Source: Myxococcota bacterium
GTDB taxonomy: Bacteria > Myxococcota_A > UBA9160 > UBA4427
DNA: 64,000 nt
Direction of reading: 5' to 3'
NCBI GenBank assembly: GCA_965250285.1
Contig: OZ252299.1
Location: 3,776,001-3,840,000, forward strand
A model generated the notes under the pieces. It made no database searches, was not told the origin of the DNA, and worked only from the letters and a program-made list of their open reading frames with translations. Position 1 is the first letter of the stretch, and each line of letters starts with the position of its first letter. Both the position numbers and the translations under genes were made by a program. Shown in pieces: positions 1-64,000 of this stretch.

Positions 1-838
1 GCTGGGGGCCGCCCCGGCCCTGGCCGCCTCGGTACTCGGCATAGAAGCGCATCACGGCCGCGCCGAGCGGCGTCGCGCGCATGGCGCGGACCCAGTGCGC
101 GCGATCTTCGTCGAGCTTGTCGATCGGCGGCCCCTCCCACGCACCGCCGGCGTACTCGGGCGGCATCAGCGCGAGCGAAGCCAGGCTCGAGGTCGCGATC
201 CACCACGCCCTGCCCTCGGCGCCGGCCTCGGGCGACGGCCACGCCGAGGCATCCCGCGACAGCTCGTCGAAGAACGCGGCGAGGTGTTCACGATCTTCTG
301 CTTCTCGCGCGTCGGACAGCCCCATCAGATCGGTCACCGTCGCCATCACGATGGGCTCGGCCCGCTCGAAGAAGGCCTGCTCGGCCTCGGTGAAGCCCTG
401 CATCATGCGGGCCTTGAGCTCGGGGCGCGTGGGCTCGAGCAGCGCGCGGTAGCCGATGCGCCTCGAGGCCGGCCCGATCTCGTGATCCAGGCGCTGCTTC
501 CAACCCGGGTCGATCGCGGCGACGTAGTGCTCGAGCACCGCCCACGAATCGCTCAGCATCTCACCGCCCGGGAGACACACGAGCGGCACCCCGTGCTGGC
601 GACGATCGACGTCCTTGCCGGTCTCGGCGCCGGGGAAGCTGCCGTCCGACCAGGTCGACCGGTCGGCGCGCAGCGAGGCGATCGGCTCCATGTGCGAACC
701 GATCGCATACGCCACCTCGGTGTAGGCGACACCGGCATCGTCGAGCGCCCAGCGCGCGAGCTCACAGAAGTGCGAGTAGCGAATCGTCAGCAGGTGAGGA
801 CGATCGATGGTCTCGGGGTCGAATCGAAGGGGAAACAG
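1..838 (-). CDS. Glutathione S-transferase family protein (3' end runs off the window)
   Basis: Not in the ORF track. Manual translation gives FPLRFDPETIDRPHLLTIRYSHFCELARWALDDAGVAYTE...VPLVCLPGGEMLSDSWAVL, a GST N-domain with SHFCE, VP and DS motifs. The frame stays open to base 1. The only candidate start is CTG at 838, 6 nt after GGAG. Confidence 0.75.
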   Translation of the reverse strand, partial: MFPLRFDPETIDRPHLLTIRYSHFCELARWALDDAGVAYTEVAYAIGSHMEPIASLRADRSTWSDGSFPGAETGKDVDRRQHGVPLVCLPGGEMLSDSWAVLEHYVAAIDPGWKQRLDHEIGPASRRIGYRALLEPTRPELKARMMQGFTEAEQAFFERAEPIVMATVTDLMGLSDAREAEDREHLAAFFDELSRDASAWPSPEAGAEGRAWWIATSSLASLALMPPEYAGGAWEGPPIDKLDEDRAHWVRAMRATPLGAAVMRFYAEYRGGQGRGGPQ

Positions 839-951
839 AGGGGACTCCGTGAATCACGCGCAGGGGCCTCGATGAGGGTCTCAAGCGGGCGCGCCCGTCG
901 AGACGCGCAGCATAGTCGATCCCGAAGCGCGAACCGGAGAGAGTGGCCCGT

Positions 952-1977
952 TCACCGCGGCCGAAATGCGCTCGGCGGCGAGCCCGTCCACTTCTTGAAC
1001 GCGCGTCGAAAGTTCGTGGTCTCCGTGTACCCGAGGAAGCTCGCGATCTCGTCGATCGTGAGCTCCGACTGGGCGAGGTAGTCCTTCGCCAGATTCGACC
1101 GCACGTCATCGAGGATGCACCGAAAGGACGTACCGAGCGCATCCAGCTTGCGACGCAGGGTGCGCGACGTCATTCCGAGCTCGCGCGACACGGCTTCCAT
1201 GTCGGCGAGTCGACCGGGTGTCCGCAGCAGTGCCTTGCGAGTGCGAACGATCAGATCATCGGCCTCGTCGTGCGAAGCGAGCAGATCCTCGACGAGCCGC
1301 AGCGACATCGCGGCGCTCGCCGGATCGGCGTGCTTCAGCGCGCGGTCGCCCGGGATGTCAGTCCAGAAGACGTTCTGCGCCTGGTCGAAGCGAGGCTTGC
1401 ACCCGAACATCCTCGTGTACGCTTCGGCGTGCGCGGGACGCGCGTAGCTGAGCGACAGGTCGAGTGGGCGCACGGGTCGGTTCATGTAGACCGAGCCGAC
1501 CGTGCAGATCCCGGCGACCATCTCTTCGACGCAGAAGGGCAGCAGCGGGCCGAGCGGGATCGGCGCATCGAGCTGGAGGCGCATCCGGCCGTCGTCTTCC
1601 GTGGCCGAGATCGAGAGCAGCGTCGACGCCGCGTTCTGGAATCGCAGCCCCACGTCGAAGGCCTCGCGCTCGGTGGCACAGCTCATCACCGCGTAGCCGA
1701 GGGCGCCCCACGTGCCGAGGTTCTCACGCGCCCCGACGACCAGACCGAGCTCGGGCAGCTTCGAGAGCGCGATCGCGCGCTCGATCACGGCGAGCATCTT
1801 CTCGAGCGAGATCCAACGATCGACGTCGGCGAGCTGCGCGGGCCCGAGCCCGGTTCCGGCCAGCACGTCGCCGGGGGCGAAGCCGCGCTCTTCGAGCACC
1901 GAGACGATCAGCCCCGCGAGCTGCGGCGGCAGCGTCCGGTGGATCGGGTCGGTCGTCGAGGTCGGCGTCGGGGGCAT
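952..1977 (-). CDS. AraC family transcriptional regulator (Arabinose_bd_2 N-domain, OruR/VqsM-like)
   Basis: C-terminal AraC HTH (SRTLRRKL...IASFLGYTETTNFRRAFKKWTG) and N-terminal GALGYAVMSC motif; divergent from the PhyH gene. Confidence 0.93.
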   Translation of the reverse strand: MPPTPTSTTDPIHRTLPPQLAGLIVSVLEERGFAPGDVLAGTGLGPAQLADVDRWISLEKMLAVIERAIALSKLPELGLVVGARENLGTWGALGYAVMSCATEREAFDVGLRFQNAASTLLSISATEDDGRMRLQLDAPIPLGPLLPFCVEEMVAGICTVGSVYMNRPVRPLDLSLSYARPAHAEAYTRMFGCKPRFDQAQNVFWTDIPGDRALKHADPASAAMSLRLVEDLLASHDEADDLIVRTRKALLRTPGRLADMEAVSRELGMTSRTLRRKLDALGTSFRCILDDVRSNLAKDYLAQSELTIDEIASFLGYTETTNFRRAFKKWTGSPPSAFRPR

Positions 1978-2082
1978 GTCCGAAAATGATCAGGTCTTCG
2001 TCCGAATTGAACCTCTCCCCGACCGGCCCTGCAAGGCAACCTGCTCGCACCTTCTCCCCCCTGCTTCATGGAGGCCCTGACC

Positions 2083-2994
2083 ATGGCCAAGCTCACGACG
2101 CTCGATCCCGATGCGATCCTCGACGAGATCATGGACGCGGTCGATCGCGACGGCGCTGTCATCGTGCGGGACGTTCTCTCTCCCACACAGGTCGATCAGC
2201 TGCGGAGCGAGCTCGACCCGTTCCTCGAGTCGACATCGAACGGGGTCGACGACTTTCACGGCAAGTGCACCACCCGCACGGGCGCCCTGATCGCGCGATC
2301 GGCGATGTGTCGAGAGATGGTGCTCGACCCGCGCGTGCGCGGCGTCTGTGATCGTGTGCTCCTCGAGCATTGCGAGCGCTACCAGATCCATCTGACCCAG
2401 GCGATTCGCATCCGGCCGGGTGAGTCGGGCCAGCTGATCCACAAGGACAAGTGGGCTTGGAGCTCGTACTTCAACGACCTCGAGCCCCAGATCAGCTCGA
2501 TGTGGGCGCTGACCGACTTCACGCGGGAGAACGGCGCCACACAGGTCGTCCCCGGCTCGAGCGATTGGCCCAACGAGCGGCAGCCGACCGAGGACGAGAT
2601 CGCCTTCGCCGAGATGACGAGGGGCTCGGTCCTGATCTTCACCGGATCGGTGCTCCACGGCGGCGGTGCGAATACGTCGGACGGCGACCGCATCGGCGTG
2701 CTGCTCGACTATGCGCTCGGCTGGGTGCGGCAGGAGGAGAACCAGTACCTCTCCTGCCCTCCCGAGATCGCGAAGCACTTCGAGCCCGAAGTTCGGGACC
2801 TGCTCGGCTACACCATGGCCACCTTCACCCTCGGCTACTACACCCCCCCGCTCGCACCGGGTGAGGGCCCCGAGGCCGTCAGCCCGGCATACGCGCTCGA
2901 CCCGACGGTCGAGACCGGTGGGTTCGGCGGCGATGCGCTCCGCGAGGCGATGGAGCGCGACATCCTGGGGGACGCCGAGGTCGTGCACGGCTAG
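2083..2994 (+). CDS. Phytanoyl-CoA dioxygenase (PhyH) family Fe(II)/2-oxoglutarate dioxygenase
   Basis: Q-x-x-H-K-D motif, ALTDFTRENGATQVVPGS, distal HGGGAN and R, QEENQYL. GGAGG lies upstream of the ATG at 2083. Confidence 0.9.
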   Translation: MAKLTTLDPDAILDEIMDAVDRDGAVIVRDVLSPTQVDQLRSELDPFLESTSNGVDDFHGKCTTRTGALIARSAMCREMVLDPRVRGVCDRVLLEHCERYQIHLTQAIRIRPGESGQLIHKDKWAWSSYFNDLEPQISSMWALTDFTRENGATQVVPGSSDWPNERQPTEDEIAFAEMTRGSVLIFTGSVLHGGGANTSDGDRIGVLLDYALGWVRQEENQYLSCPPEIAKHFEPEVRDLLGYTMATFTLGYYTPPLAPGEGPEAVSPAYALDPTVETGGFGGDALREAMERDILGDAEVVHG

Positions 2995-3309
2995 CCCGCT
3001 TCCAGAAAGCCCGCGCTCCTCGATGGGGCGTGCGACCTCGGCGCGCGCGGGGGGCGCGATGCGATCCGGTCGAACGCTGCACGCTCGGGCGCGGGACGTG
3101 GCGCCGTCGAACCACGGCTCGGGCGCGCGATCCGCCCGGACATCCACGACTGGCAGCCGACGCCCCGCCTCCCCCGAATGGGTTCGCGCAGCGCGCTCGA
3201 CTTGCGGGTTGCCCGACGCACAGTGTCCGCCGTTCGTCACGCCAATGCCCTCGAATCGATGCCGTAGGGTCATCTCGCGGGTCGACCATGTTCGCTGGGG
3301 GGTTCGGTC

Positions 3310-4476
3310 ATGTTCGAGCCGCAGTGGATACCCGCGCTCTCGGCCGCCGCCGCGACGGGCGGCAGCGCCCTCGTCGCGCGCGACTATCTGCGCCGTCGGC
3401 TCGTCGGGCAGGAAGACCGCTTCATGGCGCTCTTCAGTCGAGACGACTGGGACGCCTGCAACATGGACATCGTCTTCCAATTCGACGCTGGATCGGACGA
3501 CCATGTCAAGCGCGTCTTTCGCGAGCGGCTCGTGCGACTGATCGAGGCCGCTGATCCCGAAACGAGCCTGCTTCACGAGGTGGGGCGCCTCGACGGGCCT
3601 GGTCTCGACTTGCGACGCGTCCCCTTCGTCGACCTCGACGACCTCTGCCTACCCCAGCGCCACGGGGTGCGACTCGAATGGGACGCGCCCGGCGAGATCC
3701 GCATCGTCTGGAATCACGTGCAGACCGACGGCGTCGGTCTGTGGGAGACGTTCCGGCCCGCATTCGACCCGAGTCCGCCGCTCGTCACGTACGACGATGC
3801 ACCGACGCCCCCACCCTTCCTGCCCGAGCTGATGGCGATCCCTGCAACGACGCGCCGCCTGCTCTGGCGCGGTCGCCTCAATCGGCTCTGCGGGGATGAG
3901 CAGAGCACGCTCGTCCACATCTGGCCGACCGAGCCGATCCGGGCCCTGCGCCAGGAGCTGAAGGCCAACTTCAATCTGGTGTCGGCCGCGTTGATGCTCG
4001 AGCAGATCTTCGAGCGCCATCCGGAGGTTCCCTACCTCGTCACCGGGATCATCGTGTTCTTCCCGTTCCTCGAGGGCCGCAACCGGTACGGCGTGCTGAC
4101 GACGAAGGTGCAGCGCGCGCCCGTCGACGACATGGTCCGCCAGATCGAGAGTCAAGTTCGGTTCCCGATGCTGCGGTGGGGCACGGCATCGACGCAGACC
4201 TACACCCTCGCTCGCCTGCCCGAGCTGATCTTCGAACCGGTCATGCGCTACTACCGGCGCCAGGTCGACGTGCTGATCAGCAACCTGCCGGTCGGGACGA
4301 CGCCCGCGCTGATCGACGGCGTACCGATCACGATCTCGTGTCATCCCTGGGAGCTGAGCGCGCCGTACTACCTGCTCGCCGTCGGCACGCGCGACACGCT
4401 GCACATGTCGATCAACTCGCGCTTCGACCAGGCCGCCGACTTCATGAGGGGCCCGATCGGCTCGGCTCACCGCTGA
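3310..4476 (+). CDS. Putative CoA-dependent acyltransferase (WS/DGAT- or condensation-domain-like)
   Basis: HxxxDG motif (WNHVQTDG) and C-terminal VLISNLP, which resembles the WS/DGAT ISNVP motif. Confidence 0.5.
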   Translation: MFEPQWIPALSAAAATGGSALVARDYLRRRLVGQEDRFMALFSRDDWDACNMDIVFQFDAGSDDHVKRVFRERLVRLIEAADPETSLLHEVGRLDGPGLDLRRVPFVDLDDLCLPQRHGVRLEWDAPGEIRIVWNHVQTDGVGLWETFRPAFDPSPPLVTYDDAPTPPPFLPELMAIPATTRRLLWRGRLNRLCGDEQSTLVHIWPTEPIRALRQELKANFNLVSAALMLEQIFERHPEVPYLVTGIIVFFPFLEGRNRYGVLTTKVQRAPVDDMVRQIESQVRFPMLRWGTASTQTYTLARLPELIFEPVMRYYRRQVDVLISNLPVGTTPALIDGVPITISCHPWELSAPYYLLAVGTRDTLHMSINSRFDQAADFMRGPIGSAHR

Positions 4477-4483
4477 CGCGTGC

Positions 4484-5299
4484 TCAGAACGAACGGGTGA
4501 TGCTGAAGAAGGGGCGCGGCGCGCAATTCGACGTGCGCCCGCAGTCCGCCTCGGACCGGTTCGTGTCGACGTAGGCGAGGCGCGCGTCGAAGCCCCAGTG
4601 TGACGCTGCGAGGCCGACACTCCAGTCGAACTCATCGGCGCCCTTGCCCGAGCCGTTGCCGAACTGGTAGCCGACGTGGGTCTCGAGGCTCAGGGTCCAG
4701 ACGAGATCGATCGCGACGTCGAAGGCGGGATAGTAGGCCGGATCGCCGGCTTCACCGTAGTTCCACGTCAGCGCGAAGAACCCCCCGGTGCGCACTCGGC
4801 CGAAGTCGTAGACCGCGTTGATCGTGAACTCGGGATAGAACGTCTCGATGTCGAGCAGCGGGTACATGAAGTAGACGAAGCCGAAATCGAGCTCGAGATC
4901 GCCGCGCTCCATCACGTAGCCGGCGAACAGGTCGAGCTCGAAGCTCGGACCGTCGCCGAAGTCGACGTTCGAGATCCACGTGCCCACATAGAGCCCGTTC
5001 GCGAAGCGCCAGTCGACTTCGGCCTGGCCCGCCGGCTTGCGGCTGCTCTGGCTGACGCCGCGCCACACGTACTCGGTCGCGAAGGTCAGCGAGGCCGAGA
5101 AGCGGCCGGGCAGCGGGCCGAGCGCGTGCCCGGCCGTCGGGACGGGCTCGGCGCGCTCGGAGCCGGGCGGGGCACCCGCGTCGCGCTCCGATTTCCTGTC
5201 TTCTGCCAGAGCCGCGAAGGGCAATACCCACACGACAGATGCGGCGGCGACCACCTGGATCCAAATTTGCCGCGCCCGCTGCGCACGATGCATGGTCAT
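4484..5299 (-). CDS. TIGR02001/TorF-family outer membrane beta-barrel protein
   Basis: Signal peptide (VVWVLPFAALA), ATEYVWRGVSQS...GLYVGTWISNVDF...ELDLFAGY, and a C-terminal F. The N-terminal extension of the track ORF overlaps pqiA and is treated as spurious. Confidence 0.88.
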   Translation of the reverse strand: MTMHRAQRARQIWIQVVAAASVVWVLPFAALAEDRKSERDAGAPPGSERAEPVPTAGHALGPLPGRFSASLTFATEYVWRGVSQSSRKPAGQAEVDWRFANGLYVGTWISNVDFGDGPSFELDLFAGYVMERGDLELDFGFVYFMYPLLDIETFYPEFTINAVYDFGRVRTGGFFALTWNYGEAGDPAYYPAFDVAIDLVWTLSLETHVGYQFGNGSGKGADEFDWSVGLAASHWGFDARLAYVDTNRSEADCGRTSNCAPRPFFSITRSF

Positions 5300-5441
5300 A
5301 CGATACAGAGCGTCGCACGCAGACCGAGCGAACGGGCCCTCCGGCCCGCCCGGCGGCGTGCTTTCGCATTCGCCGTGCGTGGTAGGCTCAGGCGTCGAGC
5401 GCGCCGCCACTGCGCGACCTGTTGACGGCGTAGGTGAACGA

Positions 5442-6722
5442 ATGGCCTCGATCCGCCAGACCGTCGAATGCCCCGAGTGCGGCCTGCGCCAGACGAAGCG
5501 CGAGCCGAAGCCCCATCGCGACGTGCTCTGCGAGCGCTGCGACAAACGCCTCGCCCGCACGCGACGCAACGGGCTCGAGCGCTCGTTCGCATTGACTGTC
5601 TGCGCTCTCGTGCTGCTCGTCATGGCGTTCGCGGCGCCCCTGATGGACCTCGAATACCAGGGACGCACGCAGCGAGCGCACCTGGTCACCGGCATCGTCC
5701 AGCTCTGGAGGATCGGTTTCGAACCCCTGGCGGTGCTGATCGCCTTCACCAGCGTGATCGCGCCTCTGGTCGGGCTCGTCGGGCTTCTCGCCGTGGTGCT
5801 TCCACTCGCCCTGAACAAGCCGATGGCCTACATCGCGCCGCTCTACCGACGCGTCATGATCCTTCGTCCGTGGTCCATGCTCGAGGTGTACCTGCTCGGC
5901 ATGATCGTGGCGTACGTCAAGATGAGTCAGCTCGCGTCGGTCGATCTCGGGCTCGGCGCGATGGCCCTCGGCGCGCTCATCCCGGTCTTGATCGGCGGCT
6001 ACGACAGCCTGGACGCACGCGTGATCTGGCAGAGCTGGGATGCGAGCCAGGCTGCGGATCCGCCCGAGAGTCCGAGCCCGGGGCCGACGGTGCTCACCTG
6101 CCCGACGTGCGGCTATGCGGTCGCAGCCGAGTCAGGCGAGGGCGACGCGCGCTACCACTGCCCGCGCTGCCACGACCGCTTCGCGCGGCGGCTGCCGTTC
6201 TCGCTGCAGCGCACCTGGGCCCTCGTCATCACAGCCGCGCTGCTCTACGTGCCCGCGAACGTCTGGCCCATGATGCACATCGACAAGATGGGCCACGCCG
6301 AGGACGACACGATCCTGGCCGGTGTCGGTGAGCTCATCAACGATGGAATGTGGCAGATCGCGGCGCTCATCTTCTTCGCGAGCATCGTCGTCCCGATGCT
6401 CAAGATCGTGGGGCTGGTGTACCTCATGTTGGCGATCCAGCTCGAATGGCCCAGTCGAAGACGCTCGCTTCACCGCTTGTATCGCATCGTGGAAGGCATC
6501 GGACGATGGTCGATGATCGACATGTTCGTCACGTCGCTGCTGGTGGCGTTGGTGCAGATGGGGCAGATTGCCACGATCGTGCCGGGACCAGCCGCGACGT
6601 GTTTCGCAGGGGTGGTCGTTCTGACGATGTTCGCGGCTATGAGCTTCGATCCGCGGCTGATCTGGGATCGGGCCGAGGCGGCCGCGCCGGTCACGCCTCG
6701 GGCCGAGGTCGCGAAGGCATGA
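5442..6722 (+). CDS. pqiA: Paraquat-inducible protein A (PqiA/LetA family inner membrane protein)
   Basis: Two zinc-ribbon pairs (CPEC/CERC and CPTC/CPRC), PWSMLEV, GRWSMIDMF and FDPRLIWD. Confidence 0.93.
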   Translation: MASIRQTVECPECGLRQTKREPKPHRDVLCERCDKRLARTRRNGLERSFALTVCALVLLVMAFAAPLMDLEYQGRTQRAHLVTGIVQLWRIGFEPLAVLIAFTSVIAPLVGLVGLLAVVLPLALNKPMAYIAPLYRRVMILRPWSMLEVYLLGMIVAYVKMSQLASVDLGLGAMALGALIPVLIGGYDSLDARVIWQSWDASQAADPPESPSPGPTVLTCPTCGYAVAAESGEGDARYHCPRCHDRFARRLPFSLQRTWALVITAALLYVPANVWPMMHIDKMGHAEDDTILAGVGELINDGMWQIAALIFFASIVVPMLKIVGLVYLMLAIQLEWPSRRRSLHRLYRIVEGIGRWSMIDMFVTSLLVALVQMGQIATIVPGPAATCFAGVVVLTMFAAMSFDPRLIWDRAEAAAPVTPRAEVAKA

Positions 6723-6749
6723 GCTGTAGCGCGCGAGGAGAGGTGGCCG

Positions 6750-7799
6750 ATGAGTGAAGCCGCGACCGGGTCTGATTCGTCCACGGCGAGGAAGCAGCCG
6801 TTCTGGCGCAGTATCTCGGCGGTGTGGCTGCTTCCGCTCGTCGCCGTGCTGATTGGTGGCAGCCTCCTGGCCCGCTCACTCGAACAGATGGGCCCGACCG
6901 TCAAGATCCGCGTGAGCGCGGCCGGCGGTCTGAGCGCAGATCAGACCACGATCAAGTACCGCGAGATGGATATCGGCACCGTCACCGACATCGAGTTCGG
7001 CGACGATCTAGCGAGCGTGATCGTGCGCGCTCAGCTCCACCGGGCCGCCAAGCCATATCTGACCGAGAGCGCGGCCTTCTGGGTCGCCAAGCCTCGCATC
7101 TCGGTCGAGCGCATCTCGAATCTCGATACGCTGGTGTCCGGGCACTATCTCGCCTTCGAACCGGGGCGCACCGACGACAAGCCGTCGCGCGATTTCACTG
7201 CGCTCGAAGTTCCGCCCATCGTCGTCGCACGCGGTCGGCGCTACGTGGTCGAGGCCCAGTCACTGGGCCACATCGGGGTCGGCGATCCCGTGTACTACCG
7301 GGGCGAACGGGTGGGGACCGTCACGGCCCACGAGCTGCATCCCGACGGCGACTCGGTCGGCATCGGCGTGAGCATCGACGAGCCCTACGTCCCGCTCGTG
7401 CGCACGAACACCGTCTTCTGGAACTCGGGTGGCATCCACGCCAGCCTCAGCTGGCGGGGGCTCGACGTGCAGACGCCGTCGCTGTTGTCGATGCTGGCCG
7501 GCGGCGTCTCGTTCGCGACGCCCGACAAGCCCGCCGGCCGGGCCGATTCGGGCTCGGTCTTCAAACTTCATCCCGAGGTCGAAGACAAGTGGCTCGATTG
7601 GTCGCCCAAGATCGAGCTCGGCAAGATCGACGACCGCGAGTCGCTGGTCGAAGAGCCCGTCGCGATCGTCGAACGCAACGACGCGAGCTTGTTCCATCAC
7701 AAGGGCGACGCCGCCGGCCAACCCGAAGACGTCGAGTTTCGAAAGCACTGGTTTCGCGATCTGGCCGATCGCGTCTTCGAACCGATCCTCGGGCCCTGA
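6750..7799 (+). CDS. MCE/MlaD domain protein, PqiB/LetB family, with only two MCE domains
   Basis: N-terminal TM (VWLLPLVAVLIG); MCE1 (IKYREMDIGTV...FWVAKP...LDTLVSGHY); MCE2 (VYYRGERVGTV...VRTNTVFWN...GGVSFATP). Confidence 0.88.
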   Translation: MSEAATGSDSSTARKQPFWRSISAVWLLPLVAVLIGGSLLARSLEQMGPTVKIRVSAAGGLSADQTTIKYREMDIGTVTDIEFGDDLASVIVRAQLHRAAKPYLTESAAFWVAKPRISVERISNLDTLVSGHYLAFEPGRTDDKPSRDFTALEVPPIVVARGRRYVVEAQSLGHIGVGDPVYYRGERVGTVTAHELHPDGDSVGIGVSIDEPYVPLVRTNTVFWNSGGIHASLSWRGLDVQTPSLLSMLAGGVSFATPDKPAGRADSGSVFKLHPEVEDKWLDWSPKIELGKIDDRESLVEEPVAIVERNDASLFHHKGDAAGQPEDVEFRKHWFRDLADRVFEPILGP

Positions 7800-7811
7800 C
7801 ACGACGGCCGC

Positions 7812-8615
7812 TCACAAGCCCAGATCGCGCCTCGAACGATCGAGATAGTCACCGAAGTGCTTCGCAAACGGCGGTGAGTCGGCCAACGCGAAGAGGTGTG
7901 CAAACGCGCGCGGATGCGCCGCCGGCTCGCCTTCGCTGATGAGATGCAGCCCCTGCGCCTCGAATGACTTGCGAGCCCCACGCTCGTTCAGGAACTGACC
8001 GAAGTCACAGGCGAAGGCGATGTCGGCGAGACTGAGGGCCTCGCCCGCGATGTGCGACGAAGACTCGAGCGCGCGCTCGATACCGTCGAGATAGAACGCA
8101 TACGCGGCGCTCATGCGCGCATGAAGCTCGGCGGTGACCTCACGAGGCCCGAGCGCCAGCAGGTAGACCTGCGCTTCACGTGCGAACACGAGCGTCGCGT
8201 CGAGAAAGCTGTCGATGCGCGAAGCGTCATAGCCATCTGCTCCGTAGAGCCCGTGCGCCGACGAACCGGCACGCGCCACGGCCCGCATGATGCTGTTCGA
8301 CTCGAAGACGCCGATTGCGCCATCTGGGCTAAACGCGGCGGGCACGGTCCCGTACGGATGCGCCTCGAGGAAGGCGTCGGTCTTGTAGAGCGTGCCCGAG
8401 AAGCCGCGCTGGCTCGTGCGCGCATGCGGGCTCGACGGGGATCGCTCGTCGTCTTTCAGAGGCCGGGCGTCGAAATCCCACAGCCAACCGGGGAGCGCCA
8501 TCGGGGCGTCGCCGCACACCTCGACCTCGACGCCTCCGAACTCGGCGGCAATCAGCGCCTTGTAGACGCGGGGGTTCGGGAGGTAGGAGAAGATGCGGAG
8601 GACCGGGTTGCCCAT
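7812..8615 (-). CDS. Glutathione S-transferase family protein (EF1B-gamma-like N-terminus)
   Basis: PNPRVYKALIAAEF...HPYGTVPA...VFESNSIMRAV, plus the C-domain N-cap GEALSLADI. Confidence 0.85.
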   Translation of the reverse strand: MGNPVLRIFSYLPNPRVYKALIAAEFGGVEVEVCGDAPMALPGWLWDFDARPLKDDERSPSSPHARTSQRGFSGTLYKTDAFLEAHPYGTVPAAFSPDGAIGVFESNSIMRAVARAGSSAHGLYGADGYDASRIDSFLDATLVFAREAQVYLLALGPREVTAELHARMSAAYAFYLDGIERALESSSHIAGEALSLADIAFACDFGQFLNERGARKSFEAQGLHLISEGEPAAHPRAFAHLFALADSPPFAKHFGDYLDRSRRDLGL

Positions 8616-8630
8616 GGCTTCCTCGTCGTT

Positions 8631-9110
8631 CTAGTCGAGTGCTTGGAGTCGCGCGCGCGCTTCTTCATTCGCCCCGGGACCGGGCTCGAAGGCCAGTTGA
8701 TCGGGCCGCAGGGGCGCGCCGTGTCGATCGCGAACACGCAGCGCCGGCACCGGGCGCCCGGTCGACCGGTCGACGAGCAGCACGGGCTCGTGGCCCCGAC
8801 CGAACACGTGGTGGTTCGACCATTGCATCAGCGCGATCAAGACGGTGTCGAGCGCGCGCCCCTTCTCGGTCAGACGATAGGCGTAGCGCGTGCCTCGCTC
8901 GCCGACGTCTTCCTTGACGAAGAGACCCTCGCCTTCGAGGAAGGCGAGGCGGTCACTCAGCAAGGTCTTCGCGATGCCAGTGTTGCGCTGGAAGTCGCTG
9001 AATCGCGTCACGCCATAGAAGGCCTCGCGCACCAGCAGCAGGCTCCAGTGATCCCCCAGCACATTGAGCGCCCCAGCGATCGCGCAGGTTTGCGTGTGGC
9101 GGTTCGACAT
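8631..9110 (-). CDS. HxlR family winged-helix transcriptional regulator
   Basis: CAIAGALNVLGDHWSLLLVREAFYGVTRFSDFQ...YRLTEKGRAL. Confidence 0.93.
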   Translation of the reverse strand: MSNRHTQTCAIAGALNVLGDHWSLLLVREAFYGVTRFSDFQRNTGIAKTLLSDRLAFLEGEGLFVKEDVGERGTRYAYRLTEKGRALDTVLIALMQWSNHHVFGRGHEPVLLVDRSTGRPVPALRVRDRHGAPLRPDQLAFEPGPGANEEARARLQALD

Positions 9111-9128
9111 CTCTGGATGCGGCCCCTT

Positions 9129-9157
9129 TCATTTGGTACACAAAAGCTACCAAATGA
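9129..9157. promoter_or_regulatory. Perfect 10-bp inverted repeat, probable HxlR operator
   Basis: TCATTTGGTA-cacaaaagc-TACCAAATGA in the AT-rich gap between the divergent HxlR and SDR genes. Confidence 0.75.
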
Positions 9158-9194
9158 TTCGCACGCGGCAACCCCCGCGGAGGAGCCCGACGAC

Positions 9195-9896
9195 ATGGCC
9201 AGCCGATCGACCTGCCTCATCACCGGCGTGGGCCCCGGCACGGGCTCGGCGCTCGTGCGCCGCTTCGCCGAGCAATACGAAGTGGTGATGATCGCCCGCG
9301 ATGGTGATCGCCTGCGGGCGCTCGAGCAAAGTGTGCCGGGCACCCACGCCTATCCACTCGACGTCACGGATCGCGAGGCAGTCGCACAGATGGCCGACGC
9401 CGTGCGCAACGCGCACGGCGCGCCGTCGATCGTCGTCCACAACGCCGTCGGCGGCGCCTTCGCCGAAGTGCTCGATGTCGACCCCGCGGTGCTACAGCGG
9501 AACTTCGAGATCAACACGATGGCGCTCCTGCAGCTGATCCAGACCTTCGGCCCGGCGATGGTCGAGTCAGGCCGCGGCAGCATTCTCGCGACGGGCAACA
9601 CTTCGGCCTACCGAGGGCGGGCGCGGTTCGCCGGTTTCGCGCCGACGAAAGCGGCGCAGCGCATCCTGCTCGAGTCGGCGGCGCGCTCGCTCGGTCCGAA
9701 AGGGGTGCACGTCGCCTTCGTCGCGATCGACGCCGTCATCGACGTGCCGTGGGCCCGTCAGGCCTTTGCGGACAAGCCCGACGCGTTCTTCGCGCGGCCG
9801 ATCGACATTGCCGACGAGTGCTATCACATCGCGCACCAACCCCGTTCGACCTGGACATTCGACGTCATGATTCGGCCCGACGGCGAGAATTGGTAG
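9195..9896 (+). CDS. Short-chain dehydrogenase/reductase
   Basis: TGVGPGTG Rossmann motif, HNA, and F-x-x-x-K (FAPTK) in place of YxxxK. GGAGGAG RBS upstream. Confidence 0.9.
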   Translation: MASRSTCLITGVGPGTGSALVRRFAEQYEVVMIARDGDRLRALEQSVPGTHAYPLDVTDREAVAQMADAVRNAHGAPSIVVHNAVGGAFAEVLDVDPAVLQRNFEINTMALLQLIQTFGPAMVESGRGSILATGNTSAYRGRARFAGFAPTKAAQRILLESAARSLGPKGVHVAFVAIDAVIDVPWARQAFADKPDAFFARPIDIADECYHIAHQPRSTWTFDVMIRPDGENW

Positions 9897-9986
9897 CGCT
9901 CGACGAAGGCGAACCCGAACTTCGGCGCCGCGCGACCGCTTGCCGCCCGCCTCGCCTTCGCTGACACTGCGGGCGGGAGGTGTCGC

Positions 9987-11351
9987 ATGCGCTTCGCGCG
10001 ACCCGGCCGGTTCGCCGTCGCTCTGTTCGTCTTGCTCACGAGTGGAGCGGCCGCGATCGCCGACGAAGAACCGGCCGCCGAAGCGAAGGGTGAGCCGTCG
10101 ACGACCGCGGCGCCGACCGTGCAGGCTGTCGACGTCGCCCCGGTCGAGCCGTCGCCGGGCGAGCCGACCGAGCCGACCGAGCCGACCGAGCCGACCGAGC
10201 CGCAGCAGAAGCATCGCCGACACATCCTGCCGATCAATCTGCATCTCGAGACCGATCGCATGCACGGGATCGAAGGCATCCACCTCGACGTCCCGCAGGT
10301 GGCGACCAAGGTCACGATCTCGGGCTTCATCAAGGCCGACCTCGTGCACGACTTCGCCGAGATGGGAAGCCTCGCGAAGTTCATTCCCGCAACGATCACG
10401 GTGCCCGGTGTCGATCAGGGGCAGACAACGTTCTCGGTCAATCCGTCCCGTCTGATCATCGGCTCCGCATCGGAGAAGGGACGCCGTCGACTCACCACGA
10501 TGTTCTCGATGGACATGTTCGCGAACGCAAACTCGCGCAGCCCTGCGCCACGGCTGCGCCAGGCGTTCGCCCAGCTCGACGGGCTGCTGTTCGGCGGCGG
10601 GATTCGCATCGGCCAGTCGTGGTCGACCTGGGACGACGTACCCGCTCTGCCCGAGACGCTCGACTTCGAGGGACCGAACGGATCGGATCAGACGCGGCAT
10701 CCACTGCTCCGCTGGATCCGCCCGATCGGTGAAGACTGGCTCATCTGGGCGGCCATCGAAGATCCACAGAGTTCGGTCGAAGGCCCGGGCGACCCCGAGG
10801 AGCAGACCCGATCGCCGGACGGCGTCTTGTCGATGCAGTACCAGCGCGCGGGCAGTCACATCAAGATCGCCGCAATCCTGCGCGACATCGGCGCCAGCGA
10901 CGGCGGCCCGACGGTGCACCAGTTCGGCTGGGGCGTGCAGTCGACCGGGCGCGTCTCGTTGCCGGGCCCGTTCGAGCGCGACGACGTTCGCTACCAGATC
11001 CAGTACGGACGCGGCATCGGTCGCTACATCAACGCCGGCCTCGCCGATGCCGTCGTTCAAGGCGCAGAGATCGAGGTCATCCCCTATTTCGCCGGCTACG
11101 TGGCGCTACGCCACTACTGGTTCGGTCAGCTGCGATCGACCGGCACCTTCGGCTGGGTCGAGGTCGACAACCAGTCGCTCCAGGACACCACGGCTCTCAG
11201 TCGGACACGGTACGCGTCGGTGAATCTCGTCTATTCACTCGCGAACTCGATCGACACCGGGATCGAAGGGCTCTGGGGCGAGCGCCGAAACCGCAACGGT
11301 CAGAGCGCCGACAACTGGCGGATCCAGTTCACGACGAAGGTCGGCTTCTGA
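9987..11351 (+). CDS. DcaP family trimeric outer membrane porin
   Basis: Signal peptide; ISGFIKADLVHDF, PRLRQAF, GQSWSTWDD, PETLDFEGP; C-terminal F. Confidence 0.85.
   Translation: MRFARPGRFAVALFVLLTSGAAAIADEEPAAEAKGEPSTTAAPTVQAVDVAPVEPSPGEPTEPTEPTEPTEPQQKHRRHILPINLHLETDRMHGIEGIHLDVPQVATKVTISGFIKADLVHDFAEMGSLAKFIPATITVPGVDQGQTTFSVNPSRLIIGSASEKGRRRLTTMFSMDMFANANSRSPAPRLRQAFAQLDGLLFGGGIRIGQSWSTWDDVPALPETLDFEGPNGSDQTRHPLLRWIRPIGEDWLIWAAIEDPQSSVEGPGDPEEQTRSPDGVLSMQYQRAGSHIKIAAILRDIGASDGGPTVHQFGWGVQSTGRVSLPGPFERDDVRYQIQYGRGIGRYINAGLADAVVQGAEIEVIPYFAGYVALRHYWFGQLRSTGTFGWVEVDNQSLQDTTALSRTRYASVNLVYSLANSIDTGIEGLWGERRNRNGQSADNWRIQFTTKVGF
10161..10202 (+). repeat. In-frame 9-bp tandem repeat (GAGCCGACC)x4 + GAGCCG, encoding EPT repeats
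   Basis: Read directly; lies in the low-complexity N-terminal linker of the porin. Confidence 0.9.
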
Positions 11352-11372
11352 GCGCTGCGAGCGCGACGCCGC

Positions 11373-13079
11373 TCAGCCTGCCGGCGTCTTGCTCACGACC
11401 CCGATGATGATCGGCCCCCAGAGCGTCAAGAACACGTTCGCCACCGCGTACGTGACCGTGAACGAAACGACGGGCGTGGCGTTGCCCGCCTTCTCGAGCA
11501 GCGCGGCGAAGCCCGGGTTTGCGCTTCGGCCGCCGGCGACGCACGCCAGAAGCTCGATCGGGTTCTGGATGCGCAACAGGTAGTACGAGACGAAGAAGAC
11601 GATGACCTGCGGAATCAGCGTCACGGCGACGCCGAGGAAGAAGAGCGTCGCGCCGTATTCCTGAATGCTCGTGAGCGCCTGGGGACCGGCCTTGATGCCG
11701 ACCACGCCCACGAACACCGCGAGCCCGAAATCGCGCAAGAAGTTCGACGCACCCGTCGGCAGCGCCGCAAAGCGCGGGTGGGTGCTGCGAAGCCAGCCGA
11801 AGAGCAGCCCCGAGAGCAGACAGCCGCCGCCCGAACCGATCGTGACGGGTACGCCTCCGATCTTGAAGCTGATCATGCCGATCAGCATGCCGAGAGTCAT
11901 ACCGATGCCGAAGAAGACGAAGTCGGTGACCGCCCCGGCCGGGATCTCGAAGCCGATCAGCGACCGAACGCGCGCCAGGTCGACCGGTCGACCGGTCAGA
12001 CGCAGCTCATCACCGCGATGCAGCTCGAGGCCGGGGAGCAGGGGCAGGTCGTGGCCCATGCGCGACACGCCGGTGAGAAACGCTCCGTGCCAGCGTTCGA
12101 CGTCCGACGACCGAAGCTGCGCGACGGTCTCGCCGTGCAGCTCCTTGTTCGTGAGGATGACCTCCATGTTCGCCTCGACGAGCTGAAAGCCATCGGGCGG
12201 ATCGACCTCGGGACCGATGCGCGACGGCAGGTCTTCGAGCAGGTGCACCTGCCCCGTCAGCGCAAGGATGTCGCCCACCCGAATCGGCGTGTCGTCCTGC
12301 AGCTCGACGGCCGCATCGTCTCGAATGATCGCCTCGACCGCCGCATCGGCGAGATCGGCGTCGACCTGCAGCGCCGTGCGACCGGCCGCGCTCGATGAGT
12401 CGGTCACGCGGTAGAAGCGGGTCTTGACGCGATGGACGGCGTCGAACTGACCGGGCTCGAGCTCGGCATCGCCCCCCGCCATCTTCTTCGCGAGGGCGAG
12501 GGCCTCCTTGCGGATGTCCCACCCCATGATCGTCGGGAAGAACCACGAGACCATGATGATCGGGCCGAGCGAGCCGAAGATGTAACAGACGGCATATCCG
12601 ACCGCGACGTTGGTCTCCATGATCTTCATCGCCGCGGGCGACACGTCGAGTCGCTCGATCGCCGAGCCGGCCGTGCCGATGATGGCCGACTGGGTGAGGC
12701 CCCCGGCCGCGAGCCCGGCCGCCATGCCCCGGTCGAGATCGAAGAGCCACGCAGCCGCGAGCACGGTGAACAGGCCGACCAGGCACATGAGGAAGGCCGA
12801 CACCAGCTGATTGAGCGACTTGCGGTTCAGCGATTGGAAGAACTGAGGCCCGCCCTGATAACCCACCGCATAGATGAAGAGCGCGAAGAAGACCGACTTG
12901 ATGCTCGAATCGATCGGCACGCCGAGCTGCCCGACGACGACGCCGACGAGCAGCGTGCCGGCGATGCCGCCCAGCACGAATCGACCGATCTTGATCTTGC
13001 CGACCAGATAGCCGAGCGCCAGCGTGACGAAGAGCGCGATCAGCGGCACTTCGTCGAAGAGTTGGTCGAGCCATTCCAT
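11373..13079 (-). CDS. aspT: Aspartate:alanine antiporter
   Basis: Two hydrophobic domains flanking TrkA_C-like domains; AAGGLTQSAIIG, GYAVCYIFG, YAVANVFLTLWGP. Directly downstream of aspD. Confidence 0.93.
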   Translation of the reverse strand: MEWLDQLFDEVPLIALFVTLALGYLVGKIKIGRFVLGGIAGTLLVGVVVGQLGVPIDSSIKSVFFALFIYAVGYQGGPQFFQSLNRKSLNQLVSAFLMCLVGLFTVLAAAWLFDLDRGMAAGLAAGGLTQSAIIGTAGSAIERLDVSPAAMKIMETNVAVGYAVCYIFGSLGPIIMVSWFFPTIMGWDIRKEALALAKKMAGGDAELEPGQFDAVHRVKTRFYRVTDSSSAAGRTALQVDADLADAAVEAIIRDDAAVELQDDTPIRVGDILALTGQVHLLEDLPSRIGPEVDPPDGFQLVEANMEVILTNKELHGETVAQLRSSDVERWHGAFLTGVSRMGHDLPLLPGLELHRGDELRLTGRPVDLARVRSLIGFEIPAGAVTDFVFFGIGMTLGMLIGMISFKIGGVPVTIGSGGGCLLSGLLFGWLRSTHPRFAALPTGASNFLRDFGLAVFVGVVGIKAGPQALTSIQEYGATLFFLGVAVTLIPQVIVFFVSYYLLRIQNPIELLACVAGGRSANPGFAALLEKAGNATPVVSFTVTYAVANVFLTLWGPIIIGVVSKTPAG

Positions 13080-13096
13080 GGAGAGCGTGCTCCTCG

Positions 13097-14689
13097 CTAC
13101 GACTTGCTGGTCTGCCAGCGTTCGTGGTACTCGGCCAGCAGCTCACTGATGCCGGTCCCGATCGCGGTGTACGCATCGTCTTCGAGATTCGCCAGCGAGA
13201 CGCGCACCGACATGTTCGGCGCGTCGAAGCCCCCGCCATCCATCAGCACGATCGACTTCTCCTCGGCGAGGCGCCACACGAAGTCGATCGCCTCGTTCTC
13301 GGCGACGAGCGCGTCGGCGAACGCCTGACCGTACCGTTCGGCGGCCAGCTTGGGGATGTCGATCGTCGTGTAGTAATGAGCGTCGAACGGCGTCTCGGGG
13401 TGCGGCACGCCCACGGCGGCGTAGAGCGCCTGAAAACGACTGATCACGACGTCTTGTGCGTGTTCTTTGTACACGCCCTCGCGGTCGGTCAGGCAGGCCA
13501 GCGAAAGCAGCACCATGAAGACCTGCTGGGGCGTCGACAACCCCGCCGTGTGATGCAGGGCCACCGTCCGGCTGTCGGCGACCATCCGGTCGATCAGCCG
13601 CGCCCCGTCTGGATCGAAGAAGACCGTGTGATAGCGCTCGTGCAGCGCCTTGCTGTCGCTCTCTGAAAGCGCCGCCACGGCGTCGTCGAGGATGTTGTCG
13701 CGCGCAATCCCGATCACGCCGAGCCGCCAGCCGGTCGCGCCGAAGTATTTCGAGTACGAGTAGACGAGGATCGTGTTGCGCGGTGCGATCGCGGCCAGCG
13801 ACCGGAACCCGTTCACGAACGTGCCATAAACGTCGTCAGTGAGGATGATGAGATCTTTGCGACGGGTCTCGACCAGCTCGCGGATCAGCTTGAGGGTCTC
13901 GGGGTGCATCGCGACCGAGGTCGGGTTCGATGGGTTCACGACGAAGAGCGCCTTGACCGACGGGTCGGCGAGCCGCTCGATCTGATCGGGCGCGTACCGC
14001 CAGCCCGATTCCTCGTCCTGGGTGATTTCGAGCTCGACGAACTCGAAGTCGTTGAGCAGCGGGATCTCGAGGTACGGCGTGAAGATCGGCACGCCCAGCG
14101 CGATCTTGTCGCCCTTGTGGAGGAGCTTGTTCTCCATCAGGGTGTTGAACACGTACGTCATCGCCGCCGTGCCGCCCTCGGTGGCGAACAGATCGAAGCC
14201 GCCCTTGGGCCACTGACCGCCCGCCATCTCCTGAGCCAGGTACGCGTCGACGATCCGCTCACTGCACTCGAGCATGCGATCGGGCACGGGATAGTGGTCA
14301 CCGAGGATGCCGTCGACCATCTCGCGCACGAAGTCGGCGGCGTCGATCGACAAGTCGTCTCGCACGAAATCGAGCGAGCGGCGCAGGAGATCGACGCCCG
14401 GCTGCCTCGCGTTCTCGCCGAGGAACGCCTCGAACCGCTCGACCATGCCGTCGCTGTTCGGCGTCCCACCGATGCCGGGCCGAATGGGCACGCGCTCCGA
14501 CTCGGTGATGGCGAAGCGACCCAGCTCGAAGTAGGCGCTCCGCGGCTCGAGTGCGACCCAGTTCGGGTTGCCGCGCCCGGCATTGAGCATCATCCGCTCC
14601 GAGTGCGACTGGGCCATCTCGATCAGCTTGTTCTTGATCTCGAATGGGCTCAGCTGCTCGTATCGCTGCTCTTCGGATCGACTCGCCAT
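13097..14689 (-). CDS. aspD: L-aspartate 4-(beta)-decarboxylase, PLP-dependent
   Basis: LSPFEIKNKL, LNAGRGNPNW, FATEGGTAAM, TDDVYGTF, and the PLP-lysine motif YSYSKYFGATGWRLG. Confidence 0.95.
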   Translation of the reverse strand: MASRSEEQRYEQLSPFEIKNKLIEMAQSHSERMMLNAGRGNPNWVALEPRSAYFELGRFAITESERVPIRPGIGGTPNSDGMVERFEAFLGENARQPGVDLLRRSLDFVRDDLSIDAADFVREMVDGILGDHYPVPDRMLECSERIVDAYLAQEMAGGQWPKGGFDLFATEGGTAAMTYVFNTLMENKLLHKGDKIALGVPIFTPYLEIPLLNDFEFVELEITQDEESGWRYAPDQIERLADPSVKALFVVNPSNPTSVAMHPETLKLIRELVETRRKDLIILTDDVYGTFVNGFRSLAAIAPRNTILVYSYSKYFGATGWRLGVIGIARDNILDDAVAALSESDSKALHERYHTVFFDPDGARLIDRMVADSRTVALHHTAGLSTPQQVFMVLLSLACLTDREGVYKEHAQDVVISRFQALYAAVGVPHPETPFDAHYYTTIDIPKLAAERYGQAFADALVAENEAIDFVWRLAEEKSIVLMDGGGFDAPNMSVRVSLANLEDDAYTAIGTGISELLAEYHERWQTSKS

Positions 14690-15106
14690 CGTGCTCTCCT
14701 TCGCTTCACCGCCGCGCGTGCGCCTGGGGGCGCGCTCGCCACGATTCTACTGCGTCCGCCGTCGGCGGTCGGCGGAGCCGGCCGCGATCCCACAGCTCGC
14801 GCCCGCGCGCAACGCTTGGCTGCGAGGCGTGCGGGAACGAACGCGCCGAGCCGAAGCCCTGGTCGTCCAGATTCGAGACCGGGGTGGCGGGTGCTCGCGC
14901 CAGCGTGAGCCGCGTGCCGCATGACTGTGACTCGACCGAAACAGGTCGCAGCGTCGACGCGAAACCGTCGATCCCCGACCGTGCGGCTCGCTCCCCCCAG
15001 CGCATCTCGATCGGCCGATCGGTGATCCACCGGCCGCCTGCGAGCGCTGAGCCACCTCGCCTTCAGTCTCGAGCACCCCCGCCGATGAGATATGGCAGGA
15101 GGAATC

Positions 15107-15829
15107 ATGCTGCTCGGCCTGGGCGTTCTCATCCAGATCGCGGTCGATCTCTGGATCGGCACGAAGCTGCTGTTGCTCGCCCGGCGAACCCGCGGCTTGC
15201 CCGAGCTCGGCTTCGGTCTCTGCCTCTTGCTCTTCGGTGGCATCGGCATGCCGCTGGCGGTGGTCGCGCGGGCCGCCGCGGCCGACGCGCCCGCGCTCGG
15301 GCACGGCCTCCTGACTCTGGCCCTGGGTCTCGAGAACGCGGGCAGCTTCGCCCTCTTCGTCGCGACGTGGAAGGTCTTTCGACCCGACTCGAGCATCGCG
15401 CGCGCCTTCGTCTGGCTTGCCGCGGCGGCGTTCGTCGTCTCGACCCCGGTCAGCGGCAGCGACGGCGGCCTGCTGTACTGGCTCGGCTGCGCCTTTCGCG
15501 GGCTCGCCTTCTTCTGGAGCGCGACCGAGTCGATCCGGTACGGCGCGATGCTTCGCAGGCGTCGGGCTCTGGGGCTCGCCGAGCCCATCGTCGTCCAGCG
15601 CATGGCACTCTGGGCGCTGTCGTGCACGGCGTGCTCGATCGGCTTTCTCGTCTTCGTCGGCGTTCGCGCGTTGGGCGTCGACCCCAACGTCGCGCCCGTC
15701 ATGATCGTGCAGTCGACCGTCGCCACGATCAGCGGCGCAGCGCTGTGGCTCGCCTTTGCGCCGCCGGCCTGGTACCGGGCGCGGTTCGCCGGCCTGTCGA
15801 CTTCGGCGGGATCCACGGCGCCCCGCTGA
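15107..15829 (+). CDS. Hypothetical multi-pass (about 7 TM) membrane protein
   Basis: Repeated hydrophobic segments. AGGAGG precedes the ATG at 15107; alternative start at 15092. Confidence 0.7.
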   Translation: MLLGLGVLIQIAVDLWIGTKLLLLARRTRGLPELGFGLCLLLFGGIGMPLAVVARAAAADAPALGHGLLTLALGLENAGSFALFVATWKVFRPDSSIARAFVWLAAAAFVVSTPVSGSDGGLLYWLGCAFRGLAFFWSATESIRYGAMLRRRRALGLAEPIVVQRMALWALSCTACSIGFLVFVGVRALGVDPNVAPVMIVQSTVATISGAALWLAFAPPAWYRARFAGLSTSAGSTAPR

Positions 15830-15852
15830 GCCGCCCGCGCCTCGCAACCGAG

Positions 15853-17154
15853 CTAGTCGGCGCCTCGCCCATCTTCCGAATCGACGCCGAAGCGGGTCTG
15901 GTACCGCTCGAAGGCCGCCCGTAGCTCGGCGCGATCGTGGCCGGGGAGCATGCGATCGTACGCATGGGCGCCGCGGGCATCGGCACGCGCTTGGCCGAAC
16001 ACGCTCGACATGGCGTTCTCGATGCCGTGGCCGAGCTCGAGCCCGAACTGTGCGTAGAGCTCCCGCACCGTCGCGATCGGATCGGAGCCGAAATCGCTGA
16101 ACAGGCTGTGGTGGACTTGCGGCGCGGGCAGCGTGCCGGCGTCGTGCCAGTCGACCAGGCGATCGAACGTTCCTCGGTAGCGCGCGACGTGTTCGTCGAC
16201 GATCGCCTGGACATCGACCTCGTCGGTATACGCCCACCGAAGCGTCGCGATCAGGCTGGTCAGCGACGCGAGCAGCGTCAACGGATCGCGGTGCGTGATC
16301 GCGACCCGAGCGTCGGGGTAGGTCTCGAAGAGCGTTGGCAGCGAGTGCAGATGCACGGGGCTCTTCAGCACCCAACGCGTACCGGGGCGCCCTCGCTGCA
16401 AGACCTGTAGCACCAGTCGATGCATCCGGTAGGCGGGCGTCATGTCGCAGTCGAAGAGCCAGGCGGCGTAGCTCGGGATCGCGTAGCGCGCCGTGAACTC
16501 TTCGGATTGGAACGCGAAGGACATCGCCGACAAACACTCCTTCGGCTTGCGCCCCCCGTACTCGTGGATCGACCGCAGGCCCTGAACGACGCTCTGCGCC
16601 GCGACGAGCTCGCGATCGGCGAGCTCGATGCGCGGGTCGTCGACCGCAGCGCGCGTCGCCCCCGGCGAAGGCGCCGGGCGAAGGAGCTCCCAGCCGAGCG
16701 GCACGCGGTGTCGATCGTCCGCCGCGAGCATGTCGAAGAGGATCGTGGTGCCAGTGCGCGGCGCGCCGGCGACGATGAGGGGACGTTCGATCTCTTCGTC
16801 GACTACGCCCGGGTCTTCGTCGATCTTGCGCATCAGCTGGGTGCGCACCTCGAGCAGGCGCAAGACGAACCGCCGGGTCAGCACGCGACCGATCGACGTC
16901 AGCGAGGCCTCGCGGTCGATGGCTTCGAGCAGTCGCTCGAGGTGGCTCGTCACGGCATCGGCCTCGAACCCCGGGCGGCCCAGGGCTCGGTCGATCGCAT
17001 CGGCCGAGGCGCCATCGAGCCCCTGCCTCGCCAACGCCTCGCGTACGAGCGCGTCACGATCGAGCGACAGCGCCGCCTCTTCGGCGATCGGCCCCTCGGT
17101 CGAGGCGTTCGCGGCGCGCACCCACTCGGGCCTTTCGGGCGGCTGCCAGCTCAT
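15853..17154 (-). CDS. Sulfotransferase family protein
   Basis: 5'-PSB loop GAPRTGTT, WVLKSPVH, and 3'-PB motif HRDPLTLLAS. Confidence 0.9.
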   Translation of the reverse strand: MSWQPPERPEWVRAANASTEGPIAEEAALSLDRDALVREALARQGLDGASADAIDRALGRPGFEADAVTSHLERLLEAIDREASLTSIGRVLTRRFVLRLLEVRTQLMRKIDEDPGVVDEEIERPLIVAGAPRTGTTILFDMLAADDRHRVPLGWELLRPAPSPGATRAAVDDPRIELADRELVAAQSVVQGLRSIHEYGGRKPKECLSAMSFAFQSEEFTARYAIPSYAAWLFDCDMTPAYRMHRLVLQVLQRGRPGTRWVLKSPVHLHSLPTLFETYPDARVAITHRDPLTLLASLTSLIATLRWAYTDEVDVQAIVDEHVARYRGTFDRLVDWHDAGTLPAPQVHHSLFSDFGSDPIATVRELYAQFGLELGHGIENAMSSVFGQARADARGAHAYDRMLPGHDRAELRAAFERYQTRFGVDSEDGRGAD

Positions 17155-17167
17155 CGCGACACGCGCT

Positions 17168-18340
17168 TCACGTGCGAAATCTCCAGGCCAGGTGGGCTCG
17201 GCGCGCGGCGATCGCCTGCTCGCGCTCCGACGCCGTCACGACGGGCGTCTCGGGGGGCAACGACGCTCTGACGCCATCGATCGCGACGACCCGGGTCGTC
17301 ATCGGCGGGTCCCCATTCGACCAGAACCAACGAGCCGTCAGCAACCCTTCCACGTGACCGCCGACGTCGAGCCAGTTCGGCACGCCGGGATCGGTGTGCG
17401 CGAGCACGAACCGCGCGCGACCGTCGTCATCGATGAACACCTGACGGTGGTTGATCGACGTGACCCGGTGCACGGGGTCGATCGGCGCGAACCAGCCGAG
17501 CCGCGCGAGCTGCATCCCCCAGTAGCGGGCATCGGGCACGTCGGTCTCGACGATCAGCGCTTCATCAGGCCGCAGCGCCCAGAATAGAAACGCGTACCGG
17601 GCCGCCGAGAGCCCCTTTGCCACCTGCCCCTCGATCAGGAACGCGTTCGCCGGCGCCTTCGCCTTGCGCTCGCGCAGATAGTCGTTCCAGCCGATCAGCG
17701 AGCGTTCGGTCTGCTCGAGAGCATGGTCGATCTGCGAAGCGAGCTCTTCGCCGCTGCGAGGCCGAGGTGGGTCGGGGTCGAGGCACTCGATCGTGAACAC
17801 CGCGGGCTCGATCGGCTGCCACTCGGTGTAGTACTCGCGCAACGAGACCGTCGTCACCTCGGGCGGGATCTCGATGCACGCGGGATCGCCACCGTCGCCG
17901 CCGAGGAGGATCTCGAAGCGATCGCCCTGCTCGATGCCGAGCTCGACCGAAGACCGCGAAGCTTTGGTTCCCCACTCGGGCATGTGCATGAAGCCGACAC
18001 GCAGGGTCAGTGCGAAGTGCTCACAACCTCGCATCTCGCCGCGAATGCGATAGCGACGCGACGGATCGATTCGCGCGTGCCGGTACGTGTTGTCCTGGTT
18101 CGGACCGCCCCAGGGCGTGAAAAGATCGTTCGAGCGGTGGAAAAACGGCGCGGCCGGATCGGCGTGGCTGATCGACCACCCGAGCCAACATGATACCTGG
18201 GCAGCCAGGTGCGCGATGCCCTCTGTCGGCGCGTCCGCGGTGTCGGGAAAATCGTCTTCGAGGATCCGAGTCCCGAGCGCCTCCATCTTGCGACAGAAGC
18301 GCTGCCAGGCGACCACCTCGGGCCGTTCGTCGTCGTCCAC
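17168..18340 (-). CDS. DUF1214-type protein (sulfotransferase-associated)
   Basis: WGGPNQDNTYRHARID...YRIRG, REYY, DGRARFVLAHTDPGVPNWLD. GGAGG precedes the GTG at 18340. Confidence 0.8.
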   Translation of the reverse strand: MDDDERPEVVAWQRFCRKMEALGTRILEDDFPDTADAPTEGIAHLAAQVSCWLGWSISHADPAAPFFHRSNDLFTPWGGPNQDNTYRHARIDPSRRYRIRGEMRGCEHFALTLRVGFMHMPEWGTKASRSSVELGIEQGDRFEILLGGDGGDPACIEIPPEVTTVSLREYYTEWQPIEPAVFTIECLDPDPPRPRSGEELASQIDHALEQTERSLIGWNDYLRERKAKAPANAFLIEGQVAKGLSAARYAFLFWALRPDEALIVETDVPDARYWGMQLARLGWFAPIDPVHRVTSINHRQVFIDDDGRARFVLAHTDPGVPNWLDVGGHVEGLLTARWFWSNGDPPMTTRVVAIDGVRASLPPETPVVTASEREQAIAARRAHLAWRFRT

Positions 18341-18389
18341 GCGTCCTCCCGATACCGACTCGGCGCGCGCCGCGGGGCACACGCGGGCT

Positions 18390-19175
18390 TCAAGCCCGCA
18401 TCACGCCCCCACCGTCGACCATCAACGTCTGTCCGGTCAGATACTGGCTGGCGTCCGACAAGAGAAAGGTGATCACCGGAGCGATGTCGGCTTCGGGATC
18501 CCCATCGCGACCGAGCGGATGATCGGCATACATCTCGGCGAATGCAGCCGCGCGATCGCCGTCGTCGTCGCCGACCGGCATGCGATGGGCGACCGATGCG
18601 GGGCAGACGCAATTGACCGTCACGCCGTACTCGCCCCACTCGCGGGCTGCACTGCGCGTCAGGGATCGAACGCCTTCCTTCGCCGCCGAATACGGGCCGT
18701 ACCCGGGCGCTCCCGTCAGGCCCATGGCCGAGCCCATCGTCACGATGCGGCCCCGACCGAGCGTCCGCATGTGTGGCAGCACCGCCTGCATCAGCCAGAG
18801 CGTGCCTTTCGGCCCCGTATCGAGCACCGTGTCGAAGTCATCCTCCGTCACTTCGGCCAGCGGCGTCACGGGTCGCAGCGACTGCGCGTTCGCGACGAGA
18901 CCGTCGATCTTGCCGAAGGCCTCGACGGTGGCGGCGGCGACGGCTCGACACGCGCCTCGTTCGCCGACGTTCGACGCGAAGACGCGAAACGGAGCGCCCA
19001 TCGCGCTGAGCTCGTCGGCGATCGCGTCGAGGCGCGCCTGCTTGCGCCCCGTCACCATCAGTTCGACGCCGGCACGAGCGAGCACGCGGGCAATGCCGAG
19101 ACCGATGCCCCGGGTGCCGCCCGTCAGAATCACGGTGCGCCCTTCGAGATCGGTGGGCATCTTCGAATCGATCAT
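18390..19175 (-). CDS. Short-chain dehydrogenase/reductase
   Basis: TGGTRGIG, NA, YSAAK, GVTVNCVCP, VDGG. The start overlaps the stop of the upstream gene. Confidence 0.92.
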   Translation of the reverse strand: MIDSKMPTDLEGRTVILTGGTRGIGLGIARVLARAGVELMVTGRKQARLDAIADELSAMGAPFRVFASNVGERGACRAVAAATVEAFGKIDGLVANAQSLRPVTPLAEVTEDDFDTVLDTGPKGTLWLMQAVLPHMRTLGRGRIVTMGSAMGLTGAPGYGPYSAAKEGVRSLTRSAAREWGEYGVTVNCVCPASVAHRMPVGDDDGDRAAAFAEMYADHPLGRDGDPEADIAPVITFLLSDASQYLTGQTLMVDGGGVMRA

Positions 19176-19978
19176 GACGCCCGATGATCGCCTAGATCGA
19201 TCGCACGTGTCACGTGGACGATCGCGGTGCTCGTCCGACGCGCGCGCCCTTCGTCGTGCAGCTCGACGCGAATCACTTCCTTGCGATGCGAGTCGAGCCA
19301 GCTCGCACGACTCACGACGGGCCCTTCGCTCACGGGGCCGAGGTAGCGAAGGTCGAGTGCCGAGACCGCGCAGGGCCCCAGTCCCGCCGACTCGGCGAGC
19401 GCGAGCGCCGCGCACTCGATCACGAGCGCCACGAGGGCCCCCTGCAGCGCGCCTTCGGGATTCATCAGCGCAGGCCGCAACCCGAGCTCGACGTGGCCCG
19501 TCGCCGCATCGCGCGTGACCACGCCCGCTTCGAGGTCGAGCGGGCGCTCGGGCGGGTGCCAGGGGATCGTTGCCGGTATCGACAGGCGAGCCACGTCGCG
19601 CGGCGGTCCGACATGTTCGACGCGCATGAACGTGCTCTCGCCGAATGCGTAGAGCGCCCCACCCGCCTCGACCCGAACGGCGGTCGTCACGAAACGCCGG
19701 CCCGTACGGAGCGGCGACGCAGTCGCTTCGAGTCGCTCGGGTGCGCCCGGCTGCGGGATGCGCAGCGACAGGTCGAGGGTGAACGTCGAGTCGTCGCCCG
19801 CGGCCTCGCGCGTCACGATGCCAGCGGCGAGGTCGACGGCCGACGCGATCACGGTCGCGCGCAGCACACCGGCGCGTAGGAGCTCGGGCACTGGCTCGAC
19901 CGCGAGCAAGGCGTCGCCCGATGCGGGCCGAGTGAAGCCGTATCGCGTGTAGAAGAGAGGTGTGGCCTCGTCGACCAA
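19172..19978 (-). CDS. PaaI-type double hotdog thioesterase family protein
   Basis: Two hotdog repeats (VLRATVIASAVDLAAG and MNPEGALQGALVALVIE...LDLRYL). Start approximate (TTG at 19978). Confidence 0.75.
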   Translation of the reverse strand: MVDEATPLFYTRYGFTRPASGDALLAVEPVPELLRAGVLRATVIASAVDLAAGIVTREAAGDDSTFTLDLSLRIPQPGAPERLEATASPLRTGRRFVTTAVRVEAGGALYAFGESTFMRVEHVGPPRDVARLSIPATIPWHPPERPLDLEAGVVTRDAATGHVELGLRPALMNPEGALQGALVALVIECAALALAESAGLGPCAVSALDLRYLGPVSEGPVVSRASWLDSHRKEVIRVELHDEGRARRTSTAIVHVTRAIDLGDHRAS

Positions 19979-19983
19979 GCCGA

Positions 19984-20775
19984 CTAGCCCCCCAACCCCT
20001 CGGGCGTGGGCGTCGGGTACTGCGACGCGATCCCGCCGTCGACGGGCACGACCAGGCCGCTCACGAAGCTCGCCTCGTCGGACGCGAGGAAGAGCGCGGC
20101 GTTGGCGATGTCTTCCGGAAGGCCGAGCCGACGCAGCGGAACGCCCGACTGCATGTGGTCGCGCAGGCCGGGCACCGAGTCGAGGTACGCGCTGAAGCCC
20201 TCGGAGAGGATCGGCCCCGGCGAGATCACGTTTGCGCGGATGCCAAACGGACCGAACTCGGCGCAGATGCTCTTCGCCAGATTGATCACCGCCGCCTTCG
20301 CCATGCCGTACGCCGCCAGCCCGGGCACCGCCCCGAGCCCCGCGCCCGAGGCGGTGATCAGGATGCACCCCCCACGCTGCTCCTTCATCACGCCCAGCGC
20401 CGCCCGCGCGCCGTGGAACACGCCATCGAGGTTCAGCGCGAGCACGCGGCGCAGATCGTCGTCGTCGACCTCTTCGGTCGGGCGCGGCAGCGCGCCGCCC
20501 GCGTTGTTGAACATGACATCGAGCCGCCCCCAGCGTGAGACCGTGGCCTCGACCAGAGCGTCGACCTGGGCCGACACCGTCACGTCCGTGCGCTGCGCAG
20601 TGGCGCGCCCGCCGTCGGCGACGATCGCGTCGGCCGTGGCCTGCGCGTTCTCATCGTCGACGTCGGCGACGACGACCGCCGCCCCTTCGGCCGCGAAACG
20701 AAGCGCCGAGGCGCGACCGATCCCGCGGCCGCTCCCCGTGATGATCGCGATCTTGCCATCGAGGCGACCGGGCAT
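19984..20775 (-). CDS. Short-chain dehydrogenase/reductase
   Basis: TGSGRGIG, NNAG, YGMAK, IRANVISPG, VDGG. Confidence 0.93.
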   Translation of the reverse strand: MPGRLDGKIAIITGSGRGIGRASALRFAAEGAAVVVADVDDENAQATADAIVADGGRATAQRTDVTVSAQVDALVEATVSRWGRLDVMFNNAGGALPRPTEEVDDDDLRRVLALNLDGVFHGARAALGVMKEQRGGCILITASGAGLGAVPGLAAYGMAKAAVINLAKSICAEFGPFGIRANVISPGPILSEGFSAYLDSVPGLRDHMQSGVPLRRLGLPEDIANAALFLASDEASFVSGLVVPVDGGIASQYPTPTPEGLGG

Positions 20776-20956
20776 CCGGGCCCACCCTCCGTACGCGACG
20801 ACGCCAGACGCGGCGCTGAACATGACGCTCACGTCGAAGCGTATCGCGATCGACGAGCAGGGGCCGCCGCACCTCGACGCGTCGCGCTCTGGCCCCATCC
20901 CGTCGGCCGCACCCGATCTCGATGCGTGTTGTATTCGAGTGTCGCCGACCGGTGGA

Positions 20957-21305
20957 ATGCGCGGGATGTCGGTAGAAGCGCCGGGCGTTTTTCGCGTCTC
21001 GGCCATGCACTCGGTGGCGGCATGGCTGGTCGTACAGATTGCCGACGCGACGTTCGACGTCCTCGGCATCCCGCCCTCCCCCACCGATTGCTGATCCTCG
21101 CGGCGGCCGCGGGCCTTCCAATCGCCGTGATGCCGGGCTGGCTCTACGACTGGAGCGGCGGCGAGCAGAAGCGCACCGCGCCCGCCGGGCACGACACCGG
21201 CGACGCCGATGGTGAAGTCACGCGCCTCCGCGGGCGACGACGCATCGATCTCCCCATCATCGTGTTCCTCGCGCTTGCGCTTGCGATGGCGATCTTCGAC
21301 CTAGC
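20957..21305 (+). pseudogene. Frameshifted, truncated remnant of a membrane-anchored TolB-like/TPR protein N-terminus
   Basis: One frame gives VFRVSAMHSVAAWLVVQIADATFDVLGIP then a stop at 21094. A second frame continues HRLLILAAAAGLPIAVMPGWLYDW...IIVFLALALA. Joined, they match the VFRVaaaY.vaaWl..Qvad.......g.P.w..r.l......G.P....laW.yd pattern. No downstream domains follow. Confidence 0.6.
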
Positions 21306-21836
21306 TCACGCGATCAGCTCGTTGAACGGCACCGGCTCCCCCTTGAGCTTCCCGGCGCTCTCTCGGCCGGCGACCGGCAGCCCACTCGGGTCGAGCAAGC
21401 CGATCTGCACCAGGACCGACGCCTGGTCCCAATAGATGTGCTCGTGCGCCAGCTTGCCGTCGCGAAACCCGGCGACCACGACGAGGCCGACCTCGACGGG
21501 TCGACCGGTCGGCGCCACGCCGGGCAGCAGAAAGTCCATCTCGCACGTGTGCGTGAACTCGATCATCAGTTCGTCGACCAGCTGATCGCGACCGACCGTG
21601 CGCGAGATGGGCGTGGATCGAAAATCCGGCGGCAGCCGATTGACGAAGTGATGGCCGTAGAAGGCGCGCAGACCTTCGACACCGCGGCCGCCCGTCATCG
21701 TGGGGACGTGATTGACGGTCGCATCCTCGACCATCGTGCCCACCGTCGCGTCGGCGTCGTGCGTCTCGAACTCGTAGGCGAGGTGGCGTTCCCAGATTTC
21801 GATCATCGCACGCTGCTGTGCGTCGAACTCGGCCAT
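21306..21836 (-). CDS. SnoaL/NTF2-like ester cyclase family protein
   Basis: WERHLAYEFETHDADAT...VNHVPTMTGG...HEHIYWDQASVLVQIGLL. Confidence 0.88.
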   Translation of the reverse strand: MAEFDAQQRAMIEIWERHLAYEFETHDADATVGTMVEDATVNHVPTMTGGRGVEGLRAFYGHHFVNRLPPDFRSTPISRTVGRDQLVDELMIEFTHTCEMDFLLPGVAPTGRPVEVGLVVVAGFRDGKLAHEHIYWDQASVLVQIGLLDPSGLPVAGRESAGKLKGEPVPFNELIA

Positions 21837-21982
21837 CGCGGTCTCCCGGTGATCGCGCACCGCGCGAAAGGCGCGTAGCCCGAGCGTACGAAGGCCGACG
21901 GGATGCTTCAATCACCCCCGAGCCGGTGCCGATGCGCCTCGATCGGGTACGCTCGCTCGACTTCTGCCCGTTCGGAGCTCGC

Positions 21983-23068
21983 GTGGAGAACCGTGCAGCC
22001 TCTGCCCCCGAGATCGAGTCGGCCCTGCGCCGCTGGGGACGCTCGGCGCTCTCGTTCGATCTGCTGCTCGAGCCCGAGCGCTACGACACGTTCGCCTCGG
22101 TCACGTGCCCGGGCGCAGTGGTGCCGTTTCGGCGCTATGGGCGAGTCGACGTGCTCATGGGCGACCCGCTCGTACCCGAAGATCAGCTCGAGCCGGTCGC
22201 TCGTGAGTTCTTGTCGGCACGCCGTGCCGCGCACCGCCCGCTGCTCGGCTTCGCGACCTCACGCGAGTTTGCGCTCGCATGCGTCGACGCGGGTTGCGCT
22301 GCCGTTCAACTGACGGCCGAGCCCGAGATCGACCCGCTGCACTACGCGCCGACGGGCAAACACGCGAAGAAGCTCCGCAGCCACGTGCACAAGCTCGAGC
22401 GAGCCGGCGTCGACGCAACGGCGCTGCCGGCCGGCACGGCCGAGGTGCCCACAGAGTTTCGCATCGCGGCCGAGCGCTTGGTCGCCGACTGGCTCGCGCA
22501 CGGCCCACCGCGCGAGGCGCACCTGCTCGAGGTCGACCCCTGGGTGCGCACCGCCGACAAGCGTTACTTCGCAGTCCCCGACCCCGCCGACCCCGCGCGT
22601 CTGCTCTCGCTGCTGATCGCCCACCCCATCTACGGACGGGGCGGCTGGCACTTCTGTCACCTGATCCACGCATCAGAGGCCCTGCGCGGCGCCAACGAGC
22701 TGAACGTGCTTCGCGCGGTCGAGGCTCTGGCCGCCGAAGGCTGCAGCTACGTGACGTTCGGACCGTTTGCGGCGCCCTCCGCCGGCGAGTTCCACGGCTT
22801 CGGCGGGGTTTGGCGCCCCCTGATCCGGACGTTCTACGACCGGGTCGCGCTGCGCGCGGGCTACGCCGATACGCTTGCGTTCTATGAGAAGATCAAGGCG
22901 CCACCCTTCACACCGCGATTCATGGTCATGGCGCCTCGACACTTTCCGCTGCGGGCGATGCTCGCTCTCAGCCAGGTGACCCACGTGCTCGGCACCCACG
23001 GTCGGCACCCGACGGCGGGTCATGTGCCGAGCGCGGACGCCCCCCCTTGTCCGGATTCGGCCTCCTAG
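21983..23068 (+). CDS. Stand-alone DUF2156/MprF C-terminal (aminoacyl-tRNA-dependent transferase) domain protein
   Basis: VLMGDPLVP, GKHAKKLRSHVHKLERAG, GANEL...EALAAEG...VTFG, and a late FYEKI..PRF segment. No TM region. Start uncertain. Confidence 0.7.
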   Translation: MENRAASAPEIESALRRWGRSALSFDLLLEPERYDTFASVTCPGAVVPFRRYGRVDVLMGDPLVPEDQLEPVAREFLSARRAAHRPLLGFATSREFALACVDAGCAAVQLTAEPEIDPLHYAPTGKHAKKLRSHVHKLERAGVDATALPAGTAEVPTEFRIAAERLVADWLAHGPPREAHLLEVDPWVRTADKRYFAVPDPADPARLLSLLIAHPIYGRGGWHFCHLIHASEALRGANELNVLRAVEALAAEGCSYVTFGPFAAPSAGEFHGFGGVWRPLIRTFYDRVALRAGYADTLAFYEKIKAPPFTPRFMVMAPRHFPLRAMLALSQVTHVLGTHGRHPTAGHVPSADAPPCPDSAS

Positions 23069-23139
23069 TCGACGCGACGCGCTGCATGCGAAGTCGTCGC
23101 CAGGGCCCTACTTTTTGGGCGGCACAGGAGAGGAGCCTC

Positions 23140-23502
23140 ATGCTGGACGTACTCGACGAAACTTCGGGTGATCTCGTGGCGATTCGCGTCTCGGGTCGCC
23201 ATCTCACGGACGAGGCTCACAAGCTCGCCTCGCTCATCGATGCGCGCATCGAGGCCCATGGCCACGCGTGCGCGTTCGTCGAGATCGACGACACCGATGG
23301 CGTCAGCGCGGGCGCGCTGAAGGAGGGTCTCGAGTTCGACCTCCAGCACGGCAAGCAGATCAAGCGCTGCGCCATCGTGGGCGATGCGTCGTGGGAGCGC
23401 GGGCTGGTTCGGCTGCTCGGGCTCTTTTTCACCAACGCAGAGGTCCGCTTCTTTGGTTCGGACGAGCGCGCGACGGCGCTCGAGTGGGCGAGCGGCTCCT
23501 AG
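23140..23502 (+). CDS. STAS/SEC14 (SpoIIAA-like) domain protein
   Basis: VAIRVSGRHLT...KRCAIVGDASW...EVRFF...ALEW. AGGAG RBS. Confidence 0.85.
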   Translation: MLDVLDETSGDLVAIRVSGRHLTDEAHKLASLIDARIEAHGHACAFVEIDDTDGVSAGALKEGLEFDLQHGKQIKRCAIVGDASWERGLVRLLGLFFTNAEVRFFGSDERATALEWASGS

Positions 23503-23687
23503 ACGACGTCGGATGAGGCGCATCGCATGACGCGCGTCGAGACCGACAGCACGAGCAACACCGCGGCCGACTCCGGCTGCTCTTCGAGCGCACCCACGCG
23601 CGGCTCGCACGGCTTCGCTGCGCCGGGCTCGCGATTGGGCGGGACGCTCTCGGGTCGAATCCGGCGCCTCGCGGGTGAAGGTCCGGC

Positions 23688-24421
23688 ATGACGCGTCTGC
23701 TGCTGCTCTACCGGAGCGTGCTCGGCAAGAAGGCCATCGTCGCCGTGACCGGCGCGATCATGATGGGCTTCCTGCTGCTCCACGCCGCGGGCAACGTGAA
23801 GGCCTTTCTGCCCGATCCGACCCCCGGTGTCCCCGACATCGACGTGTACGCGCGTTTCCTTCGCACGATGGGCGAGCCGCTCTTCCCCTACAGCGCCATC
23901 CTGTGGCTGGTGCGCGTCGTCCTCGCCGCTTCGCTCGTGCTCCACGTCGTGTGCGTGGTTCAGCTCGCGCTGCACAATCGAAGAGCAAGGCCGCGGGCGT
24001 ACGATCAATACGACTACACCGAGGCCACGACTTCAGCGCGCTGGATGCTGTACACCGGCGGCCTGCTGCTCTGCTTCCTCGTGGTGCACCTGCTGCAGTT
24101 CACCACGGGTACGATCGACGCTTCACGCTTCGTCGAAGGCGAGGTCTACGGCAACCTGTACCGAGCCTTCCATCAGTGGGGCTTCGTCGGCTTCTACCTG
24201 GCGGCGATGAGCGTGCTCGCGCTGCACCTCTATCACGGCGCCTGGAGCCTCTTTCAATCGCTCGGCCTCGACAACCCCGATCGCAACCGCGGACTTCGTC
24301 GCCTGGCCCTCGTGGTCGCCCTACTGCTGCCCCTGATCTTCGCCACGCTGCCCGTGGCCTTCATGTCCGGCCAGATGGATCCGCCGCCCGCGCAGATCGG
24401 CCGGCTCGGTGGGGACCCCCG

Positions 24422-24425
<4 letters not shown>
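23688..24425 (+). CDS. sdhC: Succinate dehydrogenase cytochrome b558 subunit (5-TM, diheme type)
   Basis: KKAIVAVTG...[32 protein letters not shown]. Confidence 0.92.
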
Positions 24426-26338
<1,913 letters not shown>

Positions 26339-26407
26339 CGGTCACAGCGAGCATCGAACCAGCCACGCGAATCGAAGCACGACGCGCACTCGACGGGACG
26401 ACACGAC

Positions 26408-27184
26408 ATGAAGTTCACCCTGAGCATCTGGCGACAGTCCGGTCCCGACGCAGAAGGCCAGTTCGTCGACTACGAGATCGACGACATCGAGCCGACGACC
26501 TCGTTTCTCGAGATGATGGACACCCTCAACGAGCAGCTGACCGAGGCTGGCGACGAGCCCGTCGCCTTCGACAGCGACTGCCGCGAGGGCATCTGCGGTA
26601 TGTGCTCGATGGTGATCAACGGACGTCCCCATGGCCCGCAGTCGGGCGCTACCACGTGCCAGCTCTACATGCGCCTCTTCGAAGACGGCGACCGCATCAC
26701 CGTCGAGCCCTGGCGCTCGGCGGCTTTCCCGTCGCTTCGTGATCTGATCGTCGACCGCAGCGCCTTCGACCGCATCATGCAGGCCGGGGGCTACGTCACG
26801 GTGCACTCGGGCCCCAAGCCCGAGCCGAACGCGATGCCGATCGACCCCGAGGTGGCCGAGGAGGCGCTCGACGCCGCGTGCTGCATCGGATGCGGCGCGT
26901 GCGTGGCGGCCTGCCCGAACGGATCCGCGTCGCTGTACACGGCGGCCAAGGTCTCCCACCTGGGGCTGCTGCCCCAGGGTCAACCCGAGCGCTATCGACG
27001 TGTGCGCCACATGGTCGATCAGATGCAGACCGAGTCGTTCGGTTCGTGTCGCAGCTATGCCGAGTGCGAGTCGAACTGCCCGAAGGAGATCAGCATCAAG
27101 TTCATCGGGCAGATGAATCGCGACTATCTGCGCGCGATCTTGAAGGAGCCCATCGATCGGCGTGGCCCGATGGATGCGCAGTAG
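26408..27184 (+). CDS. sdhB: Succinate dehydrogenase iron-sulfur subunit
   Basis: CREGICGMC, CIGCGACVAACP, CRSYAECESNCP. Confidence 0.96.
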   Translation: MKFTLSIWRQSGPDAEGQFVDYEIDDIEPTTSFLEMMDTLNEQLTEAGDEPVAFDSDCREGICGMCSMVINGRPHGPQSGATTCQLYMRLFEDGDRITVEPWRSAAFPSLRDLIVDRSAFDRIMQAGGYVTVHSGPKPEPNAMPIDPEVAEEALDAACCIGCGACVAACPNGSASLYTAAKVSHLGLLPQGQPERYRRVRHMVDQMQTESFGSCRSYAECESNCPKEISIKFIGQMNRDYLRAILKEPIDRRGPMDAQ

Positions 27185-27196
27185 CGGGAGGTCGCC

Positions 27197-27712
27197 ATGC
27201 CCGAAACGCACGCACGCGCCGAGCTCAAGACGCTCCCGCCGGCCGAAACGACGACGGCGCTCGCGATGGCGCAGCGCTGCCGCGACGTGGGCGAGCCCGA
27301 AGAAGCGGAGAGCATCTGCCTCGATGTGCTCGCCGCCGAGCCGGCGCATCAGGAGGCATTGATCCTGCTGGTCCTGGCTCGGACGGATCTGCTCGACCGG
27401 GGCCTGCCGGGTGGGGTCGAGCGCGCGCGCGAGCCTCTCGAGAAGCTCGAGAGCGAATACGACCGGGCGTACTACGCCGGTATCATCTGCGAGCGGCAGG
27501 CTCGCCATCTGGTCCAGGCCCGCGGCCGCCGAAGCTCGTTCGTCGCCTGGGACTGGTTCCAGAACGCGATGCGGCATTTCGAAGAAGCGGCCCGCCTGGC
27601 GCCCGAACGCGTCGAGCCGGTGCTGCGGTTCAACACCTGCGTTCGACTCATCGAGCGAAACCCGCACTGCGAGCCGGGCCCCGACGACCTCGAAGAGCAC
27701 GGCATCGAGTAG
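27197..27712 (+). CDS. Hypothetical alpha-helical/TPR-like protein co-oriented with sdhCAB
   Basis: GGAGG RBS, 12 bp after sdhB; EAESICLDVL, RAYYAGIICER, LRFNTC. Confidence 0.75.
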   Translation: MPETHARAELKTLPPAETTTALAMAQRCRDVGEPEEAESICLDVLAAEPAHQEALILLVLARTDLLDRGLPGGVERAREPLEKLESEYDRAYYAGIICERQARHLVQARGRRSSFVAWDWFQNAMRHFEEAARLAPERVEPVLRFNTCVRLIERNPHCEPGPDDLEEHGIE

Positions 27713-27724
27713 CCCCCGCCCGCG

Positions 27725-30154
27725 TCAACTCGCGGGTCTGGGATCCTCGTAGCGCGCAAGGTCGAGAATGCCCGCCTTCGGGCCATCGCGCCGAGCGAAG
27801 TCGTCGCGCACCCAATCCATGGCCGGCCAGAAACGGGGGCTCGAGCGGCGGATCCCCCAGCGATCGACGATGCGCAGCCAGGCGGCTTCGCCATCCGATG
27901 CGCCCATCTCGTCGACGAAATCGGACAGCTCTAACTCGGGCACGTCGAGCATGAAGTTCGGGTAGCTGGCGAAGTAGCCGCGCACGAGCGTCACGTCGTC
28001 CTTCTCAGGCTGCAGACGACGACCCTCGCGGAACATGTGGGCGACGTTCGTGTGCGCACGGTTGTGGACCACCGTGTAGACGATCGGCTCGTCACCCGGC
28101 TCACTCGGCTGAACGCGCAGGATCGTGACCTCGGGCAGCGCGGCGATGGCACCGCCCCGCCGCTGCGAGAGCGGGCGAAGCGCACGCTCGGCGCTTCGCT
28201 CGAGCGGCGTGGCGCCCGGGCGATCGCAGGGTTCAGCGCGGCACGCATTCAGCAGATCGGGCGAGTGCGCGATCGAAGGGGTCCGCGTGGCGACGCGCTC
28301 GAGCAGCTCGGCCTTCGGGTCATCCGTCTCGTAGACGATGCGTGTGCCGTGAACGTGCTTCTTGTTCGTGTCGGTGATGCGGTACTTGCGCTCCCGCGTC
28401 GCACCTTCGTACCACGAGCGCCGAATCGGCTCGCGCACGTCCGGTGGCAGGAAGCCGAGAAAGACCTCCTCGGCCTGCATCCGCAAGAAGTTCATGTAAA
28501 GCCGGGTCGAGACCTGATGCGAAACGTTTCCAAAGACGTCGAAGCCCGCGACCAGGTCGTAGTAGATGCGCTCCAGCACCGGGTAGTCGATCACCCAGGC
28601 CGTTTCGGGCGGCCCCCCGATGAAACCGCGCCGGACGGTCGCGTTGTCGAAGTTTCGGAAGACGGTCAGCAGGGCGTTCGGATTCGTGCCCCCGCCGCCG
28701 TCCCAGATCCAGTCGAGCTCGGGCCCCTGCTTCGCGGGGTCGGCTCGGTCGTAGCCCTTCTGCATGAGATCCCGGTAGCGCTTCTGCTTCGCGTCGTAGC
28801 GAGCCCAGAGCATCTCGGGCGCCCAGTCACTGCCGTACTCGGCCGGCATGGCGAGGAACTCGGCGACCTCGTCCATCAGCTCGGGCTGCGTCGAGAGCAG
28901 ATCGTGAGCGGGATCGACGAACATCACGAAGAATCGATCTTCGATCACGTCGACGGCGACCTGGCCACGGCACACCGGGCCGCGAATGAACGTCATGATG
29001 AAGTACTGAGCGTCGTCGAGCAGGAACCGGTAGCGAGCCGACACCGGCATCTCGGCGAACGAGACGAAGGGGTTCGCGGCCTGCTTCGGGTCGTAGCCCG
29101 GCAGCTCGGTCGGGCTCCAGTCTGCACCGAGAAAGAGCTCGCGCACGCGCGCCATTCGACCCTCGTCGAGCCAGTACAGGATGCGCGTCTTGTGAAGCGG
29201 CGCGCCGGTGACCGGGCGCAGTCGATAGAAGAACGGGTCGGAGCCAGGCGAGTCGAAGGGGCGCCGGGTCGCGATCGAGTCGATCGGCTCTCCGGGCCCG
29301 GTCCGCGATCGCACGATGCGGAACACCGGGCCCTCTGGATCGGTTCGAAACCCGAGATGCGCGATGAACCAGTGCTCGTACAGGTAGCGGGCGGTGATCT
29401 GCTCCTTCAGGCCGTCCTGATTGAGGAACGCCTCCCACGCGTCGACCTGCCGGCTGACCCGCTCGTTCAGCAGAGTCGGCGACGGGTCGGTCACTCCACC
29501 GGCATCGAGCCACGACGCGAGCGTCTCGTACTCGGAGCGACTGAGGGGCGCCGTGCCGTACGGCATGCCACCGTGCGGATTGGCGCGCGCGTACTCATCT
29601 GCGTCGTCGACCGTCGGGCAGGTGAGCTTGCGCGTGATGTCGAGCTCGACGTCGACGGGCAACGGCGCGCCGGGCGTGGGCGGATGCGTCCGCCCGAGCT
29701 CGACGAGCGCGCGCATCAGCGATGCGGCGCTGGGCTCCGCATCGGGCATGACCGAGAAGAAGCCCTTCTTGCGCCAGGCATCGACCGTCGTCGCGTCTTC
29801 ATCGAGCCGGGTGAGCGGCGCTTCGTGCAGTCTCGCCGCGTGGTAGACCGCCTCCTTGCTCGCCCCGCGTTCGATGCCGGCCGCTTCGCTCAGGACGAGC
29901 TGGCACGGGGCGTCGTAGCAGCCATGACAGACGACGCAGCGCCGCTCGAGCACGGGCGCGACATCGCTCGCGTAGTCGGGGCGGACGGTCGATGAGGCAT
30001 CCCGTGCGACGCCGCCGGCGGCCGGAGGAGCGACATCGGGCGACGCGGCCTCCACCCCCACGCTCTTCGGGTTCGCGCTCGAACCCGGGCGACACGCGAC
30101 ACTCCCCGATCCGAGGATCAGGACGATCAACAGTCCGCCCACGAGCGCCGGCAT
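27725..30154 (-). CDS. cti: Fatty acid cis/trans isomerase (heme c protein)
   Basis: RCVVCHGCYDAPCQL, GMPYG, ARYLYEHWF, FIRGPVCRGQ, ERIYYDLVAGFDVFGN, GILDLARY. Lipobox-like SVAC after a hydrophobic N-terminus. Confidence 0.92.
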   Translation of the reverse strand: MPALVGGLLIVLILGSGSVACRPGSSANPKSVGVEAASPDVAPPAAGGVARDASSTVRPDYASDVAPVLERRCVVCHGCYDAPCQLVLSEAAGIERGASKEAVYHAARLHEAPLTRLDEDATTVDAWRKKGFFSVMPDAEPSAASLMRALVELGRTHPPTPGAPLPVDVELDITRKLTCPTVDDADEYARANPHGGMPYGTAPLSRSEYETLASWLDAGGVTDPSPTLLNERVSRQVDAWEAFLNQDGLKEQITARYLYEHWFIAHLGFRTDPEGPVFRIVRSRTGPGEPIDSIATRRPFDSPGSDPFFYRLRPVTGAPLHKTRILYWLDEGRMARVRELFLGADWSPTELPGYDPKQAANPFVSFAEMPVSARYRFLLDDAQYFIMTFIRGPVCRGQVAVDVIEDRFFVMFVDPAHDLLSTQPELMDEVAEFLAMPAEYGSDWAPEMLWARYDAKQKRYRDLMQKGYDRADPAKQGPELDWIWDGGGGTNPNALLTVFRNFDNATVRRGFIGGPPETAWVIDYPVLERIYYDLVAGFDVFGNVSHQVSTRLYMNFLRMQAEEVFLGFLPPDVREPIRRSWYEGATRERKYRITDTNKKHVHGTRIVYETDDPKAELLERVATRTPSIAHSPDLLNACRAEPCDRPGATPLERSAERALRPLSQRRGGAIAALPEVTILRVQPSEPGDEPIVYTVVHNRAHTNVAHMFREGRRLQPEKDDVTLVRGYFASYPNFMLDVPELELSDFVDEMGASDGEAAWLRIVDRWGIRRSSPRFWPAMDWVRDDFARRDGPKAGILDLARYEDPRPAS

Positions 30155-30469
30155 GCGCCTGCGGACAAGGCCACAGGAGAGCACACCGCCCGCAAGGACG
30201 GTCGTGCCCTCGAATCGACCGCGGGAAAGTGCGCACGCGTCGGCGCTCCGCGCTCGGGTTCGCAGCTTTGGATGTCGATGAATCGGCACGGCGGGCTCTC
30301 TGGGCGACTTCACTTCGGCCGGCTCGAACGGCACAGCTTCGATTCGCCGAGCGCATCGCACCCCGAAACGGAAGCTCGGCCGTCGCTCGGCCTTCGCTCG
30401 GCCTTCGCTCAGCGCGGCGAGACGGATACCACAGGCACCCCGTCGATCCACGCGATCCCGCCGGAACGT

Positions 30470-31612
30470 TCAGGCTGCGCCGATGCGCACCGAGACCTCG
30501 GCGTTGAAGTGGGCGAGCGCTCCTTCGAATCGGCCGAAGCGAAGATGCTCGTTCGCACCGGTCGAGAGCGTCCGCTGGATCCCCTCTCCGAGATCGAAGT
30601 CTTCGTCGAGGGTCGCGACGGTGAAGTCATGGTTCGCGCGCCAGTAATCGGCGCGGCCTTCGGTTCGGCTCTCGGCCGGTACGAGCGTCGTCATGCGCAC
30701 GACGGTGTCGTCGACCGCCACGGGGTTCATCTGAATCAGGATCACGTGATCGTTCTGGACCAGCAGCTGGCTGGTTGGCATGAATGAGTACAGCACGTTG
30801 GTCACGTCTCGAATTCGCCAGGCCTCGCGGGGCTTTTCCGCGAGGTCGCCGATCGTGTTGCGCGCGAGCACCGAACGCAGGTGGGGCCCCTCGGCCCGAT
30901 AGGTCGACAAGTTGTCCTCGAAGAGTCGACCGACGGTCGCGCGGTGCGCCACCTTGAAGTGATACGACTCGATGCCCCCTTCGACCAGGATCTTCCAGTT
31001 CACGCGCCGACGCTGCTCCGTGCTCTCGAACGGAACGTGGGACGCCAGATCGAGCGCCTGCAGGTCTTCGGCGAGCCCGCCAAGAAAGGCGTCGAGATCG
31101 TCGGGCTCATCGCTCCCCAGCTGGACCCACACGAAGCCGTAGGCCTCGACACACGAGACGGCGGCGAGACGAACGCGGTCCTTGTCGAGGGTCGGGAACC
31201 CCGAGCGCTGATGCGGCACGCCGACGAGCTGTCCCGACGTGTCATACGACCATGCGTGGTAGGGGCATACGAGACGACGCGTGCAGCCTGCATCGTCACG
31301 CACGAGCTGTGCCCCGCGATGGCGGCACGCATTGACGAAGGCGTGCACGACGCCCTCGCCGTCTCGGGTGAGCACCAGGGGAACGCCCGCCACCTCGCGA
31401 CGCACGAAGCTGTGAGCTTCGGCGAGCTCGGCCGCGTGCGCGGCGATCTGTGGCATTCGCCGGAGCAGGCCGTCTCGCTCGGCCTCGAACCGCTCGGGTG
31501 CGAGATAGTTCGAGACGGGCGAAGACGCCTCGGCATCGGCCAAGAAGGGGCTGCGCTCGTCGTGCAGGCGCATCAGCTCGTCCAGCAGCTCGAGTTCGGT
31601 CTCGCGATTCAT
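30470..31612 (-). CDS. Rieske non-heme iron oxygenase alpha subunit
   Basis: NACRHRG...CPYHAW, NWK...ESYHFKVAH, and distal DED. Confidence 0.92.
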   Translation of the reverse strand: MNRETELELLDELMRLHDERSPFLADAEASSPVSNYLAPERFEAERDGLLRRMPQIAAHAAELAEAHSFVRREVAGVPLVLTRDGEGVVHAFVNACRHRGAQLVRDDAGCTRRLVCPYHAWSYDTSGQLVGVPHQRSGFPTLDKDRVRLAAVSCVEAYGFVWVQLGSDEPDDLDAFLGGLAEDLQALDLASHVPFESTEQRRRVNWKILVEGGIESYHFKVAHRATVGRLFEDNLSTYRAEGPHLRSVLARNTIGDLAEKPREAWRIRDVTNVLYSFMPTSQLLVQNDHVILIQMNPVAVDDTVVRMTTLVPAESRTEGRADYWRANHDFTVATLDEDFDLGEGIQRTLSTGANEHLRFGRFEGALAHFNAEVSVRIGAA

Positions 31613-31639
31613 GGGGAGGCCCTCTCAACCGGGTCGGGG

Positions 31640-31686
31640 TTGACATGCTTACCGATCGGTCAGATAATCCTGACCGATCGGTAAGC
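31640..31686 (+). promoter_or_regulatory. Sigma70-type promoter overlapped by twin TetR operators
   Basis: TTGACA (31640)-17 bp-GATAAT (31663). A perfect 17-bp inverted repeat GCTTACCGATCGGTCAG / CTGACCGATCGGTAAGC, with the palindrome ACCGATCGGT in each arm. Confidence 0.85.
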
Positions 31687-31730
31687 CGACGTCAACCCCG
31701 CGCGCATGCCGCACGGATCGGAGGACCCGC

Positions 31731-32333
31731 GTGCCCGTTTCGACCCGCCAGCAGCTGCTCGATGCTGCCCTGCACCTGTTCGCCCGTCGCGGCTTCGACG
31801 GTGCGAGCCTCTCGAACATCGCGGATGAGCTCGATTTGACGAAACAGGCCCTGCTCCATCACTTCGGGAGCAAGGAGAAGCTCTACGGCGAGATCCTCGC
31901 GCAGGTCTCCGACGTGATGCTTGCGCGCGTGCGCCACACACGGGCCGAGCACGCGGCTCCCGCCGATCAGCTCGAAGCGTTCCTCCTCGATTTTCTCTGT
32001 TTTCTGCCAGCGGACGTCGATCGCGCGCAGCTGCTCATGCGCGAGCTGCTCGACAATCGAGACCGCGCGGAGAAGGCACGCACCTGGTACCTGCGCCCGT
32101 TCCTCGACGAGCTCGTCGCGATCACGCGCGCGCTGCCCGCTCGGGCGCCGATCGACGATGTGCACGCGTTCGCGTTCGTCTACTCGATGCTCGGCGCCGT
32201 CCACTACTTTGCCGTCTCGCAGCCGACACTTCAGAAGATGTACGGGCAGCGGCGCTACGCCGCGTATCGTCGCGAGATGTCCGCCGAGCTGCAGGCGCTC
32301 GTGCGCGCCCGCGTCGCGAGCCTGACCGACTGA
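31731..32333 (+). CDS. TetR/AcrR family transcriptional regulator
   Basis: TRQQLLDAALHLFARRGFDGASLSNIADELDLTKQALLHHFGSKEKL. Confidence 0.93.
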   Translation: MPVSTRQQLLDAALHLFARRGFDGASLSNIADELDLTKQALLHHFGSKEKLYGEILAQVSDVMLARVRHTRAEHAAPADQLEAFLLDFLCFLPADVDRAQLLMRELLDNRDRAEKARTWYLRPFLDELVAITRALPARAPIDDVHAFAFVYSMLGAVHYFAVSQPTLQKMYGQRRYAAYRREMSAELQALVRARVASLTD

Positions 32334-32346
32334 CTGGAGGACGCGT

Positions 32347-33348
32347 CTACGGCTGGAAGCACTGGAGCCCGACGTCGCGCAGCCACCCCTCGACCTCTTC
32401 TCGATCTTCGGGGATGAGCTGCTCACTGATCCGACGCTGAATCATCCGCCTCGACCGCTCCGGATACGGGCGTGCCAGATAGCTGGTCGTCTCGCCGTAG
32501 GTATCGATCTCGAACGCCTTGCGACCGGCGGCCAGCGCCTGCGCGTTCGCGACGACGAAGGGCGCGTACTCTGCGGCGCCCAGCGCGACCACGTGCTGCG
32601 CAAACGGCGTACTCGCTGGAAAAGGCGCGAGATCGCGGCCCTCGACTCGTGCGGCCGCTTCGAACGCACCGCCCTCGGCCCATGCAACGACCCGACCGTA
32701 GGGCGACAGATCGGGAATCGGATCGGCGTGGGTGTGGGCGTGGAGCCCACCGAGCAGGATCGCATCGACGGCGGTCGGACGATCCCCCAGCGCGAAGGCC
32801 GTGTGTTCGAGCTGCGCGTCGAGCGCCTGCAGCAGGCCGAGGTATTCGGTCTCCGCCGCTTTCTGTTGCCCTTCCGACTCGGTTCCGGTCGCGCGACATG
32901 CGCGCGGCCCCCATCGCGCCATCGGATGCTCGCGCGCTGCGTCGGCCGACAGCGTCTCGCCGGTCAACTCTTCGATCACGTGCACCGTATTTTCGATGTA
33001 GTGCCAGCGAAAGTGCACCATCACGCGCGCCACCCACTCGTCGAGGATCTCCTCGACGACGTGGACGAGCACCCCCAAACGCCCAGCTGGAAAGAGCCGG
33101 CGCGTCGGGTACCGCGCGTCGAGCAGCTCGAGGATCGGCGTCGTATCAGCAAGCGCCCAACCCTCGGGTGTTTCGAGGATCGGGATCTGATGCGTCCCCG
33201 CGCGCTGACCGACCCCGCCTTCGCCGATGCCACGTGGTGCGCGCTCGAAAGGGAGCCCGTAGAACGCGAAGGCCGCTTCGAGCTTGCGGGTGAAGAGGCT
33301 CTGGGGGATGCCGTGGATCATGTAGCCGGGCGCAGCGAACGACGTCAT
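32347..33348 (-). CDS. Glutathione S-transferase family protein
   Basis: SLFTRKL, QIPILETPEG...DTTPI, FALGDRPTAVD. Confidence 0.82.
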   Translation of the reverse strand: MTSFAAPGYMIHGIPQSLFTRKLEAAFAFYGLPFERAPRGIGEGGVGQRAGTHQIPILETPEGWALADTTPILELLDARYPTRRLFPAGRLGVLVHVVEEILDEWVARVMVHFRWHYIENTVHVIEELTGETLSADAAREHPMARWGPRACRATGTESEGQQKAAETEYLGLLQALDAQLEHTAFALGDRPTAVDAILLGGLHAHTHADPIPDLSPYGRVVAWAEGGAFEAAARVEGRDLAPFPASTPFAQHVVALGAAEYAPFVVANAQALAAGRKAFEIDTYGETTSYLARPYPERSRRMIQRRISEQLIPEDREEVEGWLRDVGLQCFQP

Positions 33349-33392
33349 CTCGACAGAGTACGCCGCGGGCGCAAGATCCGCCCAGCCCTACG

Positions 33393-34382
33393 CTAACGCT
33401 GGCACTGCTCGCCAGGGATCCCGATGCACCCGGGCGGATCGCTCGGCCCCGGATCGAAGTCGGGTACGCTGAACAGGCCGCAGGTCGTCGGATCGCAGAC
33501 GAGCGTGCGGTCGATCGTTTCGGTCTTGAACTCGAACGCCTTGGGCGTCGGCAGCGGATGCGCGAGCGACGTCGGCTCGCCGTCGGGAATGTCTCGCTCC
33601 ACGATGTCGGCGAGCAGCGTCGTGCTCTCGTCGCGCGAGATGTCGTTCAGCGCGCTGACGCGGTACCGCCGCTGCGACGCGACTCCGCCGAGCCCTTCGA
33701 TGGTCGAATCGTCGATCTTCTCGATGCTGCCCGGGGCCCCGCCGACCGGGACGCTCACCCACTGCGACGTGTTCAGGAAGACCCCTCGCTTGTGGCGAGC
33801 ATCGTTGCTCAACACGAACGCTCGGTCGTCGAGACTCGTCACCAGCGTGGTCCCTTCGCCCGTGTTCACTTCGACGTGGATCGTGCTCGAGCGCGGCCGA
33901 ACGATGGCCGATGGCGTGCGAATCTCGGTCGCCGCATCGGATGCATCGAGTCGCGTGGTGAACCGCACATGGCCATCTTCGACCTTCACGAGGGGCCCTT
34001 CGGCGCCGTCACCTGGCCGGAGGCTCAGCTTCGTGCTCGGTCCCATCTCGATGAGCAAGGCCTCGCCGTGCACCAGCGCGCAGCCGGAGCTCAGACCGGT
34101 CTCGACCTCGATCGCGCCCGAGGCCGGCACATCGACGCTCCGACCGACCGCGAGCTCGCTCCCGTCGGCGCGCACCGTGCCGAACGCCGCCGTCACGACG
34201 GTCTCTGCGGCCATCGCCGAGAGTGCAGTGCCCGAACCGACGAACCAGCAGACCAGACCAAGTGCGACCCGCGCGAGTTGTCGGCTGCAGAGTCGGGCAG
34301 CCGCCGAGCGACCGGCGCGAGCCTCTTCACACGCTTCGTCGCCGGCGCGGATCCGACGATCTCGCCTTCTCAGAAGTTCCAT
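33393..34382 (-). CDS. FecR-domain protein with Cys-rich C-terminal tail
   Basis: Hydrophobic signal-like segment; IEVETG...IEMGPSTKL...GHVRF...EIRTPSAIVRPRSST...TLVTSL. Start uncertain; overlaps the stop of the upstream gene. Confidence 0.7.
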   Translation of the reverse strand: MELLRRRDRRIRAGDEACEEARAGRSAAARLCSRQLARVALGLVCWFVGSGTALSAMAAETVVTAAFGTVRADGSELAVGRSVDVPASGAIEVETGLSSGCALVHGEALLIEMGPSTKLSLRPGDGAEGPLVKVEDGHVRFTTRLDASDAATEIRTPSAIVRPRSSTIHVEVNTGEGTTLVTSLDDRAFVLSNDARHKRGVFLNTSQWVSVPVGGAPGSIEKIDDSTIEGLGGVASQRRYRVSALNDISRDESTTLLADIVERDIPDGEPTSLAHPLPTPKAFEFKTETIDRTLVCDPTTCGLFSVPDFDPGPSDPPGCIGIPGEQCQR

Positions 34383-35959
34383 GTGAAATACGCTCCGAAG
34401 AGATGTCGATCGTACTCGAGCACGTCGATCTGTGAGCTGCGGAAGTTCATGTTCGCCGCGAGGGCCACCGAGAGCTGCCGCCACAGCGGTACGTTCAGAT
34501 CGAACGAGAGATTGTGGACGTTCTCGTGACGCCGCACGCCCTGGCCGGGCGCCGGGGGTTGGGTCCCGATCTGCTCAGGGAAGATGCTCGGGTTCTGGTA
34601 CCAGAGCCGCGCGTAGCGATAGAGGGTCGAGAAGGTCATGCCGCGCCACGGCAGAAGCACGCCACCGCCGACATTCAGCTCGAGCCCGCGGTAGTCCCAC
34701 TCGGTGCCGTCCGTCGAGCGACTGAGGTAGGCCGCTCCGAAGCGCGCAGACGAGAAGAGGCCGTCGAACATCAGAATCTGGTTCAGACCGACGGCCTGGC
34801 GGTTGCCGTTCTGATCGAGCTCGGGCGAGACGGGCGGCAGGAAGTAGTCGTCGAGCTGAATCTGGTAGAACGCCTGCGTGACGCCGAGATCACCGGTGCG
34901 CAGGTTCACGATCGGCTGAATCGAGTGCGTGCCACGGAACTTCTCAGTGAAGTCGAGCAGCGTGATGCTGTAGTCGTACCGCACACCGAAGCTCGCGTTC
35001 ATGTAGTCGTAGGTCGCCAGAGCGCGGGCGACATGCGTCTGCTCGTTCACGAGGCTGTCGTTCGCGTAGCCCGCCAAGAAGCCATCGTAGCCGGCGCGCA
35101 GCGTGAACCCGCCCCCGCGATACGCGTCGACGAGCGCGCGCAGGCGGAACGAGCCGAGCACGTCGGCATCGCTGTCGATCACCTTACTCGCGGCGGTCGG
35201 GTTCGTGTCGGCTTCGATGCCCGCCGTCGCGCTCACGAACCAGATGCGGCTCTCGGTGAGCGGGGCCATCTGCTCCCTCAGCGCGCGGGCCGAGTTGCCG
35301 AGCGGATGGCCGGGCGAATCCTCTGCCAGATCCCCGAACGCAGCCGACGAGGCGTAGAGGTTGCCGAGCGCGATCTGAGCCAGCCCCGTGTAGTAGAGCG
35401 ACTCCCGCTCGAGTCCGGGGTCGAGGCGACGCGCCTCCTCGAGGTCACCGATCGCCTTGCGCGGGTCTCCGGTTCGGTACTCGGCGATGCCCGCGTACAG
35501 CAGCAGGTGCGGGTCGCTGGGGGCCATCGTGAGCGCCTGTCGCGCCTGGGTGCGGGCCGCGTCGTTCTGTCCGGCGAGCAGAAGGGTCTCGGTGAGCACG
35601 GTCTGCGTCGCGACGTCGTCGGGATCGAGCTCGGCGGCCCTCCGCAGGGACGCGATGGCGTTTTCGGTTTCGCCCTGCTTGCGCGCGATCAGGCCGAGGT
35701 AGACGTGGGCGTCGGCGTCTGCCGGGTTCTGCTCGACCACGGCTTCGAAGGCTCTTCGCGCCGCGACATCGTCGCCGGTCCCGTACGCGGCGACGCCCCG
35801 GTTGTAGAGCAGCTCGGTCTGATCGGAGGCCGACGCAGATGTGACACACAGAAGCGTCAACAGAACGAACGCAGTCAGCACGCGCACAGCGGTGCGGCGG
35901 CGACGTCCCGTCGCGAATGGGCTTCGCTGCTGCGCTGCGTAGACCGGCACGGGCGACAT
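34370..35959 (-). CDS. TPR-repeat plus C-terminal outer membrane beta-barrel protein (Slam/DUF560-like architecture)
   Basis: Signal peptide, about 5 TPRs (YNRGVAAY, AHVYLGLIA, LLYAGIAEY, LYYTGLAQ), then amphipathic strands from GIEADTN to a terminal beta-signal GAYFTWNF. Confidence 0.8.
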   Translation of the reverse strand: MSPVPVYAAQQRSPFATGRRRRTAVRVLTAFVLLTLLCVTSASASDQTELLYNRGVAAYGTGDDVAARRAFEAVVEQNPADADAHVYLGLIARKQGETENAIASLRRAAELDPDDVATQTVLTETLLLAGQNDAARTQARQALTMAPSDPHLLLYAGIAEYRTGDPRKAIGDLEEARRLDPGLERESLYYTGLAQIALGNLYASSAAFGDLAEDSPGHPLGNSARALREQMAPLTESRIWFVSATAGIEADTNPTAASKVIDSDADVLGSFRLRALVDAYRGGGFTLRAGYDGFLAGYANDSLVNEQTHVARALATYDYMNASFGVRYDYSITLLDFTEKFRGTHSIQPIVNLRTGDLGVTQAFYQIQLDDYFLPPVSPELDQNGNRQAVGLNQILMFDGLFSSARFGAAYLSRSTDGTEWDYRGLELNVGGGVLLPWRGMTFSTLYRYARLWYQNPSIFPEQIGTQPPAPGQGVRRHENVHNLSFDLNVPLWRQLSVALAANMNFRSSQIDVLEYDRHLFGAYFTWNF

Positions 35960-36360
35960 CTTCGTGGGAACGGTCGCGCTTGTCGAGGACCCGCCTCGGA
36001 CCCACGCGGGGCCTGCGCACCCGAAGCGGCGACCCGGTTGCCGCCAAGCTGCACGAGAGCTGCCCACGCGACACGTCGGCGCGTCGATGCCACAAGACTT
36101 GGCCGGAATTGGGAATTCCCGCACGCGATTCGTGTCGAGGCGCTCACTCGCGCCCGGATCCGCCCGCCACAGCTTCGTGCCGGTCGGATATCATCGGGCG
36201 TCCGTTCGGGGCCCCCTCCAGCCGAACATCCCCCTCTCCTTCGTGCGTCGGTGTGGCTGGCATCACGCTGCTCTCGGGATCTCATCTTGGGTGATCCGCC
36301 CATGACATCCGCCGATCCGACGCGACCGTGCTACGGCATGGCTTCGCTCGGGGACGCCCG

Positions 36361-39300
36361 ATGAAGAGGGCGCTCCGGCGGACGCGTGTGCGCTCTTTGA
36401 CCGACGGGTCTGCAACCAGACGCCGAGCCGTCGAGCGACACGTCCTTCTCTGGTTCGTCTTGCTGACGGTCGGGCTCGCAACGGCGCAGAGCGCTGCGGC
36501 GCAGTCGGTCACGCTCAGCGCCGCCCCCGACACGATGCCGACCGGCGGCACCAGCACGCTCACGTGGGTCACGGCCGACGTCGACACGTGCACCGCGTCG
36601 GATGGCTGGACGGGCGCGCTCGATGCCGCGGGAGGCAGTCAGGGCGTCTCGCCGACCACGACGACGCTCTACACCGTGACCTGCGATGGGCCCGGCGGAC
36701 AGGCTGTCGACTCGGCGACGATCACCGTGGGCCCCGCAGTCACCGCGACCCTCGGCGCCGACGTCGACACGATCCCTCTCGGCGGCACCAGCCAGCTCAC
36801 CTGGAGCAGCACCGACGCCACGAGCTGCATCGGAACGAACTTCGACACCGCCGGTGCCGCGAGCGGCAGCATCAGCGTGACGCCCGCGACGACCACCCTC
36901 TACTCGGTGACCTGCACGGGGACGGGCGGCGCCACGAGCGCGCCCGCGCAGCAGACCGTCAGCGTCGGTCCGGCGGTGACGGCCACGCTCGGTGCCGATG
37001 TCGACACGATCCCGCTCGGTGGCACCAGTCAACTGACGTGGAGCAGCACGGACGCCACCAGCTGCGCAGGCACGGGCTTCGATACGGGCGCCGCGACGAG
37101 CGGCAGCGTCGCCGTCGCCCCGACGACGACGACGCTGTACTCGGTGGTGTGTACGGGGGCCGGCGGTGCGACGAGCCCTGCAGCGGAACAGACCGTGACC
37201 GTCGGAGCCGCCGTGACGGCGACGCTCGGCGCCGATCTCGCAACGCTCCCGCTCGGCGGCAGCAGTCTGCTCACGTGGAGCAGCACCGACGCAACCAGCT
37301 GCATCGGCACGAACTTCGACACGGCCGGCGCGACGAGCGGCAGCGCGCCCGTCACGCCGCTGACGACGACGCTCTACTCGGTGGTCTGCAGCGGTGCAGG
37401 GGGAGCCACCAGCGCACCGGCGGAACAAACCGTGACGGTGGGGGCGGCGGTGACGGCCAGCCTCGGCGCAGACGTCGATACGATTCCACTCGGCGGCAGC
37501 AGCCTGCTCACCTGGAGCAGCACCGACGCGACGAGCTGCACCGGGACGGGCTTCGAGACCAGCGGCGCGACGAGCGGCAGCGTCGCCGTCGCGCCCACGA
37601 CCACCACACTCTACGCCCTCGTCTGCACCGGCGTCGGCGGCGCCACGAGCAGCGCGGCCGAGCAAACGGTCACGGTCGGCGCGGCGGTCACAGCGACGCT
37701 CGACGCCGACTTCCTGAGCGTGCCGCTCGGCGGCACGAGCCAGCTGACCTGGAGCGGCGCCAACGCGGACTCCTGCACGGGCACCAACTTCACAACGGGT
37801 GACGCCGCAGCCGGCAGCGTCGACGTCTCACCGACGGCGACCACGGTGTACTCGATCACCTGTACGGGTTCGGGCGGCGCGACCAGCAATCCCGTCGACG
37901 TCACGGTGAGCGTCGACCCGGCCGTCTCGGCCACGCTGATCACGACACCGAGCGCAGTTCCCCTCGGTGGGTCGGCCGACCTGACGTGGAGCAGCACGAG
38001 CGCGACGAGCTGCACGGGCACGGGGTTCTCGACCGGCGGTGCACCGAGCGGCAGCATCTCGGTCGCGCCCGCCACCACCACCGCCTACTCGGTGACGTGC
38101 GCGGGCAATGGCGGCGCGTCGAGCGCGCCGGCCGACGGTTCGCTCACGATCGGCCCCCCGGTGACCAGTAGCCTCAGCGCGAACCCTACGACCATCGCGC
38201 TCGGTGGATCGAGCGGTCTCACCTGGGGCAGCACCGACGCGATCAGCTGCACCGGCACCGGCTTCTCGACCGGCGGCGCCGCCAGTGGGACGGTGTCGGT
38301 GTCGCCCGGATCGTCGACGATCTACTCGGTGACGTGCGTCGGCGCGGGCGGTGCGACGAGCAGCGCCGCCACGGCGAGCGTCGCGGTCGGAGGCGGCGTC
38401 ACCGCCTTCCTGACCGCCGACTTCGACGCGATCCCACTCGGCGGCTCGAGCCTGCTCTCGTGGAGCAGCTCGAACGCGACCAGCTGCACGGGCACCGGCT
38501 TCACGACCGGCGGTGCCGTGGCCGGCAGCGTGCCGGTCTCGCCCACCTCGACCACGGTCTACGCGGTCGACTGCACGGGCTCGGGTGGTGCGAACGACTC
38601 GGCCGAGTTCACGGTCGCGGTCGGGCCGGCGATCTCGGCCGCGCTCACGGCGACGCCCGACACCATCGCACTCGGTGGAGCGAGCAGTCTCGAGTGGAGC
38701 AGCTCGAACGCCACCAGCTGCACCGGCATCGGCTTCTCGACGGGGGGCGCGGTCAGCGGCCAGATCGACGTGTCACCGACGACCAGCTCGGCGTACGGCG
38801 TGACCTGCACGGGCAACGGGGGCGCCAACAGCCCCATCGCCCAGGCGACCGTGACCGTGAGCGGACCGGTCGCCGCGTCGCTCAGCGCGACGCCCGCGGC
38901 CATCGCGCTCGGCGGATCGACGACGCTCGAGTGGAGCGGCGTGAACGCGACGAGCTGCGTCGGCAGCGGCTTCGACACGGGCGCGGCCGCGAGCGGATCG
39001 GTGGTCGTCACACCGACCGCAGACAGCGACTACTCGGTCACGTGCACGGGCGCCGGCGGTGCAACCAGCGCCCCGGCCTCCACGTCGGTCACCGTCGGCG
39101 CGGCCGTCGGCGCGACGCTCACCGCAACGCCCGGCCAGATCGCCCAGGGCGGAACGAGCACGCTCGACTGGAGCGGCGACAACGCCACGAGCTGCGTCGG
39201 TGTCGGCTTCTCGACGGGCGGCGCACCGAGCGGGAGCATCGACGTCGCGCCGGCGACGACCACCGCGTACTCGGTGACGTGCAGTGGTGCTGGCGGCGCC

Positions 39301-42300
39301 ACGAGTCCGGTGGCGAATGCCACCGTGACGGTCGGTGCTGGCGTCACGGCCTCGCTCGTCGGCAACCCGACATCGATCGCGTCGGGGGGCTCGAGTGAGC
39401 TGACGTGGGGCAGCACGAACGCCACGAGCTGCACCGCGTCGAGCGCCCAGGATGCCGCGTGGAACGGCGCTCGCTCGCCGGGCGGCGGGACCGTCACCGT
39501 CACGCCAACGGTCGACTCGACCTACGCGCTGACGTGCACGGGCGCGGGCGGCGCGTCGAGCCCGCCAGCGACGACGACGATCACGGTGGGCGCCGCCGTG
39601 ACCGCTTCGCTCGCAGCGAACCCGACCGCGATGCCGCTCGGCGGGACGAGCCAGCTCACTTGGGGCAGCACGAACGCGACAAGCTGCACGGCGTCGAGTA
39701 CGGACGACCCCGCCTGGAACGGCTCGCGGGCAGTGGGCGGCGGCACCCTCGACGTCACGCCAACGGCCACCGCGACGTACACGATCGTCTGCGCGGGCGC
39801 GGGCGGCGCCGAGAGTGCGCCGGCGAATGTGACGGTCGTCGTCGGCTCGGCCGTCACCGTCGCGCTGACCGCCACGCCCGAGTCGATCGCACCGGGCGGC
39901 TCGAGTCAGCTGACGTGGAGCAGCGGGAGCGCGACGAGCTGTACGGGCACCGGCTTCGACACCGCCGGCGCCCCGAACGGCTCGGCCGAGGTCTCGCCGA
40001 CGACCACGACGAACTACTCGGTCTTGTGCACCGGCGCAGGCGGGGCGACGAGCCCGAGCGCTGCGGCCAGCGTCACCGTGGGCTCGGCCGTCGCGGCCAC
40101 GCTCACCGCCACGCCCTCCTCCATCGCGCAGGGCGGCTCGAGCGAGCTCTCGTGGAGCAGCGTCAACGCGACGAGCTGTACGGGCACCGGCTTCGCGACT
40201 GGGGGCGCGACGAGCGGCAGCGTGTCGGTCTCACCGATCTTGACCACGGCGTACACGCTGACGTGCGAAGGTGCCGGTGGCGCGACGAGCCCGGTGCAGA
40301 ATGCGAACGTCTCAGTTGGCCCGGCCGTCACGGCGAGCCTCGATGCGACCGCGCTCTCGATCGCGCTCGGGGGGTCGAGCGAGCTCTCGTGGAGCAGCAC
40401 CAACGCGACGAGCTGCACCGCCTCGAGCGCGCAGGATCCGAGCTGGAGCGGCGGGCAGCCCATCGGCGGCGGCACGCTCACCGTCTCGCCCACGGTGACG
40501 TCGACGTATACGCTGACCTGCGAAGGCGCGGGCGGTGCGACGAGCACGCCTGCCAGCGTGACGATCGCCGTGGGCGAAGCGGTGACGGCCACTCTCGGCG
40601 CGACACTGACCTCGATCGCGCAGGGCGGTACGAGCGACCTCACCTGGGGCAGCGCCAACGCGTCGAGCTGTGTGGCATCGAGCGCCGAAGACGCCAGCTG
40701 GAACGGTGCGCGCAGCGTCGCGGGCGGCACGGTCACCGTGACGCCCACGGTCACGTCGACGTACCAGCTCGTCTGCGCAGGCGCAGGCGGCGCGTCGAGC
40801 ACCCCGGCCACCGTGACGATCAGCGTGGGCGGCAGCGTCAGTGCGCAGCTGAACGCGGCCCCCTCGATCATCGCTGCCGGCGGCTCGAGCACCCTCACTT
40901 GGTCGAGCTCGAATGCCACTTCGTGCTCGGGCACCGGCTTCTCGACCAGCGGCGCGACGAGCGGCAGCGTCTCGGTCTCTCCCACGACGTCGACGACGTA
41001 CTCGATGTCGTGCTCGGGTGAAGGCGGCGCCGGCAGTGCGCCGGTGAACACCACCGTCACGATCGCTCCGCTTCCGACCGTCACGCTCACGGCGACGCCC
41101 TCGACGATCGCGGCCGGCAACTCGACGACGCTCGACTGGGTCGTGAGCGAAGCCTCGAGCTGCATCGCGTCGAGCGACGAAGACCCGAGCTGGGCGGGCG
41201 CTCGCTCTCCCACCGGCGGATCGCTCGGCGTGACGCCCGCCGAGACCGCGACCTACACGCTCTCGTGCACCGACGCGTTCGATCAGCAGGTCGAGGACAG
41301 CGTCACCGTGATCGTCTCGGCCGGGCCCACGGTCGAGCTCGTCGCGAGCCCCGAGACGATCGCACCGCTCGGCTCGAGCAGTCTCAGCTGGTCGGTGGAC
41401 AACGCGGTGAGCTGCACTGCGTTCAGCGCGCAGGATCCCGCGTGGACGGGCAGCGTACCCGTCGACGGCGGCCCCGTGCTCGTCACGCCGCAGACGAACG
41501 CGACCTACACGCTGACCTGCACCGACGCCGTGGGTCAGGCCCAGAACGCCGAAGCAACGGTCAACATCACGCCGACGGTCACCCTCACGGCCGACCCCAA
41601 CAACGTGCTGCTCGGCGGTTCGACGGCGCTCGCCTGGGCGACGACGAACGCCACGTCATGCGACGCTTCGGGTGCGCTCGACTGGTCAGGAACGGTCTCG
41701 ACCGGACCAGCGGCAGCGCTCGTCACGCCGACCGTCGACACGGTCTACACGATCACATGCACGGGCCCGGGCGGCGTCGCGATCGATACGGCCGCCGTGA
41801 CCGTCAGCTCTTCACCCGGGGATCCGCCGCCGACGGTGATCCTCAATGCCGATCCGCTCGAAGTCGGCAACGGCGGGTCGAGCACGCTCAGCTGGGTCAC
41901 GACCGATGCGGTGAGCTGCACGGCATCGGGCGCCGGCGACTGGAGCGGTTCGGTTCCCATCGGCACGGCGAGCCGGGTGGTTCGGCCCACCGCCCCCGAG
42001 ACCGTGTACACGCTCACATGCGCGAACAGTGTGGGTGCAGAGCGCTCCGCCGACATCACGGTGCGGGTGGCGCCCCCTCCGGCGCTCGAACTGAGCGCCG
42101 ACCCGGTTCGTCTGGCCGCGGGCGCTTCGACCCAGATCAACTGGTCGCCCACCGACGCACAGAGCTGCTCGGCCAGCGCAGGATGGAGCGGGGCGAAGAC
42201 ATCGGACGGCGACACCGAATCGATCGTGGTGAACGAGACCACGACGTTCACGCTCGAGTGCACGGGCTTGAGCGGCACCGTCAGCCAGAGCGTGACCGTG

Positions 42301-43494
42301 ACCGTCGTCCCCGAGCCGACCCTGTCGTTCACCAGCACGAGAACGCTGATGGCCGCCGGTGGACGCACGCGGCTTTCCTGGAGCACCACGGACGTCGACA
42401 CCTGTGTCGCCGGGGGCAGCTGGCAAGGTGCGCGCGACCCGAGCGGCACGTCGGCGTGGCTGACGCCGCTCGAGACGGCTGACTATACGCTGACGTGCAC
42501 CGGCGTCGGCGGCGTCGCCTCGGAGACGCTGCAAGTGGTCGTCGACCCCGAGCGCGCCGTCGGCCGTCTGGCGAGCTGGGGCGAAGACGTCGAGGCGTTC
42601 CGCAACGACCTCGTCGTCGTGGCGAGCTTCGACGACGGCATCCACATCGTCGACATCTCGGACCCGACCTCGCCGACGATCGTCGACGCCTGGGATCCGG
42701 TCACGTGCATCGATGAGGAGATCTACGGCCCCGAAGTCGTCGACTTCATGGTCGAGGACGTCGAGATCGATGGCAGCCTCGCCTATCTCTCGACGGGTCC
42801 GTGTGGCGTGTGGATCGTCGACCTCGACGCGCTCGGCGACGACCCCGTCGCGATCTTCGACACCGAAGGCTGGACCGAGGCCGTCGAGCTCGCCGGCGAT
42901 ATCGCCTATGTGGCCGACTACAACGGCGGCGTCGTCGTGCTCGACGTGAGCGATCCGGCCGATCCGTTCGAGCTGACGCGCGTGGGCTTCGACGACCCGG
43001 ACATGGGCGCGGTGCTCGACATCGACGTGAGCGGCGACACCGCCTACGTCGCAGCCGATGGCGGGCTGCGTGTGCTCGACGTCAGCGATCCGAGTCTCGC
43101 CATCGAGATCGGTCGGTTCGATACCGAATCGATCCCGGGTGCGATCCCGCAAGACGTCCTCTACGTCGACGGGGTCGTCTACATGCCGATCTGGACGGCG
43201 GGTCTGCTGATCCTCTCGGCCGACGACCCGACGGCGCCGGTGCAGGAGGACTCGATCTCCACCGCGTACGCGATGTACGAAGTGAAGGCCGAGGGCACGA
43301 CCTTCTACGTCTCGGAGGGCACCGAAGGCGTGCGTGTCCTGCGCATCACGACGCCGCAGGATCAGACCGAGCTCGAGCGGATCGACCCGGGCAAGTTCGT
43401 CTGGGGCATCGAGCGCACCGGGGGCCGCACCGTCGTCAGCTTCGGTGACCTCGACGACGACAGCGGCGGTCTTCAGGTCATCATCGATCGCTGA
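36361..43494 (+). CDS. Giant secreted adhesin-like protein: 25 Cys-paired Ig/PKD-like repeats plus C-terminal LVIVD-repeat beta-propeller
   Basis: Signal peptide ending QSAAA. Repeats of L.W.s.nAtSC...Y...C.G.GG. C-terminal GIHIVDISDP, GVVVLDVSDP, GLRVLDVSDP. Confidence 0.88.
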   Translation: MKRALRRTRVRSLTDGSATRRRAVERHVLLWFVLLTVGLATAQSAAAQSVTLSAAPDTMPTGGTSTLTWVTADVDTCTASDGWTGALDAAGGSQGVSPTTTTLYTVTCDGPGGQAVDSATITVGPAVTATLGADVDTIPLGGTSQLTWSSTDATSCIGTNFDTAGAASGSISVTPATTTLYSVTCTGTGGATSAPAQQTVSVGPAVTATLGADVDTIPLGGTSQLTWSSTDATSCAGTGFDTGAATSGSVAVAPTTTTLYSVVCTGAGGATSPAAEQTVTVGAAVTATLGADLATLPLGGSSLLTWSSTDATSCIGTNFDTAGATSGSAPVTPLTTTLYSVVCSGAGGATSAPAEQTVTVGAAVTASLGADVDTIPLGGSSLLTWSSTDATSCTGTGFETSGATSGSVAVAPTTTTLYALVCTGVGGATSSAAEQTVTVGAAVTATLDADFLSVPLGGTSQLTWSGANADSCTGTNFTTGDAAAGSVDVSPTATTVYSITCTGSGGATSNPVDVTVSVDPAVSATLITTPSAVPLGGSADLTWSSTSATSCTGTGFSTGGAPSGSISVAPATTTAYSVTCAGNGGASSAPADGSLTIGPPVTSSLSANPTTIALGGSSGLTWGSTDAISCTGTGFSTGGAASGTVSVSPGSSTIYSVTCVGAGGATSSAATASVAVGGGVTAFLTADFDAIPLGGSSLLSWSSSNATSCTGTGFTTGGAVAGSVPVSPTSTTVYAVDCTGSGGANDSAEFTVAVGPAISAALTATPDTIALGGASSLEWSSSNATSCTGIGFSTGGAVSGQIDVSPTTSSAYGVTCTGNGGANSPIAQATVTVSGPVAASLSATPAAIALGGSTTLEWSGVNATSCVGSGFDTGAAASGSVVVTPTADSDYSVTCTGAGGATSAPASTSVTVGAAVGATLTATPGQIAQGGTSTLDWSGDNATSCVGVGFSTGGAPSGSIDVAPATTTAYSVTCSGAGGATSPVANATVTVGAGVTASLVGNPTSIASGGSSELTWGSTNATSCTASSAQDAAWNGARSPGGGTVTVTPTVDSTYALTCTGAGGASSPPATTTITVGAAVTASLAANPTAMPLGGTSQLTWGSTNATSCTASSTDDPAWNGSRAVGGGTLDVTPTATATYTIVCAGAGGAESAPANVTVVVGSAVTVALTATPESIAPGGSSQLTWSSGSATSCTGTGFDTAGAPNGSAEVSPTTTTNYSVLCTGAGGATSPSAAASVTVGSAVAATLTATPSSIAQGGSSELSWSSVNATSCTGTGFATGGATSGSVSVSPILTTAYTLTCEGAGGATSPVQNANVSVGPAVTASLDATALSIALGGSSELSWSSTNATSCTASSAQDPSWSGGQPIGGGTLTVSPTVTSTYTLTCEGAGGATSTPASVTIAVGEAVTATLGATLTSIAQGGTSDLTWGSANASSCVASSAEDASWNGARSVAGGTVTVTPTVTSTYQLVCAGAGGASSTPATVTISVGGSVSAQLNAAPSIIAAGGSSTLTWSSSNATSCSGTGFSTSGATSGSVSVSPTTSTTYSMSCSGEGGAGSAPVNTTVTIAPLPTVTLTATPSTIAAGNSTTLDWVVSEASSCIASSDEDPSWAGARSPTGGSLGVTPAETATYTLSCTDAFDQQVEDSVTVIVSAGPTVELVASPETIAPLGSSSLSWSVDNAVSCTAFSAQDPAWTGSVPVDGGPVLVTPQTNATYTLTCTDAVGQAQNAEATVNITPTVTLTADPNNVLLGGSTALAWATTNATSCDASGALDWSGTVSTGPAAALVTPTVDTVYTITCTGPGGVAIDTAAVTVSSSPGDPPPTVILNADPLEVGNGGSSTLSWVTTDAVSCTASGAGDWSGSVPIGTASRVVRPTAPETVYTLTCANSVGAERSADITVRVAPPPALELSADPVRLAAGASTQINWSPTDAQSCSASAGWSGAKTSDGDTESIVVNETTTFTLECTGLSGTVSQSVTVTVVPEPTLSFTSTRTLMAAGGRTRLSWSTTDVDTCVAGGSWQGARDPSGTSAWLTPLETADYTLTCTGVGGVASETLQVVVDPERAVGRLASWGEDVEAFRNDLVVVASFDDGIHIVDISDPTSPTIVDAWDPVTCIDEEIYGPEVVDFMVEDVEIDGSLAYLSTGPCGVWIVDLDALGDDPVAIFDTEGWTEAVELAGDIAYVADYNGGVVVLDVSDPADPFELTRVGFDDPDMGAVLDIDVSGDTAYVAADGGLRVLDVSDPSLAIEIGRFDTESIPGAIPQDVLYVDGVVYMPIWTAGLLILSADDPTAPVQEDSISTAYAMYEVKAEGTTFYVSEGTEGVRVLRITTPQDQTELERIDPGKFVWGIERTGGRTVVSFGDLDDDSGGLQVIIDR
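36502..42552 (+). repeat. Coding tandem array of 25 degenerate units of about 79-86 aa
   Basis: Counted from the translation. Each unit has one conserved Trp and two Cys. Units 2-5 are the most similar to each other. Confidence 0.85.
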
Positions 43495-43530
43495 GCGGGT
43501 TTCGGCGCGCTGCGCCGATGCGCCGCGACG

Positions 43531-45672
43531 TCAGAACTCGATCACGCCGGTATCGGGCATCACCTGGATCAGCTGCTCGATCTCGACGCCACCGGGCAGC
43601 TCGGCCACGAACGTGTGCAGGCCGGGTGCGATGACGAGATCGGCGATCGGCGCGACGCCGATGCGCTCGCCGTCCACGCTGAGCGTCGTGCCCGGCTCGA
43701 GCTCGACCCGCACCCGGGCATAGGCCGCTGCCGGCGCGCCGGGATCGGCCGCGTCGCGCGGGCCGATCACGATGGCCGTGACCGAGCCGTCGGCGGCCTC
43801 GCGGGCGGGCTCATTCGTCGACGCGGGCGTCGCAGATCGATCGCGCGCCGCCGGCGTTCGCTCGGGCTTCGCTGCGGGCGCTCTTCGCGCGGCGGCGGGT
43901 GTCGCCGGCACCGGCGCGCGAGCGGGCGCCGCCGCTGCACTGGGCGTGGCCAGCGCGACTGCGCGCGCCGTCGACGGCGCCGTCGACTCGGGCGAGGTGG
44001 TCATCGCGGGCGACGGGGCGACCGCCGCACCGAGCGCCGGCTTCGACTCGGGCCGGCTCGGCGCCGGGCGCGGAGGCGCAGCCGGCGCGACGGGCGCACG
44101 CGCGAGCGGGCCCGCCATCGGCGGCGCCAGCGCCGCGAGCGGACGGTCGGGCGCCAGGATCATTCGACGCGTGGGCAGATCGTGCGAGAGCAGCGGCAGC
44201 GAAGCGGATCCCTCGGCCTCGATCTCGACCGGCTCGGGCGATGCGGAGGCCGCCTCGTCGACAGCCGCCTCGGCGGTCGCGAGCGTGGGCGCGGCGGGGT
44301 CGCGATCGACGCGGCCCGCCATGTATCCACCCATGACCGCCGCAACCACCACGGCCGCCATGAGGATCCACTGCCGCTTCGCTGCCCCGATCGGTCGCGA
44401 CGGCTCCGGAGCCGCCGCCACGGACGCGGCTTCGCCTCTTTCTCCTGTTGTCGTCGTCGTCGTTGCCGACGCGGCATCGGCCACGCGCGGCGAGGCGGGC
44501 GGATCGGCCAGGCCGGTGGGGGGCGACGCTTCGGTCGACGGGGCCGAGGTGCGCGCGGTCGCCGGCGGCGACGACGCGCCGACCTGCGGCGCGGGGCTCA
44601 GCGGCCACGTGGAGGCAGCAGACGTCAGCGATGACGCCGGCGGCGGGGCCGAGGTGCGGTCGACGTCCGTTGACGCCGGGCGCTGTGTGTCCGGCGCTGA
44701 CTGATCTCGGCCCTGCGCGCCCTCGTCGGTCGCCGTCTCGTCGGGCGGCACGAGCGGCCCGATCCCCGTCTTGAGAAAACCGGGGGGAAACAGCTCGTGC
44801 ATCGGGTCCGACGCCTCGGCGCTGCGACGCGCGTCGCCCCCGAGGAGCCCGCCGCCGAGGCTTCCCTGGGCGTTCCAGACGTCTTCGAACGGCTGCGTGC
44901 GCGGGCGCGCGGGCGAAGCGCCCGGGTCCGCCGCGCCGTCATAACGGTCGGGAATCGGTTCGCCCGCCGCGAGCCTGCGCAGCGTCTCGTAGGCGAGCGC
45001 GTTCACGCGCCGCGGGTTGCCACGCGCCCCCTCGGTCACGTAGCGCATGGCTGATTCGTCGAACTTGTCCTCGAGTGCGGCCGCGTCGGAGGACTCGCCG
45101 AGATGACGACGGATGTACTCGGCGGTCTCCTCCGCATCCATGGGCGTATCGAAACGGACGGTCACGACGGCCGCTTCAGCTCCGATCTCGCGTTCGAACG
45201 ACGCCGCGTCGGCCTCATCCTCGGTCACCGCGAACACGACGCAGAGATCACCGCGTGCGCGCGTCGCGGCGCGGACCAGCTGCCGCGACGATGCGACCGG
45301 CGCATGCGTGGCCTGATCGACGATCACGAGCACGCGCCGCCCACGCGCCGCCGCATTGCGCGCGGCCAGCGCGAGTGCAGCCGAGGGATCGCCCTCGTCT
45401 TCGCGCTCGACCTCGAGCTGGTCGAGCACGCGGTGTGAGATCTCCATCGAGGGCGAAGGCGAGACCGCGATCCGCGCGACTCGCCACGAGCCCGCGAATC
45501 GCTCGTCGAGCACCGCGAGCAACATGCTCTTGCCGATCCCGGCCGGTCCGCGCAGAACGACGGCCGGCGCCACTTCGGAGACGAGCCGCTCGAGCTGGCC
45601 CAATGCGTCGTCGCTCGCGGGGCGCGAGACGTACACGCGCGCGTCCACGGCGACTTCGAAGGGATTGATCAC
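43531..45672 (-). CDS. ExeA-like AAA ATPase with Pro/Ala-rich linkers, one TM helix and a C-terminal PEGA-like domain
   Basis: NPF, Walker A GPAGIGKS, Walker B VIVDQA, EETAEYIRRHL, GNPRRVN; TM WILMAAVVVAAVMGGY; C-terminal PGTTLSVDGERIGVAPI...PGLH. Confidence 0.8.
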   Translation of the reverse strand: MINPFEVAVDARVYVSRPASDDALGQLERLVSEVAPAVVLRGPAGIGKSMLLAVLDERFAGSWRVARIAVSPSPSMEISHRVLDQLEVEREDEGDPSAALALAARNAAARGRRVLVIVDQATHAPVASSRQLVRAATRARGDLCVVFAVTEDEADAASFEREIGAEAAVVTVRFDTPMDAEETAEYIRRHLGESSDAAALEDKFDESAMRYVTEGARGNPRRVNALAYETLRRLAAGEPIPDRYDGAADPGASPARPRTQPFEDVWNAQGSLGGGLLGGDARRSAEASDPMHELFPPGFLKTGIGPLVPPDETATDEGAQGRDQSAPDTQRPASTDVDRTSAPPPASSLTSAASTWPLSPAPQVGASSPPATARTSAPSTEASPPTGLADPPASPRVADAASATTTTTTGERGEAASVAAAPEPSRPIGAAKRQWILMAAVVVAAVMGGYMAGRVDRDPAAPTLATAEAAVDEAASASPEPVEIEAEGSASLPLLSHDLPTRRMILAPDRPLAALAPPMAGPLARAPVAPAAPPRPAPSRPESKPALGAAVAPSPAMTTSPESTAPSTARAVALATPSAAAAPARAPVPATPAAARRAPAAKPERTPAARDRSATPASTNEPAREAADGSVTAIVIGPRDAADPGAPAAAYARVRVELEPGTTLSVDGERIGVAPIADLVIAPGLHTFVAELPGGVEIEQLIQVMPDTGVIEF

Positions 45673-46131
45673 GTTCGGGAGGCTCACTGGCCCACAGCTC
45701 CGCGCTGAACCGAATCGGCTCGACCCCGCGCACGAAGGTGATCGAGCGCGAATCAACCGGTGCCGCGCGCACCGACGGCGGGCACCCCGGAACACTCAAG
45801 GGTGCACAGCGCTGGCGGCGATGACAACCCGAACGACCGGGTCGACGGGCGCGATGCCCACGAGGCGCCCGACCTACTCGGGCGTGCCTATTTTTGTCAA
45901 CAAATTCAATTGTTTACGAAGTCGACCCGATCGCGTCGCCAGCGTCTGAATTCGGAACGCGAGGGCGCAACCGCGGCCGCGACACCCGCTCGCGTCGCGC
46001 GAATCGGGGGACCGAGCGGGGCCGCGTGCGGGCGGCCACGAGCCAACCGCCCCGAGCCGGTCGAGCGTCGAAGCGCCGGGTGCGGGCCCTGTATCGTCTG
46101 CGCGGATCGATCGAGGAGCGGTGGAGCCGAC

Positions 46132-47019
46132 ATGCCGGAGCCCGAGCCGAAGGCACAGGACGAACCGCAGTCGCGAGCGGAAGTCGTCGCCAATCTCGTC
46201 GTCGTCGCGTTGCTGCTGATCGCGATCGGCGGCGGCCTGCTCGTGTACGTCGATCGCGATGGCCTGGGCCGCACGCAGGACGCCGTGGTGGCCGCCGACT
46301 CGATCCGCGTCACGGCCAACGTCTCGGGGCCGATCGACGAGCTCGCCGTCGTCGACAACCAGCGGGTCGAAGCAGGGGCCCTGCTCTTCCGCATCGATCG
46401 CCGGCCCTTCGAGGCGCGCGTCGAAGCGGCCAAGGGCCAGCACGCCGCCGCGCTCGCCACTGCCAAGGACGCGCAGATTCGCCTCAAGCGCGTGCAGGAA
46501 GAGTACGACGCGGGCAGCGTCGTCAGTCGGCAGTCGCTCGACGACGCCACCGCGGCAGCGGATCACGCGCAGGCCGAGGTCGCAGAGACGGCGGGCCTGC
46601 TGGCGCTGGCCCAGGTCGAGCTCGCGTACTGCGAAGTGCACGCGCCGTTCGCAGGCATCGTGACCGGGCTCGACACCCAGGTCGGCGAGTACGTTTCGGC
46701 CGGCGACACGATCTTCGCTTTGATCGACGCCGACAGCTTTCACGTGCTCGCGTACATGAAGGAGCAGTATCTGGCCCCCGCCGTGCCCGGTGCTCGCGCC
46801 GAGGTCACGCTCTGGCAGTACCCCGACGAGGTCTTCGACGGCGAGGTCGTGAGCGTCGCGCGCGGGGTCTACACCCTCGACAACGTGAGCGGCGTACCCG
46901 TCGTCGAGAAGACGCTCGATTGGGTGCAGCTCGCCGCGCGGATCCCGGTGCGGATCCGCCTCGATACCGATCGCCCCCTCACGATGGGCACGACCGCCCA
47001 CGTCCGGATCGTCGAGTGA
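46132..47019 (+). CDS. HlyD family membrane fusion protein (AaeA/MdtN-like)
   Basis: TQDAVV...VSGPI...VDNQRVEAGALLFRID...APFAGIV...DWVQLAARIPVRI. Confidence 0.9.
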   Translation: MPEPEPKAQDEPQSRAEVVANLVVVALLLIAIGGGLLVYVDRDGLGRTQDAVVAADSIRVTANVSGPIDELAVVDNQRVEAGALLFRIDRRPFEARVEAAKGQHAAALATAKDAQIRLKRVQEEYDAGSVVSRQSLDDATAAADHAQAEVAETAGLLALAQVELAYCEVHAPFAGIVTGLDTQVGEYVSAGDTIFALIDADSFHVLAYMKEQYLAPAVPGARAEVTLWQYPDEVFDGEVVSVARGVYTLDNVSGVPVVEKTLDWVQLAARIPVRIRLDTDRPLTMGTTAHVRIVE

Positions 47020-48011
47020 GTTCGCTCGCGATTCGACGCGCGCTCGTCGCGGCGTTCGCGGCCGCCGTGGGGGTCGGCATCGGTCACGGGATGACCCTCG
47101 GGCACTCGCATTGGTCGGTCATCACCGGGCTTACCCTGATCGCGCCCGCAGCCGACGGCACATGGATGCGCGCCTGCCTGCGCGTCGCCGGCACGAGCGC
47201 GTGTGCGATCTGGGTGATCGCCCTCTTCGGCGTCGCCGATCCGCAGCCTCAGTGGATCATCTTCGTGAGCCTCGCTGCCATGGTGTTGGGCTTCGCCATC
47301 GTCCCCTACACGCGGGCGCAGTACGCGGTGACGCTCTTTCTGCCTCTCAGCGCGATGTTCGCCATGTCGGCCCTCGACGCACCCGAGACCGCGCCGACCC
47401 TCGTCGGCGACCGCATCTTCTTCATCGCGCTCGGCGCCGTCCTCGTCACACTCGGCTGCGTCGTCCTGCGGTGCGAACGGGGGGCGGCCGGGCCACCGCC
47501 GGCGATGACGCTGACCGAGAGCCTCGACCGCGCGCTTCGCATCGGGCTCGCATGCGTGCTCTGCTCGGTGCTGGCCGCCGTCGTCCGCCGCCCCGAGCTC
47601 GCAAGCATGATGTGGGTCACGACGCTGGTGCTCGGCCTGGTCACGGGGCACGGCGCGCGACGCGACAAGGCGTCGCTCCGCCTCGGGGGCGCGCTGGCAG
47701 GCGGCATCACGACCGTTCTCGTCTACGTGTTCTTGATGGACTCGATGACGAGCATCTACAGCCTGATGGTCGTGGTGTTCGTCGTCACCTGGCTCTGCGG
47801 GCTACTCGTCAGTATGCCGTCGGTGTCGTACCTGGGCGTACAGGCGGGCATGGTCTTCGCGTGGAGCCTCGGCGACGCGCCGCGGCCGAGCGACGATCTG
47901 ATTCAACCCCTGACCCGTGTCTTTCAGGTCATCGCAGCGACGGTCATCCTGATGGCCGTGTACCGGATCAGGCTGCCCTCTCGAGTCTTCGCGAACACGA
48001 AGGCGGCCTGA
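47016..48011 (+). CDS. FUSC / aromatic acid exporter family membrane protein (compact)
   Basis: GTGA overlap with HlyD. Two internal repeats: WSVITGL...RACLRVAGT and MWVTTL...KASLRLGGALAG. Confidence 0.75.
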   Translation: MSSLAIRRALVAAFAAAVGVGIGHGMTLGHSHWSVITGLTLIAPAADGTWMRACLRVAGTSACAIWVIALFGVADPQPQWIIFVSLAAMVLGFAIVPYTRAQYAVTLFLPLSAMFAMSALDAPETAPTLVGDRIFFIALGAVLVTLGCVVLRCERGAAGPPPAMTLTESLDRALRIGLACVLCSVLAAVVRRPELASMMWVTTLVLGLVTGHGARRDKASLRLGGALAGGITTVLVYVFLMDSMTSIYSLMVVVFVVTWLCGLLVSMPSVSYLGVQAGMVFAWSLGDAPRPSDDLIQPLTRVFQVIAATVILMAVYRIRLPSRVFANTKAA

Positions 48012-48132
48012 AGACCGCAGCGGCTGCCCGGCGAGCGCCTCGTCGCGAGCCTGACTATGCTGCCGCCACTGCTTCGCCTGGTCGTCGCATGACGATCGAC
48101 GCGCTTCGAATCGACAGAGGGAGAAGGTCGCC

Positions 48133-48378
48133 ATGAACCGAGCCACGACGCGGATCCGACGAATCTCGAGCCACCTGTTCCTGGCCTCGATGCTGGCCGG
48201 GGGCGCGTTCGGTTGCGGGAGTGACGACGACTACCGAGGCCTGCAGCCCGCTCATGAAGAGGCGGTGCCGAACTCGGACGCGCAGGATGCGATGACCGAG
48301 GAAGAGCGCAAGAAGCAGCAGATCCGCATGGAGCAGGCGACCGAGGCGAAAGAGTTCGAAGAGGCGCAGCAGCAGTAG
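48133..48378 (+). CDS. Small hypothetical lipoprotein
   Basis: Basic N-terminus, hydrophobic stretch, lipobox AFGC, charged helical tail. Purine-rich RBS. Confidence 0.6.
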   Translation: MNRATTRIRRISSHLFLASMLAGGAFGCGSDDDYRGLQPAHEEAVPNSDAQDAMTEEERKKQQIRMEQATEAKEFEEAQQQ

Positions 48379-48423
48379 CGCTTCGCTCTCGCGCATAATG
48401 CCTGCGCGTACCGCCGCAGACGC

Positions 48424-49731
48424 TCAGCCCGAATCGGCGTTCTTCGGTGAGGCCGACTCTTCGACCGGTCGACCCGTGCGGAGCGTGCTGATCTCGACGA
48501 TGCCCGGCCGAAAGAACGTGCCCCAGAGCCAGTCGAAGGCGATCTGCAATCGCCGGGCGAGGCTTGGCATCTTCGACCAGTAGATCGCGCGCCACATCAG
48601 GTAGGCCGGCCAACCGGTCACATGTCGGCCGAACGGGTTGCCCACGGCGCGGCCGCGGCCGACCGCCGCGAACATCCCCTTCGTGTGATAGCGGAAGGGC
48701 TTGGGCTGACCCCCAGCGATCACCGCCGCCAGGTTCTCGGCGAGCTGATGCGCCTGCCGCACGGCGAACTGGCCGAGGGTCGGCGAGATGCTCCCGTCGA
48801 ATGCGTTCGGCACCGCCGCGCAGTCGCCGAGGGCCCAGACGTCTTCGCGCCCCTCGACCCGCATCTCGCCCGAGACGACGACGCGTTTGCGGTCCATCGG
48901 CAGCGACGCCTTGGCCAGCAGGGGTTGCACGTTGGTCCCGACCGCGCAGACCACGGTTCCGGCCTCGAGCGAATCGCCGTCGCCGAACTCGATGCCGTGC
49001 GCCGTCACGGCCTTCACCGAGGCGCGATTGCGCACCTCGACGCCGCGGTCTTCGAGATCGCGCTTTGCGCGGGCCGACAGATCTTCGGGGAGCGGCCCGA
49101 GGATGCGTGGGCCGCCGTCGACCAGCGTGACGCGCCGATCCGCCGGACCGAAGCGTTCGTAGAAGTCGGTGGCCTCGATGAGGAGGTCCACGATCGACCC
49201 GGCGACCTCGACGCCCGTGAAGCCGCCGCCGACCACCGCGAAGGAGAGTCTGCGCGCGCGCTGCGCGGGATCGGGCTCGTCCTCGGCCATCTCGAGCTGT
49301 TGGATGACGTGATTGCGGAGCGCGAGCGCGTCGCCGAGGGTCTTGAGCGGCCAGGCGTGGTGTTCCATCCCCGGCACGATCGTGAGGTCGGCCGCCTGGC
49401 CGCAGGCGAGCACGAGGTGGTCGTACGGCTCTCGGAGGGTCTGGCCGCTCGGGCTCTCGTAGACGACCTCTCTGGCGTCCAGATCGATGTCGAGGATTGC
49501 GGCGGTTCGGCAGGACACCCCCTGGACCATCTCGCGCACGGGCCACACGACGTGAAGGGGGTCGACGGCCGCACCCACGACCTCGGCCAGCAAGGGCGTG
49601 AAGACGAAGTGGTTCTCTCGACTGAACACGAGGATCTCGTAGCCCGCAGGCAGCTTGCGGCGGAGATCACCCGCCAGCGTGGCGCCGGCAAAGCCGCCAC
49701 CGATGATCACGATCCGCCCCGACCCCGACAT
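48424..49731 (-). CDS. ndh: Type II NADH:quinone oxidoreductase family flavoprotein
   Basis: IGGGFAG, FTPLL, YDHLVLA, VGGGFTGVE, WALGDCA, AVRQA, PFRY. Confidence 0.9.
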   Translation of the reverse strand: MSGSGRIVIIGGGFAGATLAGDLRRKLPAGYEILVFSRENHFVFTPLLAEVVGAAVDPLHVVWPVREMVQGVSCRTAAILDIDLDAREVVYESPSGQTLREPYDHLVLACGQAADLTIVPGMEHHAWPLKTLGDALALRNHVIQQLEMAEDEPDPAQRARRLSFAVVGGGFTGVEVAGSIVDLLIEATDFYERFGPADRRVTLVDGGPRILGPLPEDLSARAKRDLEDRGVEVRNRASVKAVTAHGIEFGDGDSLEAGTVVCAVGTNVQPLLAKASLPMDRKRVVVSGEMRVEGREDVWALGDCAAVPNAFDGSISPTLGQFAVRQAHQLAENLAAVIAGGQPKPFRYHTKGMFAAVGRGRAVGNPFGRHVTGWPAYLMWRAIYWSKMPSLARRLQIAFDWLWGTFFRPGIVEISTLRTGRPVEESASPKNADSG

Positions 49732-49877
49732 GTGTGCAAGCTACTCCATCTCGGCCGGTCGGCACTCGAACGCGGCTTCTCAGTCGACCGTTTCGCTGAT
49801 TCGAGCGCGCAGATCCGTGTATATTCGCAGGCGGCGTGGGCGGCCTCGAACGTCGCCCCTCGACGAGTGATCCTATC

Positions 49878-50918
49878 GTGCACCCCCGAACGGCGCGTCG
49901 ATCTCTGCACCGTGTGGCCGTGGGCGCGACCACCGCCCTGACCGCACTCCTGCCCGCCGTCGTCGTGGCCGAGGACGCCGCGCCGGGCTCGACGAGTGTG
50001 TTCGCGGCGGCCTCGGTCCCCGCCCAGGGCATCGTCGAGTACAGCCATCTCGTCATCGGCATCTGTGCGGCGATCTTCGTCGTCGTGATGAGCCTGATCG
50101 CCTTCACGGTCGTGCGCTACCGCGGACGACCGGGCGACGACGACCGCGAGCCCGCCCAGGTCTACGGCTCGAATCAGCTCGAACTCGCTTGGACGGTCGT
50201 GCCGATCATCATCGTGTTCGTGCTCTCGCTGGTCACCGTGCGCACGATCCTCGAGCTCCAGATCGACGAGCAGCCCGAGGGCTGGATGCCCGTGACCGTC
50301 GTGGGGCACCAGTGGTGGTGGGAGTTCGAGTATCCCGAGTACGGCTTCACGACGGCGAACGAGCTGCATCTGCCTTCGGGCCGGCCGACGTTCCTCAACC
50401 TGCAGAGCGCCGACGTCGTGCACTCGTTCTGGGTCCCCCAGCTGGCGGGCAAGACCGACGTGATCCCGAACCGTGAGAATCACATGTGGGTCGAGCCGAC
50501 CGAAGAAGGCGTGTTCGTCGGTCAATGTGCGGAGTACTGCGGCACGCAGCATGCGCACATGCTCTTGCGGGTCACTGTGCACACGCCCGAGGGTTTCGAG
50601 GCGTGGGCCAGAGCGCAGGCGCGCGAGGCCAGCCACGCGCAGGGCGTCGAGGCGGGGCGACAGATCTTTCTCGAGACGGCGTGCATCAACTGCCACACCG
50701 TGCGGGGCACGGTCGCCAACGGCCGCTTCGGCCCCGACCTCACGCACCTGATGGAGCGCCAGACGATCGGCGCCGGCGTCGCGCCGAACGACGCCGAGAA
50801 CCTCCGCGCCTGGGTGGCCGACCCCGACCACCTCAAGAGCGGCGCGCTGATGCCCGCGATGGGGCTGAACGATCACGAGATCGACGCCGTCGTCGCGTAT
50901 CTGATGACGCTGGAGTAG
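49878..50918 (+). CDS. coxB: Cytochrome c oxidase subunit II with fused cytochrome c (caa3 type)
   Basis: LELAWT, GHQWWWEFEY, CuA ligands DVVHSF...CAEYCGTQHAHM, C-terminal CINCH...MP. Start uncertain. Confidence 0.95.
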   Translation: MHPRTARRSLHRVAVGATTALTALLPAVVVAEDAAPGSTSVFAAASVPAQGIVEYSHLVIGICAAIFVVVMSLIAFTVVRYRGRPGDDDREPAQVYGSNQLELAWTVVPIIIVFVLSLVTVRTILELQIDEQPEGWMPVTVVGHQWWWEFEYPEYGFTTANELHLPSGRPTFLNLQSADVVHSFWVPQLAGKTDVIPNRENHMWVEPTEEGVFVGQCAEYCGTQHAHMLLRVTVHTPEGFEAWARAQAREASHAQGVEAGRQIFLETACINCHTVRGTVANGRFGPDLTHLMERQTIGAGVAPNDAENLRAWVADPDHLKSGALMPAMGLNDHEIDAVVAYLMTLE

Positions 50919-50925
50919 CCGAGCG

Positions 50926-52611
50926 ATGACGACACTCGACCCGCCGGTGCAGACCCCGATCGAAGCCACGCGTACGCAGCGCGCGGGATGGACCGAGGTG
51001 TTGCACGAATGGGTCGTGACGGTCGACCACAAGAAGCTCGGCATCATGTACATCACGTGCGGGGTGGTGTTTCTGGTCATCGGCGGGCTCGAGGCCACGG
51101 CGATGCGCCTGCAGCTCTTCTTCGCCGAGAACGATCTGATGGAGCCCGATACGTTCAATCGGCTCTTCACCGTGCACGGTACGACGATGGTCTTCTTCGT
51201 CGGCATGCCGATCGTCACCGGCTTCGGCAACTACCTGCTGCCGCTGATGGTTGGCGCCCGAGACATGGCCTTCCCACGACTCAACGCGTGGGGCTTCTGG
51301 ATGTTCCTGTTCGGTGCCCTGCTCTTCTATTTCAGCTACATCGGCAGCGAGGGCCTCTACGGCGCCGGCTCAGCACCCGACGTCGGCTGGTTCGCCTACG
51401 CCCCCCTCACGGGCAAGGCCTTCTCGCGGGGCAACGCGACCGACTACTGGATCCTCGGCATTCTCATCTCGGGCTTCGGCAGCATGTCGGGCGCGATCAA
51501 CATGATCACCACGGCGCTCACGATGCGGTGCCCGGGCATGACGCTCGCGAAGCTGCCGCTGTTCGTCTGGATGATGATGATCGTGTCGTTCCTGATGCTG
51601 ATCGCCCTGCCGCCCCTCACGGCCGCCCAGGTGATGCTGCTCTTCGACCGGTTCCTGGGGGCTCACTTCTTCGATACCCAAGCCGGCGGCGACGCCGTGC
51701 TCTGGCAACACTTCTTCTGGTTCTTCGGGCACCCCGAGGTCTACATCCTCATGCTGCCCGGCTTCGCCTACGCGTCCGAGATCATCCCCGTGTTCTCGCG
51801 CAAGGTGATCTTCGGCTACCCGATCATGGTGGCAGCGACCGCCGCGATCGGCGTGCTCTCGCTCGGCGTGTGGGCCCACCACATGTTCACCGTCGGCATG
51901 AGCCAGCCGCTCAACGTCTGGTTCGCGCTGGCGACGATGCTCGTCGGCGTGCCGACCGGCATCAAGATCTTCAACTGGATCGGTACGATGTTCGGCGGCA
52001 AGATCCGCTTCCGGCCGCCGATGATGTTCTGCATCGCCTTCCTCTTCCAGTTCGTGATCGCCGGGCTGACGGGCATCATGCTCGCCGCAGCCCCGTTCAC
52101 CTGGCAGCTCTCCGATTCGTACTTCGTGGTGGCGCACTTCCACTACGTGCTGATCGGCGGCCTCGTCTTCACGATCTTCGGCGCCATCTACTACTGGTTC
52201 CCGAAGATGTCCGGCCGCATGGTCGACGAGCGACTGGCCAAGGCACACTTCTGGCTCTTCGTCGTCGGCTTCCAGATCTCGTTCAACACGATGCACGTGC
52301 AGGGGCTGCTCGGGATGCCGCGCCGGGTCTACACGTACCCGGCCGACCGAGGCTGGGAGATCTGGAATCAGATCACGACGCTCGGCATCGCGTTCCAGAT
52401 CATCGGCCTGCTCTTCTTCGTCGCAGCGATCCTGCTCGCGCTGCGCAAGGGTGAGCCGGCGGGCCCCGACCCGTGGGACGCCTGGACGCTCGAGTGGTCG
52501 ACGAGCTCACCGCCGCCGGCGTACAACTTCGAAGAGATCCCCGAGGTCAAGAGCCGTCGACCGCTGTGGGACGCCAAGCACCCCGAAGACCCGGATTGGT
52601 TGTATGAGTAG
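50926..52611 (+). CDS. coxA: Cytochrome c oxidase subunit I, A1 type
   Basis: DHKKLG, TVHG, GHPEVY, WAHHM, VAHFHY, GMPRR. Confidence 0.97.
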   Translation: MTTLDPPVQTPIEATRTQRAGWTEVLHEWVVTVDHKKLGIMYITCGVVFLVIGGLEATAMRLQLFFAENDLMEPDTFNRLFTVHGTTMVFFVGMPIVTGFGNYLLPLMVGARDMAFPRLNAWGFWMFLFGALLFYFSYIGSEGLYGAGSAPDVGWFAYAPLTGKAFSRGNATDYWILGILISGFGSMSGAINMITTALTMRCPGMTLAKLPLFVWMMMIVSFLMLIALPPLTAAQVMLLFDRFLGAHFFDTQAGGDAVLWQHFFWFFGHPEVYILMLPGFAYASEIIPVFSRKVIFGYPIMVAATAAIGVLSLGVWAHHMFTVGMSQPLNVWFALATMLVGVPTGIKIFNWIGTMFGGKIRFRPPMMFCIAFLFQFVIAGLTGIMLAAAPFTWQLSDSYFVVAHFHYVLIGGLVFTIFGAIYYWFPKMSGRMVDERLAKAHFWLFVVGFQISFNTMHVQGLLGMPRRVYTYPADRGWEIWNQITTLGIAFQIIGLLFFVAAILLALRKGEPAGPDPWDAWTLEWSTSSPPPAYNFEEIPEVKSRRPLWDAKHPEDPDWLYE

Positions 52612-53206
52612 TGCGCAGCCCGACATTCATGCGGGGCACGGTCTCCCGGGCGCAGCGCATGGCGACGGGCGCGGGCGCGTCGGCGTCGCGCTGCTGATCC
52701 TCTCCGAGTCGGCGTTCTTCGCGGTGTTTCTCGCGGCCTACGGGTTCTACATCGGCAAGAGCCTGCATGGCCCGATGCCCGCCGACGTGCTCGAGTTCCC
52801 CGCGCTCGGCACGATCTGCCTGCTCTCGAGCAGCGGCACGATCATGCTCGCGACCCGCGGCCTCGCGGCCGGCGCCATCGGCCGGTTCGCGCTCTGGCTG
52901 GCCGTGACGTGGGCACTCGGCTCGGTCTTCCTCGCGGTGACCGCGATCGAGTGGGGTCACCTCTTCTCGGCAGGGCTCACCATTCGCACCAACCTGTTCG
53001 GAACCACCTTTTTCTCGCTGGTCGGCTTCCATGCGGCCCACGTCGCGATCGGCGTGGGGATCATGACGCTGCTCCTCGCGCTCAGCGCGCGTGGCGTCAT
53101 GCAAGCTGCGCATACCGAACGGGTCGAGCTCTTCTCGTGGTACTGGCATTTCGTCGACGTGGTCTGGATCGCGGTGGCCACGCTCGTCTACGTGATCGGC
53201 CGATGA
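52604..53206 (+). CDS. coxC: Cytochrome c oxidase subunit III (short, 5-TM form)
   Basis: ILSESAFF, LLSSSGT, GFHAAHV, YWHFVDVVW. Confidence 0.93.
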   Translation: MSSAQPDIHAGHGLPGAAHGDGRGRVGVALLILSESAFFAVFLAAYGFYIGKSLHGPMPADVLEFPALGTICLLSSSGTIMLATRGLAAGAIGRFALWLAVTWALGSVFLAVTAIEWGHLFSAGLTIRTNLFGTTFFSLVGFHAAHVAIGVGIMTLLLALSARGVMQAAHTERVELFSWYWHFVDVVWIAVATLVYVIGR

Positions 53207-53228
53207 TGATCGGCGTGCGGAAGAGACC

Positions 53229-54098
53229 ATGACCGAAGAGCACGACACAGCGCACGAGACGACCGAAGACGGGATCGACCTGCCGACCCCGACGGCGTGG
53301 CCGGTCGTCTTCGCGCTCGGCATTTCGCTGCTCTTCGCCGGACTCGTCACGAACGTGATCGTCAGCTGGGTCGGCGCCGTGCTCTTCGTCTCGGGCGCGG
53401 TTGGCTGGTGGTTCGACATGTTCCCGGCCGAACGACACGAACGGGTCGCGCTGCAGCCCGCTTCGATGCGCCCGCCCCCGATCACGCCTCGTCCGGCGGC
53501 CGTCGAGCACCTGCGCGCCGGCGAAGGCGGGCATCGTGTGCGACTGCCCCTCGAGGTGCAGCCCTACTCGGCCGGGCTCCGGGGGGGCGCCGCGGGCGGG
53601 GTCGCCATGGCGCTCGTCGCCATGCTCTACGGCGTGCTGGCCCAGGGCAGCCCGTTCTATCCGATCAACCTGTTCGCGGCCACGGTCATGCCGTCACTCA
53701 ACACCGCCGACCTCGAGACGCTGCGCGCCTTCAACGGCACCGCGTTCGGACTCGCTTGCGTGCTGCACTTCGGCCTCTCGATGTTGGTCGGCCTCGTCTA
53801 CGCGGCGCTGCTCCCGACACTGCCCGGCCGCACCTGGCTGTGGGGTGGGCTCATCGCCCCGATCGCGTGGAGCGGCGTCGCCTGGGTGACGCTCGGCCTG
53901 GTCGCGCCTGCGCTCAACCAGCGCATCGACTGGATCTGGTTCATCGCATCGCAGGCGGCCTTCGGACTCGTCGCCGGGTTCGTGATCGCGCGCATCGAGC
54001 CGATTGCGGTCCTTCAGCGATTGCCCCTCGCGTCGAAAGCGGGCCTCGAAGCCCGCGGCGTGTCGCCATCGCACGACGATTCGGAGGCCGACTCGTGA
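53229..54098 (+). CDS. Membrane protein with CtaF/subunit-IV-like N-terminal hairpin plus about 4 further TM helices
   Basis: IDLPTPTAWPVVFALG...VGWW, a soluble linker, then hydrophobic helices. Sits between the cox and qcr genes. Confidence 0.65.
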   Translation: MTEEHDTAHETTEDGIDLPTPTAWPVVFALGISLLFAGLVTNVIVSWVGAVLFVSGAVGWWFDMFPAERHERVALQPASMRPPPITPRPAAVEHLRAGEGGHRVRLPLEVQPYSAGLRGGAAGGVAMALVAMLYGVLAQGSPFYPINLFAATVMPSLNTADLETLRAFNGTAFGLACVLHFGLSMLVGLVYAALLPTLPGRTWLWGGLIAPIAWSGVAWVTLGLVAPALNQRIDWIWFIASQAAFGLVAGFVIARIEPIAVLQRLPLASKAGLEARGVSPSHDDSEADS

Positions 54099-54841
54099 CC
54101 CGGCTGCCCATGATCGCGTGCACCGTCACCGGGCTCGCGCTTCTCGCGTGCGGCGACCTGCCGGGCAAGCCGACCGAAGCCGATCGCTTCGTGCATCCGC
54201 AAGAGATCGTCGACTTCGACACGCTCTATGGCCTGCACTGCTCGGGCTGTCACGGCGAGGAGGGTCGACTCGGTCCGGCCCAGGCGCTGAACGACCCCGT
54301 CTATCTCGCCTACGCGCCCGACGAGGTGATGGTCTCGATCGTCCGCGACGGCGTGGCCGGCACGTCGATGCCGGCCTTCGGCATCGAGCGAGGCGGGCCG
54401 CTCACGGCCGCCCAGGTCGAGGCGCTGGTCGGCGGCCTGCGTGAGCGGTGGCGGGGGACGCCGCCCGACGACGTGCCGCCGTACCGTGCGACGGCTTCGG
54501 CCGAACCGGTCGACGAGCGCGAGGGGGCGCGCGTGTTCGAGCAGTTCTGTGGACGCTGTCACGGCGCCCATGGCCGGGGCACGAGCCAGGCCGGTGCCGT
54601 CGTCGACACGACCTACCTTTCGCTGCGCAGCGACCAGGGCCTGCGCACGACCGTCGTGGTCGGGCGGCCCGACCTCGAGATGCCCGACTGGCGAAGCCAT
54701 TCGCGCCACGGCGCGATGACCGAGCCCGAGATCGACACGGTCGTCGCCTGGATGATCTCGAAACGCAGCGCCTATCCCGGGCAGCCCTACCCCGATGACG
54801 CCCCGGCCAACGCAGCGCGCGCAGACGGAGGAATGCGCTGA
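54095..54841 (+). CDS. Diheme cytochrome c lipoprotein (QcrC-like role)
   Basis: Lipobox LLAC; CSGCH...MPAF and CGRCH...MPDW. GTGA overlap with the upstream gene. Confidence 0.88.
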   Translation: MTRLPMIACTVTGLALLACGDLPGKPTEADRFVHPQEIVDFDTLYGLHCSGCHGEEGRLGPAQALNDPVYLAYAPDEVMVSIVRDGVAGTSMPAFGIERGGPLTAAQVEALVGGLRERWRGTPPDDVPPYRATASAEPVDEREGARVFEQFCGRCHGAHGRGTSQAGAVVDTTYLSLRSDQGLRTTVVVGRPDLEMPDWRSHSRHGAMTEPEIDTVVAWMISKRSAYPGQPYPDDAPANAARADGGMR

Positions 54842-55380
54842 TGTCCGACCCCGAAGCGTCCAAGCCCGGGCGACCGCCCAGCGTCCCGCCGGTCACCCGC
54901 CGCAGCTTCTTGTTCAAGCTCGGCCTCGGCCTGAACGCGATCGCCGCTTCGGCGCTGGCGATCCCCATCGTCGGCTTCATCTCGAGCGCGGTCTTCAAGC
55001 GCAAGGCGCAGCAGGCCTGGATCCCGCTCGGCGACATGACGCACTTTCCCGAGCGCGAGACGCGGCTCGCGACCTATCGCAACCCCTTCACGCGACCTTG
55101 GGATGGCGTCACCGGCGACATCCCGTGCTGGGTGCGTCACATCGAGGGCGGCCAGTTCCAGGTCTTCGCCATCAACTGCGCTCACCTCGGCTGCCCCGTG
55201 CGGTGGTTCCCCGAGTCGGGGCTCTTCATGTGCCCGTGCCACGGCGGCGTCTACTACGAAGACGGCTCGGTCGCTTCGGGTCCGCCGCCGCGTGGGCTGT
55301 TCGAGTACGAGTACAAGATCGAGAAGGGACAGCTCTGGGTGCGCGGTGGTCGCGTGCCCACGCTGTCGCAGTCGGTCTAG
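54841..55380 (+). CDS. qcrA: Rieske iron-sulfur subunit of a bc complex
   Basis: Tat motif TRRSFL, TM helix, CAHLGC, CPCHGG, GPPPRGL. Confidence 0.93.
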   Translation: MSDPEASKPGRPPSVPPVTRRSFLFKLGLGLNAIAASALAIPIVGFISSAVFKRKAQQAWIPLGDMTHFPERETRLATYRNPFTRPWDGVTGDIPCWVRHIEGGQFQVFAINCAHLGCPVRWFPESGLFMCPCHGGVYYEDGSVASGPPPRGLFEYEYKIEKGQLWVRGGRVPTLSQSV

Positions 55381-55394
55381 CGGGCGGCGTTTCG

Positions 55395-56858
55395 ATGAGA
55401 GAGAGACTCGAAGCCCTGGGTGCCTGGCTCGATCAGCGACTGAAGCTGCAGTCGCTCTACGCTTCGTCGGCGGGGCACATGATCCCGCGGCGCTCGGCGA
55501 GCTGGTGGTACGTCCTCGGCAGCGCGACCCTGCTCTGCTTCGTGATTCAGATCGTGACCGGCATCTGTCTGTCGCTCGTCTACGTGCCCTCGACCACCGA
55601 GGCCTACGCGAGCCTCGAGTATCTCAACTATCAGCAAGCGATGGGCTGGTATCTCCGCGCCGTGCACTTCTGGGGCTCGAACTTCATGGTCGCCCTGCTC
55701 ACGCTCCACGTGATTCAGGTCTTCCTGTTCGGTGCGTACAAGTACCCCCGCGAGCTCACCTGGCTCGTTGGCTGCGTGCTGCTCGTGCTGACGCTGGGCG
55801 CCGCGTTCACCGGCCAGATCATGCGCTTCGATCAAGACGCGTACTGGGGGCTGGGCATTGGCGTCTCGATCATCGGCCGCGTGCCGCTCGTCGGCCCCGA
55901 GCTCGTCTCGCTCGTGCTCGGGGGGCCGATCATCGCGGGCGAGACCCTGTCGCGCTTCTTCACGCTGCACGTCTTCATCGTGCCCGGGCTGCTCATCGCA
56001 CTGATCTTCCTGCACCTGCGCCTCGTCCTGACGAACGGGATCAACGAGTATCCGACCCGCGGCCAGGAGGTCGATCCCGAGACGTACGACGAGGAGTACG
56101 AAGCCCTCGTCGAGCACGAAGGGATCCGCTTCTTCCCGGATGGCGCCGACCGCGACCTGGTCTTCGCCTTCGTCGTGCTCGCCGGCATCCTCGGCTGTGC
56201 CGCCATCTTCGGCCCGGAGGGCCCGAACGGCCCGCCCGACCCCACGCTGATCAACACGGCCCCCCGGCCCGACTTCTACTTCCTGTCGCTCTTCGCGGTG
56301 CTGGCGCTCTTGCCGCCGGCGATCGAAGACTTCTTCATCCTGGGCGTGCTGCCGCTCATCGTACTGATCCTCTTTGCCGTCCCGTTCATCTCGAACCGCG
56401 GTGCGAAGCACCCCGCCGACCGGCCGATGTCGGTGATCCTCGTCGTGCTCGTGATGACGACGATCGTGACCTTCGCGGTGCTCGGGCTGCGTTCACCGTG
56501 GTCGCCGCACATGGACGCGTGGAGCGGCGAGCCGATGCCGCCGGCCGTGATCGAGGGTCGCGCACCGCTCGAGCTCGCCGGCGCCGCCGTGTTCCAATCG
56601 AAGCAGTGTCGCAACTGTCACGCGATCGACGGGTCGGGCGGGGAGCGCGGGCCCGATCTCGGCGACGTCGCCACGCGCCTGACCTCGGATCAGCTGACGC
56701 GCCAGGTGCTGCAAGGCGGCGGCAACATGCCCGCGTACGGCAAGCACCTGAGCCCGGCCCAGACCACCGCCCTCGTCGCGTTCATGCGCACGCTCTACCC
56801 GGCCAACCAGCTGCCTGCACGCGACTCGGCGATCCCGGCCCGACCCGAGCCGCAATGA
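55395..56858 (+). CDS. qcrB: Cytochrome b (unsplit) with C-terminal fused cytochrome c
   Basis: RAVHFWG...TLH, KYPRE, RFFTLHV...FLH, Qo motif PDFY, C-terminal CRNCH...MPAY. Confidence 0.93.
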   Translation: MRERLEALGAWLDQRLKLQSLYASSAGHMIPRRSASWWYVLGSATLLCFVIQIVTGICLSLVYVPSTTEAYASLEYLNYQQAMGWYLRAVHFWGSNFMVALLTLHVIQVFLFGAYKYPRELTWLVGCVLLVLTLGAAFTGQIMRFDQDAYWGLGIGVSIIGRVPLVGPELVSLVLGGPIIAGETLSRFFTLHVFIVPGLLIALIFLHLRLVLTNGINEYPTRGQEVDPETYDEEYEALVEHEGIRFFPDGADRDLVFAFVVLAGILGCAAIFGPEGPNGPPDPTLINTAPRPDFYFLSLFAVLALLPPAIEDFFILGVLPLIVLILFAVPFISNRGAKHPADRPMSVILVVLVMTTIVTFAVLGLRSPWSPHMDAWSGEPMPPAVIEGRAPLELAGAAVFQSKQCRNCHAIDGSGGERGPDLGDVATRLTSDQLTRQVLQGGGNMPAYGKHLSPAQTTALVAFMRTLYPANQLPARDSAIPARPEPQ

Positions 56859-56925
56859 CCCCAGCTCGAGCCGGGCCCCGGCGCGCGCGCACTCGCCCGT
56901 CCGGCGACAGCGGTACGATCTGCAC

Positions 56926-59178
56926 GTGAACCCGCACCTCGCTGCCGCGCTGCTCTCCTGGTCGATCGAACCCGCGATCGCCGTCGCGATCGCGCTCACG
57001 GCAGCCCTCTACCTACGCGGGTTCTCTTCGCTGCGCCGCCTCCATCCCGAGCGCCTCCCGACATGGCGGCGCACGGCGTTCCTCGCCGGGCTCGGCACAT
57101 TCTGGATCGCGGTGGCGTCGCCGATCGACGCGTTCGCCGATCTGTTCCTCCAGGCGCACATGGCGCAGCACGTCTTGCTGATGCTCGTCGCGCCGCCGCT
57201 CGTCTGGCTGGGCGCTCCGGCCAACCCGATCCTGCACGGACTGCCGCGGCGCGTGCTCGCTCACGGACTCGGGCCTTTTCTCGGCTGGCCAGCGCTCGGC
57301 CGGGTCGGTCGGTTCCTCACCCATCCGGTGACGGCCTGGCTTCTGTTCTCGGCGACGCTCTGGGCGTGGCACGCGCCGCGCGCCTACCAGCTCGCCCTGC
57401 GCGATCCGTTCTGGCACGACGTCGAACACCTGAGCTTCTTCGGCGCCGCGCTCCTCTTCTGGTACCCCGTCGTGCAGCCCTGGCCGGGGCACGCGGTCTG
57501 GCCCCGCGCCGCCATGCTGCCGTACCTGGCGCTCGCCGGCGTTCAGATGACCGCGTTCTCCGCCGTCTTCGCGTTCTCGTCCCACGTCTACTACCCGGCC
57601 TACCTCGAGGTCCCTCGCCTCTTCGCGACCTCGGCGCTGACCGATCAGCGCGCGGCCGGCGCGGTGATGTGGGTGCCCGGCTCGATCGTGCTGCTCGTCG
57701 CGATCGGCGGCGCTGCCTTCTCGGTCGTCGAGCCGCGCATCGTGCAACCGTCGACACGCGGCACTGCGCCGATGAAGCAGGCTCCGCCTCTTTGGCGCAG
57801 CGCCGTCACCAGAACGCTCATGACGCCGCGAACGCGCCGCGTCGCGCAGTGGACGCTCCTGCTCCTCGCCCTTGCCATCGTGATCGACGGCGCCTTCGGC
57901 CCCACGCTGGCCGAGCGCAACGCCGCCGGCGTGCTGCCGTGGACCTTCTGGCGCGCGTGCGCTGTCGTCGGCCTCGTCGTCGCCGGCAACTGGGTCTGCT
58001 TCGCCTGCCCCTTTACCCTGCCCCGATCGCTCGCCCGTCGCTGGCTCGGCGGCGACCACACCCCGCCCCCGATCCTGCGCAGCAAGTGGATCGGCGTGGC
58101 GCTGTTCGTCGCATTCCTGATCTCGTACGAAGTGTTCGATCTCTGGAACCGACCGGGCTGGACGGCCACGATCATCGCCGGCTACTTCGCCGCCGCCTTC
58201 GCGGTCGATGGTCGATACGGCGCGGCCACGTTCTGCCGTTCGACGTGCCCGATCGGCCAGTTCCAGTTCACCGGCGCCCTGGTCTCGCCTCTCGAGGTCG
58301 GAGTGCGCAGCGACGCCGTTTGCGCGCGGTGCACGACCCACGAGTGCCTCGTGGGCGATGCGGCGTCACCGGGCTGCGAGCTCGACCTGTTTCAGCCAGC
58401 GAAGATCGGCAATCTCGACTGTACGTTCTGCTTCGACTGCGCGACGGCGTGCCCGCACGACAACGTGACGCTGCGGGCCCATTCGCCGCTGCCCGATCTC
58501 GTGAGCGACGCGCCCCGGGCCGGCCTCGGCCGCCTGTCGGCCCGCGCCGACCTCGCGGCCTTCGCGCGCATCTTCGTCTTTGGCGCCTTCGCGAACGCCG
58601 CCGCGATGGTCGCGCCCGTCACGGCGCTGCGCGACCGGCTCGCCGCGGCGAGCCCCGTCGGCGAAGACGTCGCCACGGCGATCCTGCTCGCGGTCGCCCT
58701 CGTCGCCGTGCCTTTTGGCGTCACCCGGGTCTGCACGCACCTCGGCGCATTCGTCGCGCACGATGCGCGCGCTACGGCCGAGCAGCGGCGCATCGAGCGG
58801 CGATTCGTGTTCGGGCTCGTTCCGTTGGGTCTTGCTCTTTGGCTCGGCCACTTCGTCTTCCACGGTGTCACCGCGGGACCGGCCTGGCAGAATCTCGCGG
58901 CGCGCGCGAGTGGCGAAGTCGGTGCCTCGATGGCTGCACCGTGGCTCGCGATCGAGTCACTGATGGCGTTCGAGATCGCCGCCCTGGGCGTGGGTCTCTG
59001 GATCAGCGCCGCGGCGCTTTGGAAGATTGCTCTCGATCTGGCACCGAACACGCGACGGGCATTCTCGTGGTTCATGCCCTGGGGCGCCCTCGCCCTCGCA
59101 CTGTGGGCGCTCGGGCTCTGGATCGTCTTTCAGCCGATGGAGATGCGCGGCGCGATGACGATGGCGGGCATGGGATGA
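56926..59178 (+). CDS. Caa3_CtaG oxidase assembly domain fused to a membrane polyferredoxin (CcoG/NapH-like) domain
   Basis: N-half: AHMAQH...APPL, WAWHAP, HDVEH, DQRAAGAVMWVPG. C-half: CFACP, CRSTCP, CARCTTHEC, CTFCFDCATACP. Met-rich tail. Confidence 0.85.
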   Translation: MNPHLAAALLSWSIEPAIAVAIALTAALYLRGFSSLRRLHPERLPTWRRTAFLAGLGTFWIAVASPIDAFADLFLQAHMAQHVLLMLVAPPLVWLGAPANPILHGLPRRVLAHGLGPFLGWPALGRVGRFLTHPVTAWLLFSATLWAWHAPRAYQLALRDPFWHDVEHLSFFGAALLFWYPVVQPWPGHAVWPRAAMLPYLALAGVQMTAFSAVFAFSSHVYYPAYLEVPRLFATSALTDQRAAGAVMWVPGSIVLLVAIGGAAFSVVEPRIVQPSTRGTAPMKQAPPLWRSAVTRTLMTPRTRRVAQWTLLLLALAIVIDGAFGPTLAERNAAGVLPWTFWRACAVVGLVVAGNWVCFACPFTLPRSLARRWLGGDHTPPPILRSKWIGVALFVAFLISYEVFDLWNRPGWTATIIAGYFAAAFAVDGRYGAATFCRSTCPIGQFQFTGALVSPLEVGVRSDAVCARCTTHECLVGDAASPGCELDLFQPAKIGNLDCTFCFDCATACPHDNVTLRAHSPLPDLVSDAPRAGLGRLSARADLAAFARIFVFGAFANAAAMVAPVTALRDRLAAASPVGEDVATAILLAVALVAVPFGVTRVCTHLGAFVAHDARATAEQRRIERRFVFGLVPLGLALWLGHFVFHGVTAGPAWQNLAARASGEVGASMAAPWLAIESLMAFEIAALGVGLWISAAALWKIALDLAPNTRRAFSWFMPWGALALALWALGLWIVFQPMEMRGAMTMAGMG

Positions 59179-59717
59179 ATCGACGCCTCGGCGCACTCGC
59201 CCTCGTCGCGGCCGTCGATCTCTGGGTCGGCGTCGCGCTCGCCGACGGTGGGCGGCTGATCCTGCGTGAAGCGCGCGACGGAGTGATCGCAAGCGTGCTC
59301 GCCGCGCCGGTGCCGCTGCGTGTCGGTGCGGCCGCGTTCGACGTGCTCGTGCAGGATCCCGATACGGGCGCGCCCATGGCGGTCGACGCGGTGCGGCTTC
59401 GCGTGACGGGACCCGACGTCTGCGGGACGACCGAGCTCGACGCCCGCACTGAGTCGGGCGTCAACCGGCTCTTCTACGGCGCTTCGATGCGTCTGCCGAT
59501 GCCCGGCCGTTGGCAGGTCGAGGCCTGGATCGAAACCGAGACCGGCGCGACCGTGTTCACGACTGAGCTCGAGGTCGCGCCCGCCCTCCCGCCTGCGCAG
59601 CGCTACTGGCCATGGATCGCCGCCACGCTGGTCGGCCTCGTCGTTCTGTTCGTGCACCAGGCCCGCACGCTCGGCCGCCCGCGATCGGATCGTCGATCGC
59701 CGGGTCGACTACGCTGA
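59175..59717 (+). CDS. YtkA/FixH-like periplasmic protein with C-terminal TM anchor
   Basis: ATGA overlap; signal peptide ending VALA-D; PVPLRVG...VLVQD...FYGASMRLPMPGRW; TM YWPWIAATLVGLVVLFV. Confidence 0.6.
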   Translation: MNRRLGALALVAAVDLWVGVALADGGRLILREARDGVIASVLAAPVPLRVGAAAFDVLVQDPDTGAPMAVDAVRLRVTGPDVCGTTELDARTESGVNRLFYGASMRLPMPGRWQVEAWIETETGATVFTTELEVAPALPPAQRYWPWIAATLVGLVVLFVHQARTLGRPRSDRRSPGRLR

Positions 59718-59725
59718 GCCGGGCC

Positions 59726-60289
59726 ATGGCGATTCGGCTCTTCTGCGTCCTGTCTCTTGTCGCGATGTCGGCGTGCATCCCGATCTCGGTCACCGACTAT
59801 GAGCATCCACCGACGATGGCAATGCGCGACCAGATGCAGAGCGGTCTCGTCGACCGCACGTACGACGCGCTTGGCCCCGAGCTGGTGGTCGTGCCCGACT
59901 TCGAGCGGTTCGCCGAGCACGAGCGCAATCGCAATCGCCTCGGTGTGCTGCGCTTCGCTGCGAAACAGCCTCGTGCCATCGAGATCGAGTCGGCGACGCT
60001 CCGAGACGATGCGACCGGGATCACGATCGACGCCGAGCTCGATGGTCGATCCCGGGTCGAGATGCGAGTCCCCCCGGCGTACGCCTACTACCCGTATGAC
60101 GGCGTCGATTTCGAACACACCGAGGGCCGCATCGTGCTCTTTCGGCTCCCCGACGCGCGATTGGCAGCGTTCGGCTCGCCGGATCGCATGACGCTCGACG
60201 TCCGCTTTCGAATCGCAGGCGAACCCGGCGAGCGCAGGTCGACGTTCAGTCTGGAGCGGGTGGAGAAGACGCTGTGGGTGACCGACTAG
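59726..60289 (+). CDS. Hypothetical lipoprotein
   Basis: MAIRLFCVLSLVAMSAC lipoprotein-like signal; starts 8 bp after the previous gene. Confidence 0.6.
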   Translation: MAIRLFCVLSLVAMSACIPISVTDYEHPPTMAMRDQMQSGLVDRTYDALGPELVVVPDFERFAEHERNRNRLGVLRFAAKQPRAIEIESATLRDDATGITIDAELDGRSRVEMRVPPAYAYYPYDGVDFEHTEGRIVLFRLPDARLAAFGSPDRMTLDVRFRIAGEPGERRSTFSLERVEKTLWVTD

Positions 60290-60298
60290 AGCCCGCCT

Positions 60299-60988
60299 TC
60301 AGCGGATCGGGAAGTCGAAGTACGTGTCGGGGAACGGCTCGTTCGCGAGGGTGAAGTGCCACCACTCGTGTTCGTACGGCTCGAAGCCGTGCTGCATCAT
60401 CAGAGTCCGAAGCAGTAGACGATGGGCGCGCGCCTGCGCCGAGACGTCGGCGCTGAGCGGCGCAGAGGTCGGGCCGAAGAAGTCGAATGGCGTGCCCATC
60501 TCGAGCAGCTGCGGCGTGCCGTCGCGCAGCTCGGCGATGGACAGATCGAGGGTGCTGCCCCGGCTATGGCTCGATTTCGCCGCGATGTAGCCCTTCGCAA
60601 AGAGCTGATCCTTCGGCACGTCGGGGTAGTAGCGCGCCTTGGTTGTGCGATCGGTCTCGTCAGCGGCCCAGCGGACGAAGTCGTCGACGGCGCGCTGCGG
60701 GCGATAGGCGTCGAAGACGACGAGCGTCAGGCCGAGCGCTCGGAGCTCGGCCTGCACGCCTGCGAGGGCGGTCGCGGCGGGCCTCGTCAGCAGCAATCGA
60801 TTCGCCTCGTACCCGTCGATGCGCCGCCCCACGAAGTTGTCGTCGCCGAAGTAGCGCAGATCGACCACCAGCCCCGGGATCGAATCGACGTAGGTGAACT
60901 CATCCGGCATGGTCGTCGGATCCTCGCCCGCCGCGACCGTACCCGTCACACCGATGCAGATCGCGGCGAAGAGGGGCATCGCTCTCAT
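60299..60988 (-). CDS. D-alanyl-D-alanine dipeptidase (M15D, DdpX/VanX family)
   Basis: DLRY...NFVG, FDAYRPQRA, SSHSRGSTLD, MGTPFDFF, EWWHF. Signal-peptide-like N-terminus. Confidence 0.93.
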   Translation of the reverse strand: MRAMPLFAAICIGVTGTVAAGEDPTTMPDEFTYVDSIPGLVVDLRYFGDDNFVGRRIDGYEANRLLLTRPAATALAGVQAELRALGLTLVVFDAYRPQRAVDDFVRWAADETDRTTKARYYPDVPKDQLFAKGYIAAKSSHSRGSTLDLSIAELRDGTPQLLEMGTPFDFFGPTSAPLSADVSAQARAHRLLLRTLMMQHGFEPYEHEWWHFTLANEPFPDTYFDFPIR

Positions 60989-61076
60989 GACGGCTCCAAG
61001 GTGGGAGGCGGAACGCGTCGAGCGTATCACGCATGCGTGGGGGGAGCGGTCGCCGCGCGCACCGAGCGAGCCGCCG

Positions 61077-62288
61077 CTAGCGGTCGGCGCAGTCCGCGTA
61101 GAAGCAGCAACGGCCACCCCCGGCCGCCTTGGCCGAGTACATGGCCAGGTCGGCGGCCTCGTTCAGCTCGGCCGCCGTCTCGCCATCGTCGGGATAGATC
61201 GCCGCGCCGATGCTGAACGAAACCGCGACTTCGGACTGATCGGGCATTGCGAGTCGCACGTCGAGCGCCTCTTCGATCCGCTGAGCGACCGCCCGGGCGG
61301 CGTCCGGCGATTCGATCTGCTCGGCCAGGATCGCAAACTCGTCGCCGCCGACGCGCGCGATCGCATCGGTGATGCGCGTCAGGCCTCGAAGCCGCTCGGC
61401 AACGGCGAGGAGCACGTCGTCCCCCGCAGCGTGGCCATGCGCGTCGTTGATCGGCTTGAAGCCGTCGAGGTCGAGGACGAAGAGCACGAGGTGCTGCTTC
61501 GATCGGGCGGCGCGACCGAGCGCGATCGTCTGCATCTCTTCGAAGAGGCGGCGATTCGCGACGTTCGTGAGCGGATCGTGGCCGGCGGCGTGACGCAGCT
61601 TCTTTCGCTCGGCGTCGAGCTGCTCGCGCATCCCCATCTGGATGCGGTCGTGCAGCACCGCCATACAGGCTGCAGCGCCGCATGCCGTGGCGAGGATGAC
61701 GAGCAGGCTCGGCACCCACGCATCCTGCGAGACCGGAATCACGTGCAGGTGCCCCGCGGCTTCGGCCACGTGCATCGCCGGCGCCAGGGCGACCAGCAAG
61801 ACGGCCCAGGCGATCGCGGCGCGACGCCCCGTCAGGATGCCGGCCATCTGCGGCAACACGGCCCAGAGGATGAGAACGGGCGACGCGATGCCGCCGTGCG
61901 CGATCGTCGATGCGGCGACGACCAGGAAGGTCGTCCCGCAGATGACGTGGGCCCCGAACCGGACCGGGGCGCCGAGATGGAGCGCGATCAGGGCACCGAT
62001 CAGACCGAGCATGAAGGTCGCGGTGGTCCACGCCGAAAGCACCACCGAATCGTCGGGCAGGGGCAGGACGAGCTGCGTGGATACGAGACTGAATGCGCCG
62101 AAGACGACGAATGCGAGCGCAAAGCCGACGACCAGGTCGGCACGCAGTCGCTCAGCCGGCTCGCTCGGCAGCGGACGATCGAGCACCCAGCGCGAGACCG
62201 CGTGAAAGCCGAAGCGAGCCGGATCGGCACCCGCCTCGGCCTCGGGCGCTTCGACGAGCGATGCGATCGGGGTCTGACCGTCGGTCAT
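61077..62288 (-). CDS. Membrane-bound diguanylate cyclase (GGDEF)
   Basis: About 6 TM helices; HDPLT..ANR, DLDGFKPINDAHGHAAGD, I-site RITD, RVGGDEF. Confidence 0.93.
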   Translation of the reverse strand: MTDGQTPIASLVEAPEAEAGADPARFGFHAVSRWVLDRPLPSEPAERLRADLVVGFALAFVVFGAFSLVSTQLVLPLPDDSVVLSAWTTATFMLGLIGALIALHLGAPVRFGAHVICGTTFLVVAASTIAHGGIASPVLILWAVLPQMAGILTGRRAAIAWAVLLVALAPAMHVAEAAGHLHVIPVSQDAWVPSLLVILATACGAAACMAVLHDRIQMGMREQLDAERKKLRHAAGHDPLTNVANRRLFEEMQTIALGRAARSKQHLVLFVLDLDGFKPINDAHGHAAGDDVLLAVAERLRGLTRITDAIARVGGDEFAILAEQIESPDAARAVAQRIEEALDVRLAMPDQSEVAVSFSIGAAIYPDDGETAAELNEAADLAMYSAKAAGGGRCCFYADCADR

Positions 62289-62402
62289 GCCGGGATCTTC
62301 GGTGGGACCGCTCAGGGGCTTGAGGTTGCGACCGGGGCCGTGCCAGTTCTTGCGCGCCCGCGGCGACGGGCACGTGGCGACCGCGCCGCAGCCGCGATTA
62401 AT

Positions 62403-62431
62403 TTGACGCCATTTTTTTATCGCCGTAAAGT
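62403..62431 (+). promoter_or_regulatory. Sigma70-type promoter, probably for a leaderless TetR transcript
   Basis: TTGACG-17 bp-TAAAGT ending 6 nt before the ATG at 62438, in an AT-rich patch. Confidence 0.65.
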
Positions 62432-62437
62432 CATCGC

Positions 62438-63055
62438 ATGCCCCGACCTTCGATGACCCCGCAGGAGGTGGCCGCGACGCGCAGCGCGCTGCTCGACGTG
62501 GCCCAGCGCCTCTACGAGGCCGGCGGCGACGAGGCAATGTCGTTTCGCGCGATCGCGAGTGGGTACGGCTGCAGCAACACCATGCCGTACACCTACTTCG
62601 CCTCGAAGGCCGAGATCGTCGACGGCCTTCGGATTCGCGCGTATCGCTGGCTGAAGCAAGAGCTCGACGTCGCCGCGCGCTCGAAGCCTGATCCGCTCGA
62701 TGCGCTGCAGGCACTGGCCACGGCCTACGTGCGAGCCGGCACCGAGCGCCCCCGACTCTACGAGCTGCTCTATTCGACGCGGGGCGCGATGTCCGAGTCG
62801 GCGCCCGAGCTGATCGAGGCCAAGCTCGGGGCACTCGGCGTCTGCCAGCGCGTGATCGAGGCCGCGGCCGAGGCCTCGGGTCTCGCGCTGCGATCCGACC
62901 CGAAGACGACCGCGCACATCTTCTGGGCGGCGGCGCACGGTCTCGTCTCGCTCGACAGCGGCGGCTTCCTGGTCGTTGGCCGCTCGCTCGAGCAGCTCTA
63001 CCCCGTGCTCTTTACCGCCATGTCGGCCGGGATGGTCGACGAGGAGGCGACATGA
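62438..63055 (+). CDS. TetR family regulator (WHG-type C-domain)
   Basis: LLDVAQRL...MSFRAIA...PYTYFASK; C-terminal WAAAHG. Confidence 0.9.
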   Translation: MPRPSMTPQEVAATRSALLDVAQRLYEAGGDEAMSFRAIASGYGCSNTMPYTYFASKAEIVDGLRIRAYRWLKQELDVAARSKPDPLDALQALATAYVRAGTERPRLYELLYSTRGAMSESAPELIEAKLGALGVCQRVIEAAAEASGLALRSDPKTTAHIFWAAAHGLVSLDSGGFLVVGRSLEQLYPVLFTAMSAGMVDEEAT

Positions 63056-63936
63056 CCGAGACACCCCGCGCTGGTGAGATCGTCGTTCGCAGCATCCCGT
63101 TCGAGTTTCCCGATGAGCTGCCGCCCGTCTGGAGCCCGCACCACGAGTGGTCGCACATGCTCAACGGGGCCTCGCTCACGATGCCGTACCTCGAGCCCTT
63201 CCTGATCGCGACGCTCAAGGAGGCGATGGACGAGATCGACGACGAAGCCGTGCTCGAAGAAGCGAGAGGCTTCAACGGACAAGAAGCGCAGCACTACAAG
63301 ACGCATCGCCGCTACAACGAGCTGCTCAAGGCGAATGGCTATCCCGAGCTCGCTGAGATCGAGGCGGGCATGAAGGCCTCGTACGACAAGCTGCGCGCGC
63401 GTTCGTTGACGTACCGCCTTGGCTATTCGTGCGGCTTCGAGACGATGACGATGGGTGTGACGCGATGGCTGGTCGCCGAGCGCGCGCGCCTCTTCGGCGG
63501 CTCGGATACGCGCGTCGCCTCGTTCGTGATGTGGCACTTCGTCGAGGAGGCCGAGCACAAGCGCGTCGCCTTCGACGTCTACCAGGCGGCCCGCGGCAGC
63601 TACTGGCCTCGGCTGGTCGGCACCTTCACCGGCTCGGCCCACGTCTTCTGGTGGGCGCGCAAGGGCACCGTCGCCATGCTGAAACGCGACGGCCTCTGGC
63701 GCGACCTGCGCTCGCGCCTGCGGCTGTGGCGACGCACGGCCGAGTTCTTCTTCGCGATCGCGCCCGTCGTTCTGCGTGCCGCCAGCCCCTGGCACGACCC
63801 CCGCAACGAGCCGGATCCGCCGTGGGTGCGGGCTTGGATCGAAGGCTATGCACGGCGCGGCGACGCGAGCGTCCCGCTCGTCGACACAGACGATCCCGAG
63901 ATCCCCGTGCCGTTCGCTGGGGAGGCGATCGCATGA
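63052..63936 (+). CDS. Predicted metal-dependent hydrolase (ferritin-like di-metal)
   Basis: PYLEPF, GQEAQH..TH, FETMT, WHFVEEAEHKRVAFDVY. ATGA overlap with TetR. Confidence 0.85.
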   Translation: MTETPRAGEIVVRSIPFEFPDELPPVWSPHHEWSHMLNGASLTMPYLEPFLIATLKEAMDEIDDEAVLEEARGFNGQEAQHYKTHRRYNELLKANGYPELAEIEAGMKASYDKLRARSLTYRLGYSCGFETMTMGVTRWLVAERARLFGGSDTRVASFVMWHFVEEAEHKRVAFDVYQAARGSYWPRLVGTFTGSAHVFWWARKGTVAMLKRDGLWRDLRSRLRLWRRTAEFFFAIAPVVLRAASPWHDPRNEPDPPWVRAWIEGYARRGDASVPLVDTDDPEIPVPFAGEAIA

Positions 63937-64000
63937 CCGATGCAACCGATGCCGAGGCTGCGCTGACCCTTCGCTGCCAGAGACTGCTCATCGGCCACGG
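63933..64000 (+). CDS. 5' end of an unidentified CDS (runs off the window)
   Basis: GGAGG RBS and ATGA overlap; MTDATDAEAALTLRCQRLLIGH. Confidence 0.55.
   Translation, partial: MTDATDAEAALTLRCQRLLIGH

Follow-up and report, generated by a model that had tools for sequence, protein, structure and literature searches.

A CtaG-polyferredoxin-like fusion that closes an A1 caa3-cytochrome bc operon as a candidate copper-centre assembly factor

The window analyzed here, a 64,000-nucleotide stretch of a Myxococcota genome, contains a single gene that raises the question of what a Caa3_CtaG protein does with an Fe-S membrane domain attached to it. In Bacillus, Caa3_CtaG is required for an active caa3 oxidase; CcoG uses two [4Fe-4S] clusters to reduce cytosolic Cu(II), but not Fe(III), with its CxxxCP motifs as the copper sites. 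Both halves of the fusion belong to known superfamilies, and a literature search found no functional description of the two joined. Whether Caa3_CtaG proteins build CuA or CuB, and where their copper comes from, is not settled (PMC9145763; PMC13344008); it has also been argued that a dedicated cupric reductase is possibly needed for A-type oxidases, and noted that Bacillus is without CcoG (PMC13344008). A natural CtaG-ferredoxin fusion points to a candidate cupric reductase for oxidases of this type, and it names five residues. The fusion is very probably a copper-centre assembly factor for the adjoining caa3 oxidase.

The fusion gene (56926..59178, forward strand) encodes 750 amino acids without an internal stop, with 16 predicted membrane helices, and joins in one chain a Caa3_CtaG domain and an 11-helix NapH/CcoG-like domain. 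The original prediction of one continuous frame joining Caa3_CtaG to a membrane domain was borne out by translation and by Pfam, since residues 27-266 (57004..57723, forward strand) match PF09678 at E 2.2e-54, with 184.8 bits against a cut-off of 27.7, over profile positions 1-233 of 237. The Bacillus-type equivalog TIGR02737 gave 64.3 bits, below its cut-off of 279.35. Predicted outer-face His residues occur in this domain, and among the 120 matches listed H78, M79, H82, H149, H164, and H168 were invariant, with D240 kept in 119 and M248 in 113; the fusion is the sole Caa3_CtaG copy found in the genome. Bacillus subtilis CtaG (PF09678) is alike in its whole domain, its about seven predicted helices and its outer-face His and Asp (D240 being matched to Bacillus D249 from its place in the motif), and also in its place as last gene after the caa3 genes (PMC9145763; PMC8239418), but the fusion differs by an added 460-aa Fe-S membrane domain. 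A second comparison is CtiP of Corynebacterium glutamicum, a 16-helix fusion of CopD and Caa3_CtaG needed for the bc-aa3 supercomplex, which resembles our protein as a 16-helix CtaG fusion accompanied by a C-terminally anchored outer protein, there CopC (PMC9145763). In CtiP, however, CtaG is C-terminal and joined to the CopD import domain, whereas the fusion has it at the N-terminus, with a redox domain attached.

An alternative explanation could be an artefact of assembly or gene calling, and three of the 78 genome loci that hold both halves do have them out of frame. In those three, however, the query ranges are contiguous or overlapping and the frames shifted, as expected of frameshifts, and the other 75 keep both halves in one frame. 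Scoring of 7997 candidates gave 861 homologues at E<=0.001, the 120 listed being almost all close to full length, and contigs from three runs, all of one study that is possibly the window's own source, span the stretch without differences, each run having a piece that bridges the linker. The concern that reads or relatives would show two genes is ruled out on these grounds, and the artefact retains practically no probability. Carriers of the fusion include Acidobacteriota, Planctomycetota, Verrucomicrobiota, Binatia, and Myxococcota, and one of the matching proteins comes from the cultured Lacipirellula limnantheis. The AlphaFold2 model reached pLDDT 89.8 and pTM 0.82, with low confidence in the linker between the halves, which is also poorly conserved. 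Foldseek returned no match at E<=0.001 and VIA-align at best Z 7.8 to generic helical bundles, in searches that took the whole 750-aa model as query and so do not demonstrate that the fold is new; searching PDB sequences with a profile yielded a single match, at chance level.

The fusion gene sits at the end of an A1 caa3-cytochrome bc operon, all on the forward strand. The operon includes coxB (49836..50918, start codon uncertain), a caa3-type subunit II with the CuA motif CAEYCGTQHAHM and a C-terminal haem c (CxxCH), at 193.9 bits on TIGR02866 above the cut-off of 147.7. Subunit I follows (coxA, 50926..52611; TIGR02891 700.9 bits, above the cut-off of 670.75), in which a motif scan found the signature GHPEVY that we take to be A1-type, and then subunit III (coxC, 52604..53206; PF00510 E 7e-18) and a membrane protein with a subunit-IV-like N-terminus (53229..54098; PF12270 E 9e-4, below cut-off), which is present in 58 of 80 fused loci. 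The bc part comprises a dihaem cytochrome c with two CxxCH motifs (54095..54841; PF13442 E 1e-16), a Rieske protein (54841..55380; PF00355 E 1e-7), and a cytochrome b fused to cytochrome c (55395..56858; PF00033 E 3e-44, PF13442 E 3e-13), with the Qo motif PDFY by motif scan. Of the 80 fused loci, 57 have coxA, 66 have cytochrome b, and 66 have the partner gene discussed below. Where at least 7.8 kb of upstream sequence was available (n=61), coxA and cytochrome b each occurred in 55, and the predicted link to a heme-copper oxidase is upheld by this survey. Four fused copies from Verrucomicrobiota (L025, L034, L047, and L062) lacked both coxA and cytochrome b in the flank ahead of the gene, and in the three of these orphan copies inspected no partner gene was seen. 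The acidobacterial "superoperon" is similar in that its A1 caa3 genes precede the bc1 genes, but the available part of its description does not mention the two assembly genes (PMC8407424). None of the 80 fused loci was found to contain a P1B-ATPase, Sco, or PCuAC, so that the export step is unfilled locally; the genome carries Sco and PCuAC elsewhere.

The C-terminal half had been predicted to contain two CxxxCP-like motifs, of which CRSTCP (C437, C441; 58234..58251, forward strand) is canonical, invariant, and aligned with the second CxxxCP of CcoG, and CFACP (C358, C361; 57997..58011, forward strand; invariant in 120/120 and 81/81) is instead a CxxCP; both are predicted to be cytoplasmic. 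Downstream lies an eight-Cys ferredoxin-like domain (58321..58455, forward strand; C466, C469, C474, C484, C499, C502, C505, C509) made up of CxxCxxxxC, C484, and CxxCxxCxxxCP. Both of these motifs are present as predicted, their Cys are invariant, and the first has non-standard spacing. The count fits one two-cluster ferredoxin, and we infer that the eight residues would hold two predicted [4Fe-4S] clusters. All 12 Cys of the half were kept in 120/120 matches listed, a set that was collected without using Cys or His/Met patterns. Fer4 families matched weakly in 49 to 65 of 81 C-half members. NapH/MauN (TIGR02163) was the top library match for 81/81 members, with a best member E of 5e-13 and all far below cut-off; on the query it gave E 3e-4 and 21.8 bits against a cut-off of 213, over residues 356-516.

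Sequence comparison supports a Cys layout of the NapH/CcoG superfamily. CcoG/FixG and E. coli YccM likewise have an eight-Cys ferredoxin downstream of two Cys-pair motifs in a gene adjoining a heme-copper oxidase, and NapH/MauN/NosH share the layout but have a shorter C-terminal membrane extension. The half was nonetheless rejected as a CcoG orthologue. TIGR02745 (CcoG/FixG; cut-off 316.7) did not match the query and matched 28/81 members weakly at E<=0.05 (best 1.3e-5), whereas the genome's separate true CcoG, with two CxxxCP motifs against the fusion's one CxxxCP and one CxxCP, scores 484 bits and aligns with the C-half by hhalign over 83 columns at a probability of 59%. In addition, CcoG/FixG ends in a periplasmic Ig-like domain and the fusion in five helices with a predicted His/Met site, YccM-type homologues also being without the Ig domain (PMC7558416). 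CcoG serves cbb3 oxidase, with ccoGHIS beside ccoNOQP, in contrast to the A1 caa3-bc setting here. The expected FixG/NapH and Fer4 matches were thus obtained weakly for NapH/MauN and Fer4, and CcoG membership failed; the half is a member of a separate full-length family, also found unfused and away from oxidases. NosR matched weakly in 58/81 members, and distant relatives are joined to cNMP and sigma-54 activator domains, which would fit a redox or metal sensor gating CtaG or operon expression, but those relatives are without the His/Met site, and Pfam recognised no signalling domain in the fusion, making a sensor very unlikely.

What the C-half newly adds is five helices and a near-invariant His/Met cluster. 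In the AlphaFold2 model the five helices after the ferredoxin domain (58546..59175, forward strand) have no counterpart in CcoG, and they carry a predicted outer-face metal site of M561, (M)638, H642, H646, M738, and M740. M561, H646, and M738 were kept in 120/120 matches listed, H642 in 119 and M740 in 118, and all five residues in 80/80 unfused homologues; the pattern PM[EQ]MR was used for fetching loci and makes M738/M740 counts in fetched loci partly circular, from which the 120-match set is free. M561/H642/H646/M738/M740 are predicted to come together at the outer face, across from the Cys/Fe-S sites, which are predicted to lie inside, with the CtaG His site outside; the helix and charge count places 32 Lys/Arg in inside loops and 10 in outside loops. 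Coevolution ties helices 12, 14, and 16, with F555-G730 third in rank and L638-G730 listed, and isolated beta-bridges appear in the model at 562 and 738, which probably pair with each other. The five-Met tail holds for this copy but is not conserved: from PMxMR to the end, the 81 aligned C-halves have two Met in 21, three in 35, four in 13, five in 11, and six in one, and the conserved element is PM[EQ]MR, in which only M738 and M740 are kept. In a distant Deinococcus homologue (hhalign 99.9%) His replaces M740 and W639, a swap of ligand type.

The fusion stop overlaps the start of the partner gene (59175..59717, forward strand) as ATGA, in agreement with the predicted translational coupling. 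The partner has 180 residues with a predicted signal peptide, a mature start of D-G-G, a beta-sandwich, and a C-terminal membrane anchor. YtkA (PF13115) matched it at E 0.0076 and 17.3 bits, under the cut-off of 25.9, and matched 41/65 partner members at E<=0.05 (best 2e-7); FixH (PF05751) matched 10/65 at the same threshold (best E 2e-4). Hhalign gave no meaningful match between the partner and the ORF after the genome's ccoG. The expectation of a YtkA/FixH-like protein stood with respect to fold, but identity with CtaK is unsupported since the 65 cox-linked partner members have no conserved His, Met, or Cys besides the start Met. CtaK, a lipoprotein, has His and Met residues that are conserved (PMC9145763), whereas the partner has a predicted cleaved signal and a C-terminal anchor, and its D-G-G start differs from the H-x-G of most unfused relatives. 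The nearest fold to the partner model (pLDDT 91.5) was CrdA (Z 13.5, rmsd 2.2, 102 aligned), followed by Cu/Fe-binding HftA, Tp34, and FtrA/P19 at Z 11.8-12.5, with generic sandwiches at 10.6 or less; DUF4426, of function not known, gave Z 12.0. The likeness to FtrA/P19, Tp34, and HftA, together with the membrane polyferredoxin FtrD that accompanies FtrA in Rubrivivax (PMC7415376), could suggest that the module handles iron for haem and Fe-S centres of the adjoining complexes. That the module is fused to CtaG, that one lineage stands beside Sco and PCuAC, and that no FTR1-type permease was noticed among recurring neighbours (from neighbour lists, no directed search) leave an iron role slightly less probable even than the sensor.

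With Cys and Fe-S sites predicted inside and the CtaG His outside, reducing copper and handing it over needs a transmembrane step. In the pathway that we propose, Cu(II) would be reduced at the predicted cytoplasmic Cys and [4Fe-4S] sites of the C-half, Cu(I) would travel along helix 14, where M638-H642-H646 form one helix face, to M561/M738/M740, and would then pass to the CtaG domain and on to the oxidase; the beta-sandwich partner may act as a cap or adaptor, replacing the CcoG Ig domain or CcoH. This whole chain, from inside reduction to outward relay, is put forward tentatively, at slightly less than an even chance. CuA is slightly favoured over CuB as the centre served. The hybrid assembly module for an A-family oxidase that had been predicted holds as a real fusion with A1 oxidase linkage and a NapH/CcoG Cys layout, but not as a CcoG orthologue, and its transmembrane step had not been named.

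The settings of unfused homologues for the most part speak against the proposed copper pathway: these homologues are mostly away from oxidases, sometimes in nap-like operons, and once, in favour of it, beside Sco/PCuAC. Among 80 unfused loci, tblastn found no coxA or coxB and an HMM found no ctaG; a YtkA-like HMM match occurred in 59, the partner mostly starts with His (69/80), and Sco or PCuAC occurred in three, all of one lineage, in which the row is Sco-Sco-PCuAC-YtkA-FeS-YtkA. Five Planctomycetota loci carry a class that keeps the His/Met site next to genes for a NapA-like molybdoenzyme, NapG, and NapH, and the parts of these loci that were read showed no copper enzyme; other relatives in nosZ clusters adjoin a copper enzyme yet have lost the site. 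The nap-like and nosZ settings, and the uniform NapH/MauN top match, are consistent with electrons rather than copper crossing the membrane, such that a NapH-like C-half would move quinol/ferredoxin reducing equivalents outward, perhaps via a His/Met-ligated haem, and reduce CtaG-bound Cu(II) or keep the CuA cysteines reduced. We consider this somewhat unlikely; three Met and two His are on general knowledge a more soft-metal-like than haem-like set, a NapH is already encoded within the nap-like operons, and the His at the start of most unfused partners also speaks against it.

Alternatively, the halves could be joined for co-expression only, with CtaG building the oxidase and the C-half and partner serving general metal handling (copper buffering or uptake) with no direct feed to CtaG. 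The occurrence of C-half and YtkA-like partner together without CtaG, the poor linker, and a Deinococcus copy near a heavy-metal ATPase and DUF305 would all be compatible with this. The gene upstream of that copy has a weak likeness to the partner (hhalign 13%, HMM E 1e-4, above 1000 shuffles). Retention of the fusion in frame over several phyla, its survival even in orphan copies, and a single fused clade count against this, and co-expression alone appears quite unlikely. The idea that a His-rich membrane protein encoded ahead of unfused copies is a split-off CtaG found no support (hhalign 2%, no Pfam match); the Atlas lead for it was DUF6008 only.

An IQ-TREE LG+C20 quick search placed all fused forms in that one clade (support 99), with the Sco/PCuAC-linked unfused lineage as sister (support 83), whereas FastTree nested unfused forms within fused, so that the two orders conflict. 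Close unfused against fused forms, the centre genome aside, numbered 4 to 0 in Acidobacteriota (plus one unclassed) and 4 to 2 in Planctomycetota. Returning to the copper relay, CcoG is placed upstream of CopZ and CcoI (PMC8475189), and a broader reading would make the C-half the founder of a class, so far undescribed, of Cu(I) relays that are ATP-independent and redox-coupled and do the jobs of CcoG, CopZ, and the CcoI ATPase in one chain, the fused form being a complete copper loader for the caa3-bc supercomplex in abundant soil phyla and unfused copies serving other metalloenzymes; we regard this generalization as unlikely. The fusion is a first functional lead for a large family of "4Fe-4S binding proteins" that are uncharacterised and number 741 clusters at E<=1e-30; the name FesM for the unfused family gave nothing relevant in a literature search. 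JGI automatic names already say "CtaG/polyferredoxin".

The fusion gene is real and not an artefact. As originally noticed, it occupies positions 56926–59178 (+) of the window as a single continuous ORF that translates to 750 residues without a stop, and it is coupled to a 180-aa YtkA/FixH-like partner gene (59175–59717, +) through an ATGA overlap of stop and start, which recurs in 28 of 66 related loci having a partner, with starts chosen in this analysis. Pfam matched a Caa3_CtaG domain at residues 27–266, also as anticipated; the remainder, a predicted NapH/CcoG-like Fe-S membrane domain here called the C-half, gave only a weak match (NapH/MauN, E 3e-4). A protein search with the fusion returned 861 matches from 7997 candidates scored, and among the 120 matches listed nearly all were full-length, with 41–63% identity; some homologues carry the automatic JGI name “CtaG/polyferredoxin”. 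At least 570 of at least 600 pattern matches from a genome scan were confirmed, and the best 80, by a ranking biased toward full-length matches, were retained as fused loci, spanning Acidobacteriota, Verrucomicrobiota, Planctomycetota, Binatia, and Myxococcota. The concern that two genes had been wrongly joined is answered by a common frame for both halves in 75 of 78 testable loci, the other three having halves out of frame that look frameshifted, and by contigs of three runs from one study that bridge the linker with zero differences. Full-text searches of largely open-access literature yielded no description of a CtaG-polyferredoxin fusion. The terms “ferredoxin”, “4Fe-4S”, and “FeS” are all absent from the supplements of PMC8239418, a survey restricted to CtaG proteins of 6–9 helices. 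The fusion is a real variant assembled from known copper-assembly parts.

The fusion and partner end a one-strand row that starts with coxB (CuA and haem c) and continues with coxA (A1 signature), coxC, and genes for a subunit-IV-like protein, a dihaem cytochrome c, a Rieske protein, and a cytochrome b/c. The proposed co-occurrence with cox operons was borne out in the best 80 fused loci, with coxA in 57 and cytochrome b and the partner in 66 each; among the 61 whose upstream flank reaches 7.8 kb or more, coxA was present in 55, and five had neither coxA nor cytochrome b. The three Verrucomicrobiota loci inspected (L025, L034, and L062) are orphan fused genes with neither partner nor oxidase genes close by. 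A caa3-bc1 “superoperon” is known in Acidobacteria (PMC8407424), and cytochrome b-c fusions are already known in these phyla (PMC4122944). The stretch at 53229–56858 is reminiscent of actinobacterial bc-aa3 supercomplexes, having a weak PF12270 subunit-IV-like N-terminus, the dihaem cytochrome c, and a PDFY Qo motif. A type II NADH dehydrogenase-like gene (48424–49731, −) diverges from the operon, and directly after the partner lies a lipoprotein-like 187-aa ORF (59726–60289, +), which matched neither Pfam nor NCBIfam and gave no hit in the 80 related loci. The same genome has one Caa3_CtaG found, that of the fusion, together with two Sco, PCuAC, CtaA, CtaB, a cbb3 operon that includes a true CcoG, and a third subunit I; on contig C1, the cbb3 operon (ccoG, ccoH-like ORF, ccoI-like ATPase) lies at 3506436–3515016 and the third heme-copper oxidase operon at 1476074–1481118. 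Among this genome's relatives the C-half is patchy, with a match in 14 of 36 members of its family, strong in 12.

The AlphaFold2 model of the fusion is confident (pLDDT 89.8) and nearly all-helical, with sixteen membrane helices whose alternating sides give 32 Lys/Arg inside versus 10 outside and place both termini outside. CtaG residues H78, M79, H82, H149, H164, H168, D240, and M248 are predicted outside, in agreement with PMC8239418, which assigns candidate Cu ligands of CtaG to the outer side. The Cys motifs originally described are all present, with the correction that CFACP is CxxCP rather than CxxxCP; C358/C361, C437/C441, and eight further invariant Cys, predicted to be enough for two [4Fe-4S] clusters, would lie inside. 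The genome's own CcoG can be aligned to the second Cys pair and to the final ferredoxin motif, over 83 columns only. The five-Met tail is not a family feature, since Met varies from 2 to 6 across 81 aligned C-halves. The part initially missed is a five-helix extension with His/Met residues that follows the ferredoxin domain, at the position of CcoG's Ig domain. Among the 120 fusion matches listed, M561, H646, and M738 are kept in all, H642 in 119, M740 in 118, and M638 in 115, the window's copy having Leu. Residues 638, 642, and 646 share one face of helix 14, the model has lone beta-bridges at 562 and 738, and mean-field coevolution in a shallow set (438 sequences, effective 282) ranked F555-G730 third and also listed L638-G730 and L640-A686. 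The combined picture suggests that helices 12, 14, and 16 gather the His/Met residues into one outer-face site.

According to the literature, caa3 needs Caa3_CtaG, with CuA versus CuB unsettled, and CtiP, a CopD-CtaG fusion, serves a bc-aa3 supercomplex (PMC9145763 section 8; PMC13344008); CcoG uses two Fe-S clusters to reduce Cu(II) in the cytosol, before CopZ and the CcoI ATPase (PMC7558416, PMC8475189, PMC8267372). With this genome's copies as tblastn queries, P1B-ATPase, Sco, and PCuAC were not found in the best 80 fused loci. It is possible, at close to even chances, that the C-half acts as a Cu(II) reductase on the inner side, from which Cu(I) would then pass along the His/Met path to CtaG outside. 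The main alternative, which we consider rather unlikely, is that the C-half is an electron conduit, a reading favored by a nap-like class of the C-half family. Members of this more distant class, of 600–665 aa and from Planctomycetota genomes (L196–L200), keep the His/Met site and sit in operons with a NapA/Fdh-like molybdoenzyme (830–1050 aa) and NapG-like and NapH-like genes.

The partner model has a predicted signal peptide, a beta-sandwich, and a C-terminal helix. Its nearest fold is CrdA (Z 13.5, rmsd 2.2, 102 aligned), followed by HftA (12.5), DUF4426 (12.0), Tp34 and FtrA/P19 (11.8), then generic sandwiches, with Foldseek in agreement. A shared fold is no proof of function, and no His, Met, or Cys is conserved across the cox-linked partner group (65 members); copper binding and an adaptor role are therefore equally likely. 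In one fused locus the partner (L074:12344–13834) is 497 aa long and apparently has an additional domain.

By profile comparison the C-half is a family of its own, reaching 741 clusters at E≤1e-30 and rising to 2742 at 0.001; the nearest in the Atlas are unfused proteins of ~490–510 aa named “4Fe-4S binding proteins”, mainly from Chloroflexota and Actinomycetota. A metagenome scan with unfused seeds gave 80 loci, many on short contigs and most of one lineage, all of them unfused and all keeping 12 Cys and M561/H642/H646/M738/M740; ctaG and cox genes were absent from their flanks (up to 8 kb). In phylum samples, with 6–8 candidates scored per genome, the C-half was matched in 27 of 251 genomes from Acidobacteriota and in 29 of 201 from Planctomycetota, close unfused forms being commoner than fused ones. 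The oxidase link is therefore a property of the fusion and not of the C-half as such. In IQ-TREE (38 rows) the 23 fused forms were one clade (SH-aLRT 99) with the unfused L096 as sister (83), whereas FastTree (51 rows) nested unfused forms inside fused ones.

A YtkA-like gene was matched in 59 of the 80 unfused loci, and 69 had a His-started motif on the downstream ORF; the cox-linked partners instead start with D-G-G (Asp in 63 of 65). One lineage (L096–L098) has the row Sco, Sco, PCuAC, YtkA, FeS (the unfused gene), YtkA. Most other rows comprise a His-rich membrane protein, a YtkA-like lipoprotein, FeS, the partner, and ASPIC/UnbV proteins. This order recurs as a cassette in L140 (6879–15484), L105, L171, L176, L178, L179, L190, and L194, with the His-started partner followed by TPR/FG-GAP/ASPIC-UnbV proteins. 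The cassette's 190-aa membrane protein, present at about 61 of the 80 unfused loci, has many invariant His (HWxEH, FWHHIEH) and no Pfam match, with DUF6008 as a lead. Two database proteins (P0239 and P0206) read from the FeS half into partner sequence and are probably artefacts, because their junctions look frameshifted. The His/Met site is lost in sigma-54-activator-fused relatives and in distant relatives from nosZ clusters; the latter, at L182:7173–14479 and L183:3663–9464, are accompanied by cupredoxins, with an N-terminal cupredoxin domain on one and Sco in L182. On Deinococcus ficus plasmid pDFI1 (L094:11009–13290), a His-rich protein that starts with DGG and has a C-terminal anchor precedes a full-length unfused homologue; DUF3105, DUF305, and a P-type ATPase for heavy metals are encoded in the vicinity.
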